DNA from: Candidatus Marinacidobacterium sp.
Lineage (GTDB): Bacteria; Acidobacteriota; Vicinamibacteria; Marinacidobacterales; Marinacidobacteraceae
Direction: 5' to 3'
DNA: 64,000 nucleotides
NCBI GenBank assembly: GCA_965220965.1
Contig: OZ244852.1
Location: forward strand, 704,001-768,000
Positions within the stretch are counted from its first letter, which is position 1. The number at the start of each line of letters is the position of its first letter. This document shows positions 1-64,000 of this stretch, piece after piece. A model generated the notes under the pieces. That model saw nothing but the letters and a program-made list of their open reading frames with translations. It was not told the DNA's origin and searched no databases. The position numbers and the translations under genes are program-made.

Positions 1-2
1 CG

Positions 3-638
3 CTGGGGCGGCTCTTTCCGGACGTGCCGATTCTGGCCGAGGAGCGGGGGCTGGTCGGAGGCTCCCGCACCGATTGCCGGTTCGTGGTGGACCCGCTCGA
101 CGGCACCACCAACTTCACCCACGGGTTCCCGGTGTTCTGCGTCTCGATCGCGTACGAGTTCGAAGGCGAGATCGTCGCCGGCGCGGTCCTGGATCCGAAC
201 CGGGACGAACTGTTCACCGCGGAGGCCGGTGCGGGGGCCGCGCGAAACGGCGCTCCGATCCGGGTCTCGGAGGTGTCCCGCCTCGACGAGGCGCTCCTCG
301 GAACCGGGTTTCCCTACGACCGGGAGTCCATGGACCGGGCGCTTGCGCTGTTCACCCGGATCATGCGGCGGGTTCGCGCGGTAAGGCGCGCCGGCTCCGC
401 CGCGCTCGACCTCTGCTCGGTCGCCAGCGGGCGGCTCGACGCGTTCTGGGAGGAGACGCTGCGCGCCTGGGACACCGCCGCCGGCGAGCTCATCGTGCGG
501 GAGGCCGGAGGCCGGGTGACGGACTTCGAGGGGGGACCGTTCACGAACGGCGGGCCGAACATCGCCGCCACGAACGCCGCCCTCCACGGAGCCCTGCTCG
601 ACCTGCTCGCCGCCGCGAAAGAGGCGCCGGAAGACTGA
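3..638 (+). CDS. suhB: Inositol monophosphatase family protein (5' end outside window)
   Basis: Motifs AEE, DPLDGTTNF, GSAALDLC, WDTAAG; frame is open to the window edge. Confidence 0.9.
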   Translation: MGRLFPDVPILAEERGLVGGSRTDCRFVVDPLDGTTNFTHGFPVFCVSIAYEFEGEIVAGAVLDPNRDELFTAEAGAGAARNGAPIRVSEVSRLDEALLGTGFPYDRESMDRALALFTRIMRRVRAVRRAGSAALDLCSVASGRLDAFWEETLRAWDTAAGELIVREAGGRVTDFEGGPFTNGGPNIAATNAALHGALLDLLAAAKEAPED

Positions 639-681
639 TCGCCCTCCGGCGCCCGGCGTCAGCGGACCGGGGCCGGGACCC

Positions 682-1551
682 TCAGAACCAGAAGCGGATT
701 CCCACCAGCGCGCCGGTGCGGGTGACCGAGAGGTCGCCGAACCCGTCGAACGCCTCGCGGTGCTCGAGGGTGGAGCGGGCGGCGCGGAACTCGCCGAAGA
801 TCGCGCTGTGGCCGCGCCGCATCCGGAACACCGGGACCTCGAACCCGGCGCCGAAGAACATGCCCACCTGGAACGAGGTCTCCTCGTAGCGGTCGTAGAA
901 GATGTCGTAGGTGTCGAAGTCCACGAACTCGCCGTCTTCCCAGTAGTCATAGACCATCCCGCTGGCGCCGATCACCAGGTAGGGGCGAATGCGGGCGGCG
1001 GCGTCAGCCAGCGGCAGGCGCACGCCGAGGGTGAGCTCGGTGGTGGAGAGCCGGGTTTCGTGCTCGATCTCCGAGCCGTCGTCCCAGACGAAGTCCGCGT
1101 AGGAGGACGACTGGCGGGCGCTGCTGCTGTCGAGGCCGAGGGTGAGCAGGAGGCGCGGGTAGACCGCGAAGTCGATTTCCCCCCCGACACGGGCGGCGAG
1201 GAAGTCTCCGGGGTCGAGCCCGAAGTCCAGTTCGTTGGCGTCGAACAGTTCGCTCTCCACCGCGAGGGCGCGGTAGCCGCTGTGGAACGAGATCCCGAAG
1301 CGGGGATCCGTCTGCCGCGGGCGCCGGGTGTTGGCCGGAGGTCCACCGAAGGGTGGGCGTCGGCGGGGCTGCGCCTCCGTCCCCGCCGCGCGAGCGCGTT
1401 CGACCAGAAGCGCTTCGGGCGCCTCGACTGCGGTGGCCCCGTTCTTCTCCTCCTCCGGCGGCGCGGGCCGCTCGTCGGCCCGGGCGCCCGGGACGACGGC
1501 GAGCGTCATGAGTAGGGAGAGCGGGAGCAGGACGTGAAGAAGACGGGGCAT
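682..1551 (-). CDS. Putative outer-membrane beta-barrel protein
   Basis: Signal peptide MPRLLHVLLPLSLLMTLAVVPGARA from ATG 1551; alternating aromatic/hydrophobic strands; C-terminal GIRFWF ending in Phe. Confidence 0.65.
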   Translation of the reverse strand: MPRLLHVLLPLSLLMTLAVVPGARADERPAPPEEEKNGATAVEAPEALLVERARAAGTEAQPRRRPPFGGPPANTRRPRQTDPRFGISFHSGYRALAVESELFDANELDFGLDPGDFLAARVGGEIDFAVYPRLLLTLGLDSSSARQSSSYADFVWDDGSEIEHETRLSTTELTLGVRLPLADAAARIRPYLVIGASGMVYDYWEDGEFVDFDTYDIFYDRYEETSFQVGMFFGAGFEVPVFRMRRGHSAIFGEFRAARSTLEHREAFDGFGDLSVTRTGALVGIRFWF

Positions 1552-1862
1552 CGGGTTCCTTTCGGGAGATCGGGTTCTGGTCGCCGCCGGATCGTCCCCC
1601 GCGGACCGGACCCTCGAGGCGGGTGACCGTGTCCAGCGGCGCCGGGCGCCGCTTTGTGAGCGGTGACCGGGAGGACGGCTCGGCGTCGGGAGCGGTTTGA
1701 GCAATGTATGTGCCAGCGACTGCCGGGAGGCCGAAGGTTCGCATGCCCGACCGGGCGCCGGATGGTCGCGGCCCGCGTTATATTCGGGAAAGTGTTCCGG
1801 AGCGCCCGGCGGGACCGGCCCGCCAGGGTGCTCTGGCGTTCCCCTCACCCGGGAGTCTGTTC

Positions 1863-3416
1863 ATGGTTCGGTACCTTCCTGTCATCCCCATCGGGGTGTT
1901 GATCGCCGCCTCCGCCTGTCTCGGACAGGACGCGCGGGAACGGCTTGGCGTCACCTCCTTCGCGGAGGCGCTTGTCGGCCAGGAGCAGGCCGAATCGGGT
2001 TCAAGGGCCCGGTTCGCCTCGCTGGACGAGGTCCCGGAACCCCAGGAGACGCCCCGGCGGGAGCGGACCGCGCCAGCGCTCAGTCTCTCGGACGCCTTCG
2101 CCGAAGTGGCCCGGGTGGCGACGCCGGCGGTGGTGACGCTCCAGGTGGAGCAGGAGATCCCGGCGGAGGACGTGCCGTTCCCGCTGCGCGAGCTGGCGCC
2201 TCCCGGGCCGCGCATGGGCGCCGGGTCCGGCGCCATCGTGGATCCGGCCGGTCTGGTCGTCACGAACAATCACGTCGTGGAGGGCGCCACCCGGATCGTC
2301 GCGATCTTCGCTGACGGCCGACAGGTCGAAGCGGACATCGTCGGGACCGATCCGCCGACGGACCTCGCGGTGCTTCAGCTCGAGTCGGAGGAGGGGGAGT
2401 CCTTCCCCTACCTGGCGCTCGGCGACTCCGAGGAAGTCCGGGTGGGTGACTGGGTGCTCGCGATCGGCAATCCGCTCGGAAACAGCCACAGCGTGACGGC
2501 GGGCATCGTGAGCGCGAAGGGCCGGGACCAGCGCGGCGATTACCAGGACTTCATCCAGACGGACGCCGCGATCAACCGGGGCAACTCGGGTGGCCCGCTG
2601 GTCAGCCTCGACGGACGGCTCATCGGCGTGAACACCATGATCCAGTCCGTTGTCGAGCGGACCGGAACCCCGGGGAACATCGGTCTCGGCTTCGCGATTC
2701 CCTCGAATCTGGTCCGACGGATCTACGACGACCTCGCGACCGAGGGACAGGTCACCCGGGGCTGGCTGGGGGTCTCGATCCGGCCGCTGACGCCCGATCT
2801 CCGCGAGGGCCTCGATCTGGACGCCGATGTGCGCGGCGCCATCGTGATGGACTTCGCCGGCGCCGATTCGCCGGCCCAGGCGGCCGGGCTGCGTCGCGGC
2901 GACATCATCACCCGCTTCAACGGCCGGACCGTCGAGGACTCCAGCGACCTCCAGTTCGCGGTGGCGGACGCCCGGCCCGAGGAGCCGGCCACGGTGGAAT
3001 TCCTGCGTGACGGGGAACCCGGCTCGATGGAGGTCGTTCTGGGCCAGCGCGCCTTCGAGGAGGCGGCGCCGATGGCCCGCGCTCCCGAACCGGCGGAGCC
3101 CTCCCGCCGCGAGCCCGCCGGACGGCTCGGGATCGTCGGCTCGGCGCTGGACCGGGAGCTTCGGGACCGCCTCGGCGTGGACTTCGACGGCGTGCTGATC
3201 GAGGGGATCGCCCAGGGCGGCGTGGCCGACCGGCTGGGTCTTCGGCCGGGAGCGGTCCTCACCGATGTCGCCGGAACGCCGGTCGCTTCGGTCGCCGACC
3301 TGGATGCGGCGCTCGCTCCGATCGCGCCCGGCGATCCGTTCGTGATCTGGATCGCGTTCGACGCCGGGTCCGGGGAGTGGCAGCGGACCGTGCTGGTGGC
3401 GGAGTTCGACGAGTAG
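1863..3416 (+). CDS. degP: Do/DegP-family (HtrA) serine endopeptidase with two PDZ domains
   Basis: TNNHVV (His), TDLAVL (Asp), GNSGGPL (Ser), IQTDAAIN; signal-like N-terminus from ATG 1863. Confidence 0.9.
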   Translation: MVRYLPVIPIGVLIAASACLGQDARERLGVTSFAEALVGQEQAESGSRARFASLDEVPEPQETPRRERTAPALSLSDAFAEVARVATPAVVTLQVEQEIPAEDVPFPLRELAPPGPRMGAGSGAIVDPAGLVVTNNHVVEGATRIVAIFADGRQVEADIVGTDPPTDLAVLQLESEEGESFPYLALGDSEEVRVGDWVLAIGNPLGNSHSVTAGIVSAKGRDQRGDYQDFIQTDAAINRGNSGGPLVSLDGRLIGVNTMIQSVVERTGTPGNIGLGFAIPSNLVRRIYDDLATEGQVTRGWLGVSIRPLTPDLREGLDLDADVRGAIVMDFAGADSPAQAAGLRRGDIITRFNGRTVEDSSDLQFAVADARPEEPATVEFLRDGEPGSMEVVLGQRAFEEAAPMARAPEPAEPSRREPAGRLGIVGSALDRELRDRLGVDFDGVLIEGIAQGGVADRLGLRPGAVLTDVAGTPVASVADLDAALAPIAPGDPFVIWIAFDAGSGEWQRTVLVAEFDE

Positions 3417-3609
3417 CCTCGTCGTCGTCGGACGTCTGAAGGCTCGCCAGACAGGTCGCTGATCCAACAGCCGTAGCCTCAGCGAACGCGGCCGCATTCC
3501 GGACTTCGACCAACGGGCGCGGGGCGCCTGCGGGAGCCGAGGTTCGGGTACGCTCTTCGCCGATCGTCGCTGTCCTCTGGCGTGACGCCGCCACCCTCCG
3601 GGATCCGAT

Positions 3610-6687
<3,078 letters not shown>

Positions 6688-6842
6688 GGGCGCCTTCCGT
6701 GTTCGGGAGACGCGATTCGGGCCTCCGGGCGGTCACCCGACCGCCCGGGAGCGGGTTCTTGTGCAGAACCCGGGTCGTCACCCGTGAGACCGCCGCCCCG
6801 GTACAAGATGACCGAGAGCCGCTAGAATTCGGGTTCCGACGG

Positions 6843-6917
6843 AGGCGCGTAGCTCAGGGGGAGAGCGCTACCTTGACGCGGTAGAAGTCGGCGGTTCAAA
6901 TCCGCCCGCGCCTACCA
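6843..6917 (+). tRNA. tRNA-Val (anticodon GAC)
   Basis: Acceptor stem AGGCGCG/CGCGCCT, D arm GCTC/GAGC, anticodon arm CTACC-TTGACGC-GGTAG, T arm GGCGG-TTCAAAT-CCGCC, encoded CCA end. Confidence 0.96.
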
Positions 6918-6987
6918 TCCGGTCGCCGAACCGCAGTCCCCGGGGAGTTCGCGACCCGCTTCGGCGACTGATCAGGAGAACCGCTTC

Positions 6988-8904
6988 GTGAATTCCGCCT
7001 CGATCCGCCTGTCCGTAGCCGGCGCCGGAGACGTCGAGCTGGAGGCCGGGTCACCGCTGGCCGCCGCCGCGCCCCGTGGCGCGGTGGCCGCCGTCCTCAT
7101 GTCGTCCGACGGCGAGCGCGAGGTCGACCTGACCTTCCGTCCGTCGTCCGACGTGGCCGTCCGGTTTCTCACGCCGGCGGACGCGGACGGGCTTCACGTC
7201 TTCCGGCACAGCTCGGCGCACCTGCTGGCGGCGGCGGTCAAGGAGCTCTTCCCGAACGCCCGCTACGGAATCGGGCCGCCGATCGACGGGGGCTTTTACT
7301 ACGACTTCGGCGGAACGGAGCCCTTTTCCCCGGAGGACCTCCAGCGCATCGAGAAGCGGATGAAGGAGATCGTCCGCCGGAAGGCCCCGTTCCAGCGGGA
7401 AGTCCTCTCGAAGGAAGACGCGATCCGGGTGTTCGAGGAGCTCGGCGAGTCGTTCAAGGTGGAGCTCATCCGGGAGAAGGGCGGCAACGAGGTCTCCTGC
7501 TACCGGGTGGGGGACTTCTTCGACTTCTGCGAAGGGCCCCACGTGCCCCACACCGGCGTTCTCCGCGCGGTCAAGGTGCTCTCCAGCTCGAACGCCTACT
7601 GGAAGGGCGACGCCGCCGGCGAGCCCATGCAGCGGATCTACGCCACCAGCTTTCCCGACCGGAAGGAGCTCGCGGAGCACCTCCACCGGATCGAGGAGGC
7701 CAAGCGGCGGGATCACCGCCGGATCGGGAAGGATCAGCGGCTCTTCCTGATCCTCGAGGAAGCCCCCGGGCAGGTGTTCTGGCTCCCGGCGGGGATGGGG
7801 GTCGTGAACCGGCTGGTGGACTCGGTGCGCGCCAAGCTGGACCGTCGCGGCTACCAGGAGATCCGGACCCCGCTCATCCTGAACGAGTCGGTGTGGGCGC
7901 GAAGCGGGCACCTCGACCACTACCGGGACAACATGTTCTTCATCGAGTCGGACGAGACCCGGTTCGGCGTCAAGCCGATGAACTGTCCGGGGGCGGCGCT
8001 GGTCTACCGCTCCGAGATCCGCTCCTGGCGCGACCTGCCGCTGCGGCTCGCCGAGTTCGGTCACTGCCACCGCTTCGAGCCTTCCGGCGTGCTCTCCGGG
8101 CTGACCCGGGTCCGCGCCTTCACCCAGGACGACGCCCACATCTACTGCCGGCTGGACCAGCTCCGCGCCGAGGTCATCGACCTCATGGACCTGGTGCGGG
8201 AGGTCTACGGCGAGTTCGGTTTCGAGGACATCCAGATCGAGCTCTCGACCCGCCCGGAGAAGTCCACCGGGACCGACGAGACGTGGGAGCGGGCCGAGGC
8301 GGCGCTTCGCGAGGCTCTCGAGGAGTCCGGCGATTCCTGGGTGCTGAACGCCGGGGACGGAGCCTTCTACGGCCCCAAGATCGACTTCCATGTGCGCGAC
8401 GCGCTGGGGCGCACCCATCAGTGCGCGACCATCCAGCTCGACTTCTCGCAGGCCCCGGCGTTCGATCTCTACTACGCCGCGGAGGACGGGACGCGCCAGC
8501 AGCCGGTCGTGATCCATCGGGCGATCCTGGGCTCGGTCGAGCGCTTCTTCGCCCTCCTGATCGAGCACACCGGCGGCGCCCTTCCCGTCTGGATCGCGCC
8601 GACCCAGGCTGTCGTGCTCCCGATCGCCGACCGCCATACCGAGGCGGCCGCCGCCGCGGCCTCCAGCCTGCGGGCCCGGGGTTTCCGGGTGGAGCTCGAC
8701 GATCGCCGCGAGAAACTGGGACTCAAGGTCCGCCAGGCCGAACTGCGCCGTGTTCCCTTCATGGCGGTGGTCGGGGACCGGGAGATGGAGACCGGCGCGG
8801 TCGCCCTGCGAACGCGCGGCGAGCCCGGACAGCGCATCCTCGATGTGGAGGCCCTCGGCGACGAGATCGAGCGTCTGGTCGACGACCGGTCGCTCACCCC
8901 GTGA
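6988..8904 (+). CDS. thrS: Threonine--tRNA ligase
   Basis: RHSSAHLL, DFCEGPH, KPMNCPG, RVRAFTQDDAH, GAFYGPKID, TIQLDF, IHRAILGS; SD AGGAG upstream of GTG. Confidence 0.97.
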   Translation: MNSASIRLSVAGAGDVELEAGSPLAAAAPRGAVAAVLMSSDGEREVDLTFRPSSDVAVRFLTPADADGLHVFRHSSAHLLAAAVKELFPNARYGIGPPIDGGFYYDFGGTEPFSPEDLQRIEKRMKEIVRRKAPFQREVLSKEDAIRVFEELGESFKVELIREKGGNEVSCYRVGDFFDFCEGPHVPHTGVLRAVKVLSSSNAYWKGDAAGEPMQRIYATSFPDRKELAEHLHRIEEAKRRDHRRIGKDQRLFLILEEAPGQVFWLPAGMGVVNRLVDSVRAKLDRRGYQEIRTPLILNESVWARSGHLDHYRDNMFFIESDETRFGVKPMNCPGAALVYRSEIRSWRDLPLRLAEFGHCHRFEPSGVLSGLTRVRAFTQDDAHIYCRLDQLRAEVIDLMDLVREVYGEFGFEDIQIELSTRPEKSTGTDETWERAEAALREALEESGDSWVLNAGDGAFYGPKIDFHVRDALGRTHQCATIQLDFSQAPAFDLYYAAEDGTRQQPVVIHRAILGSVERFFALLIEHTGGALPVWIAPTQAVVLPIADRHTEAAAAAASSLRARGFRVELDDRREKLGLKVRQAELRRVPFMAVVGDREMETGAVALRTRGEPGQRILDVEALGDEIERLVDDRSLTP

Positions 8905-9008
8905 CGTGCGGCGGCCCCGATGGGCCGCGGGAACGGCGCTCGATTGGCGTACCGCGCCGGATGCGGCGATAATCCGCCGTCCCGCACCAACGCGGAGGTG
9001 AACCTCCT

Positions 9009-9665
9009 ATAGACAGTCTCAGGGTCAACGACCGAATCCGGGCGCCCGTCGTCCTCGTCATTGATGAAGCGGGCGCAAAACTCGGCGACTTCGCCCTTCC
9101 GGATGCCCGGCGGCTCGCGGCGGACCGCGGCCTCGATCTCGTCGAGATCGTGGCGAAGAGCCGTCCGCCCGTCTGCAAGATCATGGACTATGGGCGGTTC
9201 GTCTACCAGCAAAGCAAGAAATCCCAGGAAAGCCGCAGGCACCAGAAACAGAACCAGGTCAAGGAGGTCAAGTTCCGCATCATCATCGGTGGCCACGACC
9301 GCGCGACGAAGATGAAGCAGATTGATCGTTTCCTCCATGAAGGACACAAGGTCAAGGCCACGATCTGGTTCAAGCGGGCCCGCGAACGGAGCCGCCGGGA
9401 CATGGGCGACCGCATCCTCGATGAGGTGGCGGAGCACTTCCGGCCGGTGGCTGCCGTCGAGTCGCGTTCCAGCATCGTCGGCAACCAGATGAGCATGATC
9501 CTTGCGCCCACCCGCCGCCTGCTCGAGGAGCTGCGGATGGAACGGGCCCAGAAGGCCAGCCGGAAGGGCGGAGCGACCGAGGCTCCGGCGCCTCGCGTGC
9601 GCCGCGAGCAGCGCGAGCGCCCCACCCCGGATGACGCCGGAGACCAGGAGGAGCTGTCCTCATGA
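9009..9665 (+). CDS. infC: Translation initiation factor IF-3 with non-canonical ATA start
   Basis: IF3 N-domain ([18 protein letters not shown]...LDLVEIV...[10 protein letters not shown]) lies upstream of the called GTG 9150; in-frame TAA at 8970-8972; ATA 9009 is 8 nt after SD GGAGGTG. Confidence 0.92.
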
Positions 9666-9856
9666 AGTTCAAGCTGAAGACCCATCGCGGCGCGGCCAAG
9701 CGGTTCCGCCGGAGCGCCTCCGGACGGATCCGGCGGCGGCGCGCCTACCACAACCACATCCTCACCAAGAAGTCCCCGAAGCGTCGCCGCCGGCTGCGCG
9801 CCGGCGCGTGGGTGTTCGAGGGCGAAGCGAAGAACATCGCCCGCTTCATCCCGTGA
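9662..9856 (+). CDS. rpmI: 50S ribosomal protein L35
   Basis: [12 protein letters not shown]...[15 protein letters not shown]; thrS-infC-rpmI-rplT synteny. Confidence 0.96.
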
Positions 9857-9894
9857 CCCCGCATCGGGCCGGGTAGGATCAGGGAGAAAGTCTC

Positions 9895-10281
9895 ATGTCC
9901 CGAGTCAAGCGGGGAACCCATCGACGGGACCGTCGCCGGCGGGTGCTGAAGCTGACCCGCGGCTACCGCGGGATGCGCGGCAAGCTGTACCGGCACGCGA
10001 AGCAGGCGGTGGATCGCGCCCTGTCCCACGCCTACCGGGACCGCAGGAACCGCAAGCGCGACTTCCGGCGGCTCTGGATCACCCGGATCGGCGCCGCCTC
10101 CCGCGAGCGCGGCCTGGCGTACGCCCGGTTCTCGCACGGACTCAGCCTGGCGGGCGTCGGTGTGAACCGGAAGCAGCTCGCCGAGCTCGCGATCCACGAT
10201 CCGGACGCCTTCGATCAGCTCGTGCGCCAGGCCCGCGAGGCGCTGGACGGGGCCGCGGCGGAAGGAGCCGCCACCGCCTGA
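9895..10281 (+). CDS. rplT: 50S ribosomal protein L20
   Basis: MSRVKRG...AYRDRRNRKRDFRRLWITRI...NRKQLAELA. Confidence 0.97.
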   Translation: MSRVKRGTHRRDRRRRVLKLTRGYRGMRGKLYRHAKQAVDRALSHAYRDRRNRKRDFRRLWITRIGAASRERGLAYARFSHGLSLAGVGVNRKQLAELAIHDPDAFDQLVRQAREALDGAAAEGAATA

Positions 10282-10309
10282 AGCGCGCCGCCGGAGCGGC
10301 GTGGCCTCC

Positions 10310-10630
10310 ATGAAGCGAACCGGTTCCGGGTCGGATTCCGAGGCGGCCGGCGCGTCGCCGGCCGAGATGGTTCTCGGACTCCTGACCGATCTGGAGCGCG
10401 CGGCGGCGGCGCTCGAGCGGCGGCGAGCCGCCGGGGCCGACCTGCGCAGCGAACTGACCCGGGCGCGGAGCGAGCTCGCCAGGACCCGAAAGTCGCTCAA
10501 GGCGGCCCGCGCCCGCGGGAAACAGGTGGAAGAGGCGCTGGAGTTGCTGCGGGCGGAACGCGCGTCCGTCCGGGATACGCTGCGCCAGGTCGCGGGCGCC
10601 ACCGGCGCCGACCCGGCGAACGGAGCGTGA
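10310..10630 (+). CDS. Coiled-coil protein, ZapB-like
   Basis: Heptad-rich, ERASVRDTL near C-terminus; directly upstream of zapA. Alternative start GTG 10301. Confidence 0.5.
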   Translation: MKRTGSGSDSEAAGASPAEMVLGLLTDLERAAAALERRRAAGADLRSELTRARSELARTRKSLKAARARGKQVEEALELLRAERASVRDTLRQVAGATGADPANGA

Positions 10631-10664
10631 GCGCCCGGAGAGGGGCCGGCCGGCCGATGTCGCG

Positions 10665-11024
10665 ATGAGCGGAAAAGACGCCGAGAATCCCTCCGGCGGC
10701 GCGGATGTCATCGAGGTGCGGATCGCCGGTGAGACCCACCGGCTGGTGGCCGACGCCGCGCCGGGCGCGACCGTGCGTGAGGCCGCCGGTCTGGTGGACC
10801 ACCGGATGCGCGCTGTCCTCGAGGCCGCGCCCGGGCTCTCGCGGGAGCGCGCCGCGATCCTCGCCGCCCTGAACCTCGGGCGCGAAGTCCTCGTCGCCCA
10901 GCGCGGTCAGAAGACCGTCGCCGCCGATGTCGGAGCCGCGGTGGCCCGGGTCCGCGAACGGCTCGGCGAGCTGGAAGCGGGGGCGGAAACCCCGTCGGAC
11001 GGGAGGGCTCCGGACACCGGTTGA
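10665..11024 (+). CDS. zapA: Cell division protein ZapA
   Basis: IEVRIAGETHRL...AAGLVDHRM...RAAILAALNL pattern. Confidence 0.82.
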   Translation: MSGKDAENPSGGADVIEVRIAGETHRLVADAAPGATVREAAGLVDHRMRAVLEAAPGLSRERAAILAALNLGREVLVAQRGQKTVAADVGAAVARVRERLGELEAGAETPSDGRAPDTG

Positions 11025-12034
11025 CCGCCGAGGATCGGCTCCTCCGGGAGATCCTGGAGCGTCTGCCGGCGACGCCGCCCGGAGCGGAGGATGCGCCGCG
11101 CATCGTGGTCGGCCCCGGGGACGACGCGGCTGTCGTCCGCGCCGGAGGCGACGCCCGGGCGCCGTTGCTGCTGACCGTCGACGCCGCCGAGGAAGGCGTC
11201 CACTTCGACCGGAAGCTCCATCCCCCCGCCGCGATCGGCCGCCGGACGGTGGCGGCCGCCGTCAGCGACATCGCGGCCATGGGAGGGGCGCCGGTGGCGG
11301 CGCTCGCCTCGCTGGTGGTTCCCCGGGACGCGCGCCAGACCGCCCGGGAGGTCATGCGGGCGGCCGGGGAGCGCGCGGCGGAACTGGGAGCGCCGGTCGT
11401 GGGAGGAAACCTGAGTTCGGGGGCGCGGCTGGCGCTTCACGTGACGGTCGTGGGGACGGCGCCGGCGGGAGCGCCTCCGGTGCGTCGCCGCGGCGCCCGC
11501 CCGGGCGATGCGCTCTTCGTCAGCGGGCCCCTTGGGGGGGCTGCGCTTGGCCTCGAGGCGCTTCGTCGCCGGGCGGCCGGCGAGGCCCCGGGACGGCGAC
11601 TCAGCGGCCGGGAGGCCGCCTGGGTGGACGCCCATCTGGATCCTCAGCCGCGGCTCGCGCTCGGGGCCGAACTGGCCGGCCTCGCGACCGCCGGCATGGA
11701 CCTGTCCGACGGGCTGGCCCTCGATCTCCACCGTCTCCTCGAGGCCGCTTCGTGCGGGGGTGTCGTGGAGGCGGCGCGGATCCCCGCCGCCGGTCCGGGG
11801 CCGGACGGTCTGGAGGCGGCCCTGTTCGGCGGCGAGGACTACGAGCTGCTGTTCGCCGGCCCCGCCGGGGCGGTGGAGGCCCGGGCGGTCTCCGGCGGTC
11901 GGCCGTGGGCGGGAGTCACCCGGATCGGCGAGGTGACGTCCGGGTCCGGCGTGCGCCTCCGGTCGCCCGACGGCGGTCTGGCGCCGCTCGCCCGCCGGGG
12001 GTGGGACGCTCTGGAGGCCGGCGGCGACGCCTGA
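11021..12034 (+). CDS. thiL: Thiamine-monophosphate kinase
   Basis: GPGDDAA, EGVHF, SDIAAMGG, VVGGN, MDLSDGL, GGEDYELLF; TTG start overlaps the zapA stop. Confidence 0.92.
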   Translation: MTAEDRLLREILERLPATPPGAEDAPRIVVGPGDDAAVVRAGGDARAPLLLTVDAAEEGVHFDRKLHPPAAIGRRTVAAAVSDIAAMGGAPVAALASLVVPRDARQTAREVMRAAGERAAELGAPVVGGNLSSGARLALHVTVVGTAPAGAPPVRRRGARPGDALFVSGPLGGAALGLEALRRRAAGEAPGRRLSGREAAWVDAHLDPQPRLALGAELAGLATAGMDLSDGLALDLHRLLEAASCGGVVEAARIPAAGPGPDGLEAALFGGEDYELLFAGPAGAVEARAVSGGRPWAGVTRIGEVTSGSGVRLRSPDGGLAPLARRGWDALEAGGDA

Positions 12035-12037
12035 GAC

Positions 12038-13474
12038 TCAGTCGGGAACGTCCTCCGCGACGGAGGCCGCCGCGGCGAGCAGATCGGCTTCCGCCCAGGG
12101 CGCTCCCATGAGCTGGACGCCGAAGGGCAGCCCCGCGCGGAGGCCCGCCGGAAGCGCGATCGCCGGCAGCGAGGCGAGCGCCGCCAGGATGTTGAACCGG
12201 TCGGCGCGGTACTCGGCGCCCGGCGGGTCGGGCTCGTCGAGTCGGCGGGGAGGCCGCGGGCTCACCGGGAGGAGGATGGCGTCCGACGAATCGAGCAGCC
12301 TCAGGAGGTCCTCGCGGGTCCGGCGGCGCGCCGCGCTGGCGGCCCCGTAGACCGCCTCCCGGTAGCCCTGGGACAGCACCGTGGCCCCCAGCAGGATGCG
12401 TCGCCGCACCTCGGTTCCGAAGCCGGCGCTGCGGCTCGCCCGGTAGGAACCGCGAAGCGTCCCGTCGGCCGCTTCGCGGCGCCCGTAGCGGATCCCGTCG
12501 AAACGCGAGAGATTCGAGCTCGCCTCGGCGCAGGCGATCAGGTAGTAGGCAGCGACGGCGCTGCCCGCATCGGGGAGCGGCGCGCGCCGCGTCCGGCTGC
12601 CCGCGGCCTCGAACCGGCGCACGGCGGCGAGGAACGCCTCGCGCGACGCCGGGTCCAGCGCTTCGAGGTCGGCGTCGGAAGCCACCGTGAGCACCTTCGG
12701 AACCCGTGGCCGGGCGGCGGCCCCGGCGAAATCCGGAACATCCCGCCGGGCGCTCGTCGCGTCCCTGGGGTCGGCGCCGGCGATGGCGGCCAGCACCGCC
12801 CCGAGATCTTCGGGGTCCGAAGCCAGCACCCCGACCTGGTCGAGCGACGACGCGTAGGCGGTGACGCCGAACCGGGAAACCCGGCCCCAGGTGGGGCGCA
12901 TTCCATAGAGGCCGCAGTGCGCGGCGGGCTGCCGGACCGAGCCGCCGGTGTCGGTGCCGAGCGCGGCGAATGCCGCCCCGCAAGCGACCGCCGCCGCCGA
13001 GCCGCCCGAGGAGCCGCCGGCCACCCGCTCGGGCGCCGCCGGGTTCTTCGTTGCGCCCCGGAATCCGCGGGTGGTCGACGAACCCATGCCGAATTCGTCG
13101 AGGTTCGTGGTCCCCACCACGGTCGCCCCCGCGGCCTTGAGCCGCGCGACGACGGTGGCGTCGAACGGGGCGCGATAGTCGTCGAGCAGCGCCGACCCGG
13201 AAGTCGACGGGAAGCCCTCGACCGCGATGTTGTCCTTGACCGCGACCGGAAGCCCGAACAGCGACCGACCGCGGCGTCCCTCCGGCGCCCGATCCATGGT
13301 CCGCGCCCGCGCCCGCGCGCCCTCCGGGTCGCGGTGGAGGAACGCCTGGACTTCCTCGGCGGCGGGGCCGCGCCCGAGCGCCAGTTGAAGCGCGGCCTCG
13401 GCCCCGATCTCCCCGCCGCGCAGCCGGGCGGACCGCCGCCGGCGCTCGCGCGCCGGGAGCAGCAGCGGGCTCAG
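12038..13474 (-). CDS. gatA: Glu/Asp-tRNA amidotransferase subunit A (amidase); start uncertain, probably CTG 13474
   Basis: PVAVKDN, NLDEFGMGSS, GGSSGGSAAAVA, GTDTGGSVRQPAA, EASSNLSRFDGIRYG, GFGTEVRRRILLG. Confidence 0.9.
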   Translation of the reverse strand: MSPLLLPARERRRRSARLRGGEIGAEAALQLALGRGPAAEEVQAFLHRDPEGARARARTMDRAPEGRRGRSLFGLPVAVKDNIAVEGFPSTSGSALLDDYRAPFDATVVARLKAAGATVVGTTNLDEFGMGSSTTRGFRGATKNPAAPERVAGGSSGGSAAAVACGAAFAALGTDTGGSVRQPAAHCGLYGMRPTWGRVSRFGVTAYASSLDQVGVLASDPEDLGAVLAAIAGADPRDATSARRDVPDFAGAAARPRVPKVLTVASDADLEALDPASREAFLAAVRRFEAAGSRTRRAPLPDAGSAVAAYYLIACAEASSNLSRFDGIRYGRREAADGTLRGSYRASRSAGFGTEVRRRILLGATVLSQGYREAVYGAASAARRRTREDLLRLLDSSDAILLPVSPRPPRRLDEPDPPGAEYRADRFNILAALASLPAIALPAGLRAGLPFGVQLMGAPWAEADLLAAAASVAEDVPD

Positions 13475-13770
13475 AGGACGCCGGGGACGCGGATCAACCG
13501 CCGGTCCCCGATCTCCGGGGCGAGGGCGCGGGTCGTCCCGATGGGGATGCCGGGTCCGGGTTCGTCCGCGCGCAGGGGGCACTCGGGAACATCCGTCTCC
13601 CTCTCCGCGCTCCCGGCCTCCGCCAGCCGCTTCACCTCGGTCGCGAACCCGGCGAGCGCCTCGTGCGCCCGGAGCAGCGCCTCGCGCTCGGCGGCCCCCG
13701 CGGGGGCGGCCAGCGCCGCCAGGTCGGCGATCCCGAGGAAATCGTCGTCCGTCAGGAAGGGGTCTGCCAT
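13471..13770 (-). CDS. gatC: Divergent GatC-like amidotransferase subunit C
   Basis: 99 aa, IADLAAL near N-terminus, PLRADEP and IRVPGVL at C-terminus; directly upstream of gatA. Confidence 0.7.
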   Translation of the reverse strand: MADPFLTDDDFLGIADLAALAAPAGAAEREALLRAHEALAGFATEVKRLAEAGSAERETDVPECPLRADEPGPGIPIGTTRALAPEIGDRRLIRVPGVL

Positions 13771-13903
13771 CGGGAAAGAAACCGCCGGGAGGGGGCCACG
13801 CCAGAGGCGGAAATCGCTGCGGCCCGGCCCGGACGTCCTGCCGGGCTCGTCTGGCCAGTATAGTCGGGGCGTGGCGGCGGGACGCTCGGGCGATGGGACG
13901 GCC

Positions 13904-15142
13904 ATGAGGGAGTCCGGGTCGGGGATGACAGCGGAATCCTTCGCATTCCCGGGGGAGTTCGAGCCGCAGCGGGCGCTCTGGATGGCCTGGCCCACCGGGG
14001 TCCACTGCCGGGGGTTCCCGATCGAGCCGCTGCTGCTCGACATCGTGCGCGCCGCGGCCGGGCGGGTCGTGTGCGAGCTGCTGGTGCAGGACGAGGACGA
14101 GGCCGCCGAAGTGCGGGACCGCCTGCGTCGGGAGGGAGTCCCGCCCGGGTCCGTCAGTCTGCGCGCCATCCCCCACGGCGACGTCTGGATGCGGGACATG
14201 GGGCCGATCTTCCTGCGCGGGGACCGCGGCGGCCTGCGGGTGGCCCATTTCGGCTTCAGCATGTGGGGCTACGCCACCGTGGAGCACCCGAGAGCCAGTC
14301 TGGACGCGGCGGTCGGTCCCGCGGTGGCTTCGGAGCTGGGAGTCGAGGTCGTTCCCTCACGACTCGTGGGGGAGGGGGGCGCCCGCGAGTTCAACGGAGC
14401 GGGGGTCATGCTCGCGGTGGAAGCGGTCGAGACCCAGCGAAATCCCGGATGGACGCTCAAGGCGATCGAGGCCGAGTTCCGCCGGGTGTTCGGACTGAGC
14501 CAGGTCATCTGGCTGGCGCGGGGAGTGGTCGAGGACGACCAGACCTTCGACGGGCCGATCCCGGGCGGCGCGTACACCTCGCTGGCCACCGGCGGGCACA
14601 CCGACGAGTTCGTCCGCTTCGCCGATCCACGCACCATCCTGCTGGCCGAAGTCACCCGCGAGGAGGCCCGCCGGGACGAGGTCGCGGCGCTCAACCGGGA
14701 GCGTCTCGAAGAGAGCTTCCGGCGGTTGTCGGCGGCGCGCGACGCCGCCGGGAGGCCGTTCCGGATCCTGCGGGTTCCGACGCCGGATCTGCGGGTCCAC
14801 CCGATGGGTCGGGGCGACCCGGTCTTCGCGCGGATCCGGGAGCTCGATTTCGCGGACGGTCGGCGCATCGGGGAGGACGAGGTCCTCCAGGTGGCGGCCG
14901 CCGCGAGCTACCTGAACCTTCAGGTCACGAACGGGCTGGTGATCACCGCCCGCTACACCGGGCCGGAGAGCCCGGCGGCCGAGCGGGAGAAGGAGGAAGC
15001 GGCGTTTCGAACGCTTCGGGCCGCATTCCCCGGCCGGAAGCTCGTCGCCCTCGACGCCATGGCGGTGAACCTGGGGGGAGGCGGGATCCACTGCATGCTC
15101 CAGCAGGAGCCGGCCCGGGTCGCGGCCGGCCCGCCGTCCTGA
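13904..15142 (+). CDS. aguA: Agmatine deiminase family protein
   Basis: PGEFEPQ, WMRDMGP, EGG, RNP, GGHTDEF, ASYLN, catalytic GGGGIHC. Alternative start ATG 13925. Confidence 0.88.
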   Translation: MRESGSGMTAESFAFPGEFEPQRALWMAWPTGVHCRGFPIEPLLLDIVRAAAGRVVCELLVQDEDEAAEVRDRLRREGVPPGSVSLRAIPHGDVWMRDMGPIFLRGDRGGLRVAHFGFSMWGYATVEHPRASLDAAVGPAVASELGVEVVPSRLVGEGGAREFNGAGVMLAVEAVETQRNPGWTLKAIEAEFRRVFGLSQVIWLARGVVEDDQTFDGPIPGGAYTSLATGGHTDEFVRFADPRTILLAEVTREEARRDEVAALNRERLEESFRRLSAARDAAGRPFRILRVPTPDLRVHPMGRGDPVFARIRELDFADGRRIGEDEVLQVAAAASYLNLQVTNGLVITARYTGPESPAAEREKEEAAFRTLRAAFPGRKLVALDAMAVNLGGGGIHCMLQQEPARVAAGPPS

Positions 15143-15155
15143 GGGCCCGCCAGCC

Positions 15156-16541
15156 GTGGCGGGCGAGGCGGGAGGTTGGGGCGCGCTCAGCCTGATTCCC
15201 AGCCTGACCGTCTTCGGTCTGGCGGTCTGGAGCCGGCGGCCGCTCGAGGCCCTGATCGCCGGATCGCTGCTGGGCCACATCCTGCTGTCGGGCGCCGGCT
15301 TTCCGGCCGCCTTCCTGACGAACCTGCAGGCGGTGATCGCCGAGCCCACCAGCGTCTGGATCGTGCTGGTCGTCGCGCTGTTCGGAGCGCTCATCGGCGT
15401 CATCGCGCGCTCCGGCGGCGCCGCCGCGTTCGGGAGAGCGCTGTCGCGACGGGTGAGAACCGCGCGAGGGCTCCAGCTCTCCGCCTGCGGCCTGGGCGTC
15501 CTGACGTTCGTGGACGACTATCTGAACGCGCTCGCGGTCGGCGCCGCGTTCCGGGGCGCGGCGGATCGGGTCGGCGTGTCGCGGCCCCGGCTCGCCTATC
15601 TGGTGGACTCGACGGCCGCCCCGATCTGCGTTCTGGTTCCCGCATCGACCTGGGCGGTGTTCGTGGCGGGCCTGTTCGAGTCGAACGGGGTGGCGGAAGC
15701 GGGGGGCGGGGGCGCTCTCTATCTCTCGATCCTTCCGTTCCTGCTCTACCCGTGGCTCGCGCTCGGGCTGGTGCTCGCGTTCGCCGCCGGCCTGGTCCCG
15801 GCGCTTGGCCCGATGCGCGCGGCCGTCGGCCCGAAGCAGGGGGCGACCTCATCCGTCCGGGCCCCAGCGCTCGATGAAGGGCTCGAAGCGGAGACCGCCG
15901 GGGCGGCGCGACATCCGGCGCTGCTGCCCTGGTCGTTCCTGATCCCGATCCTCGCCCTGCCGGCGGCGACCCTCGTCTTCGGAGGGGACGCGCTCTACGG
16001 GGTCTCCTTCGCGATCGCGCTGGCGCTCGGGCTGGCGCTGCTGTCGGGCCCGCGAGGGACTCTGGGTCCGCTCGCGGAGGGCGCCGTCCTCGGGATGGAG
16101 AAGATGGTCTATCCGCTGGGGATCGTCCTCGTCTCCTTCGTGCTGCGCGACGTCAACGCCGATCTGGGTCTCACTGAGTTCGTTCTCGAGTCGGTGCGTC
16201 CGGTGGCGTCCGCGTGGATGCTGCCCGCGCTGGTGTTCGTCGCGCTGTCGCTGGTGTGTTTCGCCTCCGGCTCGTTCTGGGGCGCGTACGCAGTGAGCCT
16301 GCCGGTGGTGCTGGGACTCGCGGTCGAACTCCAGGCCCCGCTTCCGCTGACGCTCGGCGCCCTGGTCTCGGCCGGGGCCTTCGGGTCGCACGCCTGCTTC
16401 TACGGCGACGCCACCGTCCTCGCCGCCAGGAGCGCCGGATGCCCTATCCTGGACCACGCCCGGACGCAGCTTCCCTATGCGCTGATCGCGGCCGCCTTCG
16501 CCTTCGTCGGCTTTCTCGCGCTCGGCTGGGTCCTGGCCTAG
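15156..16541 (+). CDS. NhaC-family membrane transporter
   Basis: FVDDYLN, LAYLVDSTAAP, FASGSFWG, GAFGSHACFYGDATVL, HARTQLPYAL. Confidence 0.8.
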   Translation: MAGEAGGWGALSLIPSLTVFGLAVWSRRPLEALIAGSLLGHILLSGAGFPAAFLTNLQAVIAEPTSVWIVLVVALFGALIGVIARSGGAAAFGRALSRRVRTARGLQLSACGLGVLTFVDDYLNALAVGAAFRGAADRVGVSRPRLAYLVDSTAAPICVLVPASTWAVFVAGLFESNGVAEAGGGGALYLSILPFLLYPWLALGLVLAFAAGLVPALGPMRAAVGPKQGATSSVRAPALDEGLEAETAGAARHPALLPWSFLIPILALPAATLVFGGDALYGVSFAIALALGLALLSGPRGTLGPLAEGAVLGMEKMVYPLGIVLVSFVLRDVNADLGLTEFVLESVRPVASAWMLPALVFVALSLVCFASGSFWGAYAVSLPVVLGLAVELQAPLPLTLGALVSAGAFGSHACFYGDATVLAARSAGCPILDHARTQLPYALIAAAFAFVGFLALGWVLA

Positions 16542-16594
16542 CGGTGACCGGCTCCTGAGAGGCGGGCGGCGCGCCGGCTAATCTTTCCGGCGCC

Positions 16595-17458
16595 ATGGCC
16601 ACCGTTCGACTCGGACTCATCCAGCGGGCCGTGGAGCCGGACCGCGACGCGGCGCAGGCCGCGACGCTCGCCGCGGTGCGCGAAGCCGCCGCCGGGGGCG
16701 CCAACATCGTCTGCCTCCCCGAGCTCTACGACGTCCCCTACTTCCCGAGGGAAAAGACCGTTCGCCTCTGCCGGCTGGCCGAAGAACAGCCCTCCGCGCG
16801 GGCGATGGAGCTCGGACGGCTCGCCGGCGAGCTGGGTGTGGTGGTGGTCGTCCCGCTCTTCGAGCAGGCGGCCCCGGGCGTCGCCTTCAACTCCGCGCTG
16901 GTCTACGACGCCGATGGCTCGCTTCTCGGCCGCTACCGGAAGAACCACATCCCCGACGGGCCCGGCTACAACGAGAAGTACTACTTCACTCCCGGCGACC
17001 TCGGGTTCCCGGTGTTCGAGACCGCCTTCGGCCGGGTCGGCGTGGGGATCTGCTGGGACCAGTGGTTCCCCGAGACCGCGCGGTGCCTGGCGCTCGGCGG
17101 CGCCGAGATCCTGCTGTTCCCCACCGCGATCGGGACGGAACCGGAACGCCCCGACTACTCCTCGGAGGACGCCTGGCGCACCGTGATGCGCGGCCACGCC
17201 ATCTCGAACGGCCTCTTCCTCGGCGCCGTGAACCGGGTGGGGGTCGAGGGCGGGACGACCTTCTACGGTGGAAGCTTCATCGCGGACCCATTCGGCGAGA
17301 CGCTCGCCCAGGCGGGAAGCGACCCCGCGATCCTCCTCGCCGACCTCGACCTGCGCCGGATCGGGGAGCTGCGCGAGCTGCAGCACTTCTTCCGGGACCG
17401 CCGGATCGAGGCCTACGAACGCCTCAAGCGAATCACGCCCGGCCCGGACCCCGCTTGA
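16595..17458 (+). CDS. aguB: N-carbamoylputrescine amidase (nitrilase superfamily)
   Basis: PEL, YRKNHIPDGPGYNEKYYF, ICWDQWFPE, PTAIG, FYGGSFI. Confidence 0.9.
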   Translation: MATVRLGLIQRAVEPDRDAAQAATLAAVREAAAGGANIVCLPELYDVPYFPREKTVRLCRLAEEQPSARAMELGRLAGELGVVVVVPLFEQAAPGVAFNSALVYDADGSLLGRYRKNHIPDGPGYNEKYYFTPGDLGFPVFETAFGRVGVGICWDQWFPETARCLALGGAEILLFPTAIGTEPERPDYSSEDAWRTVMRGHAISNGLFLGAVNRVGVEGGTTFYGGSFIADPFGETLAQAGSDPAILLADLDLRRIGELRELQHFFRDRRIEAYERLKRITPGPDPA

Positions 17459-18261
17459 GCGGCGGGGATCTCCCGCCCTCGACGGGCGGACGCCGGAGCG
17501 CCTCCGGCGAGGCGGCGCCCGCGCCGGAGGCGACCAGGGAAAGGGTCTTCCTCACGCTCGGGGCGGTGTTCCTGGCTGCGCTCGTGTCGTGCAACCTGAT
17601 CTTCCGCAAGTTCTTCTTCTGGGAAGTCCCCGCGCTCGGGTGGCTGGGGCTGAACCCGCGGATGGAGCTCTCGGTGGGGATCCTGGCCTATCCGGTGACC
17701 TTCATCTGCACCGATGTCCTCTCCGAGTTCTTCGGCCGTCGCCGGGTGAGCCAGCTCGTCACCGCCGGGTTCTTCGCGAGCGCCTTCGTGGTCGCGCTGG
17801 TGGCGGTCTCGAACGCTGTCCCGGCGACCGACTGGAGCGTGCTCGACGACGCCGCCTTCGATCTGGCGTTCGGGATCCAGGGGGTCGCGGTGGCCGCGTC
17901 CATGGGGGCCTATCTGGGGGCGCAGTACCTCGACATCCGCCTGTTCCACTTCTGGAAACGGCTGACCGAGGGCCGCCACCTCTGGCTGCGGAACAACGCC
18001 TCCACGTTCACCTCGCAGCTTGTGGACACGATCCTGGTGACCGTGCTGCTCTCGGTGCTGGGCGCCTCGGAGATCACCCCCGCGCGCCTGCCGGAGCTCA
18101 TCCTGAACGGGGTGATCTTCAAGTGGATCGTGGCGATCGTGGACACCCCGCTGGTCTACGGCGTCGTCTGGTTCCTCCGGACCCGCCTCGGCCTCCGCGA
18201 GCACCCGATCGCGCCGCGGTCTCCCCGGACCGGCGCCCCCTCAGCGGCGGTTGACAGCTAG
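17455..18261 (+). CDS. Queuosine precursor transporter (YhhQ/VUT family)
   Basis: YPVTFICTDVLSEFFG, AQYLDI, LWLRNNASTFTSQLVDT, AIVDTP; TTG 17455 overlaps the aguB stop. Confidence 0.85.
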   Translation: MSGGDLPPSTGGRRSASGEAAPAPEATRERVFLTLGAVFLAALVSCNLIFRKFFFWEVPALGWLGLNPRMELSVGILAYPVTFICTDVLSEFFGRRRVSQLVTAGFFASAFVVALVAVSNAVPATDWSVLDDAAFDLAFGIQGVAVAASMGAYLGAQYLDIRLFHFWKRLTEGRHLWLRNNASTFTSQLVDTILVTVLLSVLGASEITPARLPELILNGVIFKWIVAIVDTPLVYGVVWFLRTRLGLREHPIAPRSPRTGAPSAAVDS

Positions 18262-18272
18262 AGCGGAGCGGA

Positions 18273-19256
18273 TCAGACCGCCGCCGGCTGGCGAGTCCGC
18301 CCGGCGGCCGCGAGGATCGCATCGCAGGTCGCCTCGAGCCCCTCGGCGAGCGGGATGCGCGGCCTCCAGCCGAGACGCTGCAGGCGCGAGGTGTCCACCG
18401 CGTAGCGCACATCGTGGCCGGGTCGGTCCCCGACGTGTTCGATCCGGCCGCGTCGCCCGGTGTGGCGCGCCGCCAGGTCCAGCAGCCGGTTCGCCATGTC
18501 CAGGTTCCGGCGCCGGTCGCCGCTCCCGACGTTGTAGATCGCTCCCGGCCTCCCCGCCTCGAGGATGTGCTCGAGCGCCGAGCAGTGATCGTCCACGTGG
18601 AGCCACTCGCGGACCTGGAGGCCGTGGCCGTAGACCGGGAGCGGCTCTCCCGAGAGCGCGCGCGTCAGGAACGCGGGGACCATCTTCTCGGGGTGCTGCC
18701 GCGGGCCGTAGGTATTCGTGCCCCGGCTGATCAGGACCGGAAGCCGGTGGGTGGCGCGGTAGGCGAGGCAGAGCAGGTCCGCGCTCGCCTTGCTGGCGGC
18801 GTAGGGGTTCGTCGGGGCGAGCGGCGCCGTTTCGCTGGCCTCGCCGCTGCTCAGCGGGCCGTAGACCTCGTCCGTCGAGACCTGGAGAAACGCCCGGCCG
18901 CGCTGCGCCCGCCGGAAGGCCTCGAGCAGGACGGTGGTCCCCAGCGTGTCGGTCCGGGCGAACGCCTCGCCGTCCTCGATGGCGCGGTCGACATGGGTCT
19001 CGGCGGCCAGATTGATCACATAGTCCGCCCGGGCCACGAGCGGGAACACCGTGTCCCGGTCGCAGATGTCGCCGGGGACGAACTCGTGGCGAGGGTTGTC
19101 CAGCGCGGACCCCAGGTTCTCGAGCGATCCGGCGTAGGTGAGCTTGTCGAGCGTGATGACCCGGCGATCCGGAAACCGCCGAAGCAGGCGGTCCACGAAG
19201 TGGCTCCCGATGAAGCCGGCGCCGCCAGCGACGAGGAAGGTGAGGGACGCGGGCAC
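18273..19256 (-). CDS. rfbB: dTDP-glucose 4,6-dehydratase
   Basis: GGAGFIGS, DKLTYAG, AAETHVDR, STDEVYG, YAASK, VREWLHVDDHC, DRPGHDVRY. Confidence 0.93.
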   Translation of the reverse strand: MPASLTFLVAGGAGFIGSHFVDRLLRRFPDRRVITLDKLTYAGSLENLGSALDNPRHEFVPGDICDRDTVFPLVARADYVINLAAETHVDRAIEDGEAFARTDTLGTTVLLEAFRRAQRGRAFLQVSTDEVYGPLSSGEASETAPLAPTNPYAASKASADLLCLAYRATHRLPVLISRGTNTYGPRQHPEKMVPAFLTRALSGEPLPVYGHGLQVREWLHVDDHCSALEHILEAGRPGAIYNVGSGDRRRNLDMANRLLDLAARHTGRRGRIEHVGDRPGHDVRYAVDTSRLQRLGWRPRIPLAEGLEATCDAILAAAGRTRQPAAV

Positions 19257-19294
19257 GGGAGCGCCAGATTCTAGGGGTGGACGCCCCGAAAGCC

Positions 19295-20305
19295 TCAGGG
19301 AATGCGCAGCGCGATCTTGCCGAAGTGGCCGCCCCGCTCCATGAGGTCCAGCGCGGCGGGCAGTTCGTCGAGCGGGAAGACCCGGTCCACCACCGGGCGG
19401 AGCGAGCGCTTCTCCACGAAGGCGACGAGGTCCCGTAGCGCGCGGCGGCAGTCGGTCATGACGCCGGCGATGCGAATACGCCGCATCACCGCGGGCGCGA
19501 ACTCGACCGGGGCGGCGAGCCCGGTGAGGGCGCCCAGGAGCGCGACCGTCCCTCCGGCGGCGGTCGCCCGCAGCGACTGGCTGAGCGTCCCCGCGCCGCC
19601 GTTCTCGACGACCAGATCCGCTCCGGCGCCTCCGGTCAGCGTCCGCACCGTCCGGTCCCAGTCCGCGTCCTCGATGCGGTGGATCCCGTGGTCGGCGCCG
19701 AGCTGTTTCGCGCGCTCCAGCTTCTGGCCCGAGGAGGAGGTGATGATCACGCGGGCGCCGAGCGCCTTGCCGAGCTGGAGAGCGAAGACCGAGACGCCTC
19801 CCGTCCCGAGCGTCAGGACCGTCTCGCCCTCCCGCACCGGGCCCTCGGTCACCAGCGCGCTCCACGCGGTGAGCGCGGCGATCGGCAGCGTGGACGCCTC
19901 CTCGTGGCTCCAGCCCGCCGGGGCCCTGACGACCGCCGCCTCCGGGAGCGCGACCTGCTCCTGTCCCATCCCGGGGCCGGGCCCGCCGAGCGTGGCCCGC
20001 GCATACTCGCGCCGGAAGCGTCCGTCTTCCCACCCCACGACCGGATGGGTGATCACGCGGTCCCCGGGGCCAAACCCCCGGACCTCCTCACCCACGGCGA
20101 CGACCTCCCCGGCGCCGTCGCTGACCGGGACCTGGGGCAGGGGAAGGCGGGGGTTGTAGCGCCCCGAGAGGATCAGGAGATCCCGGTAGTTCAGCGAGGC
20201 GGCGCCCAGCCGCACCACGACCTCGCCGGGCCCGGGACGGGGCGGATCCACCTCCTCGAGGCGGAGGTTCTCGCCTCCGAAACGGTCGAACGCCCAGCGC
20301 TTCAC
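19295..20305 (-). CDS. NAD(P)-dependent medium-chain dehydrogenase/reductase (Zn-independent type)
   Basis: SLNYRD, PVSDGAGEV, GTGGVS, GHFGKI; GTG start 20305. Confidence 0.88.
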   Translation of the reverse strand: MKRWAFDRFGGENLRLEEVDPPRPGPGEVVVRLGAASLNYRDLLILSGRYNPRLPLPQVPVSDGAGEVVAVGEEVRGFGPGDRVITHPVVGWEDGRFRREYARATLGGPGPGMGQEQVALPEAAVVRAPAGWSHEEASTLPIAALTAWSALVTEGPVREGETVLTLGTGGVSVFALQLGKALGARVIITSSSGQKLERAKQLGADHGIHRIEDADWDRTVRTLTGGAGADLVVENGGAGTLSQSLRATAAGGTVALLGALTGLAAPVEFAPAVMRRIRIAGVMTDCRRALRDLVAFVEKRSLRPVVDRVFPLDELPAALDLMERGGHFGKIALRIP

Positions 20306-20395
20306 AGCGCAAATCCTAAGGCGGTTTCGTTGCGGCGCCCGGGGGCGCCGCCACGGCGTCATATCGCCTTCAGGCTGCTACAGTGTCGGATTCGT

Positions 20396-20851
20396 ATGCC
20401 CGAAGGCACGCTGTTCGACCGGATCATCCGCGGCGACATCCCCAGCCACCGGGTCTACGAGGACGATCTGGTGTTCGCATTCCTGGATATCGCGCCGCTC
20501 TCCGCGGGTCACCTGCTCGTCGTGCCGAAGGAGAGCCGGGCGACGCTGGGAGAGCTCTCCGACGAGTCGGCGGCGGCGGTCGGCCGGGCGCTCCCCCGGA
20601 TCTGCCGCGCCGCGGCCGCGGCGGCCGGGACCCCGCACTCCAACGTGCTCCAGAACAACGGCGCGCCCGCCGGACAGACCGTGCCGCATGTCCACTTCCA
20701 TGTGATTCCCCGCGCCGGCGGCGCGAGCGGCCCCGGTTCCGGACTCGCGACGAACTGGCGACCGGGCTCGCTGGGCGCCGCGGACGGCGAGCGGATCGCG
20801 GCGGCGATCCGGGAGGCGCTCGCCGCAGAAGGGGAGGCCGACCGCGCCTGA
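20396..20851 (+). CDS. HIT family nucleotide hydrolase
   Basis: AFLDIAP, GHLLVVPK, GQTVPHVHFHVIPR histidine triad. Confidence 0.93.
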   Translation: MPEGTLFDRIIRGDIPSHRVYEDDLVFAFLDIAPLSAGHLLVVPKESRATLGELSDESAAAVGRALPRICRAAAAAAGTPHSNVLQNNGAPAGQTVPHVHFHVIPRAGGASGPGSGLATNWRPGSLGAADGERIAAAIREALAAEGEADRA

Positions 20852-20913
20852 GGGCCCGGCGGCCGCGCAAGCGAACCCACGGAGCCTTCGAGGGCCGACC
20901 CGAAACCCCCGAC

Positions 20914-22650
20914 ATGAAGAGCCCGAAGACCCGCACCGGGGCCCAGATCATCTGGGAGACGCTCCTCGAGGAGGGGGTCGACACCGTCTTCGGGTATCCG
21001 GGGGGCGCCATCCTGCCCGCCTACGACGCGCTGCTCGACTACCCGATCCGCCACGTCCTGGTGCGCCACGAGCAGGGCGCCACCCACATGGCCGACGGGT
21101 TCGCCCGCGCCACCGGAGGCCTCGGGGTGGCGGTCGCCACCTCGGGGCCGGGCGCGACCAACATGGTGACCGGGATCGCCACCGCGATGCTGGACTCGTC
21201 GCCCATCCTCTGCGTCACCGGCCAGGTCGGGAGCGGGCTCATCGGAACGGACGCCTTCCAGGAGACGGACGTGACCGGCGTCACCCTGCCGATCACGAAG
21301 CACAACTACCTGGTCACCGATGTGGACGACATCGCCCCGGCGCTCCACGAGGCGGCCTATGTGGCCCGCTCCGGCCGGCCGGGCCCGGTCCTGGTGGACA
21401 TCACCAAGGACGCCCAGCAGGCGTCCACCGACGGAAAGTGGGACCGGGGGGCGATCGAGCTTCCCGGGTACCGCCCGCACGAGGCGCCCCCGGAGTCCGC
21501 CCTGCGCGACGCCGCGCGCCTGCTGAACGAGGCTGAGCGGCCGGTCATCCTCGCGGGCCACGGGATCCTCATCTCGGGGGCGATGCGGCAGGTCCGGGAC
21601 CTCGCCGAGCGGGGACAGATCCCGATCGCCATGACGCTGCTCGGGATCGGGGCGATCCCGGCCGAGCACCGCCTCAACATGGGCATGATGGGGATGCACG
21701 GGGAGTCCTGGGTGAACCGGGCCATCCAGGAGGCCGACCTTCTCCTGGCGCTCGGGATGCGCTTCGACGACCGCGTCACCGGTCGCCTCGCGACCTACGC
21801 CCCGAAGGCGCGCAAGATCCACATCGACATCGACCCCGCCGAGTTCCACAAGAACGTGCGGGTGGACATCGCGCTCGCCGGCGACCTCGGGGTCGTCCTC
21901 GCCGGCCTCGGCCCGCGAGTGGAGTCGCGGGACCGGTCGTCCTGGCTCGGGGAGATCGCGGAATTCCGCGGGGACCACGCGGTCCGCGACATCCAGCATC
22001 TGCCCGACAGCGGCCGGCTCTACGCGGCGCATGTCATCCACGACATCTGGAGGCTGACCGGCGGTCGGGCGGTGGTGGCCACCGACGTTGGCCAGCATCA
22101 GATGTGGGAGGCCCAGTACTACCGGCACAACGAGCCGCGTTCGCTGATCACCTCCGGGGGCCTCGGAACGATGGGGTTCGCGCTCCCGGCGGCGATCGGG
22201 GCCAAGGTGGCCCGGCCGGACGACGAGGTCTGGGTGATCGCCGGAGACGGCGGTTTCCAGATGACGATGTGCGAGCTCGCGACGATCGCGCAGGAGCGGC
22301 TCAAGCTGAACATCGCCATCATCAACAACGGCTATCTGGGCATGGTGCGTCAGTGGCAGGAGTTCTTCTACGACCGCCGCTACGCCGGCACGCCGTTGCT
22401 GAGCCCGGATTTCGCCGCCCTCGCCCGGTCCTTCGGCCTCGGCGGCGAAGTCGTCACGACGCGCGGGGGGGTGGAGGACGCGGTCCAGCGCGCCCGCGCC
22501 GAGGAGCGAACGGTCGTCCTCGAGTTCCAGGTGGAGAAGGAGGACACGGTGTATCCGATGGTTCCCACCGGCGCGCCCCTCCAGGAGATGATCCGCCGTC
22601 CCAAACGCGACTCCGAGGACGCTCCGGCCCCGGCCGGGGTCGAATGGTGA
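20914..22650 (+). CDS. ilvB: Acetolactate synthase large subunit
   Basis: FGYPGGAILP, RHEQGA, TSGPGATN, TDVGQHQMW, SGGLGTMGF, GDGGFQM, GMVRQWQ. Confidence 0.96.
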   Translation: MKSPKTRTGAQIIWETLLEEGVDTVFGYPGGAILPAYDALLDYPIRHVLVRHEQGATHMADGFARATGGLGVAVATSGPGATNMVTGIATAMLDSSPILCVTGQVGSGLIGTDAFQETDVTGVTLPITKHNYLVTDVDDIAPALHEAAYVARSGRPGPVLVDITKDAQQASTDGKWDRGAIELPGYRPHEAPPESALRDAARLLNEAERPVILAGHGILISGAMRQVRDLAERGQIPIAMTLLGIGAIPAEHRLNMGMMGMHGESWVNRAIQEADLLLALGMRFDDRVTGRLATYAPKARKIHIDIDPAEFHKNVRVDIALAGDLGVVLAGLGPRVESRDRSSWLGEIAEFRGDHAVRDIQHLPDSGRLYAAHVIHDIWRLTGGRAVVATDVGQHQMWEAQYYRHNEPRSLITSGGLGTMGFALPAAIGAKVARPDDEVWVIAGDGGFQMTMCELATIAQERLKLNIAIINNGYLGMVRQWQEFFYDRRYAGTPLLSPDFAALARSFGLGGEVVTTRGGVEDAVQRARAEERTVVLEFQVEKEDTVYPMVPTGAPLQEMIRRPKRDSEDAPAPAGVEW

Positions 22651-22657
22651 CGGCCTT

Positions 22658-23248
22658 TTGAGCGCGGCCCGCGAGGAAGCGGTCGCCGAGCGCATCTTCG
22701 CGCTGTGGGTGGAGGACCTCCCGGGGGTCCTGAACCGCATCACGTCGCTCTTCCGGCGTCGCGGCTTCAACATCGAGTCGCTGTCGGTGGGGCGGGCGCG
22801 CGAACCCGGCGTGTCCCGGATGACGATCGTGGTCCGGTGCGACCCGACAACGGCGCGCCGCCTCGCCGTCCAGGTCTCCCGGCTGGTCAACGTGCTTCGC
22901 TGCGACGAGATCACCGAGACCCCTTCGATCCAGCACGAACTCGCGATGTTCAAGGTGTCGGCGACGCCCGAGGAGCGCACCCAGGTGATCCAGCTCGCCA
23001 CCGCCACCGGGGCCCGCATCGTGGACGTGGCGCTCGAGTCGGTCGTGATCGAGGCCACCGCCTCCCCCAGGAAGATCGACGGCATTGCGGAGGTCCTCCG
23101 CCCCTACGGCATTCTGGAGCAGGTCCGCACCGGACTCGTGGGCATGGCGCGAAGCGCCGCCAGCGTCATGTCGGAGCCCGGGCCGCGGCATGTCGCGCGG
23201 CGTCGACGCGCGGCCTCCGGACCGCCCGACGGCTCCGGTTCCGTCTGA
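22658..23248 (+). CDS. ilvN: Acetolactate synthase small (regulatory) subunit
   Basis: ACT domain [24 protein letters not shown]; GILEQVRTG. Confidence 0.93.
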
Positions 23249-23280
23249 TCGCAAACTCTCCCGCGAAAGGAGACAACTCC

Positions 23281-24294
<1,014 letters not shown>

Positions 24295-24356
24295 GCGGGG
24301 CGCGGACGCCGCGGCGCCCCGTACCATTCCCGGTTCTCCGCTGGAGGAGGTTGTTC

Positions 24357-26978
24357 ATGGTCCGAGCCGCTCTGCTGTCCCTGCTGATCGCTGCGCCGGG
24401 GGCTTTCGCCGCCGCCGCGCAGGCGCAAGAGATCCCGGCGCCCGCCGAGGCTCTCGGTTTCGAGCCGGGCGACGACTACAAGCTGGCGCTGTGGGACGAG
24501 CTCCTGTCCTACTACCGCGATCTGGCGGCGGCGAGCGACCGCGTCGAGTTGCGCCAGATCGGCGAGACGGTGCTCGGCAAGCCGCTCATCATGCTGTTCG
24601 TCTCCTCGCCGGAGAATCTGGCCCGCCTCGACGAACACCGCGCCAACGCCCAGGCCATGGCGCAGGCCGACATCTCCGAGGCGGAGGCGCTTCGCATCTC
24701 GCGGGAAGGCAAGGCGATCGTCTGGATCGACGCCGGCCTCCACGCCACCGAGGTGGCCCCGGCCCAGATGATGCCGCTCCTCGCCCATCGCATGGCCACC
24801 GAGGAATCGGACGAGATGGATGCGATCCGGGACCGCGTCATCACGATCCTGATGCCCTGCATGAATCCCGACGGGCTCGACATCGTGGCCTCCTGGTACC
24901 AGCGCAACCTGGGAACGCCCTTCGAGACGACGCGGCCTCCCGAGCTTTACCACCACTACGTGGGCCACGACAACAACCGCGACTGGTTCATGAACAACAT
25001 GCCCGAGACGGCCGCCGTCAGCCGCGTGCTCTACCACGAGTGGTTCCCGCAGATCGTCTACAACCACCACCAGACCGGGCCGGCGTGGGCGCGGATCTTC
25101 ATTCCGCCCTTCGCCGACCCGGTGAACCCGAGGATCCATCCCGGGGTGACGACTTCGGTGAACCTGATCGGATCGGCGATGGCGAACCGGTTCGCCATGA
25201 AGCGGATGCCCGGGGCCGTCTCCGACATGATCTATTCCATGTGGTGGAACGGTGGGATGCGCACGGTCCCCTACTTCCACAACATGATCGGCCTGCTCAC
25301 CGAGACCTCGCACGCCTCGGCGAGTCCCCGGATCTACGACCCGGCGGATCGTCCGGCTTTCGTCGGCAATCCCCGCAGGGGACAGGCGGCGCCCACGAAT
25401 GGCACGGATGTGTTCTACCCCTATCCGTGGGAAGGGGGTGAGTCACCCTTCTCCGATCCGATCCGGTACACGCTGACCGCATCGATGGCGGTCCTCGATG
25501 TGGCCGCCGACCTTCGCGAAAAGTGGCTGTTCGACATCTGGCGGATGGGGCGCGACGCCATCGAGAACAGCGACAACGACTGGATCGCGCCGGCCGGGCA
25601 GTGGGATCCGGGCGAGACGGCCGCGCTGATCAACGTTCTCCTCGAGGGCGGCGTCCGGGTCGAGCGGGCCACCAGGGAGTTCGAGGTGGACGGGGTCTCC
25701 TACGACGCCGGCTCCTACATCGTCCCCGGCGCGCAGGCGTTCCGCGCCTACGCCGAGGACCTGCTCGAGGAACAGGCCTACCCGGATCGGCGGCGCACGC
25801 CCGATGGCCCCCCGGATCCCCCCTACGACCTCGCCGGGTGGACGCTGCCGATGCAGATGGGCGTGCGGGTGGATCGCGTCCCGTCCATCGAGGTTCCCTC
25901 CGAGCCGGTCAACGGCCCGGTCCGGGCCCCGGCGGGCGAGGTGGACGTCGGGCGGTTCGGCTATGCGATCTCGCATGCGCCGAACGCGGCGGTCATCGCC
26001 CAGAACCGGCTTCTGGCCGCCGGCGCCGATGTCGCCTGGGCCCGGGAGTCCTTCTCCTCCCAGGGGCGCGACTTCCCCGCCGGAACGCTTGTCGTCCCGC
26101 GATCGGACCCGGCCGACGCCGCCATGGAGGGGATCGGATCCGAGCTGGGACTGGATGTCGCGGGCCTCGATGAGGCCCCCGCCGTCGAGCTGTATTCCCT
26201 CGCTCCCACCCGGGTGGGGCTCTACAAGTCGTGGGTGGCGAGCATGGACGAGGGCTGGACCCGGTGGCTGCTCGAGAACTACGAATACGACCTCACGAAC
26301 CTCTCGGATGACGATGTGCGAAGCGGCGACCTGTCCCGCCTCGACGTGATCGTGCTGCCGCATCAGTCGCCGCAGGAGATCCTTCAGGGCCACGCCCCGG
26401 GGACGATGCCCGCCGAGTACACCGGCGGCGTCGGACTCGAGGGCGCTCTCGCGCTTCACCGGTTCGTCGAGGAAGGCGGCACGCTGGTGGCGCTCGACCA
26501 GGCCAGCGACTTCGTGATTTCCCAGTTCGGACTGCCCCTCCGGAACGTCACCGCGTCGCTGTCCGAGAACCGCTTCTTCATCCCCGGTTCGCTGATCCGC
26601 GCGGTCGTGGACACTGGCCATCCGCTCGCCTTCGGGATGCGGGATGAGGTCGCGACCCAGTTCGTCCGCAGCCGCGCCTTCGACGTCGCATCGCTTCCGC
26701 GCCGCCGCGAGGGAGGGGAGGAAACGACGGTCGAGCCGCCCCCTCCGAACGTGGAGGTCATCGCCCGTTACGCCGAGAAGGATCTGCTCATGAGCGGCTG
26801 GGCGTTCGGGGAGGAAAGCGCCATCGGCGGCAAGATCGCCATGGCGCGCGTCCCCGTCGGCGCCGGGGAGGTCGTCCTCTTCGGCTTCCGCCCCCAGTTC
26901 CGCGGGCAGCCGCGCGGCACCTACAAGCTGCTGCTCAACGCGCTGAACGGCGCCACCGTCGAGGACTTCGGTCGCTGA
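24357..26978 (+). CDS. Secreted M14-family zinc carboxypeptidase-like protein
   Basis: Signal peptide; LHATE, NPDG, DNNRD, NHHQ motifs; C-terminal MDEGWTRW / FRPQFR domain; SD GGAGGAGG. Confidence 0.82.
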   Translation: MVRAALLSLLIAAPGAFAAAAQAQEIPAPAEALGFEPGDDYKLALWDELLSYYRDLAAASDRVELRQIGETVLGKPLIMLFVSSPENLARLDEHRANAQAMAQADISEAEALRISREGKAIVWIDAGLHATEVAPAQMMPLLAHRMATEESDEMDAIRDRVITILMPCMNPDGLDIVASWYQRNLGTPFETTRPPELYHHYVGHDNNRDWFMNNMPETAAVSRVLYHEWFPQIVYNHHQTGPAWARIFIPPFADPVNPRIHPGVTTSVNLIGSAMANRFAMKRMPGAVSDMIYSMWWNGGMRTVPYFHNMIGLLTETSHASASPRIYDPADRPAFVGNPRRGQAAPTNGTDVFYPYPWEGGESPFSDPIRYTLTASMAVLDVAADLREKWLFDIWRMGRDAIENSDNDWIAPAGQWDPGETAALINVLLEGGVRVERATREFEVDGVSYDAGSYIVPGAQAFRAYAEDLLEEQAYPDRRRTPDGPPDPPYDLAGWTLPMQMGVRVDRVPSIEVPSEPVNGPVRAPAGEVDVGRFGYAISHAPNAAVIAQNRLLAAGADVAWARESFSSQGRDFPAGTLVVPRSDPADAAMEGIGSELGLDVAGLDEAPAVELYSLAPTRVGLYKSWVASMDEGWTRWLLENYEYDLTNLSDDDVRSGDLSRLDVIVLPHQSPQEILQGHAPGTMPAEYTGGVGLEGALALHRFVEEGGTLVALDQASDFVISQFGLPLRNVTASLSENRFFIPGSLIRAVVDTGHPLAFGMRDEVATQFVRSRAFDVASLPRRREGGEETTVEPPPPNVEVIARYAEKDLLMSGWAFGEESAIGGKIAMARVPVGAGEVVLFGFRPQFRGQPRGTYKLLLNALNGATVEDFGR

Positions 26979-27015
26979 GCCGGGCGGCGCTCCGGAGCGG
27001 TGTGGCGGTGTCGGG

Positions 27016-27738
27016 ATGACGCCCGTCACCCCGGCGCTGTTCGACTTCCTGCGCGATCTGGCGGCGAACAACGAGCGGGCCTGGTTCCAGGCGAACCGGG
27101 ACCGTTACGAGGCGGATGTCGTCCGCCCGATGCTCGATTTCGTGGCGGCCTTCGCCGCGCCGCTGGCCGAGATCAGCCCCCACTTCCGCGCTGACCCGAG
27201 GCGGAATGGCGGGTCCATGTTCCGGATCCACCGGGACGTGCGCTTCGCCCGGGACAAGTCGCCCTACAAGACGAATGTCGGGGCGCAGTTCCGCCATGCG
27301 ATGGGGAAGGATGTCCACGCCCCCGCCTTCTACCTCCATCTGGCGCCCGGCGAGTGCTTCGCCGCCGCGGGCGTCTGGCGGCCCGACTCCGGCGCCTTGG
27401 GGCGGATCCGCGACGCCCTGGTGGAACGACCGGCGACCTGGACGCGTATCGTCAGCGCCCCGGCGTTCCGGAGCACGCTGCGGCTGGCGGGCGAGTCCCT
27501 GAAGCGCGCTCCGAGGGGATACGACCCGGCGCACCCGCTCGTTTCCGACCTGAAGCGCAAGGACTTCGTGGCGGTCGCCGATCTTCTGGAGGAGGATGTC
27601 GTGCGGAGCGGCTTCCTCGAGGAGTTCGCCCGGATCGCCCGCGCCGCCGCTCCATTCATGGCGTTCCTCTGCCAGGCGATCGGCGTCCCGTTCGGGTCCG
27701 ATGACCCGCCGCCCACGGGCGCCGAGGTCGACTGCTAG
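27016..27738 (+). CDS. DUF2461 (TIGR02453)-like protein
   Basis: FLRDLAANNERAWF, FRIHRDVRFARDKSPYK, LKRAPRGY, LKRK. Confidence 0.85.
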   Translation: MTPVTPALFDFLRDLAANNERAWFQANRDRYEADVVRPMLDFVAAFAAPLAEISPHFRADPRRNGGSMFRIHRDVRFARDKSPYKTNVGAQFRHAMGKDVHAPAFYLHLAPGECFAAAGVWRPDSGALGRIRDALVERPATWTRIVSAPAFRSTLRLAGESLKRAPRGYDPAHPLVSDLKRKDFVAVADLLEEDVVRSGFLEEFARIARAAAPFMAFLCQAIGVPFGSDDPPPTGAEVDC

Positions 27739-27752
27739 AATCCGCGCCGCTC

Positions 27753-28025
27753 ATGTCGCGCACCTGCCCGCTGACCGGAAAGCGTCCCCTCGCGGGGAAC
27801 TCGATCAGCCACGCCCACAACAAGAACCGGCGGCGCCAGCTTCCCAACCTGCAGTGGAAGTCGGTGTGGGTTCCGGAGCTGGGGCGCACCGTCCGGCTTC
27901 GGCTGAGCACGCGCGCGCTGCGCACCATCGACAAGAAGGGTCTCGTTCCGTACCTGCGGGGCGAGGGGCTGCGGCTGAAGGATGTCCTTCCTCCCCGCGC
28001 CCACGCCCGCAACGTCTCCATCTGA
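27753..28025 (+). CDS. rpmB: 50S ribosomal protein L28
   Basis: MSRTCPLTGK...GNSISHAHNKNRRRQLPNLQ...LSTRALRTIDK. Confidence 0.95.
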   Translation: MSRTCPLTGKRPLAGNSISHAHNKNRRRQLPNLQWKSVWVPELGRTVRLRLSTRALRTIDKKGLVPYLRGEGLRLKDVLPPRAHARNVSI

Positions 28026-28096
28026 GCGCCGCCTCGCGCCTGGCCGCGGGACCCCGCGAACCGCCGGGTTCGAGCGGCCGGGAACCAGGCCTCCGC

Positions 28097-28105
28097 TGGT
28101 ATCCT
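28097..28105 (+). promoter_or_regulatory. Putative extended -10 promoter (TGG-TATCCT), 7 nt before ATG 28113; possibly leaderless
   Basis: TGnTAnnnT pattern and no SD between it and the start codon. Confidence 0.4.
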
Positions 28106-28112
28106 TGAATCG

Positions 28113-28469
28113 ATGAGTCTTGTCGGCCGGGCTCTCGGAACCGCCGCGCCGTTCGTCCCCGCCAGAGAGATCGACGAGGTCCTCGCGGACCCGAAGGTGC
28201 TGCTCCTCGATGTGCGCACCGCACGCGAGCTGCACGAGGCGGGCACGATTCCCGGCGCGGTGCACGTTCATCTGGGTGAGCTCGCGGACCGGCTCGAGGA
28301 GCTGCCGCGCGACCGCCCGGTCCTGACCACCTGAATGGTGGGACCCCGGGCTGCGCGGGCCGCAGCCATCCTGGAACGCGCCGGGTTCGAGGTCGTCGGA
28401 TTCTCCGGCCTGGTCAAGTACACCGGTGAGCGCGAGTACCGCGCGATGGAAAACGAAGGAGGTTCGTGA
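28113..28469 (+). CDS. Rhodanese-like sulfurtransferase, predicted selenoprotein (TGA 28332-28334 = Sec74), 118 aa
   Basis: LLDVRT, TIPGAVHV, then PVLTT-[TGA]-MVGPRAARAAAILERAGFEVVGFSGL; the rhodanese fold continues past the TGA to a stop at 28467-28469 that overlaps the next ATG. Confidence 0.85.
28349..28367 (+). promoter_or_regulatory. Candidate bacterial SECIS hairpin of rhodanese 1
   Basis: GGCTGCG-CGGGC-CGCAGCC: perfect 7-bp stem, 5-nt loop starting 22 nt after the UGA, G at loop position 2. Confidence 0.65.
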
Positions 28470-28912
28470 TGGAACAACGCGGAACACGGGTCGGGCTCGT
28501 TCCGATCACCGCCATGCTCGCCGGGCTGGCGCTCGGGGCGTGCGGAACCGGGGGCGGCGAGACCGCCGGCGGCGAGAGCGCCGGCGGGAGCGCGGAGCCT
28601 GCCGAGGCGGCGCCCCGGGTGGAGGCCGCCGACATCGACGCGGCGCTCGCGAACGGAGCGCTCCTGCTCGACGTGCGCACTTCCGAGGAACTCGCGGAGC
28701 ACGGCACGATCGACGGCTTCGTCCACATCCCGATCGACGAACTGGAGGCGAGGATCGGTGAACTCCCCACGGGAGTTCCCATCCTCACTGCTTGACAGGG
28801 TGGCGGAAGAGCCGCGCGTGCCGCGGAGCTGCTCACTGCGAATGGATACGAGGTCGTGGGTTTCTGCGGTCTCCGTGACTACGAGGGCGAGAGGGTCTAT
28901 CCGGGAAGCTGA
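28469..28912 (+). CDS. Lipoprotein rhodanese-like sulfurtransferase, predicted selenoprotein (TGA 28793-28795 = Sec109), 147 aa
   Basis: SD GAAGGAGG; lipobox LALGAC; LLDVRT; PILTA-[TGA]-QGGGRAARAAELLTANGYEVVGFCGLRDYEGERVYPGS; paralog of the upstream gene on both sides of the TGA. Confidence 0.87.
28812..28826 (+). promoter_or_regulatory. Candidate bacterial SECIS hairpin of rhodanese 2
   Basis: CCGCG-CGTGC-CGCGG: 5-bp stem, loop starting 22 nt after the UGA; same geometry as the first hairpin. Confidence 0.6.
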
Positions 28913-28962
28913 CCGGACGGACTGAACCGGGACACCCGCCCCGGGCCTCGGGCCTGAGGCAC

Positions 28963-28991
28963 ACCGCTCCCGCCTTCGGGAGCGGTTTGTT
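28963..28991 (+). terminator. Probable intrinsic terminator after the rhodanese pair
   Basis: ACCGCTCCCG-CCTT-CGGGAGCGGT followed by TTGTT. Confidence 0.6.
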
Positions 28992-29112
28992 CGGGCCGGC
29001 TTCGAGAAGTTCGCCGGACACGCGATCGCCGGGCTTCTGTGACCCTGGCGATCCCGCGGGTAGCGTCCCGGGTTCACCGAACGCGCGGAATCCGTTGACC
29101 CGAGGCCACGAG

Positions 29113-29592
29113 ATGAAGACCTTCGGCGGCTTCCAGCGTCGCTTTGTTCGTTTTCTGGAACGGGCGACCGATGTCAGCAGCTTTACCGAACTGGCTACCA
29201 CCGAGCGGGCGTCCGCCGGTGTTTCGCACCGGTTGGACTACCTCAGGCAGAGCGACCCCTGCGACGCCGACTGGGTGGTCTTCCAGAGGGCTCCTGACGG
29301 CGAAGAAGTGCGCTGGATCGTGGTGACAAGAAAGAGCGACTGTCTCGAAGACAAAGACGACGACGCTCTCCATGACTGGTGTCGCCAGGCCAGGCGGGTC
29401 ACGGCGGAGGAGTGGCGTTTCACTCGGATCAACAAGATCGACTTCGATGCGGTCGAGGCGCAAGCGGAGACGTTCGGCGACCTCTTCGCGCATTGCTGGA
29501 TGCGGGAAGCGCGCCGCCTCCGGGAGGAACTCGGGATCGCCCCGATGACGCACGAGGAGATCAGGGCGGCCATCGAGGAGGGGAGAGAGTGA
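29113..29592 (+). CDS. Hypothetical protein: degenerate type III restriction Res C-terminal-like domain with an antitoxin-like tail
   Basis: FQRRFVRFLERATDV...LDYL...ADWVVFQ...WIVVTRK...DWCRQ...WRFTRIN recalls the Res nuclease region; tail MTHEEIRAAIEEGRE. Confidence 0.45.
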   Translation: MKTFGGFQRRFVRFLERATDVSSFTELATTERASAGVSHRLDYLRQSDPCDADWVVFQRAPDGEEVRWIVVTRKSDCLEDKDDDALHDWCRQARRVTAEEWRFTRINKIDFDAVEAQAETFGDLFAHCWMREARRLREELGIAPMTHEEIRAAIEEGRE

Positions 29593-29736
29593 AGCTGGCG
29601 TCCTGGTCGCTCTCGGCGCCCTCGTGGTCGTCCCGGGAGACCTGACGGGGAGCCAGGGCGGAACAGGAGCGGGAGTTCCGTTCCTGATCGGGCCGGGGTG
29701 GACGGTGCGCCCCTCGACGCTGACCCCCGTACAGCG

Positions 29737-29768
29737 AAAACCCCCGGGGCGCGAACGCCCCGGGGGTT
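29737..29768 (-). terminator. Intrinsic terminator downstream of the aminotransferase pair
   Basis: On the minus strand AACCCCCGGGGCG-TTCG-CGCCCCGGGGGTTTT: 13-bp stem, UUCG loop, U tract. Confidence 0.8.
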
Positions 29769-29787
29769 CCGTCGGCGGAGTGTCGGG

Positions 29788-30963
29788 TTACGCCGCCATC
29801 TTCATGGCCGAGTCGAGCACGTTCGCCATCTTCGCGGCGGCGCGCTGCATCTCGTCCATCGTGCCGATCGAGATCCGGCAGCGGGTCCACAGCGGCGGGA
29901 ACGGCCGGCCGACCCGGACGCCTTCCGCGGCGCAGGCGGCCTGGAACTGCTCCACCGGCATCCCCACATCCGTGAAGATGAAGTTCGTCTGGGCGTCGGT
30001 CGCGTTGAAGCCACGGTCCCGGAAGAACTTCAGGATGAAGTCGCGGGCCTCGGCGTTCCGCGCCTTCTCGTTCGGCAGGAACTCGGGGTTGGCTCGGTCG
30101 CGCTCCAGCGCGGCGTTCGCCGCGACGAGCGCCGGGATGCTCACCGAGTTGCCCATGTGGAACTCGCTCAGCTCGGCGACCGTGTCGGCGTGCGCGATCG
30201 CGTAGCCGATCCGGAGACCCGCCATCCCGTAGGCCTTCGAGAAGGTCCGCGCCACGATGACCCGGGGGTTCTCGAGCGCCATCGGGATCATCGTCTCGTG
30301 GCCGGGAGTGGTCACGTAGTCGATGTAGGCCTCGTCCACGAGGATGCGGAGATCCTTCTCGGTGTCGAGCGCGCGGGTCAGGAAGTCCGTGCTGTCCGAG
30401 GGGTCAACCAGCGTCGCGACCGGGTTGTTCGGGTTGCAGTAGAACAGCATCCCGCTCCCCTTGACCGCGTGGAGCGTCTGGTCGAGGTCCATCTTGAAGT
30501 CCGCGGTCAGCGGGACGGCCTTCGTCCGGTAGCCCATGAGCGCCGCGTAACCGAAGCACTCCTCGTAGGTCGGCAGCGACCCGACGAGCGCCTTGTCGGC
30601 GCTGGCGTACTGGTGCGTGGAGTCCACCAGGATCTGGGTGGAGCCGGCGCCGATCAGGACGTTGTCGGTGCTGACGCCGAACTTCTCGGCGATCGCCTCC
30701 TGGGCGGGCCCGAGGAAGCGGAACGGGTAGCGGCCGGCGATCACGCCATCGGGACCGATGACGGAGTCGATCGCGTCCATCACCTCGTCACCAGGACCGA
30801 GAGAGTTCTCGTTGTTCGCCAGGTTGATCGCCTCTTCAGGCTGGATCCCCATTTCCGCCGCGAACGCGTACTGCTCGCGGAGACGGGACCGCACCATCGT
30901 GGCGGCGTAGAGGCCGGCGGCGCCAGCGGAAGCGTGCCGGAGGAAACGGCGGCGAGAGAGCAT
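29788..30963 (-). CDS. Tat-exported class I/II PLP aminotransferase (HisC-like), paralog 1
   Basis: MLSRRRFL Tat motif; LANNEN, CNPNNP, DEAY, RTFSKAYGMAGLRIGY; SD GAGGAGG. Confidence 0.88.
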   Translation of the reverse strand: MLSRRRFLRHASAGAAGLYAATMVRSRLREQYAFAAEMGIQPEEAINLANNENSLGPGDEVMDAIDSVIGPDGVIAGRYPFRFLGPAQEAIAEKFGVSTDNVLIGAGSTQILVDSTHQYASADKALVGSLPTYEECFGYAALMGYRTKAVPLTADFKMDLDQTLHAVKGSGMLFYCNPNNPVATLVDPSDSTDFLTRALDTEKDLRILVDEAYIDYVTTPGHETMIPMALENPRVIVARTFSKAYGMAGLRIGYAIAHADTVAELSEFHMGNSVSIPALVAANAALERDRANPEFLPNEKARNAEARDFILKFFRDRGFNATDAQTNFIFTDVGMPVEQFQAACAAEGVRVGRPFPPLWTRCRISIGTMDEMQRAAAKMANVLDSAMKMAA

Positions 30964-31017
30964 GGGGTGACGACCTCCTCGGACCTGGCCGGGCGGGGAA
31001 AGGGAGCGCATGCGGCG

Positions 31018-32214
31018 CTATTGCTGCTGGTTGTCCGTGGCGGTGAGCCCGAGGACGTCGGCGAAGACCGCGGTGGCCCGCTTCATCTCGTCGAGCGTTC
31101 CGATGGAGATGCGGGCGTGGCTGTTCTCGTAGGGCGGGAAGTCCCGACCCACGAAGACGCCCTGCTCGGCGCACGCCTCGCGGAACTCCCTCGCGGAGCG
31201 CCCGATGTCCACGAACACGAAGTTCGTCTCGCTCGGGACCGGGTCGAGGCCGTGGCTCGAGAAGAAGTCCAGCGTGAACTTCCGGGCCTCCTCGTTGCGC
31301 TTCACCTCGTTCTTGATGTAGTCCGGGTCTTCGAGCGAGGCCATCGCGGCGCCGATCGAGAGGACGGACGTTCCGAACGTGAGCGCCAGCGGAGCCAGCT
31401 TGGCGATCGTTCCGGCCTGGCCCATCGCGTAGCCGACCCGGAGTCCGGCCATCCCGAACGCCTTCGAGAAGGTGCGGCCGATGAACACGTCGCGGTGCCG
31501 CATGGCGAGCTCCGCGCCGGTCTCGAAGGCCGGGTGCGTCACGTAGTCGTAGTACGCCTCGTCCAGCAGGATCGCGGTGTACGGGGACTCCTTCTTGACG
31601 AACTCGACGAAGTCGGTCACGTCGGCGAGCGAATGGACCGTCCCGGTCGGGTTGTTCGGGTTGCAGAGGAAGACGAGACCGGAGCCGATCGCGGCGCCCG
31701 CCATCTTCTCGAGGTCGAGGCCGAGGCCCCCGGTCATCGGGATCGCCTTGACCGGCGCCCCCATCCACCGGGCGGTGCGGATCGGGTTCTCGTAGGAGCA
31801 CTCCGCCGTCACCAGCGCGCGGTCCGGACCGGTGTAGAGGCGGACGGCGTTCCGCAGGATCTCGGAGGATCCGGGCGCGAGCACCACGTTCTCCGGACCG
31901 CCGCCGTACATCCCGCCGATCTTCCGGCGCAGATCCGCGTCGCTCGTCGCGGCGTTCATCGGATAGCGCATGATCGAGCCGTAGGCGGCGCGAAGGCCCT
32001 CCACGGCCGCCGGGCCCGGGCCCAGCGGGTTCTCGTTGCTGCTGATCCGGATCTCGTCGTCTTCGGGAGGCGGCAGGAACACCGGCGCGCCCCGGAAGCC
32101 GTTCTCGGCCTCCCAGGCCTCCCGGCCCCGAGCGCTGATCGCGTGGAGAGTCGCGGAGCCGGCGCCAGCGCCGGCGCCCGCCAGACTCAGGAAACCGCGA
32201 CGGGTCGATTTCAT
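31018..32214 (-). CDS. Tat-exported class I/II PLP aminotransferase (HisC-like), paralog 2
   Basis: MKSTRRGFL Tat motif; ISSNENP, CNPNNPTG, DEAY, RTFSKAFGMAGLRVGY; SD AAGGAG. Confidence 0.88.
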   Translation of the reverse strand: MKSTRRGFLSLAGAGAGAGSATLHAISARGREAWEAENGFRGAPVFLPPPEDDEIRISSNENPLGPGPAAVEGLRAAYGSIMRYPMNAATSDADLRRKIGGMYGGGPENVVLAPGSSEILRNAVRLYTGPDRALVTAECSYENPIRTARWMGAPVKAIPMTGGLGLDLEKMAGAAIGSGLVFLCNPNNPTGTVHSLADVTDFVEFVKKESPYTAILLDEAYYDYVTHPAFETGAELAMRHRDVFIGRTFSKAFGMAGLRVGYAMGQAGTIAKLAPLALTFGTSVLSIGAAMASLEDPDYIKNEVKRNEEARKFTLDFFSSHGLDPVPSETNFVFVDIGRSAREFREACAEQGVFVGRDFPPYENSHARISIGTLDEMKRATAVFADVLGLTATDNQQQ

Positions 32215-32389
32215 CGGGCTTTCTCCTTACGTCTCGGGAACCGAGGTGAGAATCGGGGGGTCAGGGACCCGCCAGCATGCGCGTCGTCACGTGGCGAAAC
32301 CCAGCCAGAAACAGTATCCGGTTTCGGAGGGCCGGGGCAAACGGCGGTGACGACAGAGTGGCCACGGGGAGCGGGAGGGTTCCTTCCGC

Positions 32390-32911
32390 TCAGTGCACCA
32401 TGAGTTCGGCGACGAGGGCGGTCGTCCCCCACTGCATCTTCATGGTCCCGTTCATGCCTTCCGCCATGAGCGAGATCGTGAACAGCTCGGCGGAGTCTTC
32501 CGCCTGCTCGACCCGGAGCGGCGTCGCGAAGATGTCCGCGTCGGGGTTGTGCGCGAGGCCGGACTGGCCGGTCTCGCGGTTCACCAGCAGATGCCAGCCG
32601 TCCTCGGTCTTCTTCGCGAAGAGCGTGTAGGAGCCGGCGGGGACCATGTTGTCCCCGAAGACGAGGCTCCCCTCGCTCTTGATCGTGGTCGCGTCCTCGG
32701 AGCCGAGGCGCCACACCATCCCGGGCATTGCCTGGGAGAGCATGTCCCGCCCGTTCAGGCTGGGACGGCCGTAGTCCACCGTGACGGCCTTGCCGCCGAA
32801 GTCGGCCTCCACCTTGCCGCGAGGGTTGTGAGCCAGCGCCAGCGGGGCGGCCAGCGCCACCGCGAGGAGCGCGAGCGGGAGACGACGGGAAAGACCTGCG
32901 AACCTGATCAT
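32390..32911 (-). CDS. DUF2911-like secreted protein
   Basis: Signal peptide; VTVDYGRPS, VWRLG, VPAGSYTLF, E-x-FTI; SD GGAGGT. Confidence 0.78.
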   Translation of the reverse strand: MIRFAGLSRRLPLALLAVALAAPLALAHNPRGKVEADFGGKAVTVDYGRPSLNGRDMLSQAMPGMVWRLGSEDATTIKSEGSLVFGDNMVPAGSYTLFAKKTEDGWHLLVNRETGQSGLAHNPDADIFATPLRVEQAEDSAELFTISLMAEGMNGTMKMQWGTTALVAELMVH

Positions 32912-33013
32912 GAAGCGAACCTCCACCCTCAATTCTACAGCCTGCTGCTACCCTCCCGGAGGCTGGTTCGCGGCGGTCCAGGCGCCGCGCCCCACCGCCG
33001 CTCCGGAGGCCCG

Positions 33014-35167
33014 ATGTCCCGACTCCGTCTGACTCCCATTCGTTTCGTCTCCGGCCTCGCCGCGCTCGGGATGGCCGCCGTAGCCACGCCCGCCGCCGCC
33101 TCGCAGGAGGCGGACGGACTCGTCGAGGAGCACCGCGTCTGGCTCGAGGAGGAGGTCGTCTACATCATCACTCCCACCGAGGAGGAGGTGTTCCTCGAGC
33201 TGACCTCCTTCGAGGAGCGGGAGGCGTTCATCGACGCCTTCTGGCAGCGCAGGGATCCGGTCCCGGCGACGAAGGAGAACGAGTTCCGGGTCGAGCACTA
33301 CGAGCGGCTGGATTACGCGAACCGCTTCCTCGGCCGGGACGCTCCAAGGCCCGGCTGGCAGACCGACCGGGGGAAGTACTGGATCATCCTCGGCGAGCCG
33401 CGCACCCGGGAGAACTTCGACGGCCGCAACGAAATCGTGAGCGCCGAGCTCTGGATCTACCAGGGCGACACCCGGCTGGGGCTTCCCCCCCGCTTCAACC
33501 TCCTCTTCTTCAAGGATGAGGACATCGGAGAGTACGAGCTCTACCACCCGTGGGCCGACGGGCCGGACGCGCTGGTCCGCCGGGGGGAGCTGCTGCGGCA
33601 GCGGCAGAACTTCGCGGTGGACATCCTCGAGACCGTCTCGATGGACCTGGCCCGCGCCAGCCTGGTGATCGACCTGACGGACCCCCACGCCGACTTCCTG
33701 AGCGCGACGAACACGATCGCCCCGGCGCTGAACACCGTCCGTCCCTCGATGAGCGTCGAGAAGAACCTGATCGACATCGCCGAGTCCCCGCTGAAGCTGG
33801 TGGATCTCGAAGAGATCGATGGCTACCTCCGCTACGGTGACCGGGTGACGGCCGAGTACTCCTTCCGGTTCGTCAAGAGCGAAGCGGACTTCTCGGTCTT
33901 CGCCGGCCCCCGGAACACCCCGTTCCTGAACTACACGGTCAAGCTCGCGCCCGAGGACTTCACCCTGCAGCAAGGTGAGGACGAGGGGGAGTACGTGACG
34001 ACCCTCGACATCGAGCTCGAACTCCGCAGCCCCGAGGGGATGCTCCTGGCGATGCACCAGAACTCCCCGATGATCCGGCTGAGCGAGAGCCAGTACCGCT
34101 CGGTGGCGGGGCTGCCGTTCGCCTACCGCGACAACCTGCCGGTGATCCCGGGGGACTACGAGGTGAGCGTTCTTCTCCAGAACCGGGCGACCTCGCAGTA
34201 CACCGTGGTGAGCGAAATGATCCGGGTTCCGGGGACGGGCGGGGGCGGCCCGCGTCTCACCGATCCGCTGCTCGCCTACCGGATGGAAACCGAGCCCTCG
34301 TTCGGTTCCGGACCGCGCTTCGGGACCTACCAGTTCGGCGACCGCGTCCTCGAGCCGGCGGTCGGCGGGAGCTTCTCGACCTCGGACACGCTCACCGTGG
34401 CGGCGCAGTCGGTCAACGCCGGCGACGGATTCCAGGTTCGTTTCCGCATCCTCTCCGACGACCCCGGCGGCGGCGCCCCGCGTCTCCTGGACGAGCGCCT
34501 GGCGCCGGCCGGGAGCCCCGCGGACCCCGCGCTCGAGGACTTTCTGCTGAACGAACTCGGCGCCGGGCGCTACCAGGTGAGCCTCGACCTGCTGGACCCC
34601 GGCGGTCAGGTCGTCTCTTCGACCGAGGCCCCGCTCGCGGTGTCGCCCCGGGCGAGCGTCGAGCGGCCGGGCTTCATCGTGCGCCGGTCGTACGCCAGCC
34701 ATGTGCCGGGCCTGCTGGCGCTGGCCCTCGGCGAGCAGTTCCTCGCCCAGGGGCGGGTCCACGACGCTACCGTGGCCTTCCGCGAGGCGACCGCGAACCC
34801 CGACCTCCCGATGGCCCGCTGGAAGCTCGCCAGCGCGCTCCTCTTCTCGCGCCAGGCCGACGAGGCGCTCGATCTCCTGCTTCCCATCGAGTCGGAGCAC
34901 CCGAACGAGATCGAGGTCGCCGAAGGGGTGGGCTTCGCCTACTACATCCGCCAGGAGTGTTCGGACGCGCTGCCCCGGCTGGAGCACGCGATGACGCTCC
35001 GCGCTCCGGATCCGTCGCTCCTGAACGCGCTCGGCGACTGCCACCAGCAGACCGGCGACGGCGACCGCGCGCGCGAGATGTTCCGCCGTTCGCTCGAGCT
35101 GAACCCCGGCCAGCAGGGCGTGCGCGCCCGGCTCGCCGAACTCGGCGACCCGCAGCCGGAGCGCTGA
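33014..35167 (+). CDS. GWxTD domain-containing secreted protein with C-terminal TPRs
   Basis: WLEEEVVYIIT, FWQRRDP, NEFRVEHYERL, GWQTDRG; TPR-like C-terminus. Confidence 0.85.
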   Translation: MSRLRLTPIRFVSGLAALGMAAVATPAAASQEADGLVEEHRVWLEEEVVYIITPTEEEVFLELTSFEEREAFIDAFWQRRDPVPATKENEFRVEHYERLDYANRFLGRDAPRPGWQTDRGKYWIILGEPRTRENFDGRNEIVSAELWIYQGDTRLGLPPRFNLLFFKDEDIGEYELYHPWADGPDALVRRGELLRQRQNFAVDILETVSMDLARASLVIDLTDPHADFLSATNTIAPALNTVRPSMSVEKNLIDIAESPLKLVDLEEIDGYLRYGDRVTAEYSFRFVKSEADFSVFAGPRNTPFLNYTVKLAPEDFTLQQGEDEGEYVTTLDIELELRSPEGMLLAMHQNSPMIRLSESQYRSVAGLPFAYRDNLPVIPGDYEVSVLLQNRATSQYTVVSEMIRVPGTGGGGPRLTDPLLAYRMETEPSFGSGPRFGTYQFGDRVLEPAVGGSFSTSDTLTVAAQSVNAGDGFQVRFRILSDDPGGGAPRLLDERLAPAGSPADPALEDFLLNELGAGRYQVSLDLLDPGGQVVSSTEAPLAVSPRASVERPGFIVRRSYASHVPGLLALALGEQFLAQGRVHDATVAFREATANPDLPMARWKLASALLFSRQADEALDLLLPIESEHPNEIEVAEGVGFAYYIRQECSDALPRLEHAMTLRAPDPSLLNALGDCHQQTGDGDRAREMFRRSLELNPGQQGVRARLAELGDPQPER

Positions 35168-35199
35168 CCGCCGGAGAACCGCCGGGCGCGGCCGCCGCG

Positions 35200-37554
35200 T
35201 CAGTCGCTGCCGGGTGATCCCGGCGGGCGCGGCGCCAGGTAGGTCTCCTGGAAGCGCTGGATCGCCGGGAGGAGCTGCTGGCGGTCGTGGAGCGTTCCCT
35301 GAAAGAGATCGCCCAGGCGGTCGAGCCGATCCGGGAGCGTCTTCAGCGTGAAGCGGGTCGGGTCGAGCCCGCCCTCGAGTTCGTCCCAGTCCAGCGGAGT
35401 GGACGCCGAGGCGGCGGGAACCGGCCGGACGGCGTAGGGAGGGACCACCGTCTGGCCCCGGCGGTTCTGGAGGAAGTCGAGGTAGACCCGTCCGCCCCGG
35501 CGGGCCACGTTCCGCTCCACGGTGGCGATGTCGGGGTGTTCCGCCGCGACGTGGGTCGAGACCGCCTCGCAGAACTGACGGACCACCTCATACGGGTAGA
35601 TCGGCTCCAGCGGGACGTGGATGTGGAGCCCCGAGGCCCCCGAGGTCTTGAGGCAGGGCCGGAGCCCGATTCCGCGAAGGACCTTCCCGAAGGCGCGCGC
35701 CAGGCGCACCACGTCGGAGAAGGGGCCCGAACCGGGGTCGAGGTCGAAGACCGCCCAGTCCGGGTGGTCGCGGCGGGTGCGGCGCGAGAGCCAGGGGTGG
35801 ATGTCGATGCTGCCCAGGTTGGCGGCGAACAGGAGCGCGGAGGCGTCGTTGCAGATCAGGTAGCGGATCGTCTCGCCCTTGCCGCCGGAGGCGATCCGCT
35901 CGGTCTCGATCCAGTCGGGCGTGTGCTCCGGGAGGTCCTTCTGGTAGAAGGCCTTGCCGCCGACCCCGTCGGGGTAGCGCAGCAGGTGGGAGGGCCGCTC
36001 CCGGAGGTACGGGAGCAGGTGCTCGGCGACCCGGTCGTAGTAGCGGATGAGGTCCCCCTTGGTGTAGCCCTGGTCGGGCCAGAAGACCTTGTCCAGGTTG
36101 GTGAACCGGACCGGCCGGGCCGCGTTCCGGTGGGCCTGTTCGCGGGAAAGTCCGGCCAGCAGGTGATCGTCCGGGGACTCCGGGGCCCGCTTCGCCGGGA
36201 TCCGGAGACAGTCCTCCGGCGCCGCCTCTCCCGGGGGCGAAGGCGGGTAGGGGGCGTCGGCGCGGCGGGCGATCGTCCCCGGGAGCCCCGCCGCCTCGCA
36301 GGCGGCGTGGAACTCCTCGCCGCGCACCGCGACGTGGTCCCCGAAGAGGATCGCGGCGCTCTCCGGCAGGAGGGTGGAGAGCAGCGCCTTCCGCTCCCGC
36401 AGGGGCGAGCCGCGCACGTCCCAGTCCTCGTAGCGGATCAGGTCGTTGAGGTAGAGGACGACCGGAACCGACCGGTCGCCGCCGAGCCGCCGGGCGAGCG
36501 CCTCTTCCGAGGGCCGTTCCGCCGCATCGGTGCTCACCAGGGCGCCGTGGGCGAGGAACTCCTCGGCGCGGAGCGCGTCGGCGGCGGCGAAGATCTCGGG
36601 GAGCCGCTCTTCCACCTCGGTCGGCCACGCCGGGGAGGGTTCGCCGGCAGGTGAGAGCCGCACCTCGCCGCCCGACCGCTCGAGGAAGACCGGGGCGCCG
36701 CGGAGCTCCGGCTCGAAGAGATACTCGGGGTCCGACATCGGCCCGGACTCCGCCTGGGGGAGCACCGGCGCCGGCGGGACCGTCCCGCTCCACGGGACGG
36801 CCGCCTCGAGGGCGAAGAAGGGTTGACGGTCGGCGTCGGGGCGGACGTAGCGGTCCCGGCCCTTGATGAGCAGCCATTCGTGCTCGCCGCGCGTCGTGCG
36901 CACCATGTGCCACGAGCCGCGCAGCTTCCTGCCGCGGAGCCGGATGACCAGCTTGCCCGCCGCCACCCCGGCGGCGCCCTGATCCTCACCGCCCTCCTCG
37001 ATCTCGTAGCGCCCCAGGTCCCAGATGCCCATCGTGCCGCCGCCGTACTCCCCCTCGGGGATGACCCCCTCGAAGGCGGTGTAGGCGAGGGGATGGTCTT
37101 CCGTCCGCACCGCCAGCTTCTTCACCTCGGGGTCGTAGGAGAAGCCCTTCGGCACCGCCCAGGACGCGAGCACCCCGTTCATTTCGAGGCGGAGGTCGTA
37201 GTGGAGCCGCCGCGCTTCGTGGCGATGGACGACGAAGGCGCGGCCCGGGCCCGGGAGGACCGGAGTCCCTCCGGCCGGCCGGGTTTCCGCGGGGGGTTCG
37301 GGGGTGCGCTCGAAGTCCCGTTTCGTTCCGTAGACGGCGATGGATTTCGATCGGCGGACGGGCACGGAACGCCCGGAATTCTGCCGGATTCCGGCCCCGC
37401 CAGCGGACCTCGCCGGCTTCTGAACGGATTGCTTGACTCCGCCGACGGTCGCGCTATCGTCCCTTCGCCCCGCCGGTTTCCCGCAACCGGCCCCATGGGG
37501 TGCGCCCGTCCCGTGCGCGGCTCCCGAGTCCGGTTTCACCGGGCTCACCTCCAT
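35200..37554 (-). CDS. ligD: LigD-like NHEJ protein: phosphoesterase + degenerate ligase + primase/polymerase domain
   Basis: PE domain HEARRLHYDLRLE, SWAVPKG, TEDHPLAY; Pol domain TNLDKVFWP, FDLDP, KTSGASGLHI, LDFLQN. Start uncertain (ATG 37554 after AGGAAGGAG, or GTG 37365). Confidence 0.85.
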   Translation of the reverse strand: MEVSPVKPDSGAAHGTGAPHGAGCGKPAGRRDDSATVGGVKQSVQKPARSAGGAGIRQNSGRSVPVRRSKSIAVYGTKRDFERTPEPPAETRPAGGTPVLPGPGRAFVVHRHEARRLHYDLRLEMNGVLASWAVPKGFSYDPEVKKLAVRTEDHPLAYTAFEGVIPEGEYGGGTMGIWDLGRYEIEEGGEDQGAAGVAAGKLVIRLRGRKLRGSWHMVRTTRGEHEWLLIKGRDRYVRPDADRQPFFALEAAVPWSGTVPPAPVLPQAESGPMSDPEYLFEPELRGAPVFLERSGGEVRLSPAGEPSPAWPTEVEERLPEIFAAADALRAEEFLAHGALVSTDAAERPSEEALARRLGGDRSVPVVLYLNDLIRYEDWDVRGSPLRERKALLSTLLPESAAILFGDHVAVRGEEFHAACEAAGLPGTIARRADAPYPPSPPGEAAPEDCLRIPAKRAPESPDDHLLAGLSREQAHRNAARPVRFTNLDKVFWPDQGYTKGDLIRYYDRVAEHLLPYLRERPSHLLRYPDGVGGKAFYQKDLPEHTPDWIETERIASGGKGETIRYLICNDASALLFAANLGSIDIHPWLSRRTRRDHPDWAVFDLDPGSGPFSDVVRLARAFGKVLRGIGLRPCLKTSGASGLHIHVPLEPIYPYEVVRQFCEAVSTHVAAEHPDIATVERNVARRGGRVYLDFLQNRRGQTVVPPYAVRPVPAASASTPLDWDELEGGLDPTRFTLKTLPDRLDRLGDLFQGTLHDRQQLLPAIQRFQETYLAPRPPGSPGSD
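37433..37460 (+). promoter_or_regulatory. Putative sigma70-type promoter TTGACT-N16-TATCGT
   Basis: Near-consensus -35/-10 boxes in very GC-rich DNA, facing the S9 peptidase gene. Confidence 0.4.
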
Positions 37555-37739
37555 CCGTCTCCTTCCTTCCTCAAGGAGCCAGAACGGGACACACTCGGGA
37601 GGCGAGGGAGGTCCGCGGCGACGTCGGTTCCGGAGTTCCGGATGGAGTCTCGGCGCCGCCACCGCCCGGTACCATGGGCCGGGGCGGCCGCGCCGGCCGA
37701 CCGCCGGCGGCGATGCGACCGCCCGGAGGCGCCCCTGTG

Positions 37740-39926
37740 ATGAATCCGGAACCCTGCGAAGCCCCCGGTCGGCCGCCGCTGCGGCGCCCCCGCATCCCGG
37801 TCGCGGTCCTGCTGGCCGCGACGCTCGCCGCCGCCTGCGGCGACCCGGTGGAGCCGCCGGCCTTCACCCTCGAGGACATCCTCGGGATCCGTCACCCGAC
37901 GGCTCCGGTCTGGAGTCCCGACGGGTCGCGGATCGTGTTCGTCTGGGATCTGAACCAGCAGATGGACCTCTATGAGGTCACTCCGGGCTCGGGCGAGCCG
38001 CCGCAGCAGCTCACCCGCTGGGGGGACGCCTACGAGGAGATCGGGAACCTCTTCTGGGGGCCGGACGGCGAGGTCCTCCACTTCACCCGCAACGGGGCGC
38101 TCTACCGGATGAACCCCGACCTGGCCGGGACGCTGGAGCGGGTGTTTCCCCAGGAGCCGGGGGGCGAGTCGGGCTTCGCCGTGTCGCCGGACCGGCGGGG
38201 CATCGCGTTCTCGCGCGGTGGCGACCTCCACGTCCGGGACCTGCAGAGCGGCGGCGAGATCCGTCTGACCCGGACCGAAGACCGCGTCGAGGCCGGTCCG
38301 GTGTGGTCGCCGGACGCCCGCTTCCTCGCCTACACCGCGTCGCAGCCGCGCATCACGGACGAGTCCTCGGAAGTCACCGGCGATTCGCTTCGCTTCCGGC
38401 GGGTCTCCGGCGCTCCGGGCGAACTGTGGACGGTCCCCGTCATCTCCGGCGGCGTGGCGCGGCGGATCGCCGCCGGGCCCGAGACGCGATCGGCGCCCCG
38501 CTGGCTCGACTCCGCGCGGCTGGTGTTCCAGCAGGTGGCGCCCGGGTACCGGACCCGCTCGGTAGTCGTCGCCGACCTGCGCGACGGGTCGCTCGAGACG
38601 ATCCACCAGACGGTGGACGAGAAGTGGTGGAGCCTGAACTACCTCGGCGCCGAGCCCCGCCCCTCGCCCGACGGCGCGTGGGTCGCCCTGGTGGACGACT
38701 CGACCGGCTGGGACCGGCTGGTCGTCGTCTCCACGCAGGACGGCGCCGCGACCCCGCTCACCCCGGATGGGGAGGAGGTCCGGCGCTTCGCATGGTCTCC
38801 GGACGGGCGGTTCCTCGGCTGGGACTCGAACCCCGAGCACCCCGGGCAGCGGCAGCTCTACGTGGTGGAGACCGCCGACCTCCCGGACGCCGCGGCCCGC
38901 CCGCTGACGAGCTTCCGGGGGACGAACACCCAGCCGGCGGTGGCCACCGGCTTCCAGTTGTGGAACGAGCACGGGGGCTTCTCTCCGGATGGGAGCCGGA
39001 TCGTCTTCCAGCGGACCGGCCCGCGCTCCCCGCCGGACCTGTTCGTCGTGGACACCGCCGGCGGCGGGCCCGCCGAGCGGCTGACCGATGCGCTGCCCGA
39101 GTCCCTGGACCCGGCGAGCTTCGTGGAAGGGGATTTCGTGCGGTTTCCCGCCCGCGACAGCGGAACCGTCCCCGGCTACCTGTTCACCCCGCCGGAACTC
39201 GACCCGGAGGCGACCCACCCGGCGATCGTCTGGGTCCACGGCGACGGGATCGCCCAGAACTACGACGGCTGGCACGTGCGCCGCGACTACGGCGTCTACC
39301 ACTCGTTCCACCAGTTCCTCGTCTCCCGCGGATACGTCGTGCTCATGCCGGATTACCGGGGCAGCATCGGCTACGGCCGCGACTTCCGGCAGCAGGTCTA
39401 CCGGGACGTGGGCGGCGGGGACTACCAGGACGTGGCGGCCGCCGGGGACTACCTTCGGACGCTCCCCTACGTGGACCCGGACCGCATCGGGATCTGGGGC
39501 CTCAGCTACGGCGGCTTCATGACGATGCAGGCGCTCACGCTCGACCCGACGCTCTTCGCCGCCGGCGTCAACGTGGCCGGCGTGGGCGATTTCCGGCTCT
39601 GGTTCGAGGATCCGGGGGGCCCCTGGGTCGTCGGCCGCATGGGTACGCCCAGCGAGAACCCGGAGGTCTACGAGCTTGGAGCGCCCGCCGACCGCCTCGA
39701 GGAGGTGGTCCGGCCGCTGCTCATGCTCCACGGGACGGCGGACGTGAACGTCTCCTATTTCGAGTCGCTGAACATCGCCGACGGCCTGCTGCGGGCCGGG
39801 AAGGACTTCGAGCTCGTGACCTACCCTGGGGAGTTCCACTACTTCCACCGGGATCACGTCCTGCGCGACGCCTGGCGGCGGGTGCGCCGCTTCTGGGACG
39901 CGCATCTGGCCGCCGCGGCGCCGTAG
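37740..39926 (+). CDS. S9 prolyl oligopeptidase/dipeptidyl peptidase family lipoprotein
   Basis: Lipobox LAAAC; WSPDG beta-propeller repeats; GLSYGG nucleophile, HGTADVNV, EFHYF. Confidence 0.9.
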   Translation: MNPEPCEAPGRPPLRRPRIPVAVLLAATLAAACGDPVEPPAFTLEDILGIRHPTAPVWSPDGSRIVFVWDLNQQMDLYEVTPGSGEPPQQLTRWGDAYEEIGNLFWGPDGEVLHFTRNGALYRMNPDLAGTLERVFPQEPGGESGFAVSPDRRGIAFSRGGDLHVRDLQSGGEIRLTRTEDRVEAGPVWSPDARFLAYTASQPRITDESSEVTGDSLRFRRVSGAPGELWTVPVISGGVARRIAAGPETRSAPRWLDSARLVFQQVAPGYRTRSVVVADLRDGSLETIHQTVDEKWWSLNYLGAEPRPSPDGAWVALVDDSTGWDRLVVVSTQDGAATPLTPDGEEVRRFAWSPDGRFLGWDSNPEHPGQRQLYVVETADLPDAAARPLTSFRGTNTQPAVATGFQLWNEHGGFSPDGSRIVFQRTGPRSPPDLFVVDTAGGGPAERLTDALPESLDPASFVEGDFVRFPARDSGTVPGYLFTPPELDPEATHPAIVWVHGDGIAQNYDGWHVRRDYGVYHSFHQFLVSRGYVVLMPDYRGSIGYGRDFRQQVYRDVGGGDYQDVAAAGDYLRTLPYVDPDRIGIWGLSYGGFMTMQALTLDPTLFAAGVNVAGVGDFRLWFEDPGGPWVVGRMGTPSENPEVYELGAPADRLEEVVRPLLMLHGTADVNVSYFESLNIADGLLRAGKDFELVTYPGEFHYFHRDHVLRDAWRRVRRFWDAHLAAAAP

Positions 39927-39945
39927 GGCGCCGCGGCCGGTCGCC

Positions 39946-41346
39946 TCAGCGGGCGTTCAACTGCTCGCGGAAGGCGTCCGGAACGACCATGCCGAGCGCC
40001 TCGGCCCGCGCCAGTTCGGCCCGGGCCGCCGGGAGTCGTCCCCGCTGGCGCTCCACATCCGCCAGCAGAAAGTGGAGCGCGCCGCGCTGGCGGTCCGGGA
40101 GCGCGGCGGCGGCCTCGAGGGCGCGCGCGAGCGTGGAGGCGGCCTCGTCGAGGCGACCGGCGGTCGCGAGGAGCTGTCCGAGCCCCTGGAGCGCCCCGGG
40201 GTGGTTCGGGTCTTCGGCGAGCGCCCGCCGCAGGAGGCGCTCGGCTTCGCGCAGGTCGCCGCGTTGGAAGCGGAGGCTCGAGGCGCCCAGCAGGGTCGGG
40301 ATGTGGCCGGGGTCGCTTTCGGCGGAGCGGCGGTAGAGCGTTTCCGCTTCGTCGTCCCTCCCGCTCCTCGCCAGCAGGTTGGCGAGGTTCGCCATGACCG
40401 GGCTCGAGTCCGGAGACCGCGTGAGCGCTTCCCGGTAGGCGGCTTCGGCGTCGGCCGCCCGCCCCATCCGGGAGAGCGCGTTCCCGAGGTTGTAGCGGAG
40501 GTCGGGATCCTCGGGGCGCTCGGCGATCAGCCCGCCGTAGAGCGCGGCCGCGGTCTCCGGGTCTCCGGCGGCCGCCGCCCGCCGGGCGCGGGCCTCACGG
40601 CCGACGGCGTCGGCGCGCAGGTCGAAGGCGGCCTCGAGAAGCGGGTCCGGATCGGCGGTTTCCCCCCGGGTGGGGGAGGCGGCTGCGGCGCGGGCGCGCG
40701 CCGCCGCCCGGACGGCGGCGTCCCCGTCTCCTTCCCGGCGGTGGATCTGCGCCAGGAACGACCACGCCGCCGCCGAGCTCGGGGAGCGCTCCACCAGCCG
40801 CTCGAGCTGCTCCCGCGCGGCATCGAGGTCTCGGGCGGCGATCGAGCGGCGCCCGAGCGCCAGCGCGGCCTCCACCGAATCGGGAGCGGCGGCTCGCAGG
40901 GCGATCCAGGCTTCCCCGGCGGCGTCGCGCTCGCCGAGGGCCTCGAGGAGTCGCGCCCGGAGCGCGAGGGCGGGGGGGAAGCCGGGACGCCGGTCCAGCG
41001 CCTCGCGGGCGAGATCCAGCGCTCCGGCCGGATCGCCGGACTCGAGCAGGCGGGCGTGGAGATGGGGCCAGCGGTGGTCGGCGTCGTCGAGCCGCGCCGC
41101 CTCGCGGTAGGCCACGCCCGCTTCCTCCGGGAACGAGTGCGCGTGGAGAACCATGCCGAGACGGCCCCAGGCGGCGGCTTCGCCCCGGTCGCGCTCCACC
41201 GCCGAAGTGGCGGCGGTGATGGCGCGCGCCACCGCCGGCTCCAGGCCTTCCGGGGAAATGCGGGGGATCTCGGCGCCGCCGCACGCCAGCGAGGCCAGGA
41301 GCGCGGCGGCGGCCGCTCCCCGCAGCAGGGAAGGGGGCGTCGTCAT
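39946..41346 (-). CDS. TPR-repeat lipoprotein
   Basis: LASLAC lipobox-like; many TPR helices (AWGRLGMVL, YNLGNAL, NLANLL); ATG overlaps the upstream stop. Confidence 0.8.
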   Translation of the reverse strand: MTTPPSLLRGAAAAALLASLACGGAEIPRISPEGLEPAVARAITAATSAVERDRGEAAAWGRLGMVLHAHSFPEEAGVAYREAARLDDADHRWPHLHARLLESGDPAGALDLAREALDRRPGFPPALALRARLLEALGERDAAGEAWIALRAAAPDSVEAALALGRRSIAARDLDAAREQLERLVERSPSSAAAWSFLAQIHRREGDGDAAVRAAARARAAAASPTRGETADPDPLLEAAFDLRADAVGREARARRAAAAGDPETAAALYGGLIAERPEDPDLRYNLGNALSRMGRAADAEAAYREALTRSPDSSPVMANLANLLARSGRDDEAETLYRRSAESDPGHIPTLLGASSLRFQRGDLREAERLLRRALAEDPNHPGALQGLGQLLATAGRLDEAASTLARALEAAAALPDRQRGALHFLLADVERQRGRLPAARAELARAEALGMVVPDAFREQLNAR

Positions 41347-42980
41347 GGCTCGGGGGTCCCCGCGCCCCGCCTCAGACGAATCCGGCCCGGCGCTTCCGGC
41401 GCTGGAAACGTCTCTCGCGCTCCGTCCGACCACGCGACAGCGATGCGGCGGATCGACGTTCCGGCCGGGAGCGCGAAGTGCGCGGCCGGGTCCGAGGAGC
41501 TCAGGTAGGAGACGCCCGGGTTCGCGGGGGCGGCGCGGAGGCCGTCGCCGGTCTCGAGAACCACGGTGGCGGCGTGGTCGGGCCGCGGTGGATCGCCGGA
41601 CACCGGCAGGACCGAGAGCCAGCCGTCCGCTTCCGAGTCGTTGCGAAGGATGCGCGCGGGTCCGCCGGCGGCGTTCAGCGCCAGGTCCAGGTCGCCGTCT
41701 CCATCGAAGTCGCCGGCCGCCAGGCCGCGCCCCACGGTGCGCAAGTCCCGGAGTTCGGGGGATGCGGGCCCGGCGTCCCGGAAGCCGTCGGCGCTTCCCT
41801 CGAGGAGCAGCAGCGCTTCCTCGTACTGAGCGAAGTGGGGGGAGCGCGGGGGCTCGCCCGCCGGTCGCGCGACCCGCCCGTTCGCGATCACCGCGTCGGG
41901 GCCGCCTGCACCGTCGAGGTGGGCCAGGACGACCCCGAACCCGGTGGCCGCCAGACCGAGCCGCCCGAACCCGAACCGGATGCTCGCGTCCACGAACCCG
42001 ATCCCCGGCTCCGCCAGGTAGGCGGTGTTCGTCTCGTCGGCGAAGTGGGTGAGCAGCAGGTCCAGGTCGGCGTCGCCATCCAGGTCGCCGAGGCCGATCC
42101 CCATCCCGGCTTCCGGACGACCGAAGCCGCTGAGCGCGGCGCCGAGGAGCAGCGCTTCCTCCTGAAACGTCCCGTCCCCCTGGTTCACCCAGAGGTGGTT
42201 CGCCTCGGTGTCGTTCGCGACGTAGAAGTCCGGGCGCCCGTCGCCGCTGAAGTCATGACAGACGACGCCCAGGCCGCGGGCGCGGAATGCGGCGATCCCC
42301 GACTCGCGGCTCCGGTCCTCGAACGTCCCGTCGCCCCGGTTGCGGTAGAGCCGGTCCGACAGTCCACCGATCTGCGTCGGTCCGCAGTAGTCCTCGGCTC
42401 CACCGGCGGCGTGGCAGGTGAAGCCCGGGTCGTAGTCCATGTAGCGCGTCACGAAGAGGTCGAGCCATCCGTCGCCGTCGATGTCGCAGGCGGTCGCGGA
42501 GGCCGACCAGCCGTCGGTGGGCGGAAGCCCGGGCGCCGGCTCGAAGCGCAGGTCGCCGTCGTTCCGGAGCAGGACGGCGCCGCCGAAGCCGGTGCGCAGC
42601 AGGTCCGGGTCGGCGTCCCCGTCGAAATCGAAGGCCGTCGTCCCCATGCCGTAGGCGGGGAATTCCGGAAGCGCCGGGCCGGGAGCGAACCGTCCGTCTC
42701 CGAGCCCGCGGTAAAGCTCGTCGGGGCCCCGTCCCTGGACGAGGTGGAGGTCGGGGACCCCGTCGCCGTCGGCGTCGAAGACCGCGACGCCCGAGCCCAT
42801 GATCCGCGGCATGAAGTAGGGCGGTTGCGCCTCCTCGCCGCGGCCGGTTCGGTGGACGAAGGCGACGCCGGACGACCCGGTCACGTCGGTGAACCGGGGC
42901 TGGGCGCGCGCCGGCGAGGGGAGGGATCCGGCGGCGAGCGCCGTGAGCACTGCCAGCGGGAGGAGGCGGGGGAGCTTCAG
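41343..42980 (-). CDS. CRTAC1/ASPIC-UnbV family FG-GAP repeat protein 1 (probable CTG start)
   Basis: Repeated DxDGDGxxD motifs, EAGMG, YVAND, SYLSSS..AHF C-terminal ASPIC/UnbV domain. Confidence 0.85.
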   Translation of the reverse strand: MKLPRLLPLAVLTALAAGSLPSPARAQPRFTDVTGSSGVAFVHRTGRGEEAQPPYFMPRIMGSGVAVFDADGDGVPDLHLVQGRGPDELYRGLGDGRFAPGPALPEFPAYGMGTTAFDFDGDADPDLLRTGFGGAVLLRNDGDLRFEPAPGLPPTDGWSASATACDIDGDGWLDLFVTRYMDYDPGFTCHAAGGAEDYCGPTQIGGLSDRLYRNRGDGTFEDRSRESGIAAFRARGLGVVCHDFSGDGRPDFYVANDTEANHLWVNQGDGTFQEEALLLGAALSGFGRPEAGMGIGLGDLDGDADLDLLLTHFADETNTAYLAEPGIGFVDASIRFGFGRLGLAATGFGVVLAHLDGAGGPDAVIANGRVARPAGEPPRSPHFAQYEEALLLLEGSADGFRDAGPASPELRDLRTVGRGLAAGDFDGDGDLDLALNAAGGPARILRNDSEADGWLSVLPVSGDPPRPDHAATVVLETGDGLRAAPANPGVSYLSSSDPAAHFALPAGTSIRRIAVAWSDGARETFPAPEAPGRIRLRRGAGTPEP

Positions 42981-44263
42981 CGGCGAAGCACCGACCGGGG
43001 GCCGATGTCGGCGAGCGTGGGCGTCCCGGCGAGCTGCATCGCGAGCCGCAGCTCGGCGCGCAGCATCCGGAGCACGGCTTCGACTCCCGCCTGCCCGAAC
43101 GCCGCCAGCCCCCACAGATAGGCGCGTCCCACCAGCACCGCGTCGGCGCCGAGCGCCAGCGCCTTGAAGATGTCCACGCCCCGGCGGATGCCGCTGTCGA
43201 AGATCACCGGGATCCTCCCGCCGATCGTCTCCACGACTTCGGGGAGGCTGTCGAGCGACCCGATGCCGCTCTCCTCGGCGCGCCCGCCGTGGTTCGAGAC
43301 GACGAGGCCGTCCACGCCGTGTTCGAGGCAGAGCGCGGCGTCCTCGGCGGTCACGATCCCCTTGAGCAGGATGCGCATCGAGGTCGTGTCGCGGAGGCGG
43401 CGAACGACGTCCCAGGTGAGCGCCGGCTGGTTCAGCCCGGCGAAGCGGCTCCGGCCCGAGGAGTCCTCGACGTCGATGCCGTCGAACATGCTCTTCCGGG
43501 AGACGTAGTTCGCGAAGCCCGGCCGGTGGCAGGTCGTGCACTCCCGGTTGTCGAGCCGGGCGGCGAGTTCCGTGGTGATCCGGTTGCTCCCCGCCGGCAG
43601 GTCCACGGTGAGCACGAGGGCGGGACACCCTGCGGCCTCCGCCCGCGCCACGAGCTGCTTCGTGACATCGAAGGAGGTCGTGGGGTAGAGCTGGTACCAG
43701 ACCGGCTCGCCGCGCGCCTCGTTGACCTCCTCGATCCCGGCGGTGGTGACCGTCGAGAGCAACTGGAGGTGGTCCACCTCTCCGGCGGCCCGCGCCACCG
43801 CGACCTCGCCCTCGGGATGGAACGCTTTCTGGCTGCCGCAGGGCGCGATCCCGATCGGCGAGGTCCATTCCCGGCCGAAGAGCGAGACCGACATGTCCGG
43901 GTCGGAGACATCCACCAGGCGGCGCGCGCGGATGCCGACGCGCTCGAAGGCCTCGCGATTCGCCGCCAGCGTCCCCTCGCCGTCGACCCCGGTGGCGATG
44001 TAGCCGTAGTGCGCCGGGGGCAGGTTCGCCTCCGCGACGGCGCGGAAGTCGAAGATGTCGGCGGCCTCTTCCGGGTTCGAGACTGGCGTCCGGGGGAAGC
44101 CGGTGTAACCGAAGCGCTCCCCGCCTCCCGACGGCGGCGGCGCGGGCGCCGCGACCGGATCGGTGCGGCGCTCCCAGCATCCGGCGGCGAGCAGCAGCGG
44201 GCTTCCCGCGAGGTAACGGAGGAGCCGCCGCCGGGCGGCGAGCGGAGTCTCGGGCGTCGGCAT
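42977..44263 (-). CDS. FMN-dependent alpha-hydroxy acid oxidase/dehydrogenase with Tat/lipoprotein-like signal
   Basis: WYQLY, LTVD, LKGI, VSNHGGR, DSGIRRG.DIFKALALGA, GRAYLWG; N-terminus RRRLLRYL...LAAGC. Confidence 0.9.
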   Translation of the reverse strand: MPTPETPLAARRRLLRYLAGSPLLLAAGCWERRTDPVAAPAPPPSGGGERFGYTGFPRTPVSNPEEAADIFDFRAVAEANLPPAHYGYIATGVDGEGTLAANREAFERVGIRARRLVDVSDPDMSVSLFGREWTSPIGIAPCGSQKAFHPEGEVAVARAAGEVDHLQLLSTVTTAGIEEVNEARGEPVWYQLYPTTSFDVTKQLVARAEAAGCPALVLTVDLPAGSNRITTELAARLDNRECTTCHRPGFANYVSRKSMFDGIDVEDSSGRSRFAGLNQPALTWDVVRRLRDTTSMRILLKGIVTAEDAALCLEHGVDGLVVSNHGGRAEESGIGSLDSLPEVVETIGGRIPVIFDSGIRRGVDIFKALALGADAVLVGRAYLWGLAAFGQAGVEAVLRMLRAELRLAMQLAGTPTLADIGPRSVLRR

Positions 44264-44428
44264 GGGTGGTCGGTCGGCGCCGCCGTGACGCCGGCTCCCG
44301 GCGGAGCGTATGCGGCGGCGGAAGGGGCTTCAACCCGGCGGGGCGTCGCCGGGGCCCCGGCGATCGCGCGGTATCGCGCTTGCAACCGCCTCGGGACGGC
44401 AGTCATGCTGTCGGCCGGAGGTGAGATC

Positions 44429-45523
44429 GTGCGCACCCTGCTGATGCGCGTCCTCGTCGGCGCCGCGCTCGTCTTCGGGCTCGTCGCCTGCGCCGGAGCG
44501 CCGGAGCCGGTCGCGCCGGCCGCCGGATCGGCCAGCTCGAACGGCTTTCCGGGGGCGGCCTGGGAGCGGATCGAGGATCCCCGCGCGGCCGGGTTCGACC
44601 CCGACGCGCTGGCGGACATCCGGCCTTACGTGGACGGCCTCAACACGACGGCCGTCATGGCGGTCGTCGGCGGGCGGGTGCTCTACGAGCAGGGCCCGGT
44701 GGACGCGCTCAGCTACCTGGCTTCGGTGCGGAAGAGCGTTCTCGCCATGCTCTACGGCGCCTACGTGGCGTCGGGGGAGATCGACCTCGAGCTGACGCTG
44801 GAGGACCTGGGGATGGACGATGTGGAGGGCCTCCTCCCCATCGAGCGGCGGGCGAGGGTGCTCGACCTGGTGACCGCCCGCTCCGGCGTCTACCACCCGG
44901 CCTCGAACGCCGGCGACAACCTCGCGGATGCTCCGCCGCGCGGAAGCCAGGAACCGGGAACGTATTACCTCTACAGCAACTGGGACTTCAACGCCGCCGG
45001 GGCGGTCTTCGAGCAGCTCACCGGACACAACATCTACGACGCGCTGGAGGCGGATCTCGCGGAGCCCCTCGGGTTCCAGGACTGGGACCGCTCGATCCAC
45101 AGCAAGTCGGGGGATGCGTCGAGGTCCCGCAACCTCGCCTACCACATGACGCTCTCCACCCGGGACATGGCGCGCATCGGCCTGCTGATGCTGCGCGACG
45201 GCGTCTGGGCCGGGGACCGCATCCTGCCGGAGGGGTGGGCGGAGCGCATCTCGAGCGTCATCACGCCCTCGGAGGAGATGAACCCCGACAACCTGCGCGG
45301 CGGGGAGTTCGGCTACGGCATGATGTGGTGGGTGTGGGACGGCCCCGACGTCCCCGAGGGCTTCGAGGGGGCGTACACCGGCCGCGGCGCCTACGGGCAA
45401 TACATCACCGTCATCCCGTCGCTCGACATGGTGGTGGCGCACAAGACGGCGCCGCCCGAGCGCACGCCGTGGGACGACTACATGGGAGTCCTGACGCGTC
45501 TGGTCGCCGCGCGCGGAGGGTGA
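44429..45523 (+). CDS. Serine hydrolase (beta-lactamase-like) lipoprotein
   Basis: SVRK (SxxK), YSN, RDMARIG, GAYGQ; lipobox LVAC; SD GGAGGTG. Confidence 0.85.
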   Translation: MRTLLMRVLVGAALVFGLVACAGAPEPVAPAAGSASSNGFPGAAWERIEDPRAAGFDPDALADIRPYVDGLNTTAVMAVVGGRVLYEQGPVDALSYLASVRKSVLAMLYGAYVASGEIDLELTLEDLGMDDVEGLLPIERRARVLDLVTARSGVYHPASNAGDNLADAPPRGSQEPGTYYLYSNWDFNAAGAVFEQLTGHNIYDALEADLAEPLGFQDWDRSIHSKSGDASRSRNLAYHMTLSTRDMARIGLLMLRDGVWAGDRILPEGWAERISSVITPSEEMNPDNLRGGEFGYGMMWWVWDGPDVPEGFEGAYTGRGAYGQYITVIPSLDMVVAHKTAPPERTPWDDYMGVLTRLVAARGG

Positions 45524-45562
45524 GGGCCTCAGAGATCATGGTGTTCCCAGGGAGGTGAGACG

Positions 45563-46675
45563 ATGCGTTTGCTGATGTTCCGGATATCGATCGGCGCCCT
45601 CGTTCTCGCCGGGTCCGTTTTCGCGGCGGCCGTCCACGAGGCGGAAGCGCAGGAGATGCCTGACCGCCGGGCGAGGTGCGCGCCGGACGCGGTTCCCGAG
45701 GTGGTGGCCGAGGACCTGATGTTCCAGGGAATGTGCGGCGGCGCGCTCACCGCCGTAGAGGCGGCGGAACTCGAACTCCGTCTGGAGGCGGCGCCGGACG
45801 ACCTGAAGACGCGGGCGCGCCTGCTCGGGTATCTGATGCTCCAGCCCCCCGGCGCGGGAGTGCGGCGAAATCGTACGGAGCACGCACTCTGGTTCATCCG
45901 GAACGAACCGGAGCTTCGCATCAGCGGGAGTCCCTTCGTTCACATCATGGGACCCGAGACGGCGCGGGCCGCCGCGCGCCAGGTCTGGGCGGAGCATCTG
46001 GAGCGGGATCCGGAGAATCTGGCGATCCTGCGGAACGCCGCCTGGTTCCACTCGCTGCCTTCCGCAGACGGAAACGAAGCCATCGAACTCCTGGAGCGTG
46101 GTCGCCGGCTCGATCCGACGAACCCCCACTGGTCCCGGCAGTTGGGACAACTGACGGAGTGGGACCCCCGCTCCGGACCCGAGAAGGAGCCCGAGCGGGC
46201 GCGTCAGTCCCTCGACCACTACGAGCGGGCGTGGGAGCTCTCCGACCTCTCCGGACGGGATCGGCTCCTCGAGCAGCTCGCCTGGGCTGCGCTCGAAGCC
46301 GGGGAGCTCGGCAAGGCCCGCGAGTACGCCGAGGCGATGCTGGTGGAGTACCCGGCCGAGGGCAATCTGACTGGCCACCTCCAACACGGCAATATGGTTC
46401 TGGGGCATCTGGCGCTGGCCGAGGGGGACATCGAGGAGGCGAAGGTCCGGCTGCTGGCCGCGGTCGAAACCGGTGGGACAGGCAGGCCAGGCTCTTTCCG
46501 GCCGTTCATGGGGCTCGCGAAGAAGCTGTTGGAGCGGGGCGAATCCGCGGTCGTGCTCGCCTACCTCGAGCGGGCCAGTGAACTGTGGACGAGGCGCGCC
46601 CCGAGAATCGCCGAATGGACGCGCGCGGTGGAAGCTGGCGAGATGCCCGACTTCGGACCCTATGCCATCCGCTGA
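45563..46675 (+). CDS. Secreted TPR-like hypothetical protein, tandem paralog A (370 aa)
   Basis: Signal peptide ending AEA-Q; helical repeats; SD GGAGGTG; collinear with the next gene. Confidence 0.8.
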   Translation: MRLLMFRISIGALVLAGSVFAAAVHEAEAQEMPDRRARCAPDAVPEVVAEDLMFQGMCGGALTAVEAAELELRLEAAPDDLKTRARLLGYLMLQPPGAGVRRNRTEHALWFIRNEPELRISGSPFVHIMGPETARAAARQVWAEHLERDPENLAILRNAAWFHSLPSADGNEAIELLERGRRLDPTNPHWSRQLGQLTEWDPRSGPEKEPERARQSLDHYERAWELSDLSGRDRLLEQLAWAALEAGELGKAREYAEAMLVEYPAEGNLTGHLQHGNMVLGHLALAEGDIEEAKVRLLAAVETGGTGRPGSFRPFMGLAKKLLERGESAVVLAYLERASELWTRRAPRIAEWTRAVEAGEMPDFGPYAIR

Positions 46676-46741
46676 CCGGGCGAGCCTTCCGACTCAGGAC
46701 TTCGCGGGCCGATGCGTGGCGGCGCCCGCCAGGAGGTGAGA

Positions 46742-47854
46742 ATGCGTTCCCTGATGTTCGGGACATCGATCGGGGTTGTGGTTCTCGCCGGGCTGGTGCT
46801 CCCGGCGGCCGTCCACGACACGGAAGCCCAGGAGTTCCCCGACTTCGGGGAGATGTGTGATCCGGGGCCTGCGTTCGAGTTTCTGGCCGAGAACCTGACG
46901 ATTCAGGCCGCGTGCGGCGGCGAACTCACCGCCGAGCAGGCCGCCGGCCTCGAACGCCGCCTGGAGGAGGCGCCCGCCGATCTCAAGGCGCGGGCCCGCC
47001 TGCTCGGATACCTCGATCGCCGGTACGAGGACGCGGCCGCGCAGCGGAAGCGCCTGGAGCTTGCCCTCTGGTTCATCCGGAACGAGCCCGGGCTCGAGTT
47101 CACCGGAAGCTCGTTCGCCGAGATCATCAGACCTTACGCCGAAGACGCCTGGCTTACCGCTCGTCAGCTCTGGCTCGCGCACCTCGAAGCGCATCCCGAT
47201 GATCCGGCGATTCTCCGAAACGCCGCCGGTTTCTTCACCATGGACGAGCGGGAGATGTCCGCCGAGCTCCTCGAGCGCGGCGCCCGGCTGGAGCCGACGA
47301 ACCCGCACTGGCCGCGGGAACGGGGCCATCTGGCCGAACTGGGCGAAATCGGCGACGATGGCCGCGATCCGGAGCGGGCGCGCGAGGCGCTCGCTCACTA
47401 CGAGCGCGCCTGGGAGCTCTCGGACCTCTCCGGGCGGGACAACCTGCTGGAACAGCTCGCCTGGGCCGCGCTCGACGCCGGGGAGGACGGCAAGGCCCGC
47501 GAATACGCCGAGGCGATGCTGGTGGAGTATCCGGACGAGGGCAATCTGGAGGCCCACACCCACAACGGCAACATCGTGCTGGGGCGCCTCGCGCTGGCGG
47601 ACGGCGACATCGAGGAGGCGAAGGCCCGCCTGCTGGCCGCCGCCGAGACGGACGCGTCACCGGTGCTCGCCTCCTTCGGCCCGGAGTTCGGGCTCGCGAA
47701 GGAGCTGCTGGAGCTGGGGGAATCCGAGACGGTTCTGGGCTACCTGCGGCGGTGCGGCGAGTTCTGGGAGATGGGAGCCGAGCCGTTGGCCGAATGGATC
47801 CGCGCGATCGAGGCGGGCGAAACCCCCGACTTCGGCCGATACGCCAGGCGCTGA
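46742..47854 (+). CDS. Secreted TPR-like hypothetical protein, tandem paralog B (370 aa)
   Basis: Signal peptide ending TEA-Q; shares ALWFIRNEP, HYERAWELSDLSGRD, GKAREYAEAMLVEYP with paralog A. Confidence 0.8.
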   Translation: MRSLMFGTSIGVVVLAGLVLPAAVHDTEAQEFPDFGEMCDPGPAFEFLAENLTIQAACGGELTAEQAAGLERRLEEAPADLKARARLLGYLDRRYEDAAAQRKRLELALWFIRNEPGLEFTGSSFAEIIRPYAEDAWLTARQLWLAHLEAHPDDPAILRNAAGFFTMDEREMSAELLERGARLEPTNPHWPRERGHLAELGEIGDDGRDPERAREALAHYERAWELSDLSGRDNLLEQLAWAALDAGEDGKAREYAEAMLVEYPDEGNLEAHTHNGNIVLGRLALADGDIEEAKARLLAAAETDASPVLASFGPEFGLAKELLELGESETVLGYLRRCGEFWEMGAEPLAEWIRAIEAGETPDFGRYARR

Positions 47855-47867
47855 GCCGGCGCCGGAC

Positions 47868-48995
47868 TCAGATCCGGATCCGGCGCGCCACCTGACCGTT
47901 GTTCTCCCACGGGGTGGCCTTCCGGTGGGAGGCCTCCGCCTCGGTGGGCTGGAGGCCGCGGGCGTCGCGCGCCCGCGAGACGAGCGTGTGCTCACCCGGC
48001 GCGGGGGCGCGCCAGTCGAGCGCGAAGTGGCGGAACCCGAACCGGTGCGCCCCCGGCGCTAATTCGGTGGCCCGCCACGGGCCTTCGTCCACCTGGACTT
48101 CCACACCGCTGACCGGCTCGCTCCCGTCATTCCAGGCCAGCCCGCTGATCCGGAGGTCGCCCCCCGTCGATGGTTCGACCCGGGTGACCAGCGACTTGAG
48201 TCGCATGCGCCCGATGGCGCTGGCCTCGTGGACCACCCCCGCCGGGGTCTCCACTCCCCGGACCGTCACGTAGTCCTTGGCCTGGAACCAGCCGGCGAAG
48301 CGGGTGGGCCAGACCTCGATCCGCTCGACCCACTTGACCTGCGCGACGCCGTAGAAGCCGGGGACGACGAGGCGGAGCGGACCCCCGTGTTCCGGGGGCA
48401 GCGGCTCGCCGTTCATGGTGTCGGCGAGCAGCGCCCCCGGCGCGAGCGCGTCGGCCAGCGGGAGGCTGCGGGCGAAGCGGGCGGGGTAGCGGTTGCCTCG
48501 GAGCCGCTCCTCGGCGTGGTCGGCGCCGAAGAAGACGACATCGCGGTCGTCCGGGCCGACGAGGCCATCGAGGAGCGGAGCGAGCGGCGTCCCGCCCCAG
48601 CGCGCCGCTCCCACCAGCCCGTGCATCCCCACGCCGCCGTTGCCGCAGCACTCGAAGAGAGCGACCGATTCGCGGCGTGGCGGCCGGGCGAGCTCGGCGA
48701 GAGTCAGCTCGCGCACCGGGGGCTCGCCGCGCTTTCCGATGCGGACCCGGAACTCCGGGCGGTCCAGCCGGGGAATCTCCCCGTGGTGGAGGACGAAGAA
48801 ATCCTCGTTGCTCACCGTCTCGCCGGTCACCCCGGTGAGGTCGGTGAACCGGGCTCTCACCCCCTCGGGCAGCGGGGCCAGATCGGCCCAGGGCAGGGGA
48901 GAGGCCGCCTGGAGGAGCGGTCGGCCGCCTCCGGCCACGCTCCGTCCCAGCAACGGCGCTCCGGCCAGCGCGGCGAGGACGTCCCGGCGGCGCAC
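47868..48995 (-). CDS. Sulfite oxidase-family molybdopterin oxidoreductase with Tat-like signal
   Basis: RRRDVL; FFVLHH, ECCGN (Mo-ligand Cys), FARSL, MNGEPLPPEHGGPLRLVVPGFYG..VKW; GTG start 48995 inferred. Confidence 0.85.
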   Translation of the reverse strand: MRRRDVLAALAGAPLLGRSVAGGGRPLLQAASPLPWADLAPLPEGVRARFTDLTGVTGETVSNEDFFVLHHGEIPRLDRPEFRVRIGKRGEPPVRELTLAELARPPRRESVALFECCGNGGVGMHGLVGAARWGGTPLAPLLDGLVGPDDRDVVFFGADHAEERLRGNRYPARFARSLPLADALAPGALLADTMNGEPLPPEHGGPLRLVVPGFYGVAQVKWVERIEVWPTRFAGWFQAKDYVTVRGVETPAGVVHEASAIGRMRLKSLVTRVEPSTGGDLRISGLAWNDGSEPVSGVEVQVDEGPWRATELAPGAHRFGFRHFALDWRAPAPGEHTLVSRARDARGLQPTEAEASHRKATPWENNGQVARRIRI

Positions 48996-49108
48996 GGATT
49001 CAGGCCGTTCCGGAGAGGTAGGGCGCGACGCCGCCCTTCCCCACGGGCGACCCCCCGTCCCGGGTCGGGGAGAGGCGCTGACCGCGTCCCTCCCCGCCCG
49101 GGATCCCG

Positions 49109-51925
49109 CTAGAAGTAGACGCGGATGGCGAAACGGGCGATCCGCGGCGAGAGGTAGTTGGCGATCCGGTCGTAGTTCGCCCCGCTCGAGGTGTTGATCG
49201 CGGTGACGGTGTTCTGGTTCGTGATGTTGAAGAGGTTCAGCTCGGGCGAGATCCGGAACCGTCCGGTGCGGAAGTCGCGGAAGAGCGCGATGTCGAACGT
49301 CGTCACGTTGTCGAGCCGCTCGGTCCCGACCGGCACCGCGAGGATCGTGGCCCCGCCCTGGTTCAGCCCGCTCACGAAGAACGTGCGCCCGACCGGGGCG
49401 CCCGTCTGGTAGCGCATGACGCCGGAGGCCCGGAAGCCGTAGGGCGCGTGCCAGGTCCCGATGAGCTTCACCTGGTGGGTCCGGTCGTAGAACGACTTGC
49501 CCTGGGCGTTGACCTGCGAGTTCGGGTCCCCGAAGATGCCCGGGTTCGTGTTCTCCCACTGGCCGCCCCGGGTCCAGGTGTCGGTGTCGTTCCAGGTGTA
49601 GGAGAACAGCGCCTGCCAGTTGTTCGAGAAGCGCTTCTGGGTGATGAACTCCACCCCGGTGTAGCTCGTCTCGAACTTGTCCACGGTCGCGATCTGCGAT
49701 TCGTTGAGCCCCACGAATTCCGGACGCAGGTTGTAGACGGTGAGCATGCCTCCGTCGTCGGCGGTGCCGGCGGCGCCGTCCGGACCAGGATCCTGGACCT
49801 GCATCGCGTCGTAAGCCGAATCGGGCCGGGCGAGGTTCACGATGTCCGACTTGTCGTCGCTCGTGCGGCGGGTCAGCGTCGCCTGGACCCAGATGTCCCC
49901 GGCGAACTCGCGCTCGAGGCTCAGGGTCAACTCATCGGTGAACTCGTGCTTCAGGTTCGGCGAGATCGTGTTGACCGCCGCCGCCGCGCCGAACTGGTCG
50001 GAGAGCAGCGTGCCCTGCTCGCCGTCCTGGAACTGTCCGTCCCCGTTCAGGTCGGTCCACTCGTAGCTGTTCGTGAGCCCGCCGTTCTGGTTCACGAAGT
50101 TGGCGAAGCCGGTGGAGAACTGGTGGTAGTAGCGACCCCAGCTCGCCTTGAGGGCGCTCTGGCCGCCCTCCTCGAGCCCGATCACGACGCCGAGGCGCGG
50201 AGCGAAGCTCGACAGGTCGAGGATCCCGGTGCGCTCGGCGAACTGCCGCGGACACCCATCGGCCGCCCTGCACCAGGTGCCGTCGGGGCTGTTCTGCTCG
50301 GGCAGCCAGCCGTGGTAGCGGTCCCAGCGGAGCCCCAGCTTCAGCGTCAGGCGCCCTGACGTGATGATGTCGTCGATGTAGGCCGAGGTCTGGTCGAGCG
50401 TCTGGGCGTCGATCCTCGGGGTGTTCCGGAGCCACACCTGATCCGCCACTCCGTTGTTGAACCGAAGGAAGACGTCCCCGATCGCGGTCGTTTCGTTCCG
50501 GATCGGGTTGTGCGAGTACTCCACGCCGACCTTGAACTCGTGGTCGGCGTTCAGGAACTCCTCGGCGAAGTAGGTCAGATCGCTCTTGTAGGAGTAGCGC
50601 TTCCGCCGCCGCTCGACGTTGAAGTCGCGGGCGTTCAGGAAGACGCCGAGGCCCACGTCCTGTCCGGCCTGGAGACCGGCCGCCTGCGCCTCCTCCGAGT
50701 GGTAGGTCGGGAACCAGACGTTCAGGTGGGAGAAGCGGGTGTCCAGCAGCGCGTTCTGGCTCAGCGTCGAGGTCCAGTTCGCCTGGACGATGCGGAAGGT
50801 GTCGTCCTCGATCCAGGTCGCCTCCGGAGGCCGCGACTGGTCGAGGCCGCGCCGGGGCTTCCAGTAGGTCATCTCGTGCCACTCGAGGCTCAGCTTGTTG
50901 CTCTGGTTCAGGTCGGTGTCGCTCTTCAGCACGAACTGGCGCATGTCGGTGTCCTCGGTGACCGACTGGACGCCGGAGACGTAGCGGTGGACCCGCTCAT
51001 CCCGGAACGAGAAGTAGAACGTCGAGCGGTCGCGGATCACCGGGCCGCCGATCTGGCCGTTGAAGTCGCTCAGGTAGTCGAACTCCGACACCGTGCCGCC
51101 ACGCGACTCGAGGGCGTCCGAGAAGTTGTCGAACTGGGTCGCGTCGTTCTGATAGAAGGCCCCGACCGAACCGGCGAAGTCGTTTCCGCCGGTCTTCGTC
51201 ACCATGTTGAGGTAGAGCCCGGGAGCGTTCACCGACGCCGGGTGGGAGCCGGTCTCGACCTGCACTTCCTCGAAGGAGTCGTAGTCGTAGTAGTAGCCGC
51301 TCGCGCCGAGCGCCGCCGGGCAGGTGACGTTCACGCCGTTCAGGTAGTAGCTGTTCTGGCCCCACGAGGTGCCGCGGACCGAGAAGACCGCCTGGAGTCC
51401 GGTCTCGCTGCCGCCCACATCGAGGCGGTTCGTCGTGACGCCGGGCGCCTGGTGCTCGAGCAGCGACCACACGTCGCGCGCGCTCGGGACTTCCTCGAGG
51501 AGGCTCTCGTCGAAGGTCGCGCCGATGACCGTGCTCTTGGTGTCGAGGAGCGGCGACTCGCCGACGACCGTGACGGTCTCCTCGATCGTCGAGAGGCCGA
51601 GCTGGACATCGAGGCTGGTGGTGCGTCCGATGTCGACCCGGACGCCCTCGTTCACGCGGGTCTGGAACCCGCCGAGCTCGAACCGCAGGTCCACGACCCC
51701 GGGCGGGACCGCGAGGAAGCGGTAGGTCCCGGTGGAGCTGGTGACCGAGACCTCGGTCCCGAATTCCCCGGACATGGTCACGGACACGCCAGGCAGAACC
51801 TGGCCGGTGCCGTCCACGACCGTGCCCTCCATCGTGCCGGTGCGGGTCTGGGCCGCCGCCGGCGCCGCCGCAAGCGCGGTGGCGAAGAACGCGAGGAGAA
51901 GGCCTCGCAACCGGGTGTTCCTCAT
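49109..51925 (-). CDS. TonB-dependent receptor with N-terminal carboxypeptidase-regulatory-like domain
   Basis: Signal peptide; GTVVD.TG.VLPGVSVT; plug region NMVTKTGGN; LGLRWD; FNITN; C-terminal RVYF. Confidence 0.87.
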   Translation of the reverse strand: MRNTRLRGLLLAFFATALAAAPAAAQTRTGTMEGTVVDGTGQVLPGVSVTMSGEFGTEVSVTSSTGTYRFLAVPPGVVDLRFELGGFQTRVNEGVRVDIGRTTSLDVQLGLSTIEETVTVVGESPLLDTKSTVIGATFDESLLEEVPSARDVWSLLEHQAPGVTTNRLDVGGSETGLQAVFSVRGTSWGQNSYYLNGVNVTCPAALGASGYYYDYDSFEEVQVETGSHPASVNAPGLYLNMVTKTGGNDFAGSVGAFYQNDATQFDNFSDALESRGGTVSEFDYLSDFNGQIGGPVIRDRSTFYFSFRDERVHRYVSGVQSVTEDTDMRQFVLKSDTDLNQSNKLSLEWHEMTYWKPRRGLDQSRPPEATWIEDDTFRIVQANWTSTLSQNALLDTRFSHLNVWFPTYHSEEAQAAGLQAGQDVGLGVFLNARDFNVERRRKRYSYKSDLTYFAEEFLNADHEFKVGVEYSHNPIRNETTAIGDVFLRFNNGVADQVWLRNTPRIDAQTLDQTSAYIDDIITSGRLTLKLGLRWDRYHGWLPEQNSPDGTWCRAADGCPRQFAERTGILDLSSFAPRLGVVIGLEEGGQSALKASWGRYYHQFSTGFANFVNQNGGLTNSYEWTDLNGDGQFQDGEQGTLLSDQFGAAAAVNTISPNLKHEFTDELTLSLEREFAGDIWVQATLTRRTSDDKSDIVNLARPDSAYDAMQVQDPGPDGAAGTADDGGMLTVYNLRPEFVGLNESQIATVDKFETSYTGVEFITQKRFSNNWQALFSYTWNDTDTWTRGGQWENTNPGIFGDPNSQVNAQGKSFYDRTHQVKLIGTWHAPYGFRASGVMRYQTGAPVGRTFFVSGLNQGGATILAVPVGTERLDNVTTFDIALFRDFRTGRFRISPELNLFNITNQNTVTAINTSSGANYDRIANYLSPRIARFAIRVYF

Positions 51926-52061
51926 GGATCCCCCCTTGGAGAACTGGTCCGGACGGACTGGTGGATGCTGGCGACCCCCACGGAACTCGTAAAGGTCAAA
52001 ACCCGATACTGCGGGGCGCGAGGGCCGAAGTCAAGCGAGGCCCCGCCAAAGTCAGCGGGGG

Positions 52062-53264
52062 TCAACGGCCGCCGTGAGGGCAGGCGAAGAGCGCCTCCTG
52101 GGGCGCGGTCCACTCGCCCGAACCGTCGGCGTGCTGGATCAGCATCCGGCCCTCCCGGTACATGTCGAGGTCCAGGGTGAACTCCTTGGCGTTCGACTGG
52201 CGGCCGCTGTGGTCCCAGGCGGCCGGGATCGAGGGGTCGCGGAACCGGTAGGTTCCGGTGCGGCCGTATGCGATGCGGTTCGACCAGACATCCATCCCGG
52301 GGATGAGTCCGCTCAGGAACCCCTCGGCGTCGGTGGCGAGGGTGGTCTCCATCTCGAGGATGCCGGGGATCAGCGCCCGCCGGACCACCCAGCCGGGGCG
52401 GCGCTCCGTCGTGATCTCGACGGGAGTCCGGCGGATGGCGCGGTAGCGCTGCGGCGCCCCCGGGGCGAGGCTCCGGAAGATGCCCAGCACGGCCTCCCGG
52501 TGGGTTTCAGGGAGCTCCTCGTCGAGGTAGAGCGCGACCCAGGTCTCCGGTCCCAGGGTGACGAACTCGGTTCCGGCGAGGTCGAGGTCGCCGTAATGGC
52601 CCGCTTCGATCCGCGTCGCCGTCGTGGCGTGGCAGGGAGGGTGCGAGGGCGGGCCGTTCGAGCGACAGGGGCAGGGGGTGTCGCAGGGGCAGGCGGTGAA
52701 GGCGTGTCCGTGGATTTCCCACTCCGGGAAGTCCAACGCTGCGGGTTTTGGGGCCGTCTGGCCGACGGGAAGCCGCATCCCCTGGCCCCCCGCCGGGCGC
52801 AGAACGAACCGGACGCTCTCGGCGAACCGGATGGGCGTGGGTTCGCCGCCCGCCAGCGTGGGTTCGTAGGCCCACTGGCGCGCCGCGGACGCCGCCGCCT
52901 GCGCGAGGTCTTCCGCGCCGCGGAGCGGTCGGGCCTCGGCCACCCGACCCTCCCGGTCGAGCGTCAACTCGAGGATGACGAGCCCCTCCTCGCCCCGGGC
53001 GCGGGCGGTCTCCGGGAAGGCGGGCGGTTCGAAACGCACCCGCTCGGGCCGCCGGATGTCGCCCCCGACGGGCAGGATGTCGGCCTCGGGCGGGAGCTCC
53101 GCCACCTCGGGAGACTCCGCGACCGGTTCCGCGCTGCGCTCCTGCCCGCACGCCCCGCCCAGCATGAGGAGGATCGCCGGAAGGGCATAATGGCGGAGAC
53201 GGTCCGGCGCGCGCCGATGCGGCGATCCGCGCCGCGCCGGGACCGGAGACTGGTGAGACGGCAC
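52062..53264 (-). CDS. TonB C-terminal domain fused to a Cys-rich DUF1326-like domain, probable lipoprotein (start uncertain)
   Basis: LGGAC lipobox; P.FPETARARGEEGLVILELTLDREG.V...AARQWAYEP (TonB_C); then W..HG....CPCDTPCPC.......C...I..GHYGDLDL.G. Confidence 0.7.
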   Translation of the reverse strand: MPSHQSPVPARRGSPHRRAPDRLRHYALPAILLMLGGACGQERSAEPVAESPEVAELPPEADILPVGGDIRRPERVRFEPPAFPETARARGEEGLVILELTLDREGRVAEARPLRGAEDLAQAAASAARQWAYEPTLAGGEPTPIRFAESVRFVLRPAGGQGMRLPVGQTAPKPAALDFPEWEIHGHAFTACPCDTPCPCRSNGPPSHPPCHATTATRIEAGHYGDLDLAGTEFVTLGPETWVALYLDEELPETHREAVLGIFRSLAPGAPQRYRAIRRTPVEITTERRPGWVVRRALIPGILEMETTLATDAEGFLSGLIPGMDVWSNRIAYGRTGTYRFRDPSIPAAWDHSGRQSNAKEFTLDLDMYREGRMLIQHADGSGEWTAPQEALFACPHGGR

Positions 53265-53321
53265 GGGCGACGCGGCCGATTGTTGCGCATTGGAGGGGCC
53301 TGGGGAGCGACCCGACGGGTC

Positions 53322-54449
53322 GTGCGGCGAATGTCGCTCCTCGTCGCGCTCGCCGCCCCGGTTCCGGCCGGGGCCTCCTCCGTCCAGGCGCCGGCCGGTC
53401 CGGATCCCCGGGTGCGGGAGGCCGCCGCCCGGCTGGCGGCGGGGGAAAGGGACGCCGCCGAGGCGGCGCTCGCGGCCTTTCTGGGCGGGCGGGAGACGGA
53501 CCCGGCGGCGCGCCATCAGGCCGGGGTCGTCTGGCTGGTGGGCGGCTCGCCGGCCGACGCCGTCGCCCACTTCGAAGCGGCGCTCATCGCCGATCCCGGC
53601 TTCCTCGACGCCCGGCTCGCGCTCGGCCAGGCGCTCGCCCAGCTCGGCCGGGTGGAGGACGCGGTCCGCGAGCTCGACGCCGCGTCGGAGGCGGCGCCCG
53701 ACCGTTATGAGGGTCCCTATCTGGCCGCCGCCGCGCTGGACGCGGCCGACCGGGTCTCCGAAGCCGCCCCCCGGGCGCGGACCGCCGCGCGGAGGGCCCC
53801 GGCGAACCCCGGAGTGCGACGTTTCCTCGGGCGGATCCTCCTGCGGATCGAGCAGTGGCCCGAGGCGGAGGCCGAACTCATGGCGGCGCTGCGCCTCGGG
53901 TATCGCGAGGATCCCGCGATCTTCGCGGACCTCGGCGCCGCGCTCGTCGGCCAGGAGAAGCTGACCGCCGCCCGCGCCGCCTACGAGCAGCACCTCGCGC
54001 TCGCGCCTGACGATCCCGGGACGCTGCTGCAGCTCGGCTACCTCGACTGGCGGGCGGGCGATGCCGAAGCCTCCGAGGAGCGGCTGAACCGCGCGATTTT
54101 CCTCGATCCGGATCTCCGGCGGGCTCACCTGTTCCTTGGCCTCACCGCGCTCCGCCGTCTCGACCTCGACGGGGCCGAAGCCGCGTTCCGGCGCGCGCTC
54201 GAGCGGGGCGAGGACTTCCCGGAGGCCTGGTTCCACCTGGGGAAGATCGCGCTCCGCCGGGGCGATCCGGGGACGGCCGCGCAGATGCTGGAGGCCGCGG
54301 TGCGACACGACCCCGACTACCGGGAGGCGTACTATCAGCTCGCGTTCGCGCTGCGGCGGCTGGGGGACGGGGAAGGGGCCGACCGGGCGCTGGCGCGGTT
54401 CGAGGAACTCGATCCCGGGGCATCGCCGGGGAAGGAGGAGCAGCCATGA
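53322..54449 (+). CDS. TPR-repeat protein
   Basis: Consecutive TPRs (ARLALGQAL, AWFHLGKI, AYYQLAFAL); start uncertain (53283-53331). Confidence 0.78.
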   Translation: MRRMSLLVALAAPVPAGASSVQAPAGPDPRVREAAARLAAGERDAAEAALAAFLGGRETDPAARHQAGVVWLVGGSPADAVAHFEAALIADPGFLDARLALGQALAQLGRVEDAVRELDAASEAAPDRYEGPYLAAAALDAADRVSEAAPRARTAARRAPANPGVRRFLGRILLRIEQWPEAEAELMAALRLGYREDPAIFADLGAALVGQEKLTAARAAYEQHLALAPDDPGTLLQLGYLDWRAGDAEASEERLNRAIFLDPDLRRAHLFLGLTALRRLDLDGAEAAFRRALERGEDFPEAWFHLGKIALRRGDPGTAAQMLEAAVRHDPDYREAYYQLAFALRRLGDGEGADRALARFEELDPGASPGKEEQP

Positions 54450-55471
54450 CCCGGACCCGACGGAGACTGCTGGCTTTGGGAATGTTCGCCATCGCCGTGG
54501 CTTGCGCCGCCGCATTCGCTCAGCCGGCCCTGCACCAGCCGCCCCTCCACCAGCCAGTGGCCACCTTCTCCATCGTGGCCTACGACCCCGACACGCAGGA
54601 GATGGGCGTCGCGGTCCAGTCGAAGTACTTCTCGGTGGGCCACGTCGTGCCGTGGGGCGAAGCCGGGGTCGGCGTGGTCGCGACCCAGGCGAACGTGAAC
54701 GCCGGGTACGGGCTCGAGGGTCTGCGCCTGCTCCGCGAGGGCCTGAGCGCCGAAGCGGTCCGGGAGCGCCTGCTCGCCGAGGACACCTTCCCGGGGATCG
54801 AGGGACGCCAGTTCGCCGTCGTGGATGCGAATGGCGGCATCGCCGTCCACACCGGGCCGAGCGCCAACGCCTGGGCCGGGCACCGAGTCGGGGAGCACTA
54901 CTCGGCGCAGGGCAACATCCTCACCGGGCCCGAGGTCGTCGAAGCGATGGGCGACGCCTTCGAGGCGGCCGACGGTACGCTCGCCGAGCGGCTCCAGGCG
55001 GCGATGGTCGCGGGTCAGGAGGCGGGTGGCGACAGCCGCGGCCGGCAGTCAGCGGCCATGCTCGTGGTGGGCGAGGGGCTCGGCCGCAACATCAACAACG
55101 ACGTCGTCGCGCGGCTCCAGGTGGAGGACCACCCGAGGCCGATCCAGGAGCTGGGGCGGGTGCTGAACATCAACCTCTCGCTCACCGCGATGTCCCGCAG
55201 CCGGGAGCGGATGGGCGCCGGCGACGGGGAGGGGGCCATGCGCGAGGCCGAACGGGCCGCCGCGCTCTGGCCCGACGCCTCCGACGCCTGGCTCCATCTC
55301 GGGCTCCTCGCCTACTCGCTGGGCGACCGGGACCGCGCCCTCAGCGCCCTGCGGGAAGCCGCTTCGCGGAATGACCTGTTCCGGGGACAGCTCGAGTCCA
55401 CGCTGAGCTGGACCGGCCATCCGGGGCTCGACGAGGAGTTCCTCGCGGCGCTCTTCCCCGCAGGTTCCTGA
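54446..55471 (+). CDS. DUF1028 (Ntn-hydrolase-like) protein with C-terminal TPR
   Basis: TFSIVAYD, GVAVQS, GVVATQA, QGNIL.G, AGGDSRGRQSA, VEDHPRPI.EL; signal peptide. Confidence 0.85.
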   Translation: MTRTRRRLLALGMFAIAVACAAAFAQPALHQPPLHQPVATFSIVAYDPDTQEMGVAVQSKYFSVGHVVPWGEAGVGVVATQANVNAGYGLEGLRLLREGLSAEAVRERLLAEDTFPGIEGRQFAVVDANGGIAVHTGPSANAWAGHRVGEHYSAQGNILTGPEVVEAMGDAFEAADGTLAERLQAAMVAGQEAGGDSRGRQSAAMLVVGEGLGRNINNDVVARLQVEDHPRPIQELGRVLNINLSLTAMSRSRERMGAGDGEGAMREAERAAALWPDASDAWLHLGLLAYSLGDRDRALSALREAASRNDLFRGQLESTLSWTGHPGLDEEFLAALFPAGS

Positions 55472-55489
55472 GGCGGCCCCGACCGGGCG

Positions 55490-56455
55490 GTGAACACCAC
55501 GCGCCGGACGCTCGGGCGGGGCCTCGCCGCGCGGCTCCTCGCCGGGGGGGTGGCCCTGGCGCCCGCGACGGCCTCGGCCCAGAACCCCGAGGCGCTGCTC
55601 CGCGCCGGTCAGCGCTGGCTGGAGTCCGGGAACGCGGCGGCGGCCGTCGAGTCGTTCCGCCGGCTCGTCCGCCAGGCTCCCGAGGCGCGATCCTTCTACT
55701 ACCTTGGGGTTGCGCTGCTCGAAGCGGGTGACCCGGAAGAAGCGGTGGAGGCGCTCCGGCGGGCGCGGGAGCTGACGCCGGAACCGAACCCGGCGCTGGA
55801 TCTGTCCTTCGGGACCGCGCTGCTGCGGAGCGGCGACGCCGAAGGCGCCATCGAGGTTCTTGCGGCCGCCGCCCGCCGTCATCCCGGGTCCGCCCCGATC
55901 CTGCTCCAGCTCGGCTACGCCCACTACACCCGGCTCGAGGGCGAGGCCGCGCGCAGCGTCCTGCTGGAGGCGCGCGAGCGCGCGCCCGGCAACCCGGCGG
56001 CGCACTTCTACCTGGGCCTCGCGGAGGCGGCGCTCGGCGCCCTCGAACCGGCCGCGGAGTCCTTCGGCGAGGCGATCCGGCTGGAACCTCGCGAACCCGA
56101 GTTCCGGGTGGCGCTCGGGCGGACCCTCTCCCAGCTCGACCGGACCGACGAGGCGCGCGCGGCCTACCGGACCGCGCTCGAGCTTGCGCCGGAATCGGTG
56201 GCGGCGCGCGTCGGACTCGGGATCCTCGACCTCCGGGCGGGCGAGCCGCAAAAGGCGGTCACAGCGCTGGAGGCGGCGCTCGAGAGGGACCCCATCCACC
56301 GCCAGGCGCTCTACAACCTCGCGTCGGCGCTGGCGCTCCTCGGTCGCCACGAGGAGGCCGCTGCCGCCCGGCGACGCTTCGCCGAGGCCCCGGAGGAGGG
56401 GCAGGGCCCCGGCCGCTCGCTCTCCCGGACCCGCACCCGCCGGCCGCCCCGGTGA
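55490..56455 (+). CDS. Secreted TPR-repeat protein
   Basis: Signal ending ASA-Q; TPR helices YYLGVAL, AHFYLGLA, ALYNLASAL. Confidence 0.8.
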   Translation: MNTTRRTLGRGLAARLLAGGVALAPATASAQNPEALLRAGQRWLESGNAAAAVESFRRLVRQAPEARSFYYLGVALLEAGDPEEAVEALRRARELTPEPNPALDLSFGTALLRSGDAEGAIEVLAAAARRHPGSAPILLQLGYAHYTRLEGEAARSVLLEARERAPGNPAAHFYLGLAEAALGALEPAAESFGEAIRLEPREPEFRVALGRTLSQLDRTDEARAAYRTALELAPESVAARVGLGILDLRAGEPQKAVTALEAALERDPIHRQALYNLASALALLGRHEEAAAARRRFAEAPEEGQGPGRSLSRTRTRRPPR

Positions 56456-56542
56456 GAAGCCGTTCTGGCCGGGCGAGTCGTAATGGGAGTCACCCGGACT
56501 AGACTCGGCGCCGAGCGACCCAGGTCAGGAGAAAAGGCGCGG

Positions 56543-56818
56543 ATGGACGACTCTGGCCCGTTCCGGACATGGACCGTTGCGGAAGCCAGAGCGCGCCTCT
56601 CGGAGATCCTGCGCCTTGCGGAGGAGCAGGGACCGCAGCGCATCGGCATCCGCCGGTCTTTCGTCGTCGTCCCCGAACGCCTCTGGCGAGAAAAGACACC
56701 GGAGCGTGAGCCCCTCGGACGCTGGCTGATCGGGAACATGCCTCGCGGTGTGGACCTGGAGCCCTGCGAGCGAGTATCCGGGCGGGAGATCCCGTTCGCT
56801 CCGGAGCGCCAGCGATGA
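56543..56818 (+). CDS. Phd/YefM-like antitoxin (orphan)
   Basis: WTVAEARARLSEILRLAEEQGPQRI is the typical Phd N-terminal pattern. Confidence 0.75.
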   Translation: MDDSGPFRTWTVAEARARLSEILRLAEEQGPQRIGIRRSFVVVPERLWREKTPEREPLGRWLIGNMPRGVDLEPCERVSGREIPFAPERQR

Positions 56819-56868
56819 GAGGCGTCCTGCGAGACACCGGCGTGGTCTTCGGGGCGGCGCCCCGTTGA
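56815..56868 (+). pseudogene. Probable truncated VapC/PIN toxin remnant (17 codons)
   Basis: MRGVLRDTGVVFGAAPR* starts at an ATGA overlap with the antitoxin stop and resembles the PIN N-terminal xLLDTNVV strand. Confidence 0.45.
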
Positions 56869-58631
56869 CGGAGTCACGCGCCCTGGTCCCTGGAGCGGGA
56901 TCACCCCGCCGGACGGGCGCCCTCCGCCGGGTGGTCTGGAGCCTGGGAGGGCTTCTGGTGGCGGCATGGGCGGCCGGGAGCGAGTCCGGGTTCACCTTCG
57001 TGGATAGGACGGCCGCCTCCGGGATCGTCTTCCACCATGAGGACGGCGGGAGCGGTCGGCGCTACGTGGTCGAGATCGTGGGCGGCGGCGTGCTGGCGTT
57101 CGACTACGACATGGATGGCTGGCCCGATCTCTTCTTCGTGAACGGCCACCCGCTGCCTGGCGACCCGGGCGGGGCCACCGTGGGGAACCGGCTCTTCCGG
57201 AACCTCGGGGACGGGCGTTTCGCCGATGTCACCTCGGCGGCCGGCCTTCTCGACCCGCCGGACGCGCTTCGTTACGGGATGGGCGGCGCCGCCGGCGACC
57301 TCGACGGGGACGGGGACCCCGATCTGCTGATCACCCACTTCGGCGCCGAGCGGCTCTACTGGAACCAGGGCGACGGCACGTTCCGGGAGGCGGCTGGCGC
57401 GGCCGGGGCGAGCGACCCGGACTGGACGACGAGCGCCGCGCTCTTCGACGCCGACGGGGACGGCGACCTCGACATCTACGCGGCGAACTACCTCGAGTAC
57501 TCGCTGGCGACGCACCGGGACTGCGAGAGTCCGGTGCGGGGGCTTCTGGCCTACTGCCACCCGCAGGAGTACCCCGGCGTCGCCGACTCGTTCTTCGAGA
57601 ACCTGGGGGACCGCAGCTTCTCCGGCCGCCCGGTCCCCGGGTCGGAGGAGGGGAAGGGACTCGGGGTCGTCATCACCGACCTCGGAGGCGACGGCGCGCC
57701 GGATGTCCACGTGGCGAACGACACGACCCCCAACTTCCTCTTCCGGGTGACCCGGGGGCCCGAGGGTCTGGCGTTCTCGGAGGAGGGGCTCGCCGCCGGA
57801 ATCGCCTACAACGAAGAGGGATTGCCCGAGGCCGGGATGGGGACCGACTTCGGCGATGTGGACCGCGATGGCCGCATGGACATCATCGTGACCAACTTCG
57901 ACTTCGAGACGAACACGCTCTACCGCAATCTCGGCGGCGGGCTCTTCCTCGACGCCACCGCCGCCTTCGGGATCGGCGGGGAAAGCCTGGTGGAGCTCGG
58001 CTTCGGGTGCGACCTCGCCGACTTCGACAACGACGGCTGGCTCGATCTGGTGGTGGCCAACGGACACATCCTGGACAACATCCAGGAGATCCAGTCGAAC
58101 CTGCGCTTCGCCCAGCCGGGGCAGCTCTTCCGGAACCTCGGCGGGACGCTGGCGCGCCGGCCGGCGAACGAGGGGGATCTGGCCCGTCCCCGGGTGGGGC
58201 GGGGCCTGGCGACGCTCGACTACGACCGGGACGGGGACCTCGACATCGCGCTGGCCTCGAACCGGGGACCCGCCGAGCTGCTCGCGAACGAGGGCGGGTC
58301 GGCTTCGGGGGCTTCGCTCGGGCTGTGGCTGGCCGGGGTCTCGTCCAACCGCGACGGCGTCGGGGCGCTCGTCCGGGTGGAGACCGCGGACCTCGTCCAG
58401 ACCGGCGAGCGACGCGCCGGGAGCAGCTTCCTGGCGCGGAGCGAGGCGCCGGTCTGGTTCGGGCTGGGGGACGCCAGCGGGGCCCGCGAGGTCGTGGTGT
58501 CCTGGCCCTCCGGGACCGAGGATCGGCTCGGTCCGCTCCCCGCCGGGTTCCTCCACCTGGTGAAGGAAGGGCGGGGCGTCGTGGGCGCGACGGCGCTCGG
58601 GTCGGACGGCGACCCGGGCGGGGACCGGTGA
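56865..58631 (+). CDS. CRTAC1/ASPIC-UnbV family FG-GAP repeat protein 2
   Basis: DxDGDGDxD repeats, VHVAND, EAGMG, NRDGVGA, GSSFL...VWFGLG; TTG 56865 start inferred. Confidence 0.87.
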   Translation: MTESRALVPGAGSPRRTGALRRVVWSLGGLLVAAWAAGSESGFTFVDRTAASGIVFHHEDGGSGRRYVVEIVGGGVLAFDYDMDGWPDLFFVNGHPLPGDPGGATVGNRLFRNLGDGRFADVTSAAGLLDPPDALRYGMGGAAGDLDGDGDPDLLITHFGAERLYWNQGDGTFREAAGAAGASDPDWTTSAALFDADGDGDLDIYAANYLEYSLATHRDCESPVRGLLAYCHPQEYPGVADSFFENLGDRSFSGRPVPGSEEGKGLGVVITDLGGDGAPDVHVANDTTPNFLFRVTRGPEGLAFSEEGLAAGIAYNEEGLPEAGMGTDFGDVDRDGRMDIIVTNFDFETNTLYRNLGGGLFLDATAAFGIGGESLVELGFGCDLADFDNDGWLDLVVANGHILDNIQEIQSNLRFAQPGQLFRNLGGTLARRPANEGDLARPRVGRGLATLDYDRDGDLDIALASNRGPAELLANEGGSASGASLGLWLAGVSSNRDGVGALVRVETADLVQTGERRAGSSFLARSEAPVWFGLGDASGAREVVVSWPSGTEDRLGPLPAGFLHLVKEGRGVVGATALGSDGDPGGDR

Positions 58632-60301
58632 TGAGGCTCGGCCGCGCGGTCCTCGTCGCCGCGATGGCGCTCGCGGCGGCGGCGTCGCCCGGTGAGGAAC
58701 CGGAAATCCGCTTCACCGAAGTCGCGGAGTCCTCGGGCATCCGCTTCGTGAACATGTACGGCGGGGTGGCCAGCAAGGACTACATCCTGGAGACGACCGG
58801 GACCGGCGCCGCGTGGTTCGACTACGACGCCGACGGGGACCTGGATCTCTTCCTCGCGAACGGAACGCGGCTGGGCTACGACGAGGCGCTGAGCCTCTCG
58901 AGCGCGCTCTTCCGGAACGAGGGGGAGGGGCGCTTCCGCGAGGTCACCGGCCCCGCCGGACTCGAGTCCTACGGCTGGTCGCAGGGGGTCGCGGTGTTCG
59001 ACCACGGCGACGACGGGGACCCCGACCTGTTCGTCACCCGCTACGGACCGAACCTCTTCTTCGAGAACCTCGGGGACGGGACCTTCGTGGAGCGGGGGGC
59101 GGAACTCGGCCTCGCGGACCCCCGCTGGGGAACCGGCGCCGCGTTCGGCGACTTCGACCGCGACGGCGTCAGCGACCTGGTCGTCGTGAACTACGTCGAC
59201 TTCGAAGTGGAGACCACCCCGGGTCCGGGCGAGGCGCCCAACTGTTTCTTTCTCGGGCTCGCCGTCATGTGCGGCCCGAAGGGGCTCGACCCGCCGCCGC
59301 CGTTCCTCTACCGGGGCCTCCCGGAAGGCCGGTTCGAACCGGTCGAGGACACCGACGTGGGCGCCGACCGGTACTTCGGGCTTGGAGTCGTTCTCGGCGA
59401 TCTCGACGGCGACGGCGACCTCGACATCTACGCCGCGAACGACCAGACCCCGAACGCGCTCTTCCGAAACGAGAGCGTCCCCGGCCGGATGGCGTTCCGC
59501 GAGGTCGGACTCTCCGCCGGCGTGGCCTACAACGAGGACGGGCGGGCGCAGGCCGGGATGGGAGTGGATCTCGGCGACTACGACGGCGACGGGCTCCTCG
59601 ACATCGTGGTGACGAACTTCTCCCACGACTACAACACGCTCTACCGGGCCACCGGCGACGGCTGGTACGCCGACGAGTCCTTCGTCGCCGGCGTGGCGGA
59701 GCCGAGCTATCCCTACCTCGGGTGGGGGACCGGGTTCCGGGACCTCGACCGGGACGGGCGGCTCGACCTGGTCGTCGTGAACGGACACGTGTATCCCGAG
59801 GTGGACGGGGGAGTCACCGAGAGCGAGTACGCCCAGCGGGGCCTCGTCTTCCGGAACCTCGGCGGCGTGTTCGCCGAGGTCCCGCCGACCGCGCTGGGCG
59901 TCCCGCTCGCCGCCCGCGGCGCCGCCTTCGCCGACTACGACGACGACGGGGACGCCGACCTGCTCGTCACCGTGATGAACGACCGTCCGGCGCTCTTCCG
60001 CAACGACACGGTTTCCTCCGCCGGCTGGGCGGGGTTCCGGCTGGTGGGCCGCGAGAGCCCCCGCGACGGGACCGGGACCCGACTCGCGCTCTCGGGGGCC
60101 GACGGGCTCCCGGCGCTGCTGCGCGAGTCCCGCTCCTCCGGCAGCTACCTCGCCGCGAACGATCCCCGGGTGCGCTTCGGGCTGAGCGACCGGGAAGGTC
60201 CCTTCACCGCGCGGGTGCGCTGGACCTCCGGCTGCGAACACGAGGTCGCCGCGGTCCCGGGCGAGTACGCGCTCGTCGTCGAGCCCCGCCCCTGCAACTG
60301 A
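58631..60301 (+). CDS. CRTAC1/ASPIC-UnbV family FG-GAP repeat protein 3
   Basis: Signal peptide; DYDADGDLD, YAAND, QAGMG, NGHVYP, GSYLAAND.RVRFGL. Confidence 0.88.
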   Translation: MRLGRAVLVAAMALAAAASPGEEPEIRFTEVAESSGIRFVNMYGGVASKDYILETTGTGAAWFDYDADGDLDLFLANGTRLGYDEALSLSSALFRNEGEGRFREVTGPAGLESYGWSQGVAVFDHGDDGDPDLFVTRYGPNLFFENLGDGTFVERGAELGLADPRWGTGAAFGDFDRDGVSDLVVVNYVDFEVETTPGPGEAPNCFFLGLAVMCGPKGLDPPPPFLYRGLPEGRFEPVEDTDVGADRYFGLGVVLGDLDGDGDLDIYAANDQTPNALFRNESVPGRMAFREVGLSAGVAYNEDGRAQAGMGVDLGDYDGDGLLDIVVTNFSHDYNTLYRATGDGWYADESFVAGVAEPSYPYLGWGTGFRDLDRDGRLDLVVVNGHVYPEVDGGVTESEYAQRGLVFRNLGGVFAEVPPTALGVPLAARGAAFADYDDDGDADLLVTVMNDRPALFRNDTVSSAGWAGFRLVGRESPRDGTGTRLALSGADGLPALLRESRSSGSYLAANDPRVRFGLSDREGPFTARVRWTSGCEHEVAAVPGEYALVVEPRPCN

Positions 60302-60320
60302 ATTCTCCGGGGGACAACGC

Positions 60321-61427
60321 TCACCGCGGTTCGTCGAAGGACACGGTCTTCAGGAGGGCGTAGACCGCCCGGCCAGGACCGAGGCCGAGTTCCGTTGCGG
60401 CGGCGCGGGTGATCCGGGCGCGCAGAAGCGCCGGGGAACCTGCGGGACCGACATCCACCAGGACTTCGACGAAGGGCGTCCCGACCTCCTCGCGAACCTC
60501 CCGGACCTCGCCGGCGAGCACGTTCCGGATGCTGATGTGGCGGGGCCGCTCGGTGGCGATCGCCACGTCGCGGGAGCGGACGCGCAGCCGGACCTCGGCG
60601 CCCGCCGGGCGGTCGAGGCCGGGGACGCGCATCGCCTGGCCGTGGAGTTCGAGTTCGGTGAGCCCGTCCGCCGCCGGACGGGCCGCGACCCGCGCGGTGA
60701 GCACGGCGCCCGCTTCGAGCCAGGACACGCGGTCCCCGTGCCCCATCGCGGCGAGGACATCGCCGGCGGGGGCCGCTTCCGCGACCCGGCCGTCGGCGAT
60801 GAGCGCGATCCGGTGCGCCACCCGGATGACCTCGTCCAGGTCGTGGCTGACCTGGAGCACGACGAGGCCCAGGTCTTCGGCGAGCGAGCGGAGCCAGGCG
60901 AGGATCCCGCTCCGCGCGCTCCAGTGGACGCCGGAGAGCGGCTCGTCGAGGAGGAGGATCCGGGGGTTCGCGAGGATCGCGCGCGCCAGCGCGGCGCGCT
61001 GGAGCTCGCCGCCCGAAAGCCCGGCGGGGGCGCGGTCCAGAAGCGAACCGAGCCCGAGGCGCTCCACGGTCTCGTCGAAGGCGGGCGCTCCCGGGGGAGG
61101 GGCGGGCGCCCGCCGCCGCCCGTAGTCGAGGTTGTGGCGCACCGAGAGATGGGGGAAGAGGGCTGGCTCCTGGAAGCAGAACCCCGCGCCCCTCCGGTGC
61201 GGCGCGACAAAGACCCGGCGCGCGTCGTCCTGCCAGACCTCTCCACGCACCTCGAGCCGCCCCTGGAGCCGGGTGAGCCCGGCGAGCGCCCGGAGCAGCG
61301 TCGTCTTGCCCGCCCCGGACGGCCCGAACACCGAGGTCACCCGGCCGGGCGGCGCCTCGAAGCGGGCCTCCACCCGGAAAGCGCCGACCGCGCCGGTGAG
61401 TTCAGCGCGAAGTCCCGCCGCGGTCAT
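60321..61427 (-). CDS. modC: Molybdate ABC transporter ATP-binding protein
   Basis: [21 protein letters not shown]-terminal TOBE ([12 protein letters not shown]); ATG overlaps the modB stop. Confidence 0.92.
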
Positions 61428-62104
61428 CGGAACCGGGCCTCGCGCTGGCGCTGGAGACGGAGGGTCAGCGCCACGACCGCGAACGAGAACACCAGCAGGC
61501 CGCCGGACAGCAGGTGGGCCGTCCCCCACTCGAGCAGCTCCACGTGGTCGTAGATCGCGATCGAGAGCACCCGGGTCGCCCCCGGGATGTTCCCGCCGAT
61601 CATCAGGATCACGCCGAACTCGCCGACGGTGTGCGCGAAACCGAGCACCGCGCCGGCGACCAGCCCCGACCGGGCCCCCGGCGCCGCCACGCTCCAGAAG
61701 GCGTCCCAGGGGGAGGCGCGGAGCGTGGCGGCCGCCTCCAGCGGACGGCGTCCGACCGCCTCGAACGCGCTGCGGATCGGCTGGACGGCGAACGGAAGCG
61801 AGTAGACCACCGAGCCGATGACGAGGCCCGGGAAGGAGAACGCGAGCGAGCGGTCCCCGAACAGGCGGGCGACGAAGCCGCCCGGTCCGTCAGGGCCCAG
61901 CGCGATCAGGAGGTAGAAGCCGAGGACCGTCGGAGGGAGGACGAGCGGAAGCGCCACCAGCGCCGCGACCGGCTCCCGGAGCCGGGAGCGGGTGCGCGCC
62001 AGCCACCAGGCGATCGGGGTCCCGAGCAGCAGCAGGAAGACGGTCGTGACTCCGGCCAGCTCCAGCGTGAGCCGGATCGGCGGCCAGATCGCCTCGAGGT
62101 TCAA
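61424..62104 (-). CDS. modB: Molybdate ABC transporter permease
   Basis: [38 protein letters not shown]. Confidence 0.94.
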
Positions 62105-62111
62105 GGACGCC

Positions 62112-62906
62112 CTATTCGACCCGGTACCCGCGTCGCTCGAGCAGCTCCCGGACGGCGCCGCCGCCGAGGAACTCCAGGAAGGCGGCGGGCTCCGGCCGTC
62201 CGCGCCCCCTCTCGAGGAGCACCGCCTGCTGGCGAATCGGGGCGTGGAGATCTTCCGGCGCGATCCAGGTGGATCCCTCCCGCCCCATCACCTGGGATTG
62301 GGCCACGAACCCCAGCTCCGCGTTGCCGGTGACGACGAACTGAAGCGCCTGGGACACGTTCGTCCCGAACACCTGCCGCTTCCGGAGCTCGGCCTCGAGC
62401 CCGAGCTTCCGCGCGACCTCGAGCGCGGCCCGGCCATACGGAGCCGTGCGCGGGTTCGCGAGCGCGACGCGCCGCACCGAGGGGTCCCGCAGGGACTCCG
62501 GCGACAGCTCGCGTCCCGGCTCCGGGCTATGGAGGACCAGCCGTCCCACCGCGTAGGTGCGGCGACTGCCGGGGACCGCGAGCCCCTCCCGTTCCGCCCG
62601 CTCCGGGCGCTCCTCGTCGGCGGCGAGGAAGACCTCGAACGGCGCCCCCTGGACGATCTGGGCGTAAAGCTGGCCGGTGGAGCCGGAGCTGAGCGTCGCT
62701 TCGCAGCCGGTCTCCCGTTCGAAGGCGGCCGCGACCTCGCGCGCCGTCTCCAGGAAGTTGGAGGCCACGGCGACCCGCACTGGCTCGCAGTCCCGGTCCC
62801 CGGCGTTTGCGGGGAGGGCCGGGAGCAGAAGAAGGACGACCGCGGAGAGACGGCGAAGACCGGAGGCCGCCCGGTTCGGGACCCGGCGACTCCCGGCCGC
62901 GATCAC
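62112..62906 (-). CDS. modA: Molybdate ABC transporter substrate-binding protein
   Basis: [44 protein letters not shown]; GTG overlaps the upstream stop. Confidence 0.92.
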
Positions 62907-64000
62907 TCCGGCCGGGTCGCCGTCATCATGATTTCGACCTTGATGCCGGCGCCCATGAGCTGCGTCTCGACGGTTGCGCGGGCCGGCGGCGTCCCGCCGA
63001 CCATCTCGCGGTACGCCGCGTTCATGGCGTCGTAGTCGCGGATGTCCTCGAGGAAGACCACCGCATCGTCCACATCGGCGAAGGTCAGGCCGGCGGCGTC
63101 GAGCGCTTCCTGGAGCCGCAGGAGCACGGCGCGCGTCTGCTCGCCCGGATCCTCGCTGCGCGGCGAGGGGGGCACCATGCCGGAGAGGTAGAGCCGGTCG
63201 CCGGCCCAGATGCCGGGCGAGAGCGGGCTGCCCGAGCGGGGGCCGCCGGGAGAAAGCACCGACCGCTCCGCGCGGCTCGCCACGCACTGGACCTCGGCGG
63301 TGAAGAGCGGGTTCACCAGGCGGGCCTCGACGGTGGCGCGGCTCGGCGGATCCTCGGGGAAGAACTCCCGGTAGGCCCCGTTCATCGCCTGGAACTGGCG
63401 CGGGTCGTCGAGGAACACCCGGCAGTTCGCCACCTGGGAGTAATCCATCCCGGCGGCCTCCAGGACGAGCCCGATGTTCCCCATGATGCGCTCCATCTGC
63501 TCCGGCACGCCGCCCGCGACCGGCTGGAAGGTGTCGGGATCGCGCGCGGTGGCGCCGGCGATGAAGAGCGTGTCGCCCGCCATGACGCCCCACGAATACG
63601 GCAGTTCCGGACTCTGCATGGTCTCGGGAACGATGATCCGCCGCTCGACGCCCTCGTTGACCGCGACCATCGAGATCTCGACGAGCGCGCCGGGGACCGC
63701 GATGCCGGCTTCGACGGTGGCCCGGGTCGGCGGATCCACCGGGAAGTACTCCCGGTAGACCTCGTTCATCCCGGAGAAGTAGCGGGAGTCCGAGAGATAG
63801 ACGTTCACCGCGGCCACCCGCGAGAGATCGAGGCCGATGCTTTCGAGCGTGGCCTGGAGGTGGTCCAGCGTCTGCCGGGTCTGCGCTTCGATCCCGCCGG
63901 GCACGATCTCCAGCGTGCCCGGCACGTTCCCGAGCGCGCCGGCGAGATACACCAGATCCTCGGTCTCGCGGTACTCGGAGAACGGCAGGCCCAGCTCGTT
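62903..64000 (-). CDS. RidA/YjgF family protein with three tandem domains (5' end outside window)
   Basis: Three repeats, each with Y/F-L/I-A/S-G, MN..Y, and PPTRATV/PPSRATV/PPARATV. Confidence 0.88.
   Translation of the reverse strand, partial: NELGLPFSEYRETEDLVYLAGALGNVPGTLEIVPGGIEAQTRQTLDHLQATLESIGLDLSRVAAVNVYLSDSRYFSGMNEVYREYFPVDPPTRATVEAGIAVPGALVEISMVAVNEGVERRIIVPETMQSPELPYSWGVMAGDTLFIAGATARDPDTFQPVAGGVPEQMERIMGNIGLVLEAAGMDYSQVANCRVFLDDPRQFQAMNGAYREFFPEDPPSRATVEARLVNPLFTAEVQCVASRAERSVLSPGGPRSGSPLSPGIWAGDRLYLSGMVPPSPRSEDPGEQTRAVLLRLQEALDAAGLTFADVDDAVVFLEDIRDYDAMNAAYREMVGGTPPARATVETQLMGAGIKVEIMMTATRPE

What the first reader, a model, noticed from the sequence alone, without database searches (positions are those of the whole stretch)
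28113..28912. Hidden tandem selenoprotein operon: two rhodaneses with UGA at the catalytic residue
Seen: both ORFs appear truncated (73 and 109 aa in the track), but each TGA (28332, 28793) falls where the rhodanese active-site Cys belongs. The frames continue as U-MVGPRAARAAAILERAGFEVVGFSGL and U-QGGGRAARAAELLTANGYEVVGFCGL, matching the C-x-x-G-x-R-x-x-x-A-x-x-L-x-x-x-G-F/Y pattern. The two diverged paralogs stay similar on both sides of the TGA. Read-through of gene 1 ends in a TGATG overlap with the start of gene 2, and a terminator follows gene 2. Two independent nonsense mutations at the same catalytic codon are unlikely, and TGA is a normal stop elsewhere here, so this is not a code change. 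Established: Sec is UGA-encoded and replaces catalytic Cys; Sec-rhodaneses have been predicted computationally. Inference: a two-gene Sec-dependent sulfur/selenium transfer module that standard annotation would miss.
Basis: partly seen in the sequence, partly recalled or inferred. Interest (0 to 1): 0.92.

Follow-up and report, generated by a model that had tools for sequence, protein, structure and literature searches.

The report
Two tandem selenocysteine rhodanese genes
Two neighbouring small sulfur-transfer (rhodanese) genes each carry a UGA "stop" that is almost certainly read as selenocysteine at the catalytic site; gene callers cut them short, but this type of selenoprotein has been predicted before.

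Summary
Gene 1 (28113-28469, 118 aa) and gene 2 (28469-28912, 147 aa) are single-domain rhodaneses. Each has an in-frame TGA (28332, 28793) at the catalytic-Cys position.

- **Sec machinery:** the genome has selA, selB, selD and tRNA-Sec.
- **Conservation:** both TGAs are kept in 20 of 20 related loci. In those loci the true stop codons vary among TGA, TAG and TAA.
- **SECIS:** a 17-nt hairpin lies 21 nt after each UGA and meets the published bacterial SECIS consensus. Its synonymous sites are frozen, and it shows two compensatory changes.
- **Cys homologues:** these exist but are rare.
- **Annotation:** public protein sets hold almost only ~100-aa fragments that end at the TGA.

New details: gene 2 is a predicted lipoprotein of a type widespread in Acidobacteriota. 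Gene 1 is a cytoplasmic paralogue, and a tree places it as a probable local tandem duplicate. I found no conserved neighbouring genes.

Sec-containing rhodanese-related sulfurtransferases with a UxxG motif have been predicted since 2005. This is therefore a new member of a known kind. It is real and mis-annotated, but not a new principle. Function is inferred, not shown: persulfide or selenium transfer through a Se-S intermediate.

The parts
28113..28469 (+). Gene 1: a 118-aa single-domain rhodanese with Sec at residue 74. It has no signal peptide, so it is predicted to be cytoplasmic. The range includes the TGA stop at 28467-28469.
   Evidence: PF00581, E 5.4e-13. Orthologues carrying the same TGA occur in 20 of 20 loci.
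28332..28334 (+). Sec codon of gene 1 (UGA, residue U74). It is the first residue of the active-site loop U-M-V-G-P-R.
   Evidence: TGA is present in 20 of 20 orthologues. It aligns with Cys in homologues.
28349..28367 (+). Predicted bacterial SECIS hairpin of gene 1. It has a 7-bp stem (28349-28355 with 28361-28367) and a 5-nt loop CGGGC (28356-28360). The loop starts 21 nt after the UGA.
   Evidence: -13.1 kcal/mol. Searches give conservation, including the U-A compensatory pair in this genome. The criteria are those quoted from PMC13188914.
28458..28462 (+). GGAGG ribosome-binding site for gene 2, 6 nt before the ATG at 28469. The gene 1 stop and the gene 2 start overlap as TGATG.
   Evidence: Read directly from the sequence.
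28469..28912 (+). Gene 2: a 147-aa precursor of a single-domain rhodanese with Sec at residue 109. It is a predicted lipoprotein. The range includes the TGA stop at 28910-28912.
   Evidence: PF00581, E 5.7e-10. The model has pLDDT about 97 for residues 50-147. The fold matches rhodanese domains.
28469..28543 (+). Lipoprotein signal peptide ending in the lipobox L-G-A-C. Cys25, the predicted lipidated first residue of the mature protein, is at 28541-28543.
   Evidence: Sequence. An N-terminal hydrophobic stretch ending in [A/G]-C is present in 27 of 28 gene-2-type sequences as extracted. The 28th (L042) has it upstream of an extra TGA. The lipobox rule is recalled; no signal-peptide program was run.
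28793..28795 (+). Sec codon of gene 2 (UGA, residue U109). It is the first residue of the active-site loop U-Q-G-G-G-R.
   Evidence: TGA is present in 20 of 20 orthologues and in 30 of 31 close matches in the phylum sample.
28808..28830 (+). Predicted bacterial SECIS hairpin of gene 2. The core is a 5-bp stem (28812-28816 with 28822-28826) with loop CGUGC (28817-28821). Two outer pairs join 28808-28809 with 28829-28830. The loop starts 21 nt after the UGA.
   Evidence: -10.1 kcal/mol. Codons +1 to +11 after the UGA are almost invariant at synonymous sites in 20 orthologues.
28865..28867 (+). Second conserved Cys (C133, motif GFCGL) in the exported form. The matching residue in gene 1 is Ser (GFSGL).
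   Evidence: It is Cys in every gene-2-type sequence read. In gene 1 orthologues it is Ser in 18 of 20 and Cys in 2 of 20.
28963..28991 (+). Terminator-like hairpin (10-bp stem, 4-nt loop) followed by UUUGUU.
   Evidence: -31.8 kcal/mol for 28950-28996, z -4.4. The consensus scan did not list it.

Best explanation
These are two genuine, adjacent selenoprotein genes. Both encode single-domain rhodaneses in which the catalytic cysteine is replaced by selenocysteine.

**How the UGA is read (inferred from the evidence below).** During translation each in-frame UGA is read by Sec-tRNA(Sec). SelB delivers that tRNA after binding a short hairpin of consensus GCCGCGCGUGCCGCGGC. The hairpin lies inside the coding sequence, is encoded by the peptide R-A-A-R-A-A, and its loop starts 21 nt after the UGA.

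**The two products.**
- Gene 1 gives a 118-aa cytoplasmic enzyme.
- Gene 2 starts at an ATG that overlaps the gene 1 stop. It gives a 147-aa precursor that is exported and lipid-anchored at Cys25.

**Evolution.**
- The lipoprotein form is the older and more widespread one in Acidobacteriota.
- The cytoplasmic form is probably a tandem duplicate that lost its signal peptide within one Vicinamibacteria family (sister relationship moderately supported).

**Function (inferred only).** The selenolate in the six-residue loop U-x-x-G-x-R would take sulfane sulfur, or selenium, from a persulfide or polysulfide donor as a Se-S (or Se-Se) intermediate and pass it to an acceptor. This is what the Cys-rhodanese domains of persulfide and CoA-disulfide reductases do.

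Shown here: the genes, the conserved UGA, the machinery, the hairpin and its constraint, and the fold. Inferred: actual Sec insertion, lipidation, the substrate, and any link between the two proteins.
For: **Sec machinery in the same genome.**
- selA: 421 bits.
- SelB winged-helix domain: 61 bits.
- selD: 252 bits against a cut-off of 125.
- tRNA-Sec with anticodon TCA.

**Conservation of the TGA.**
- 23 of 24 genomes of the same family hold both copies, each with an in-frame TGA. 6 of 16 genomes from two other families of the order hold the lipoprotein type with TGA.
- The active-site codon is TGA in 20 of 20 and 20 of 20 loci. The terminal stops vary: gene 1 has 19 TGA and 1 TAA; gene 2 has 8 TGA, 10 TAG and 2 TAA. 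TGA is therefore an ordinary stop in these genomes.
- In a sample of 300 other genomes of the phylum, 28 have a close homologue and 27 of those carry TGA. 26 of these 27 also have selA; the exception is 69% complete.
- In metagenome contigs, 53 sites carry TGA and 5 carry a Cys codon.

**Coding constraint after the TGA.** Downstream residues are nearly invariant while their codons vary synonymously.

**Hairpin.**
- It meets all four bSECIS criteria quoted from PMC13188914: a stem of 5-7 bp, a 5-nt loop with G at position 2 followed by G or U, 21-nt spacing, and -13.1 or -10.1 kcal/mol.
- In 49 aligned sites the five core pairs are never broken. There are 2 double compensatory changes (C-G to U-A, G-C to A-U) and 3 G-U changes. 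0 of 500 shuffles reach this.
- Synonymous-codon entropy in codons +1 to +11 is 0.03 against 0.89 elsewhere in gene 2 (p 3.7e-5), and 0.82 against 1.19 in gene 1 (p 0.013).
- Two Cys-form relatives with the same RAARAA peptide each carry a synonymous change that breaks a stem pair.
- Distant Sec forms with other peptide sequences still fold a hairpin with a GU-containing loop 18-22 nt after the UGA.

**Fold and relatives.**
- AlphaFold model with pLDDT about 97 for the domain.
- The best solved matches are rhodanese domains of CoADR-RHD (3ict, rmsd 1.2 A over 93 columns, 38% identity), persulfide reductase (3nta, 4ocg) and persulfide dioxygenase-rhodanese (5ve3).

**Duplication.** The gene 1 clade (support 100/99) is sister to the gene 2 clade of the same family (98/95). 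The joint node has support 92/76 and sits inside the lipoprotein-type sequences.
Against: - **No expression or protein data.** No RNA run was listed, and nothing shows that selenium is incorporated.
- **Hairpin stability is unremarkable.** In this G+C-rich sequence the hairpins are no more stable than shuffled sequence. z is +1.3 and +1.8 for 69-nt windows, and -0.9 and -0.03 for 27-nt windows.
- **Little covariation.** Three of six stem pairs never vary, so the covariation signal rests on a few sequences.
- **Confounded constraint.** The RAARAA peptide is also conserved in Cys forms, so part of the nucleotide conservation could be protein-level constraint.
- **No curated RNA match.** No Rfam family matched the region.
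- **No genomic context for function.** No neighbouring gene is conserved, so there is no context support for a substrate.
- **Lipoprotein call is weak.** It rests on reading the sequence against a recalled rule.
- **Non-independent genomes.** Related genomes are not independent, so the counts overstate the number of independent observations.
Confidence: 0.9

Rival explanations
1. The UGAs are real stops. The locus then encodes short N-terminal fragments or decaying pseudogenes, and the apparent downstream frames are leftovers.
For: Gene callers annotate it this way: 114 of the 120 listed database relatives are 89-111 aa. In gene 1 an ATG directly follows the TGA, so a separate 44-aa ORF exists at 28335..28469.
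Against: The downstream halves are conserved at protein level, with synonymous variation, in 20 of 20 loci for both genes. The same holds across the phylum. The rhodanese domain is complete only when read through. TGA is never replaced by TAA or TAG at this codon in 40 of 40 sites, whereas the terminal stops are interchangeable. Gene 2 has no start codon after its TGA.
Confidence: 0.02
2. The UGA is read through, but not as selenocysteine. It could be read by near-cognate tRNA as Trp, Cys or Arg, or under a changed genetic code.
For: No direct evidence for selenium was obtained. UGA is the leakiest stop codon (general knowledge, recalled).
Against: TGA serves as the normal terminator of these same genes and alternates with TAG and TAA in orthologues. 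That excludes a code change. The position is the catalytic Cys column. The full Sec machinery is present and co-occurs with the TGA form in 26 of 27 genomes. A SECIS-like hairpin under synonymous constraint sits at the expected distance.
Confidence: 0.04
3. Sec is inserted, but the 17-nt hairpin named here is not the SECIS. On this view it is a by-product of coding R-A-A-R-A-A with G+C-rich codons, and the real signal lies elsewhere or is larger.
For: The hairpins are not more stable than shuffles. Most stem pairs are invariant. The peptide motif is also conserved in Cys forms. In gene 2 the frozen synonymous sites run from codon +1 to +11, which is wider than the core hairpin.
Against: There are two independent compensatory double changes and no broken core pair in 49 sites. 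Both Cys forms with the same peptide have a mismatch caused by a synonymous change (only n = 2). Distant Sec forms with a different peptide (RSSRAA, RASRAA) still form a hairpin with a GU-containing loop at the same distance. All four published consensus criteria are met.
Confidence: 0.1

Closest known systems
Predicted Sec-containing rhodanese-related sulfurtransferases. [quoted passage not shown] They were first reported in Sargasso Sea, GOS and Olavius symbiont data (PMC1088965, PMC2398784, PMC1976440).
   Same: PF00581 domain, Sec at the catalytic-Cys position, a UxxG motif (UMVG and UQGG here), an in-frame bSECIS, Cys homologues, and no experimental characterisation.
   Different: I could not fetch the reference accessions, so I cannot say which published form these belong to. 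The passages I read do not mention three features seen here: the lipoprotein signal, the tandem pair of a cytoplasmic and an exported form, or the occurrence in Acidobacteriota. Supplements were not available.
Rhodanese domains of CoA-disulfide reductase-RHD (3icr, 3ict), NADH-dependent persulfide reductase Npsr (3nta, 4ocg) and persulfide dioxygenase-rhodanese fusion PRF (5ve3).
   Same: These are the best sequence and structure matches (profile E 1.4e-19 to 1e-14; rmsd 1.2-2.5 A and 34-40% identity). The catalytic loop has the same length and begins C-Q-x-G-x-R. They handle persulfide or polysulfide sulfur.
   Different: Those are Cys enzymes fused to flavoprotein or dioxygenase domains. The proteins here stand alone, use Sec, and have no conserved partner gene nearby.
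Small stand-alone rhodaneses GlpE (cytoplasmic) and PspE (periplasmic) of E. coli (1gmx, 2jtq).
   Same: Single-domain architecture, and one cytoplasmic plus one exported member in the same organism. Both match weakly by profile (E 9.7e-6 and 1.2e-6).
   Different: GlpE and PspE are Cys enzymes, are not adjacent genes, and PspE is soluble rather than lipid-anchored (recalled). NCBIfam scores for the GlpE and PspE models are far below their cut-offs.

Membership tests
Bacterial selenoprotein gene (UGA recoded by SelB and SECIS) | In-frame UGA at a position where homologues have Cys | tested here: met
   Alignments A2 and A3. Cys codons TGC or TGT occur at the same column in L077, L106, L059 and L062.
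Bacterial selenoprotein gene (UGA recoded by SelB and SECIS) | Protein-level conservation continues downstream of the UGA | tested here: met
   20 of 20 orthologues for each gene have near-invariant residues with varying synonymous codons. The Pfam match spans the UGA.
Bacterial selenoprotein gene (UGA recoded by SelB and SECIS) | bSECIS stem-loop: 3-9 nt loop, 4-16 bp stem, G in the first two loop positions, 16-37 nt from the UGA, MFE <= -7.5 kcal/mol (criteria quoted from PMC13188914) | tested here: met
   Gene 1: 7 bp, loop CGGGC, 21 nt, -13.1 kcal/mol. Gene 2: 5 bp, loop CGUGC, 21 nt, -10.1 kcal/mol. Criteria text is, conservation.
Bacterial selenoprotein gene (UGA recoded by SelB and SECIS) | selA, selB, selC and selD in the genome | tested here: met
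Bacterial selenoprotein gene (UGA recoded by SelB and SECIS) | Selenium actually incorporated in the protein | not testable with these tools
   Needs 75Se labelling or mass spectrometry.
Rhodanese homology domain, catalytic sulfurtransferase type | PF00581 match above the gathering score | tested here: met
   49.7 and 40.0 bits against a cut-off of 22.2.
Rhodanese homology domain, catalytic sulfurtransferase type | Rhodanese alpha/beta fold with the catalytic residue at the end of the central strand | tested here: met
   In the model the strand at 105-109 ends at U109 and a helix at 113-124 follows. Foldseek probability is 1.00 to many rhodanese domains.
Rhodanese homology domain, catalytic sulfurtransferase type | Six-residue active-site loop (C-X4-R/T) rather than the seven-residue C-X5-R of Cdc25 or arsenate-reductase types (criterion recalled) | tested here: met
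   The loops read U-M-V-G-P-R and U-Q-G-G-G-R. Two metagenomic Cys relatives (L059, L062) have a longer loop, C-x-T-G-T-G-R.
Rhodanese homology domain, catalytic sulfurtransferase type | Sulfur-transfer activity | not testable with these tools
   Needs an enzyme assay.
Rhodanese-like selenoprotein form 2 / form 4 (UxxG) of PMC13188914 | UxxG motif in a PF00581 protein | tested here: met
   UMVG and UQGG. The table rows were read.
Rhodanese-like selenoprotein form 2 / form 4 (UxxG) of PMC13188914 | Sequence relationship to the reference accessions given in the review | not testable with these tools
NF041203 rhodanese_LYCAU (CxU form 3) | Score above the curated cut-off, and a CxU motif | tested here: not met
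   Gene 1 scores 25.8 bits against a cut-off of 115. Gene 2 has no hit. The motif here is T-T-U and T-A-U, not C-x-U.
Bacterial lipoprotein (gene 2 only) | N-terminal signal peptide ending in a lipobox with an invariant Cys (rule recalled) | tested here: met
   ...LALGAC25 in the window. An equivalent [A/G]-C after a hydrophobic stretch occurs in the gene-2-type sequences. No predictor was run.
Bacterial lipoprotein (gene 2 only) | Lipid modification and signal peptidase II cleavage | not testable with these tools
   Needs experiment.

The most novel reading that the evidence does not exclude
The exported lipoprotein form may not be a plain sulfurtransferase. It could be a periplasmic redox enzyme that cycles through a selenenyl-sulfide bond between U109 and the second Cys, C133 (motif GFCGL). 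That Cys is conserved in every exported form I read, whether Sec or Cys, and is replaced by Ser in 18 of 20 cytoplasmic paralogues. On this reading the pair would give soil Acidobacteriota a compartment-split, selenium-dependent system for handling reactive sulfur or selenium species, such as polysulfide or selenite, on both sides of the inner membrane. I could not measure the distance between the two residues in the model.
Probability: 0.12. Interest if true: 0.55.

Novelty: new member of a known kind. Interest (0 to 1): 0.35.

Why it matters
- **Annotation.** The finding corrects a systematic error. A family that is common in soil Acidobacteriota is stored in public protein sets almost only as ~100-aa 'hypothetical protein' fragments.
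- **Selenium in soil bacteria.** It adds two selenoproteins to the selenoproteome of a poorly studied, abundant soil phylum. One is a predicted exported lipoprotein. It suggests that these bacteria need selenium for part of their sulfur handling.
- **A natural comparison.** The near-exclusive use of Sec over Cys (53 TGA against 5 Cys codons in metagenome contigs; 30 of 31 close matches in the phylum sample) is notable for a rhodanese. It offers a natural Sec/Cys contrast for asking what selenium contributes to persulfide transfer.
- **Limits.** It does not reveal a new mechanism or a new kind of system.

Tried and rejected
- **Single-sequence folding.** Folding 69 nt after each UGA gave structures no better than shuffles. 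I therefore turned to comparative evidence.
- **Rfam.** A scan of 27700-29300 at E <= 10 gave only two chance hits and no SECIS family.
- **Terminator scan.** The consensus scan did not list the hairpin after gene 2, although folding supports one.
- **Conserved neighbours.** rpmB and the M14 peptidase lie upstream in only 7 of 20 family loci. Across 14 wider loci plus the window, the only recurring neighbour was a MacB/FtsX-type permease in 3 loci. I take this as chance, because I recall such permeases being very numerous in this phylum. No functional partner was found.
- **Other NCBIfam models.** Selenoprotein-specific models did not fit. NF041203 was far below its cut-off.
- **Expression.** No RNA holder was listed. 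The laid runs were contigs only.
- **G155 as a control.** G155 was the single 'no stop' hit, and I meant to use it as a Cys-form control for the hairpin. It turned out to be a more distant cytoplasmic rhodanese without the RAARAA motif, so it could not serve. The metagenome scan then supplied two usable Cys forms, which is a small number.
- **Papers.** Supplements were not available. They may list Acidobacteria Sec-rhodaneses that I could not see. PMC11237513 was seen only in a search listing.
- **Tree.** The tree used 59 extracted rows, 57 of them distinct. My script dropped, without listing them, sequences with fewer than 58 residues before the Sec codon or with an extra stop (for example L042). 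The tree has few columns, and many forks are unresolved.
- **Unpublished genomes.** The tallies include genomes flagged as unpublished: G033, G089, and G064 and G192. G089 is one of the 27 TGA holders.
Full report
**What is there**

Between rpmB (27753-28025, Ribosomal_L28) and a terminator-like hairpin lie two short genes on the + strand.
- Under the standard code they appear as ORFs of 73 aa (28113..28334) and 109 aa (28466..28795).
- Reading TGA as U gives 118 aa (28113-28466) and 147 aa (from the ATG at 28469 to 28909).
- Both read-through products match Pfam Rhodanese across the TGA (E 5.4e-13 and 5.7e-10).
- The TGAs lie at 28332-28334 (U74) and 28793-28795 (U109). Each opens a six-residue loop, U-M-V-G-P-R or U-Q-G-G-G-R, at the place where rhodaneses carry their catalytic Cys.
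- Gene 1's TGA stop (28467-28469) overlaps gene 2's ATG (28469-28471). A GGAGG sits 6 nt upstream of that ATG. The ATG is therefore a better start than the GTG at 28466.
- After gene 2, 28950-28996 folds into a strong hairpin followed by UUUGUU (-31.8 kcal/mol, z -4.4). The consensus terminator scan missed it.
- A contig from a second study matches 28050-28795 without a difference.

**Is the UGA read as selenocysteine?**

The genome is 3.25 Mb in 2 contigs and 94% complete. It holds all four parts of the machinery:
- selA (421 bits);
- a SelB C-terminal winged-helix domain (61 bits);
- selD (252 bits against a cut-off of 125);
- a tRNA-Sec with anticodon TCA.

Record titles of two close relatives name Acidobacteriota and Vicinamibacteria MAGs.

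Among 40 relatives, 23 of 24 genomes of the same family carry both genes in tandem, each with an in-frame TGA. The one without a match is 89% complete. In two other families of the order, 6 of 16 genomes carry one or two copies of the gene-2 type with TGA.

In the 20 loci I read in full, the active-site codon is TGA in 20 of 20 for each gene. The terminal stop is TGA 19 and TAA 1 for gene 1, and TGA 8, TAG 10 and TAA 2 for gene 2. TGA is thus an ordinary, exchangeable stop at gene ends and is fixed at the catalytic codon. That excludes both a code change and decay.

Residues after the TGA are nearly invariant while their codons vary.

**Wider distribution**

- In an even sample of 300 other genomes of the phylum, 28 hold a close homologue (E <= 1e-15). 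27 of them have a TGA.
- 26 of those 27 also have selA. The exception is 69% complete. selA itself is found in 236 of 301 genomes.
- The one hit without a stop (G155) is a more distant cytoplasmic rhodanese. Its genome shows no selA match.
- A metagenome scan returned 57 loci. I read 53 TGA sites and 5 Cys-codon sites (L059, L062, L077, L106, L110). Three loci held only fragments.
- Four of the metagenome loci contain the tandem pair.
- Related genomes are not independent, so these are counts, not statistics.

**The SECIS**

Both genes carry the same 17-nt hairpin. Its consensus is GCCGCGCGUGCCGCGGC, a 6-bp stem with a 5-nt loop, and it is encoded by the peptide A-A-R-A-A.

| | Stem | Loop | Energy |
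|---|---|---|---|
| Gene 1 | 28349-28355 with 28361-28367 | CGGGC | -13.1 kcal/mol |
| Gene 2 | 28812-28816 with 28822-28826 | CGUGC | -10.1 kcal/mol |

In both genes the loop starts 21 nt after the UGA. This satisfies the four constraints of the bacterial SECIS consensus quoted in the Fig. 2 legend of PMC13188914.

Evidence from single-sequence folding is weak. The energies are ordinary for this G+C-rich DNA, and Rfam has no match.

The comparative evidence is better.
- In 49 aligned sites (41 distinct) the five core pairs are never broken. Two sequences carry double compensatory changes: C-G to U-A in this very genome, and G-C to A-U in L022. Three carry G-U changes. None of 500 shuffles reach this.
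- Synonymous-codon entropy of four- and six-fold codons in positions +1 to +11 is 0.03 against 0.89 elsewhere for gene 2 (Mann-Whitney p 3.7e-5). For gene 1 it is 0.82 against 1.19 (p 0.013).
- The hairpin is letter-for-letter the same in most of the 53 metagenomic Sec sites, although their proteins fall to 43-50% identity.
- The two Cys forms that share the RAARAA peptide each have a synonymous change that breaks one stem pair. This is only n = 2.
- More distant Sec forms whose peptide differs (RSSRAA, RASRAA) form a different hairpin with a GU-containing loop 18-22 nt after the UGA.

I consider the SECIS assignment likely, not proven.

**What the proteins are**

- The model of gene 2 has pLDDT about 97 for residues 50-147. 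The catalytic residue sits at the end of the strand at 105-109, followed by a helix.
- By sequence profile and by fold, the nearest solved structures are the rhodanese domains of CoA-disulfide reductase-RHD, NADH-dependent persulfide reductase and persulfide dioxygenase-rhodanese fusions. These match at 34-40% identity and rmsd 1.2-2.5 A. All of them carry persulfide sulfur on the equivalent Cys.
- Gene 1 has no hydrophobic N-terminus.
- Gene 2 begins with a positively charged stretch, then a hydrophobic stretch, then L-G-A-C25 and a Gly-rich linker. The same arrangement occurs in the gene-2-type sequences from the order and phylum. I read this as a lipoprotein signal from a recalled rule; no predictor was run.
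- A second Cys (C133, GFCGL) is conserved in all exported forms I read, Sec or Cys. It is Ser in 18 of 20 gene 1 orthologues.
- The genome's only other rhodanese domains are a two-domain Cys protein at C1:578854-579651.

**Origin**

In a maximum-likelihood tree of 57 distinct domain sequences, gene 1 orthologues form one clade (support 100/99) on a long branch.
- That clade is sister to the gene 2 clade of the same family (98/95). The joint node has support 92/76.
- Both sit inside the lipoprotein-type sequences of other families.
- Cys forms are scattered among Sec forms.
- The simplest reading is a tandem duplication of the lipoprotein gene in this family, followed by loss of the signal peptide.
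- The tree has few columns, and its midpoint root is for drawing only.

**Context**

No neighbour is conserved.
- rpmB and an M14 peptidase lie upstream in 7 of 20 family loci.
- In 14 wider loci only a MacB/FtsX permease recurs, in 3 loci.

The unit is self-contained, and genomic context gives no clue to the substrate.

**Comparison with what is known**

Sec-containing rhodanese-related sulfurtransferases were predicted in several data sets:
- the Sargasso Sea data (3 genes; table read);
- GOS;
- Olavius symbionts (8 genes).

The reviews PMC9312934 and PMC13188914 list several forms. Two carry a UxxG motif, which these proteins share. All are marked there as predicted.

- The CxU form (NF041203) does not fit.
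- The passages I read do not mention a lipoprotein form, a tandem pair or Acidobacteria.
- A search for rhodanese + selenocysteine + Acidobacteria found two papers. Neither appears to describe this (for the first I saw only the matching passages, for the second only the listing).
- Supplements were not available.

**Verdict**

These are two real, systematically mis-annotated selenoprotein genes: 114 of 120 listed database relatives are 89-111 aa, and 8 of 8 fetched end at ...LTA. They belong to a known predicted kind, so the surprise for a specialist is modest.

The additions from this work are:
- the lipoprotein nature of the widespread form;
- the cytoplasmic duplicate;
- the strong preference for Sec over Cys;
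- the SECIS encoded by the RAARAA helix.

Sec insertion, lipidation, substrate and any cooperation between the two proteins remain inferred.

Noticed in passing
L042 (G036:C1:1896681-1897574): One of the two gene-2-type copies in this genome has an extra TGA in the signal peptide, where the other copies have Trp (MKRLYULPAA against MKRLYWLPAA). It may be a decaying duplicate, a sequencing error, or a shifted start.
   Followed up: no
L059 and L062 (metagenome contigs): These are Cys-form relatives with a longer active-site loop, C-x-T-G-T-G-R. That is seven residues, the length recalled for the phosphatase and arsenate-reductase type. They lack the RAARAA hairpin. They may be a functionally shifted subfamily.
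   Followed up: partly
window 28987-29592 (+): A 201-aa ORF directly after the terminator has no Pfam match. It has no counterpart in the other 19 family loci. It may be spurious or strain-specific.
   Followed up: no
window 11036-11548 (+) = G000:C1:715036-715548: A weak match to the selD model (79 bits against a cut-off of 125). It is probably another AIR-synthase-related (PurM, ThiL or HypE-like) protein, not a second selD.
   Followed up: no
G000:C1:578854-579651 (-), outside the window: The only other rhodanese domains in the genome form a two-domain protein without internal stops. The two single-domain rhodaneses of this genome are therefore both Sec forms.
   Followed up: no
phylum sample: selA is found in 236 of 301 sampled genomes of the phylum, so the Sec trait appears very common here. 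One family (f42) shows no selA in the members listed, and it holds the only close match without a stop (G155).
   Followed up: partly
window 28335-28469 (+): In gene 1 the codon right after the Sec-UGA is ATG in all 20 orthologues (U-M-V/I-G-P-R). If the UGA terminates, for example under selenium shortage, the C-terminal 44 aa could in principle be started separately. I did not test this.
   Followed up: no

Follow-up and report, generated by a model that had tools for sequence, protein, structure and literature searches.

Probable SECIS hairpins within the coding regions of two tandem rhodanese-family selenoprotein genes of Candidatus Marinacidobacterium

We analyzed a stretch of 64,000 nucleotides from a Candidatus Marinacidobacterium sp. 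genome (contig OZ244852.1 of assembly GCA_965220965.1, positions 704,001 to 768,000), referred to here as the window. Two adjacent genes on its forward strand each contain an in-frame TGA that is followed by a short hairpin. Window coordinates of these features are as follows.

28113..28469, forward strand: gene 1, predicted single-domain rhodanese selenoprotein, 118 aa with U74
28332..28334, forward strand: predicted Sec-UGA of gene 1, at the active-site Cys position, context TT-U-MVGPR
28349..28367, forward strand: predicted SECIS hairpin of gene 1, GGCTGCG (28349-28355), loop CGGGC (28356-28360), CGCAGCC (28361-28367), 7-bp stem
28466..28913, forward strand: gene 2, predicted rhodanese selenoprotein, 148 aa with U110
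28793..28795, forward strand: predicted Sec-UGA of gene 2, context TA-U-QGGGR
28812..28826, forward strand: predicted SECIS hairpin of gene 2, CCGCG (28812-28816), loop CGTGC (28817-28821), CGCGG (28822-28826), 5-bp stem

The true stop codons of genes 1 and 2 are the TGAs at 28467-28469 and 28911-28913, respectively. A hairpin is also present 3' of the true stop UGA of gene 1, at an offset similar to that of the listed hairpins. Gene 2 starts at a GTG (28466) or an ATG (28469) and overlaps the stop codon of gene 1. The two genes are tandem paralogues that are 57% identical and that form sister clades on the tree. No signal peptide is apparent in the gene 1 product, and the N-terminus of the gene 2 product carries a putative signal of the lipoprotein type (…LALGAC), recognized from sequence alone. 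The former product is probably cytoplasmic and the latter probably an exported lipoprotein, both assignments being putative.

Either open reading frame matches the rhodanese domain model Pfam PF00581 only if the TGA is read through (gene 1, E 5.3e-13, 49.7 bits; gene 2, E 5.6e-10, 40.0 bits; cut-off, 22.2 bits), and the match above the gathering threshold is accompanied by an active-site loop of the form C/U-x-x-G-x-R. In an alignment with 55 Cys-type rhodanese homologues, the U occupies the column of the C in C-x-x-G-x-R. An AlphaFold2 model of the read-through protein shows a complete rhodanese domain with alternating strands and helices (pLDDT 94.4). The TGA is kept in 27/27 gene-1 orthologues and in 27/27 gene-2 orthologues, and the gene-1 orthologues of 26 of the 27 family-f1 genomes have one in-frame TGA. 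The frame 3' of the UGA is conserved in 82 sequences, by which we classify these loci as selenoprotein genes. Different classes of Acidobacteriota keep this downstream frame and its amino acid sequence, without any requirement for a start codon. In public gene calls, the orthologues end at the UGA and appear as proteins of 70-73 aa.

Machinery for selenocysteine (Sec) insertion is encoded in the same genome. The tRNA-Sec(UCA) scores 74 bits (cut-off 47) and is called tRNA-SeC(tca) by ARAGORN, and selB (positions 364576-366459 of contig C1 of the genome), selA and selD score 325.8, 492.1 and 251.6 bits, respectively, all above their cut-offs. The selD gene is the Cys form. A PF00384 search of the genome, which is 94% complete, did not find a molybdopterin enzyme/fdh gene. 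Besides the rhodaneses, at least five candidate selenoprotein genes were identified. A scan for Sec genes based on codon usage was too strict, in that it missed both rhodaneses and returned mostly same-frame neighboring genes. A looser scan recovered the other candidates but not gene 2, and our inventory of Sec genes is therefore a lower bound. In each of the seven candidate Sec genes, a hairpin loop falls at columns 22-25. The loops of the five others are GGC, GGGC, GGUCU/GUC, GUC and ACA, and their stems are unrelated, so that only a generic geometry is shared.

Both hairpins are read directly from the sequence at the positions given in the preliminary description, which had also correctly noted CG(G/T)GC loops at the same place in both genes: counted from the base that follows the TGA, the loop opens at base 22, a spacing of 21 nt. 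The conserved 5-bp core of the gene 1 hairpin is 28351-55 / 28361-65. Synonymous covariation between the genes is likewise present as described, because GCT...GCA in gene 1 and GCC...GCG in gene 2 form U-A and C-G pairs at columns 21/33. The stated overprinting on the R-A-A-R-A-A peptide also holds, in that this peptide (R60-A65; pLDDT 94) is part of the helix that follows the active-site loop, helix 58-70 of the AlphaFold2 model. Alanine (GCN) and arginine (CGN) codons are mutually complementary, and therefore the peptide A-A-R-A-A with its following G forces three of the five core pairs. Consequently, covariation can be read at two pairs only.

The hairpin of gene 1 taken alone has a predicted energy of -11.7 kcal/mol (z -1.80; 11/200 shuffles as good), and that of gene 2 has -7.8 kcal/mol (z -0.61; 55/200 shuffles as good). 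Folds of 60 nt are no better than chance when compared with shuffles (z +0.67 and +0.72). In a sequence this rich in G+C, single-sequence folding thus does not distinguish the hairpins from shuffles, and the comparative evidence decides. On both strands, no Rfam family reached its gathering threshold anywhere in the window, and the region 28300-28900 had no match even with the limit relaxed to E<=10. Candidate lower stems (GGGA/UCCU in gene 1; GGUGGCGG/CUGC..CACU in gene 2) are not claimed, and variation in the latter gene includes mismatches. When RNAalifold was applied per clade, the apical stem alone was kept for gene 1 and the UN clade, and a competing fold was obtained for gene 2.

For the comparative analysis, we aligned 82 distinct sequences comprising the UGA and 57 further nucleotides, mostly from Acidobacteriota. 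Many of these sequences are close kin, and the counts given below therefore overstate the number of independent events. Rows were chosen by a motif filter that required [UC]xxGx[RK], an upstream hydrophobic-hydrophobic-D-x-R and no stop nearby. A contig scan for relatives produced at least 595 stretches and at least 240 relatives, of which the best 80 were used; one of these 80 loci (L156) yielded no row.

The 5-bp core is paired in 81/82 homologues. Pairs 20-34 and 23-31 are CG in all 82, and pair 22-32 is GC in 81. At the two pairs that consist of synonymous third positions, pairing is broken in 0/82 sequences: pair 21-33 is CG in 72, UA in 5 and UG in 5, and pair 24-30 takes four different Watson-Crick forms (GC in 77, CG in 3, AU in 1 and UA in 1). 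Because these free pairs vary without ever being broken, compensatory changes have occurred, and the covariation analysis that had been proposed beforehand thus bears out the pairing. Double-change cells number 10, compared with 0.8 in shuffles (0/500 of which reach 10), and pairing is much poorer when the register is shifted. When the hairpin columns are left out of tree building, the variant states are scattered over several distinct parts of the tree and require 12 state changes over 7 states.

Synonymous positions are otherwise constrained as well. In 75 sequences, third-position entropies of the five A-A-R-A-A codons are 0.45, 0.10, 0.45, 0.10 and 0.24 bit, compared with about 0.6-1.9 bit at other invariant four-fold codons in the same sequences. 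The loop is CGUGC in 73, CGGGC in 8 and GGUGC in 1 of the 82 homologues. Its Arg codon is CGU or CGG and never CGC, although CGT makes up 4.3% and CGC 42.7% of Arg codons genome-wide. As a control, confident ORFs genome-wide were inspected for A-A-R-A-A-[AEGVD], which occurs at 11 sites; 1/11 forms the hairpin, and 0/11 use CGT. Among 20 distinct gene-2 sequences, positions 28796-28828 are nearly invariant, the rare codons GGT, GGA, AGA and CGT notwithstanding. Several classes of Acidobacteriota and one Eremiobacterota genome share the 15-nt core almost letter for letter, and genomes with single or dispersed copies keep it too, including one (G045) with seven spread copies and single-copy genomes of other classes.

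A Cys orthologue of this clade was not found, either by the protein search or among the best 80 of at least 240 contig relatives. The protein search yielded only Sec proteins in truncated form, distantly related Cys rhodaneses and a single protein of 134 aa (P0061), which has G at the Sec position and retains R-A-A-R-A-A. A metagenome scan with P0061 recovered five relatives (58-59% identical, with one at 29%) but not the contig of P0061 itself, and four of the five have the TGA and the same core.

Several other explanations were weighed against this evidence. The hairpins could be a by-product of coding without any RNA function, in which the GCN and CGN codons of R-A-A-R-A-A simply pair in a G+C-rich genome. 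The peptide does produce three of the five core pairs unaided, the fold energies are no better than those of shuffles, hairpins of at least 5 bp with a loop at columns 22-25 follow 11% of open-frame TGAs in the genome, and the generic bacterial SECIS (bSECIS) model fits 784 of 3000 sampled open-frame TGAs (26%) in this 71% G+C genome. However, the by-product reading does not account for two free pairs that remain unbroken in 82 sequences through compensatory changes, for an entropy collapse found only at the five A-A-R-A-A codons, or for a rare CGT that is retained in a loop where CGC is never used, and 1 of 11 other A-A-R-A-A sites forms the hairpin; we consider it very unlikely. There is next to no chance, in our assessment, that the UGAs are true stops of split or decaying genes and that the hairpin serves as an attenuator or pause site or has no role at all. 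Public gene calls do end the orthologues at the UGA, and both genes use UGA as their real stop, but the frame and protein sequence beyond the UGA are conserved across acidobacterial classes, the codon coincides exactly with that of the catalytic Cys, reading through it gives a protein that is modeled as a complete domain, and the genome has the full Sec machinery. Invariance of the nucleotides might also reflect gene conversion between the tandem copies, which have the core in common at a distance of 461 nt, or an element acting at the DNA or antisense level; moreover, the gene 2 stretch 5' of the hairpin is also nearly invariant. This seems scarcely credible given that single-copy and dispersed-copy genomes keep the core, that the variation preserves pairing of the sense-strand RNA, G-U pairs included, and that neither strand matches an Rfam family.

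The remaining alternative concerns scope. The preliminary description had proposed that the two hairpins define a lineage-specific consensus by which hidden selenoprotein genes could be found, such that a CCGCG stem and a CG(G/U)GC loop at a fixed offset would be recognized by SelB and mark other Sec genes. This proposal gains something from another subfamily of Sec-rhodaneses (U-AVGGRSRAAA), present in related genomes, in which 4/4 sequences have a CG(G/U)GC(U/C) loop that is closer to the UGA by one codon, and from the loop position common to the seven candidate Sec genes. We nevertheless judge it improbable, and it was not upheld by our searches. In the source genome, the exact core occurs behind a TGA in the two rhodanese genes only, and a stem of at least 5 bp with a CGKGC loop occurs at eight sites, which are the two genes and six junk-like frames. 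An IUPAC pattern search over 61 genomes placed 77 of 83 matches in the rhodanese family; the other six compare with eight matches to a reversed-pattern control. The expectation that other selenoprotein genes of the genome would carry the same hairpin also failed, because the five candidates have different loops and stems. The shared loop letters C-G-N-G-C follow from the Arg-Ala dipeptide. The hairpins of the two genes are alike through tandem paralogy and do not sample a lineage rule independently.

Judged from sequence comparison, each hairpin is thus very probably a SECIS element embedded in the coding sequence of a selenoprotein gene of the rhodanese family. The SECIS is of the ordinary bacterial type and is a property of this gene family, not of the whole lineage. 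The original interpretation therefore stands as regards SECIS hairpins behind Sec-UGA codons, on the basis of the Sec machinery, the conservation and agreement with the bSECIS model, and falls as regards a lineage-wide consensus. The UGA takes the place of the catalytic Cys codon in the rhodanese domain. Under the SECIS reading, as the ribosome reaches the UGA, SelB·GTP·Sec-tRNA(Sec) would bind the apical part of the hairpin, with its C-G-U/G-G-C loop on a G+C-rich stem, and Sec would presumably be delivered with release factor 2 as the competitor. The 15-19 nt of the hairpin also encode R-A-A-R-A-A, at the start of the post-active-site helix; selection would fix the third positions of the A-A-R-A-A codons that the peptide leaves free, and the tandem paralogues would have inherited one SECIS.

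R-A-A-R-A-A is absent from every Cys-type homologue seen. It is possible, although we hold this only tentatively, that the RNA signal has shaped the protein, such that the requirement for a putative SelB-binding hairpin partly determines the sequence of the helix, Ala replaces the usual Ser after the active-site Arg, and the clade is locked into Sec and spreads as a unit with its SECIS. The locus offers a clean natural example of dual coding, in which the third positions of five consecutive codons are frozen by RNA structure. It provides neither a new tool for finding selenoproteins nor a changed understanding of bacterial Sec insertion, and its main value is practical and lies in correcting annotation; the genome also contains five or more further candidate Sec genes. 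The orthologues are public as 70-73-residue fragments, and a widespread selenoprotein pair is therefore mis-annotated in marine and sponge-associated Acidobacteriota (Vicinamibacteria, 'Marinacidobacterales').

The prototype of the bSECIS is that of Escherichia coli fdhF/fdnG. We used the consensus model of Zhang and Gladyshev as summarized in PMC13188914, according to which the apical loop has 3-9 nt, the upper stem has 4-16 bp, at least one G occupies the first two loop positions and is mostly followed by G or U, and the minimum free energy is at most -7.5 kcal/mol. Within that summary, both hairpins agree with the model in all four respects: size (5-nt loops on stems of 7 bp in gene 1 and 5 bp in gene 2), loop G (C-G-G-G-C and C-G-U-G-C), spacing (21 nt in both genes, with the homologue loop starting at column 25 in 80/82 and at column 26 in 1, and with 1 failing) and energy, where gene 2 is barely within the limit. 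Our own implementation of the model, as so summarized, passes 81/82 clade members and 2/55 Cys-type rhodanese homologues. The two hairpins thus resemble the bSECIS of the summary in lying within the ORF immediately 3' of the Sec-UGA and in having an upper stem of 5-7 bp and a 5-nt loop with G and then U or G at loop positions 2-3. The hairpins differ in being unrelated in sequence to other bSECIS elements, which is usual for this class, in a loop whose outermost bases (C and C) do not make the closing N1-N2 pair common in the model, and in that covariation supports neither a bulged U nor a lower stem here.

Selenocysteine rhodaneses with UxxG are already in the literature, and genes 1 and 2 represent a further case. 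A rhodanese-like selenoprotein family with UxxG was described from the Sargasso Sea (PMC1088965), and PMC13188914 lists UxxG rhodanese-like selenoproteins as 'form 2' and 'form 4, rhodanese-related sulfurtransferase'. The NCBIfam model NF041203 (rhodanese_LYCAU) likewise describes a rhodanese-family (seleno)protein; gene 1 matches it weakly (25.8 bits, far below the cut-off of 115) and gene 2 does not match, so neither is a member, and its Sec motif differs, being CxU according to that review. Compared by description, genes 1 and 2 resemble the UxxG forms in their PF00581 domain, in Sec in place of the catalytic Cys and in U-x-x-G, and the invariant R-A-A-R-A-A together with the C-terminal GFCGL-DY-GE of this clade may mark a subfamily.

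Two tandem rhodanese genes of Candidatus Marinacidobacterium sp., whose genome (G000) has 3.25 Mb and 71% G+C, carry the hairpins under study. Coordinates are those of the window, which is G000:C1:704001-768000.

28113-28469 (+): gene 1, open reading frame with one in-frame TGA at 28332-34
28349-28367 (+): gene 1 hairpin, GGCUGCG / loop CGGGC / CGCAGCC
28466-28913 (+): gene 2, open reading frame with one in-frame TGA at 28793-95
28812-28826 (+): gene 2 hairpin, CCGCG / loop CGUGC / CGCGG

When read through, each gene encodes a single-domain rhodanese (PF00581, E 5.3e-13 for gene 1 and 5.6e-10 for gene 2). The products are 57% identical, and the TGA occupies the position of the catalytic Cys (TT-U-MVGPR in gene 1, TA-U-QGGGR in gene 2). 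By eye, the N-terminus of gene 2 (28466-28543) resembles a lipoprotein signal (…AMLAGLALGAC) that is absent from gene 1, which suggests that one selenocysteine (Sec) rhodanese is cytoplasmic and the other exported. The neighboring genes (DUF2461, ribosomal protein L28, M14 peptidase, and aminotransferase) have no evident link to selenium.

As far as genes can show, the organism does use Sec. Its tRNA-Sec scores 74 bits (cut-off 47) and is assigned by ARAGORN as tRNA-SeC with anticodon tca, and selB (325.8 bits), selA (492.1 bits), and selD (251.6 bits) lie above their curated cut-offs. The selD product is the Cys form (C-G-G-C-A-A-K). No molybdopterin enzyme with PF00384 was found in this 94%-complete genome.

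The hairpins noted in the preliminary description, with CG(G/T)GC loops 22 nt after the UGA, can be read directly from the sequence, and the description is exact: in both genes the loop starts 22 nt past the A of the UGA. Thermodynamics alone does not establish that they are more than chance. Dinucleotide shuffles fold as well as the 60-nt stretches (z +0.67 and +0.72), and the bare hairpins reach -11.7 kcal/mol (z -1.80) in gene 1 and -7.8 kcal/mol (z -0.61) in gene 2. Moreover, GCN and CGN codons can pair with each other, so that the peptide A-A-R-A-A plus a codon starting with G suffices to fix three of the five core pairs. A control does agree with the comparative evidence given below: at A-A-R-A-A-[AEGVD] sites elsewhere in confident G000 ORFs, the hairpin occurs in 1 of 11 and CGT in none of the 11.

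At the level of sequence comparison, what decides that the hairpin is more than chance is the comparative evidence. The window's relatives belong to the Acidobacteriota, among Vicinamibacteria and 'Marinacidobacterales'. Among the 61 related genomes searched are 27 others from the family of G000, and 26 of these have the gene pair, each member with its TGA; TGA-bearing homologues occur in two more families of the order. The best 80 of 240 relatives in a one-genome-per-species scan yielded further members in Luteitalea, Thermoanaerobaculia, Terriglobia, Bryobacterales, 'Versatilivoraceae', and one Eremiobacterota MAG. We aligned 82 distinct UGA+57 sequences without gaps. Columns are numbered from the UGA, and the core is the 5-bp stem of columns 20-24 and 30-34.

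States of the five core pairs in 82 sequences
20-34: CG 82; broken 0
21-33 (third positions): CG 72, UA 5, UG 5; broken 0
22-32: GC 81; broken 1 (Ala-to-Ser substitution)
23-31: CG 82; broken 0
24-30 (third positions): GC 77, CG 3, AU 1, UA 1; broken 0

The proposal that synonymous positions covary with pairing is thus borne out, as pairs 21-33 and 24-30 are never broken and compensatory changes are seen. Two-sided changes fill 10 cells, as against 0.8 in shuffles (reached by 0 of 500), and 95.3% of cells are paired in the true register, versus 27-82% when it is slid by 1-3 columns. In a maximum-likelihood tree, from which the hairpin columns had been removed beforehand, the variant pair states are scattered over several separate places, and the seven states need 12 changes. 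The U-A state is common to gene 1 of G000 and of the related genome G004, with other occurrences in one G052 paralogue and at loci L135 and L174; states A-U, U-A, and C-G of pair 24-30 each belong to a different lineage. Since close relatives do not count as independent, these data amount in our reading to a few compensatory events rather than 10.

Codon choice points the same way. When 75 distinct sequences are aligned by codon, the third positions of the five A-A-R-A-A codons have entropies of 0.45, 0.10, 0.45, 0.10, and 0.24 bit, and those of the gene's other invariant four-fold codons about 0.6-1.9 bit. The loop Arg codon among the 82 sequences is CGU in 73 and CGG in 8 (Gly GGU in 1), never CGC or CGA; Arg codon usage in G000 is 4.3% CGT and 42.7% CGC. 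Of the two Ala codons behind the U-A pair of gene 1, GCT makes up 3.2% and GCA 1.2% of Ala usage. A stretch of gene 2 that hardly varies among 20 distinct orthologues carries GGT, GGA, AGA, and CGT. It includes the 15 nt between UGA and hairpin (28796-28811; CAG GGT GGC GGA AGA), which stay nearly constant despite their rare codons (0.7% of Arg codons are AGA, and 5% of Gly codons are GGT); no supported pairing partner was found for these 15 nt.

In the AlphaFold2 model built for the domain from 18 aligned sequences (pLDDT 94.4), Sec ends strand 51-55 and R60-A65 lies inside helix 58-70; the earlier wording, 'overprinted on the RAARAA helix', therefore holds for the model. Neither the protein collection nor the best 80 of the 240 scanned relatives yielded a Cys orthologue of the clade. 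The peptide R-A-[AS]-[RG]-A-A is always accompanied by TGA among the DNA sequences examined, and is absent from every Cys-type homologue examined. These observations leave room for the idea that the RNA dictates part of the R-A-A-R-A-A peptide, in which Ala stands after the active-site Arg in place of the Ser usual in rhodaneses. One clade member known from protein alone, P0061 (134 aa, JGI metagenome), has Gly at the Sec/Cys active-site position and one extra loop residue, with R-A-A-R-A-A and the C-terminal motif both retained. This protein could be a natural variant that lacks Sec or an artefact of gene calling.

By our own implementation of the published bacterial consensus (bSECIS), as given in PMC13188914, 81 of 82 clade members fit the model (loop at column 25 in 80), as do 4 of 5 other Sec-rhodaneses and just 2 of 55 Cys-type rhodanese homologues. 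Generic geometry is poorly specific in G000. The model is matched by 784 of 3,000 sampled open-frame TGAs, and hairpins of at least 5 bp and at least 7 bp, with the loop at columns 22-25, stand behind 2,474 and 445, respectively, of 21,935 open-frame TGAs. In the interval 28467-28504, the UGA that really ends gene 1, which shares bases with the GTG/ATG start of gene 2, has 3' of it an interrupted 10-bp hairpin (loop at columns 26-28), a natural false positive for purely geometric SECIS rules in this G+C-rich genome.

The hairpins had further been taken as a lineage-specific SECIS consensus usable for finding selenoproteins, which the sequences do not support. The exact core lies behind a TGA in G000 only in genes 1 and 2. 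Stems of at least 5 bp that carry a CGKGC loop and stand at the proper distance 3' of an open-frame TGA occur at 8 sites: the two genes and six in non-coding-looking frames. We searched 61 genomes with an IUPAC pattern (UGA plus core), using the reversed pattern as control. There were 83 matches, of which 77 are rhodanese genes by sequence and coordinates; the other 6 (three repeat copies in genome G010, at a polA-like 3' end, and three poor-frame sites) do not exceed the 8 from the control. The G010 locus (L185, G010:C1:462006-463074) comprises three tandem polA-like 3' ends (…LLQVHDELL…VAEVRI..H.EH-stop), with one and the same G+C-rich sequence behind every copy; the pattern matched them by chance. 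Scanning G000 for other selenoprotein genes turned up five further candidates.

Other candidate selenoprotein genes (G000, contig C1)
1192652-1194335 (-; L091, L094): AhpC/TSA candidate, GGW-U-PFC, PF00578 E 1.6e-29
Same interval (-), adjacent: OsmC-like candidate, ATGG-U-MLG, PF02566 E 1.6e-11
1905919-1906500 (-; L092): CMD/AhpD 'peroxidase-related enzyme' candidate, ECHY-U, TIGR01926, 142 bits
1416130-1416729 (+; L093): CYCXC-family (seleno)protein candidate, HAAT-U-ATC, NF041379, 96.5 bits (cut-off 90)
1707251 (-): second AhpC-like candidate, DWTGG-U-TRQ, in-frame UGA

The expectation that other selenoprotein genes of this genome share the hairpin failed, for the stems of all five candidates are unrelated to it and their loops, which begin at columns 22-25, read GGC, GGGC, GUC or GGUCU, GUC, and ACA; the lineage therefore shares only generic geometry. 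The AhpC/TSA and OsmC-like candidates each have a 7-bp hairpin (loop at column 25 or 23), and the ACA loop of the second AhpC-like candidate lacks the usual G. The loop letters C-G-N-G-C arise because the Arg-Ala dipeptide encodes them. In a second subfamily of Sec-rhodaneses (U-AVGGRSRAAA), present in related genomes, a CG(G/U)GC loop lies one codon nearer the UGA. Two repeats with identical open-frame TGA contexts, four copies at 1208476-1218166 (-; …LVRYWN-U-YLSMF…) and three at 1344063-1345564 (+; …LSAVLG-U-AAEIQ…) of contig C1, are probably mobile or duplicated genes, not selenoproteins.

We consider it very probable, from the sequences compared, that the hairpin is an ordinary bacterial SECIS inside a rhodanese-family selenoprotein gene, and that both tandem paralogues inherited it. 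The tree places the orthologues of gene 1 and those of gene 2 as sister groups beside single-copy 'U-N-G-G-G' homologues. SelB binding and competition with the release factor are established for E. coli, and by analogy SelB would bind this hairpin and compete with the release factor here.

A literature search returned no paper on the SECIS of this clade or on rhodanese selenoproteins of Acidobacteriota. A collection of 5.8 billion proteins lists the orthologues as pieces of 70-73 aa that stop at the UGA; the names given to them go no further than 'rhodanese-like domain-containing protein' or 'hypothetical protein'. Membership in NF041203 was rejected (25.8 bits, cut-off 115). The value of the finding lies chiefly in annotation and in a tidy example of dual coding. 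Rhodanese-related sulfurtransferase entered the lists of prokaryotic selenoprotein families with the Sargasso Sea analysis (PMC1088965). In a 2026 review (PMC13188914), G/U at the free loop position already belongs to the general bSECIS model, and five rhodanese-like selenoprotein forms are distinguished. Two of these share a UxxG motif, and the clade may belong to one of them.
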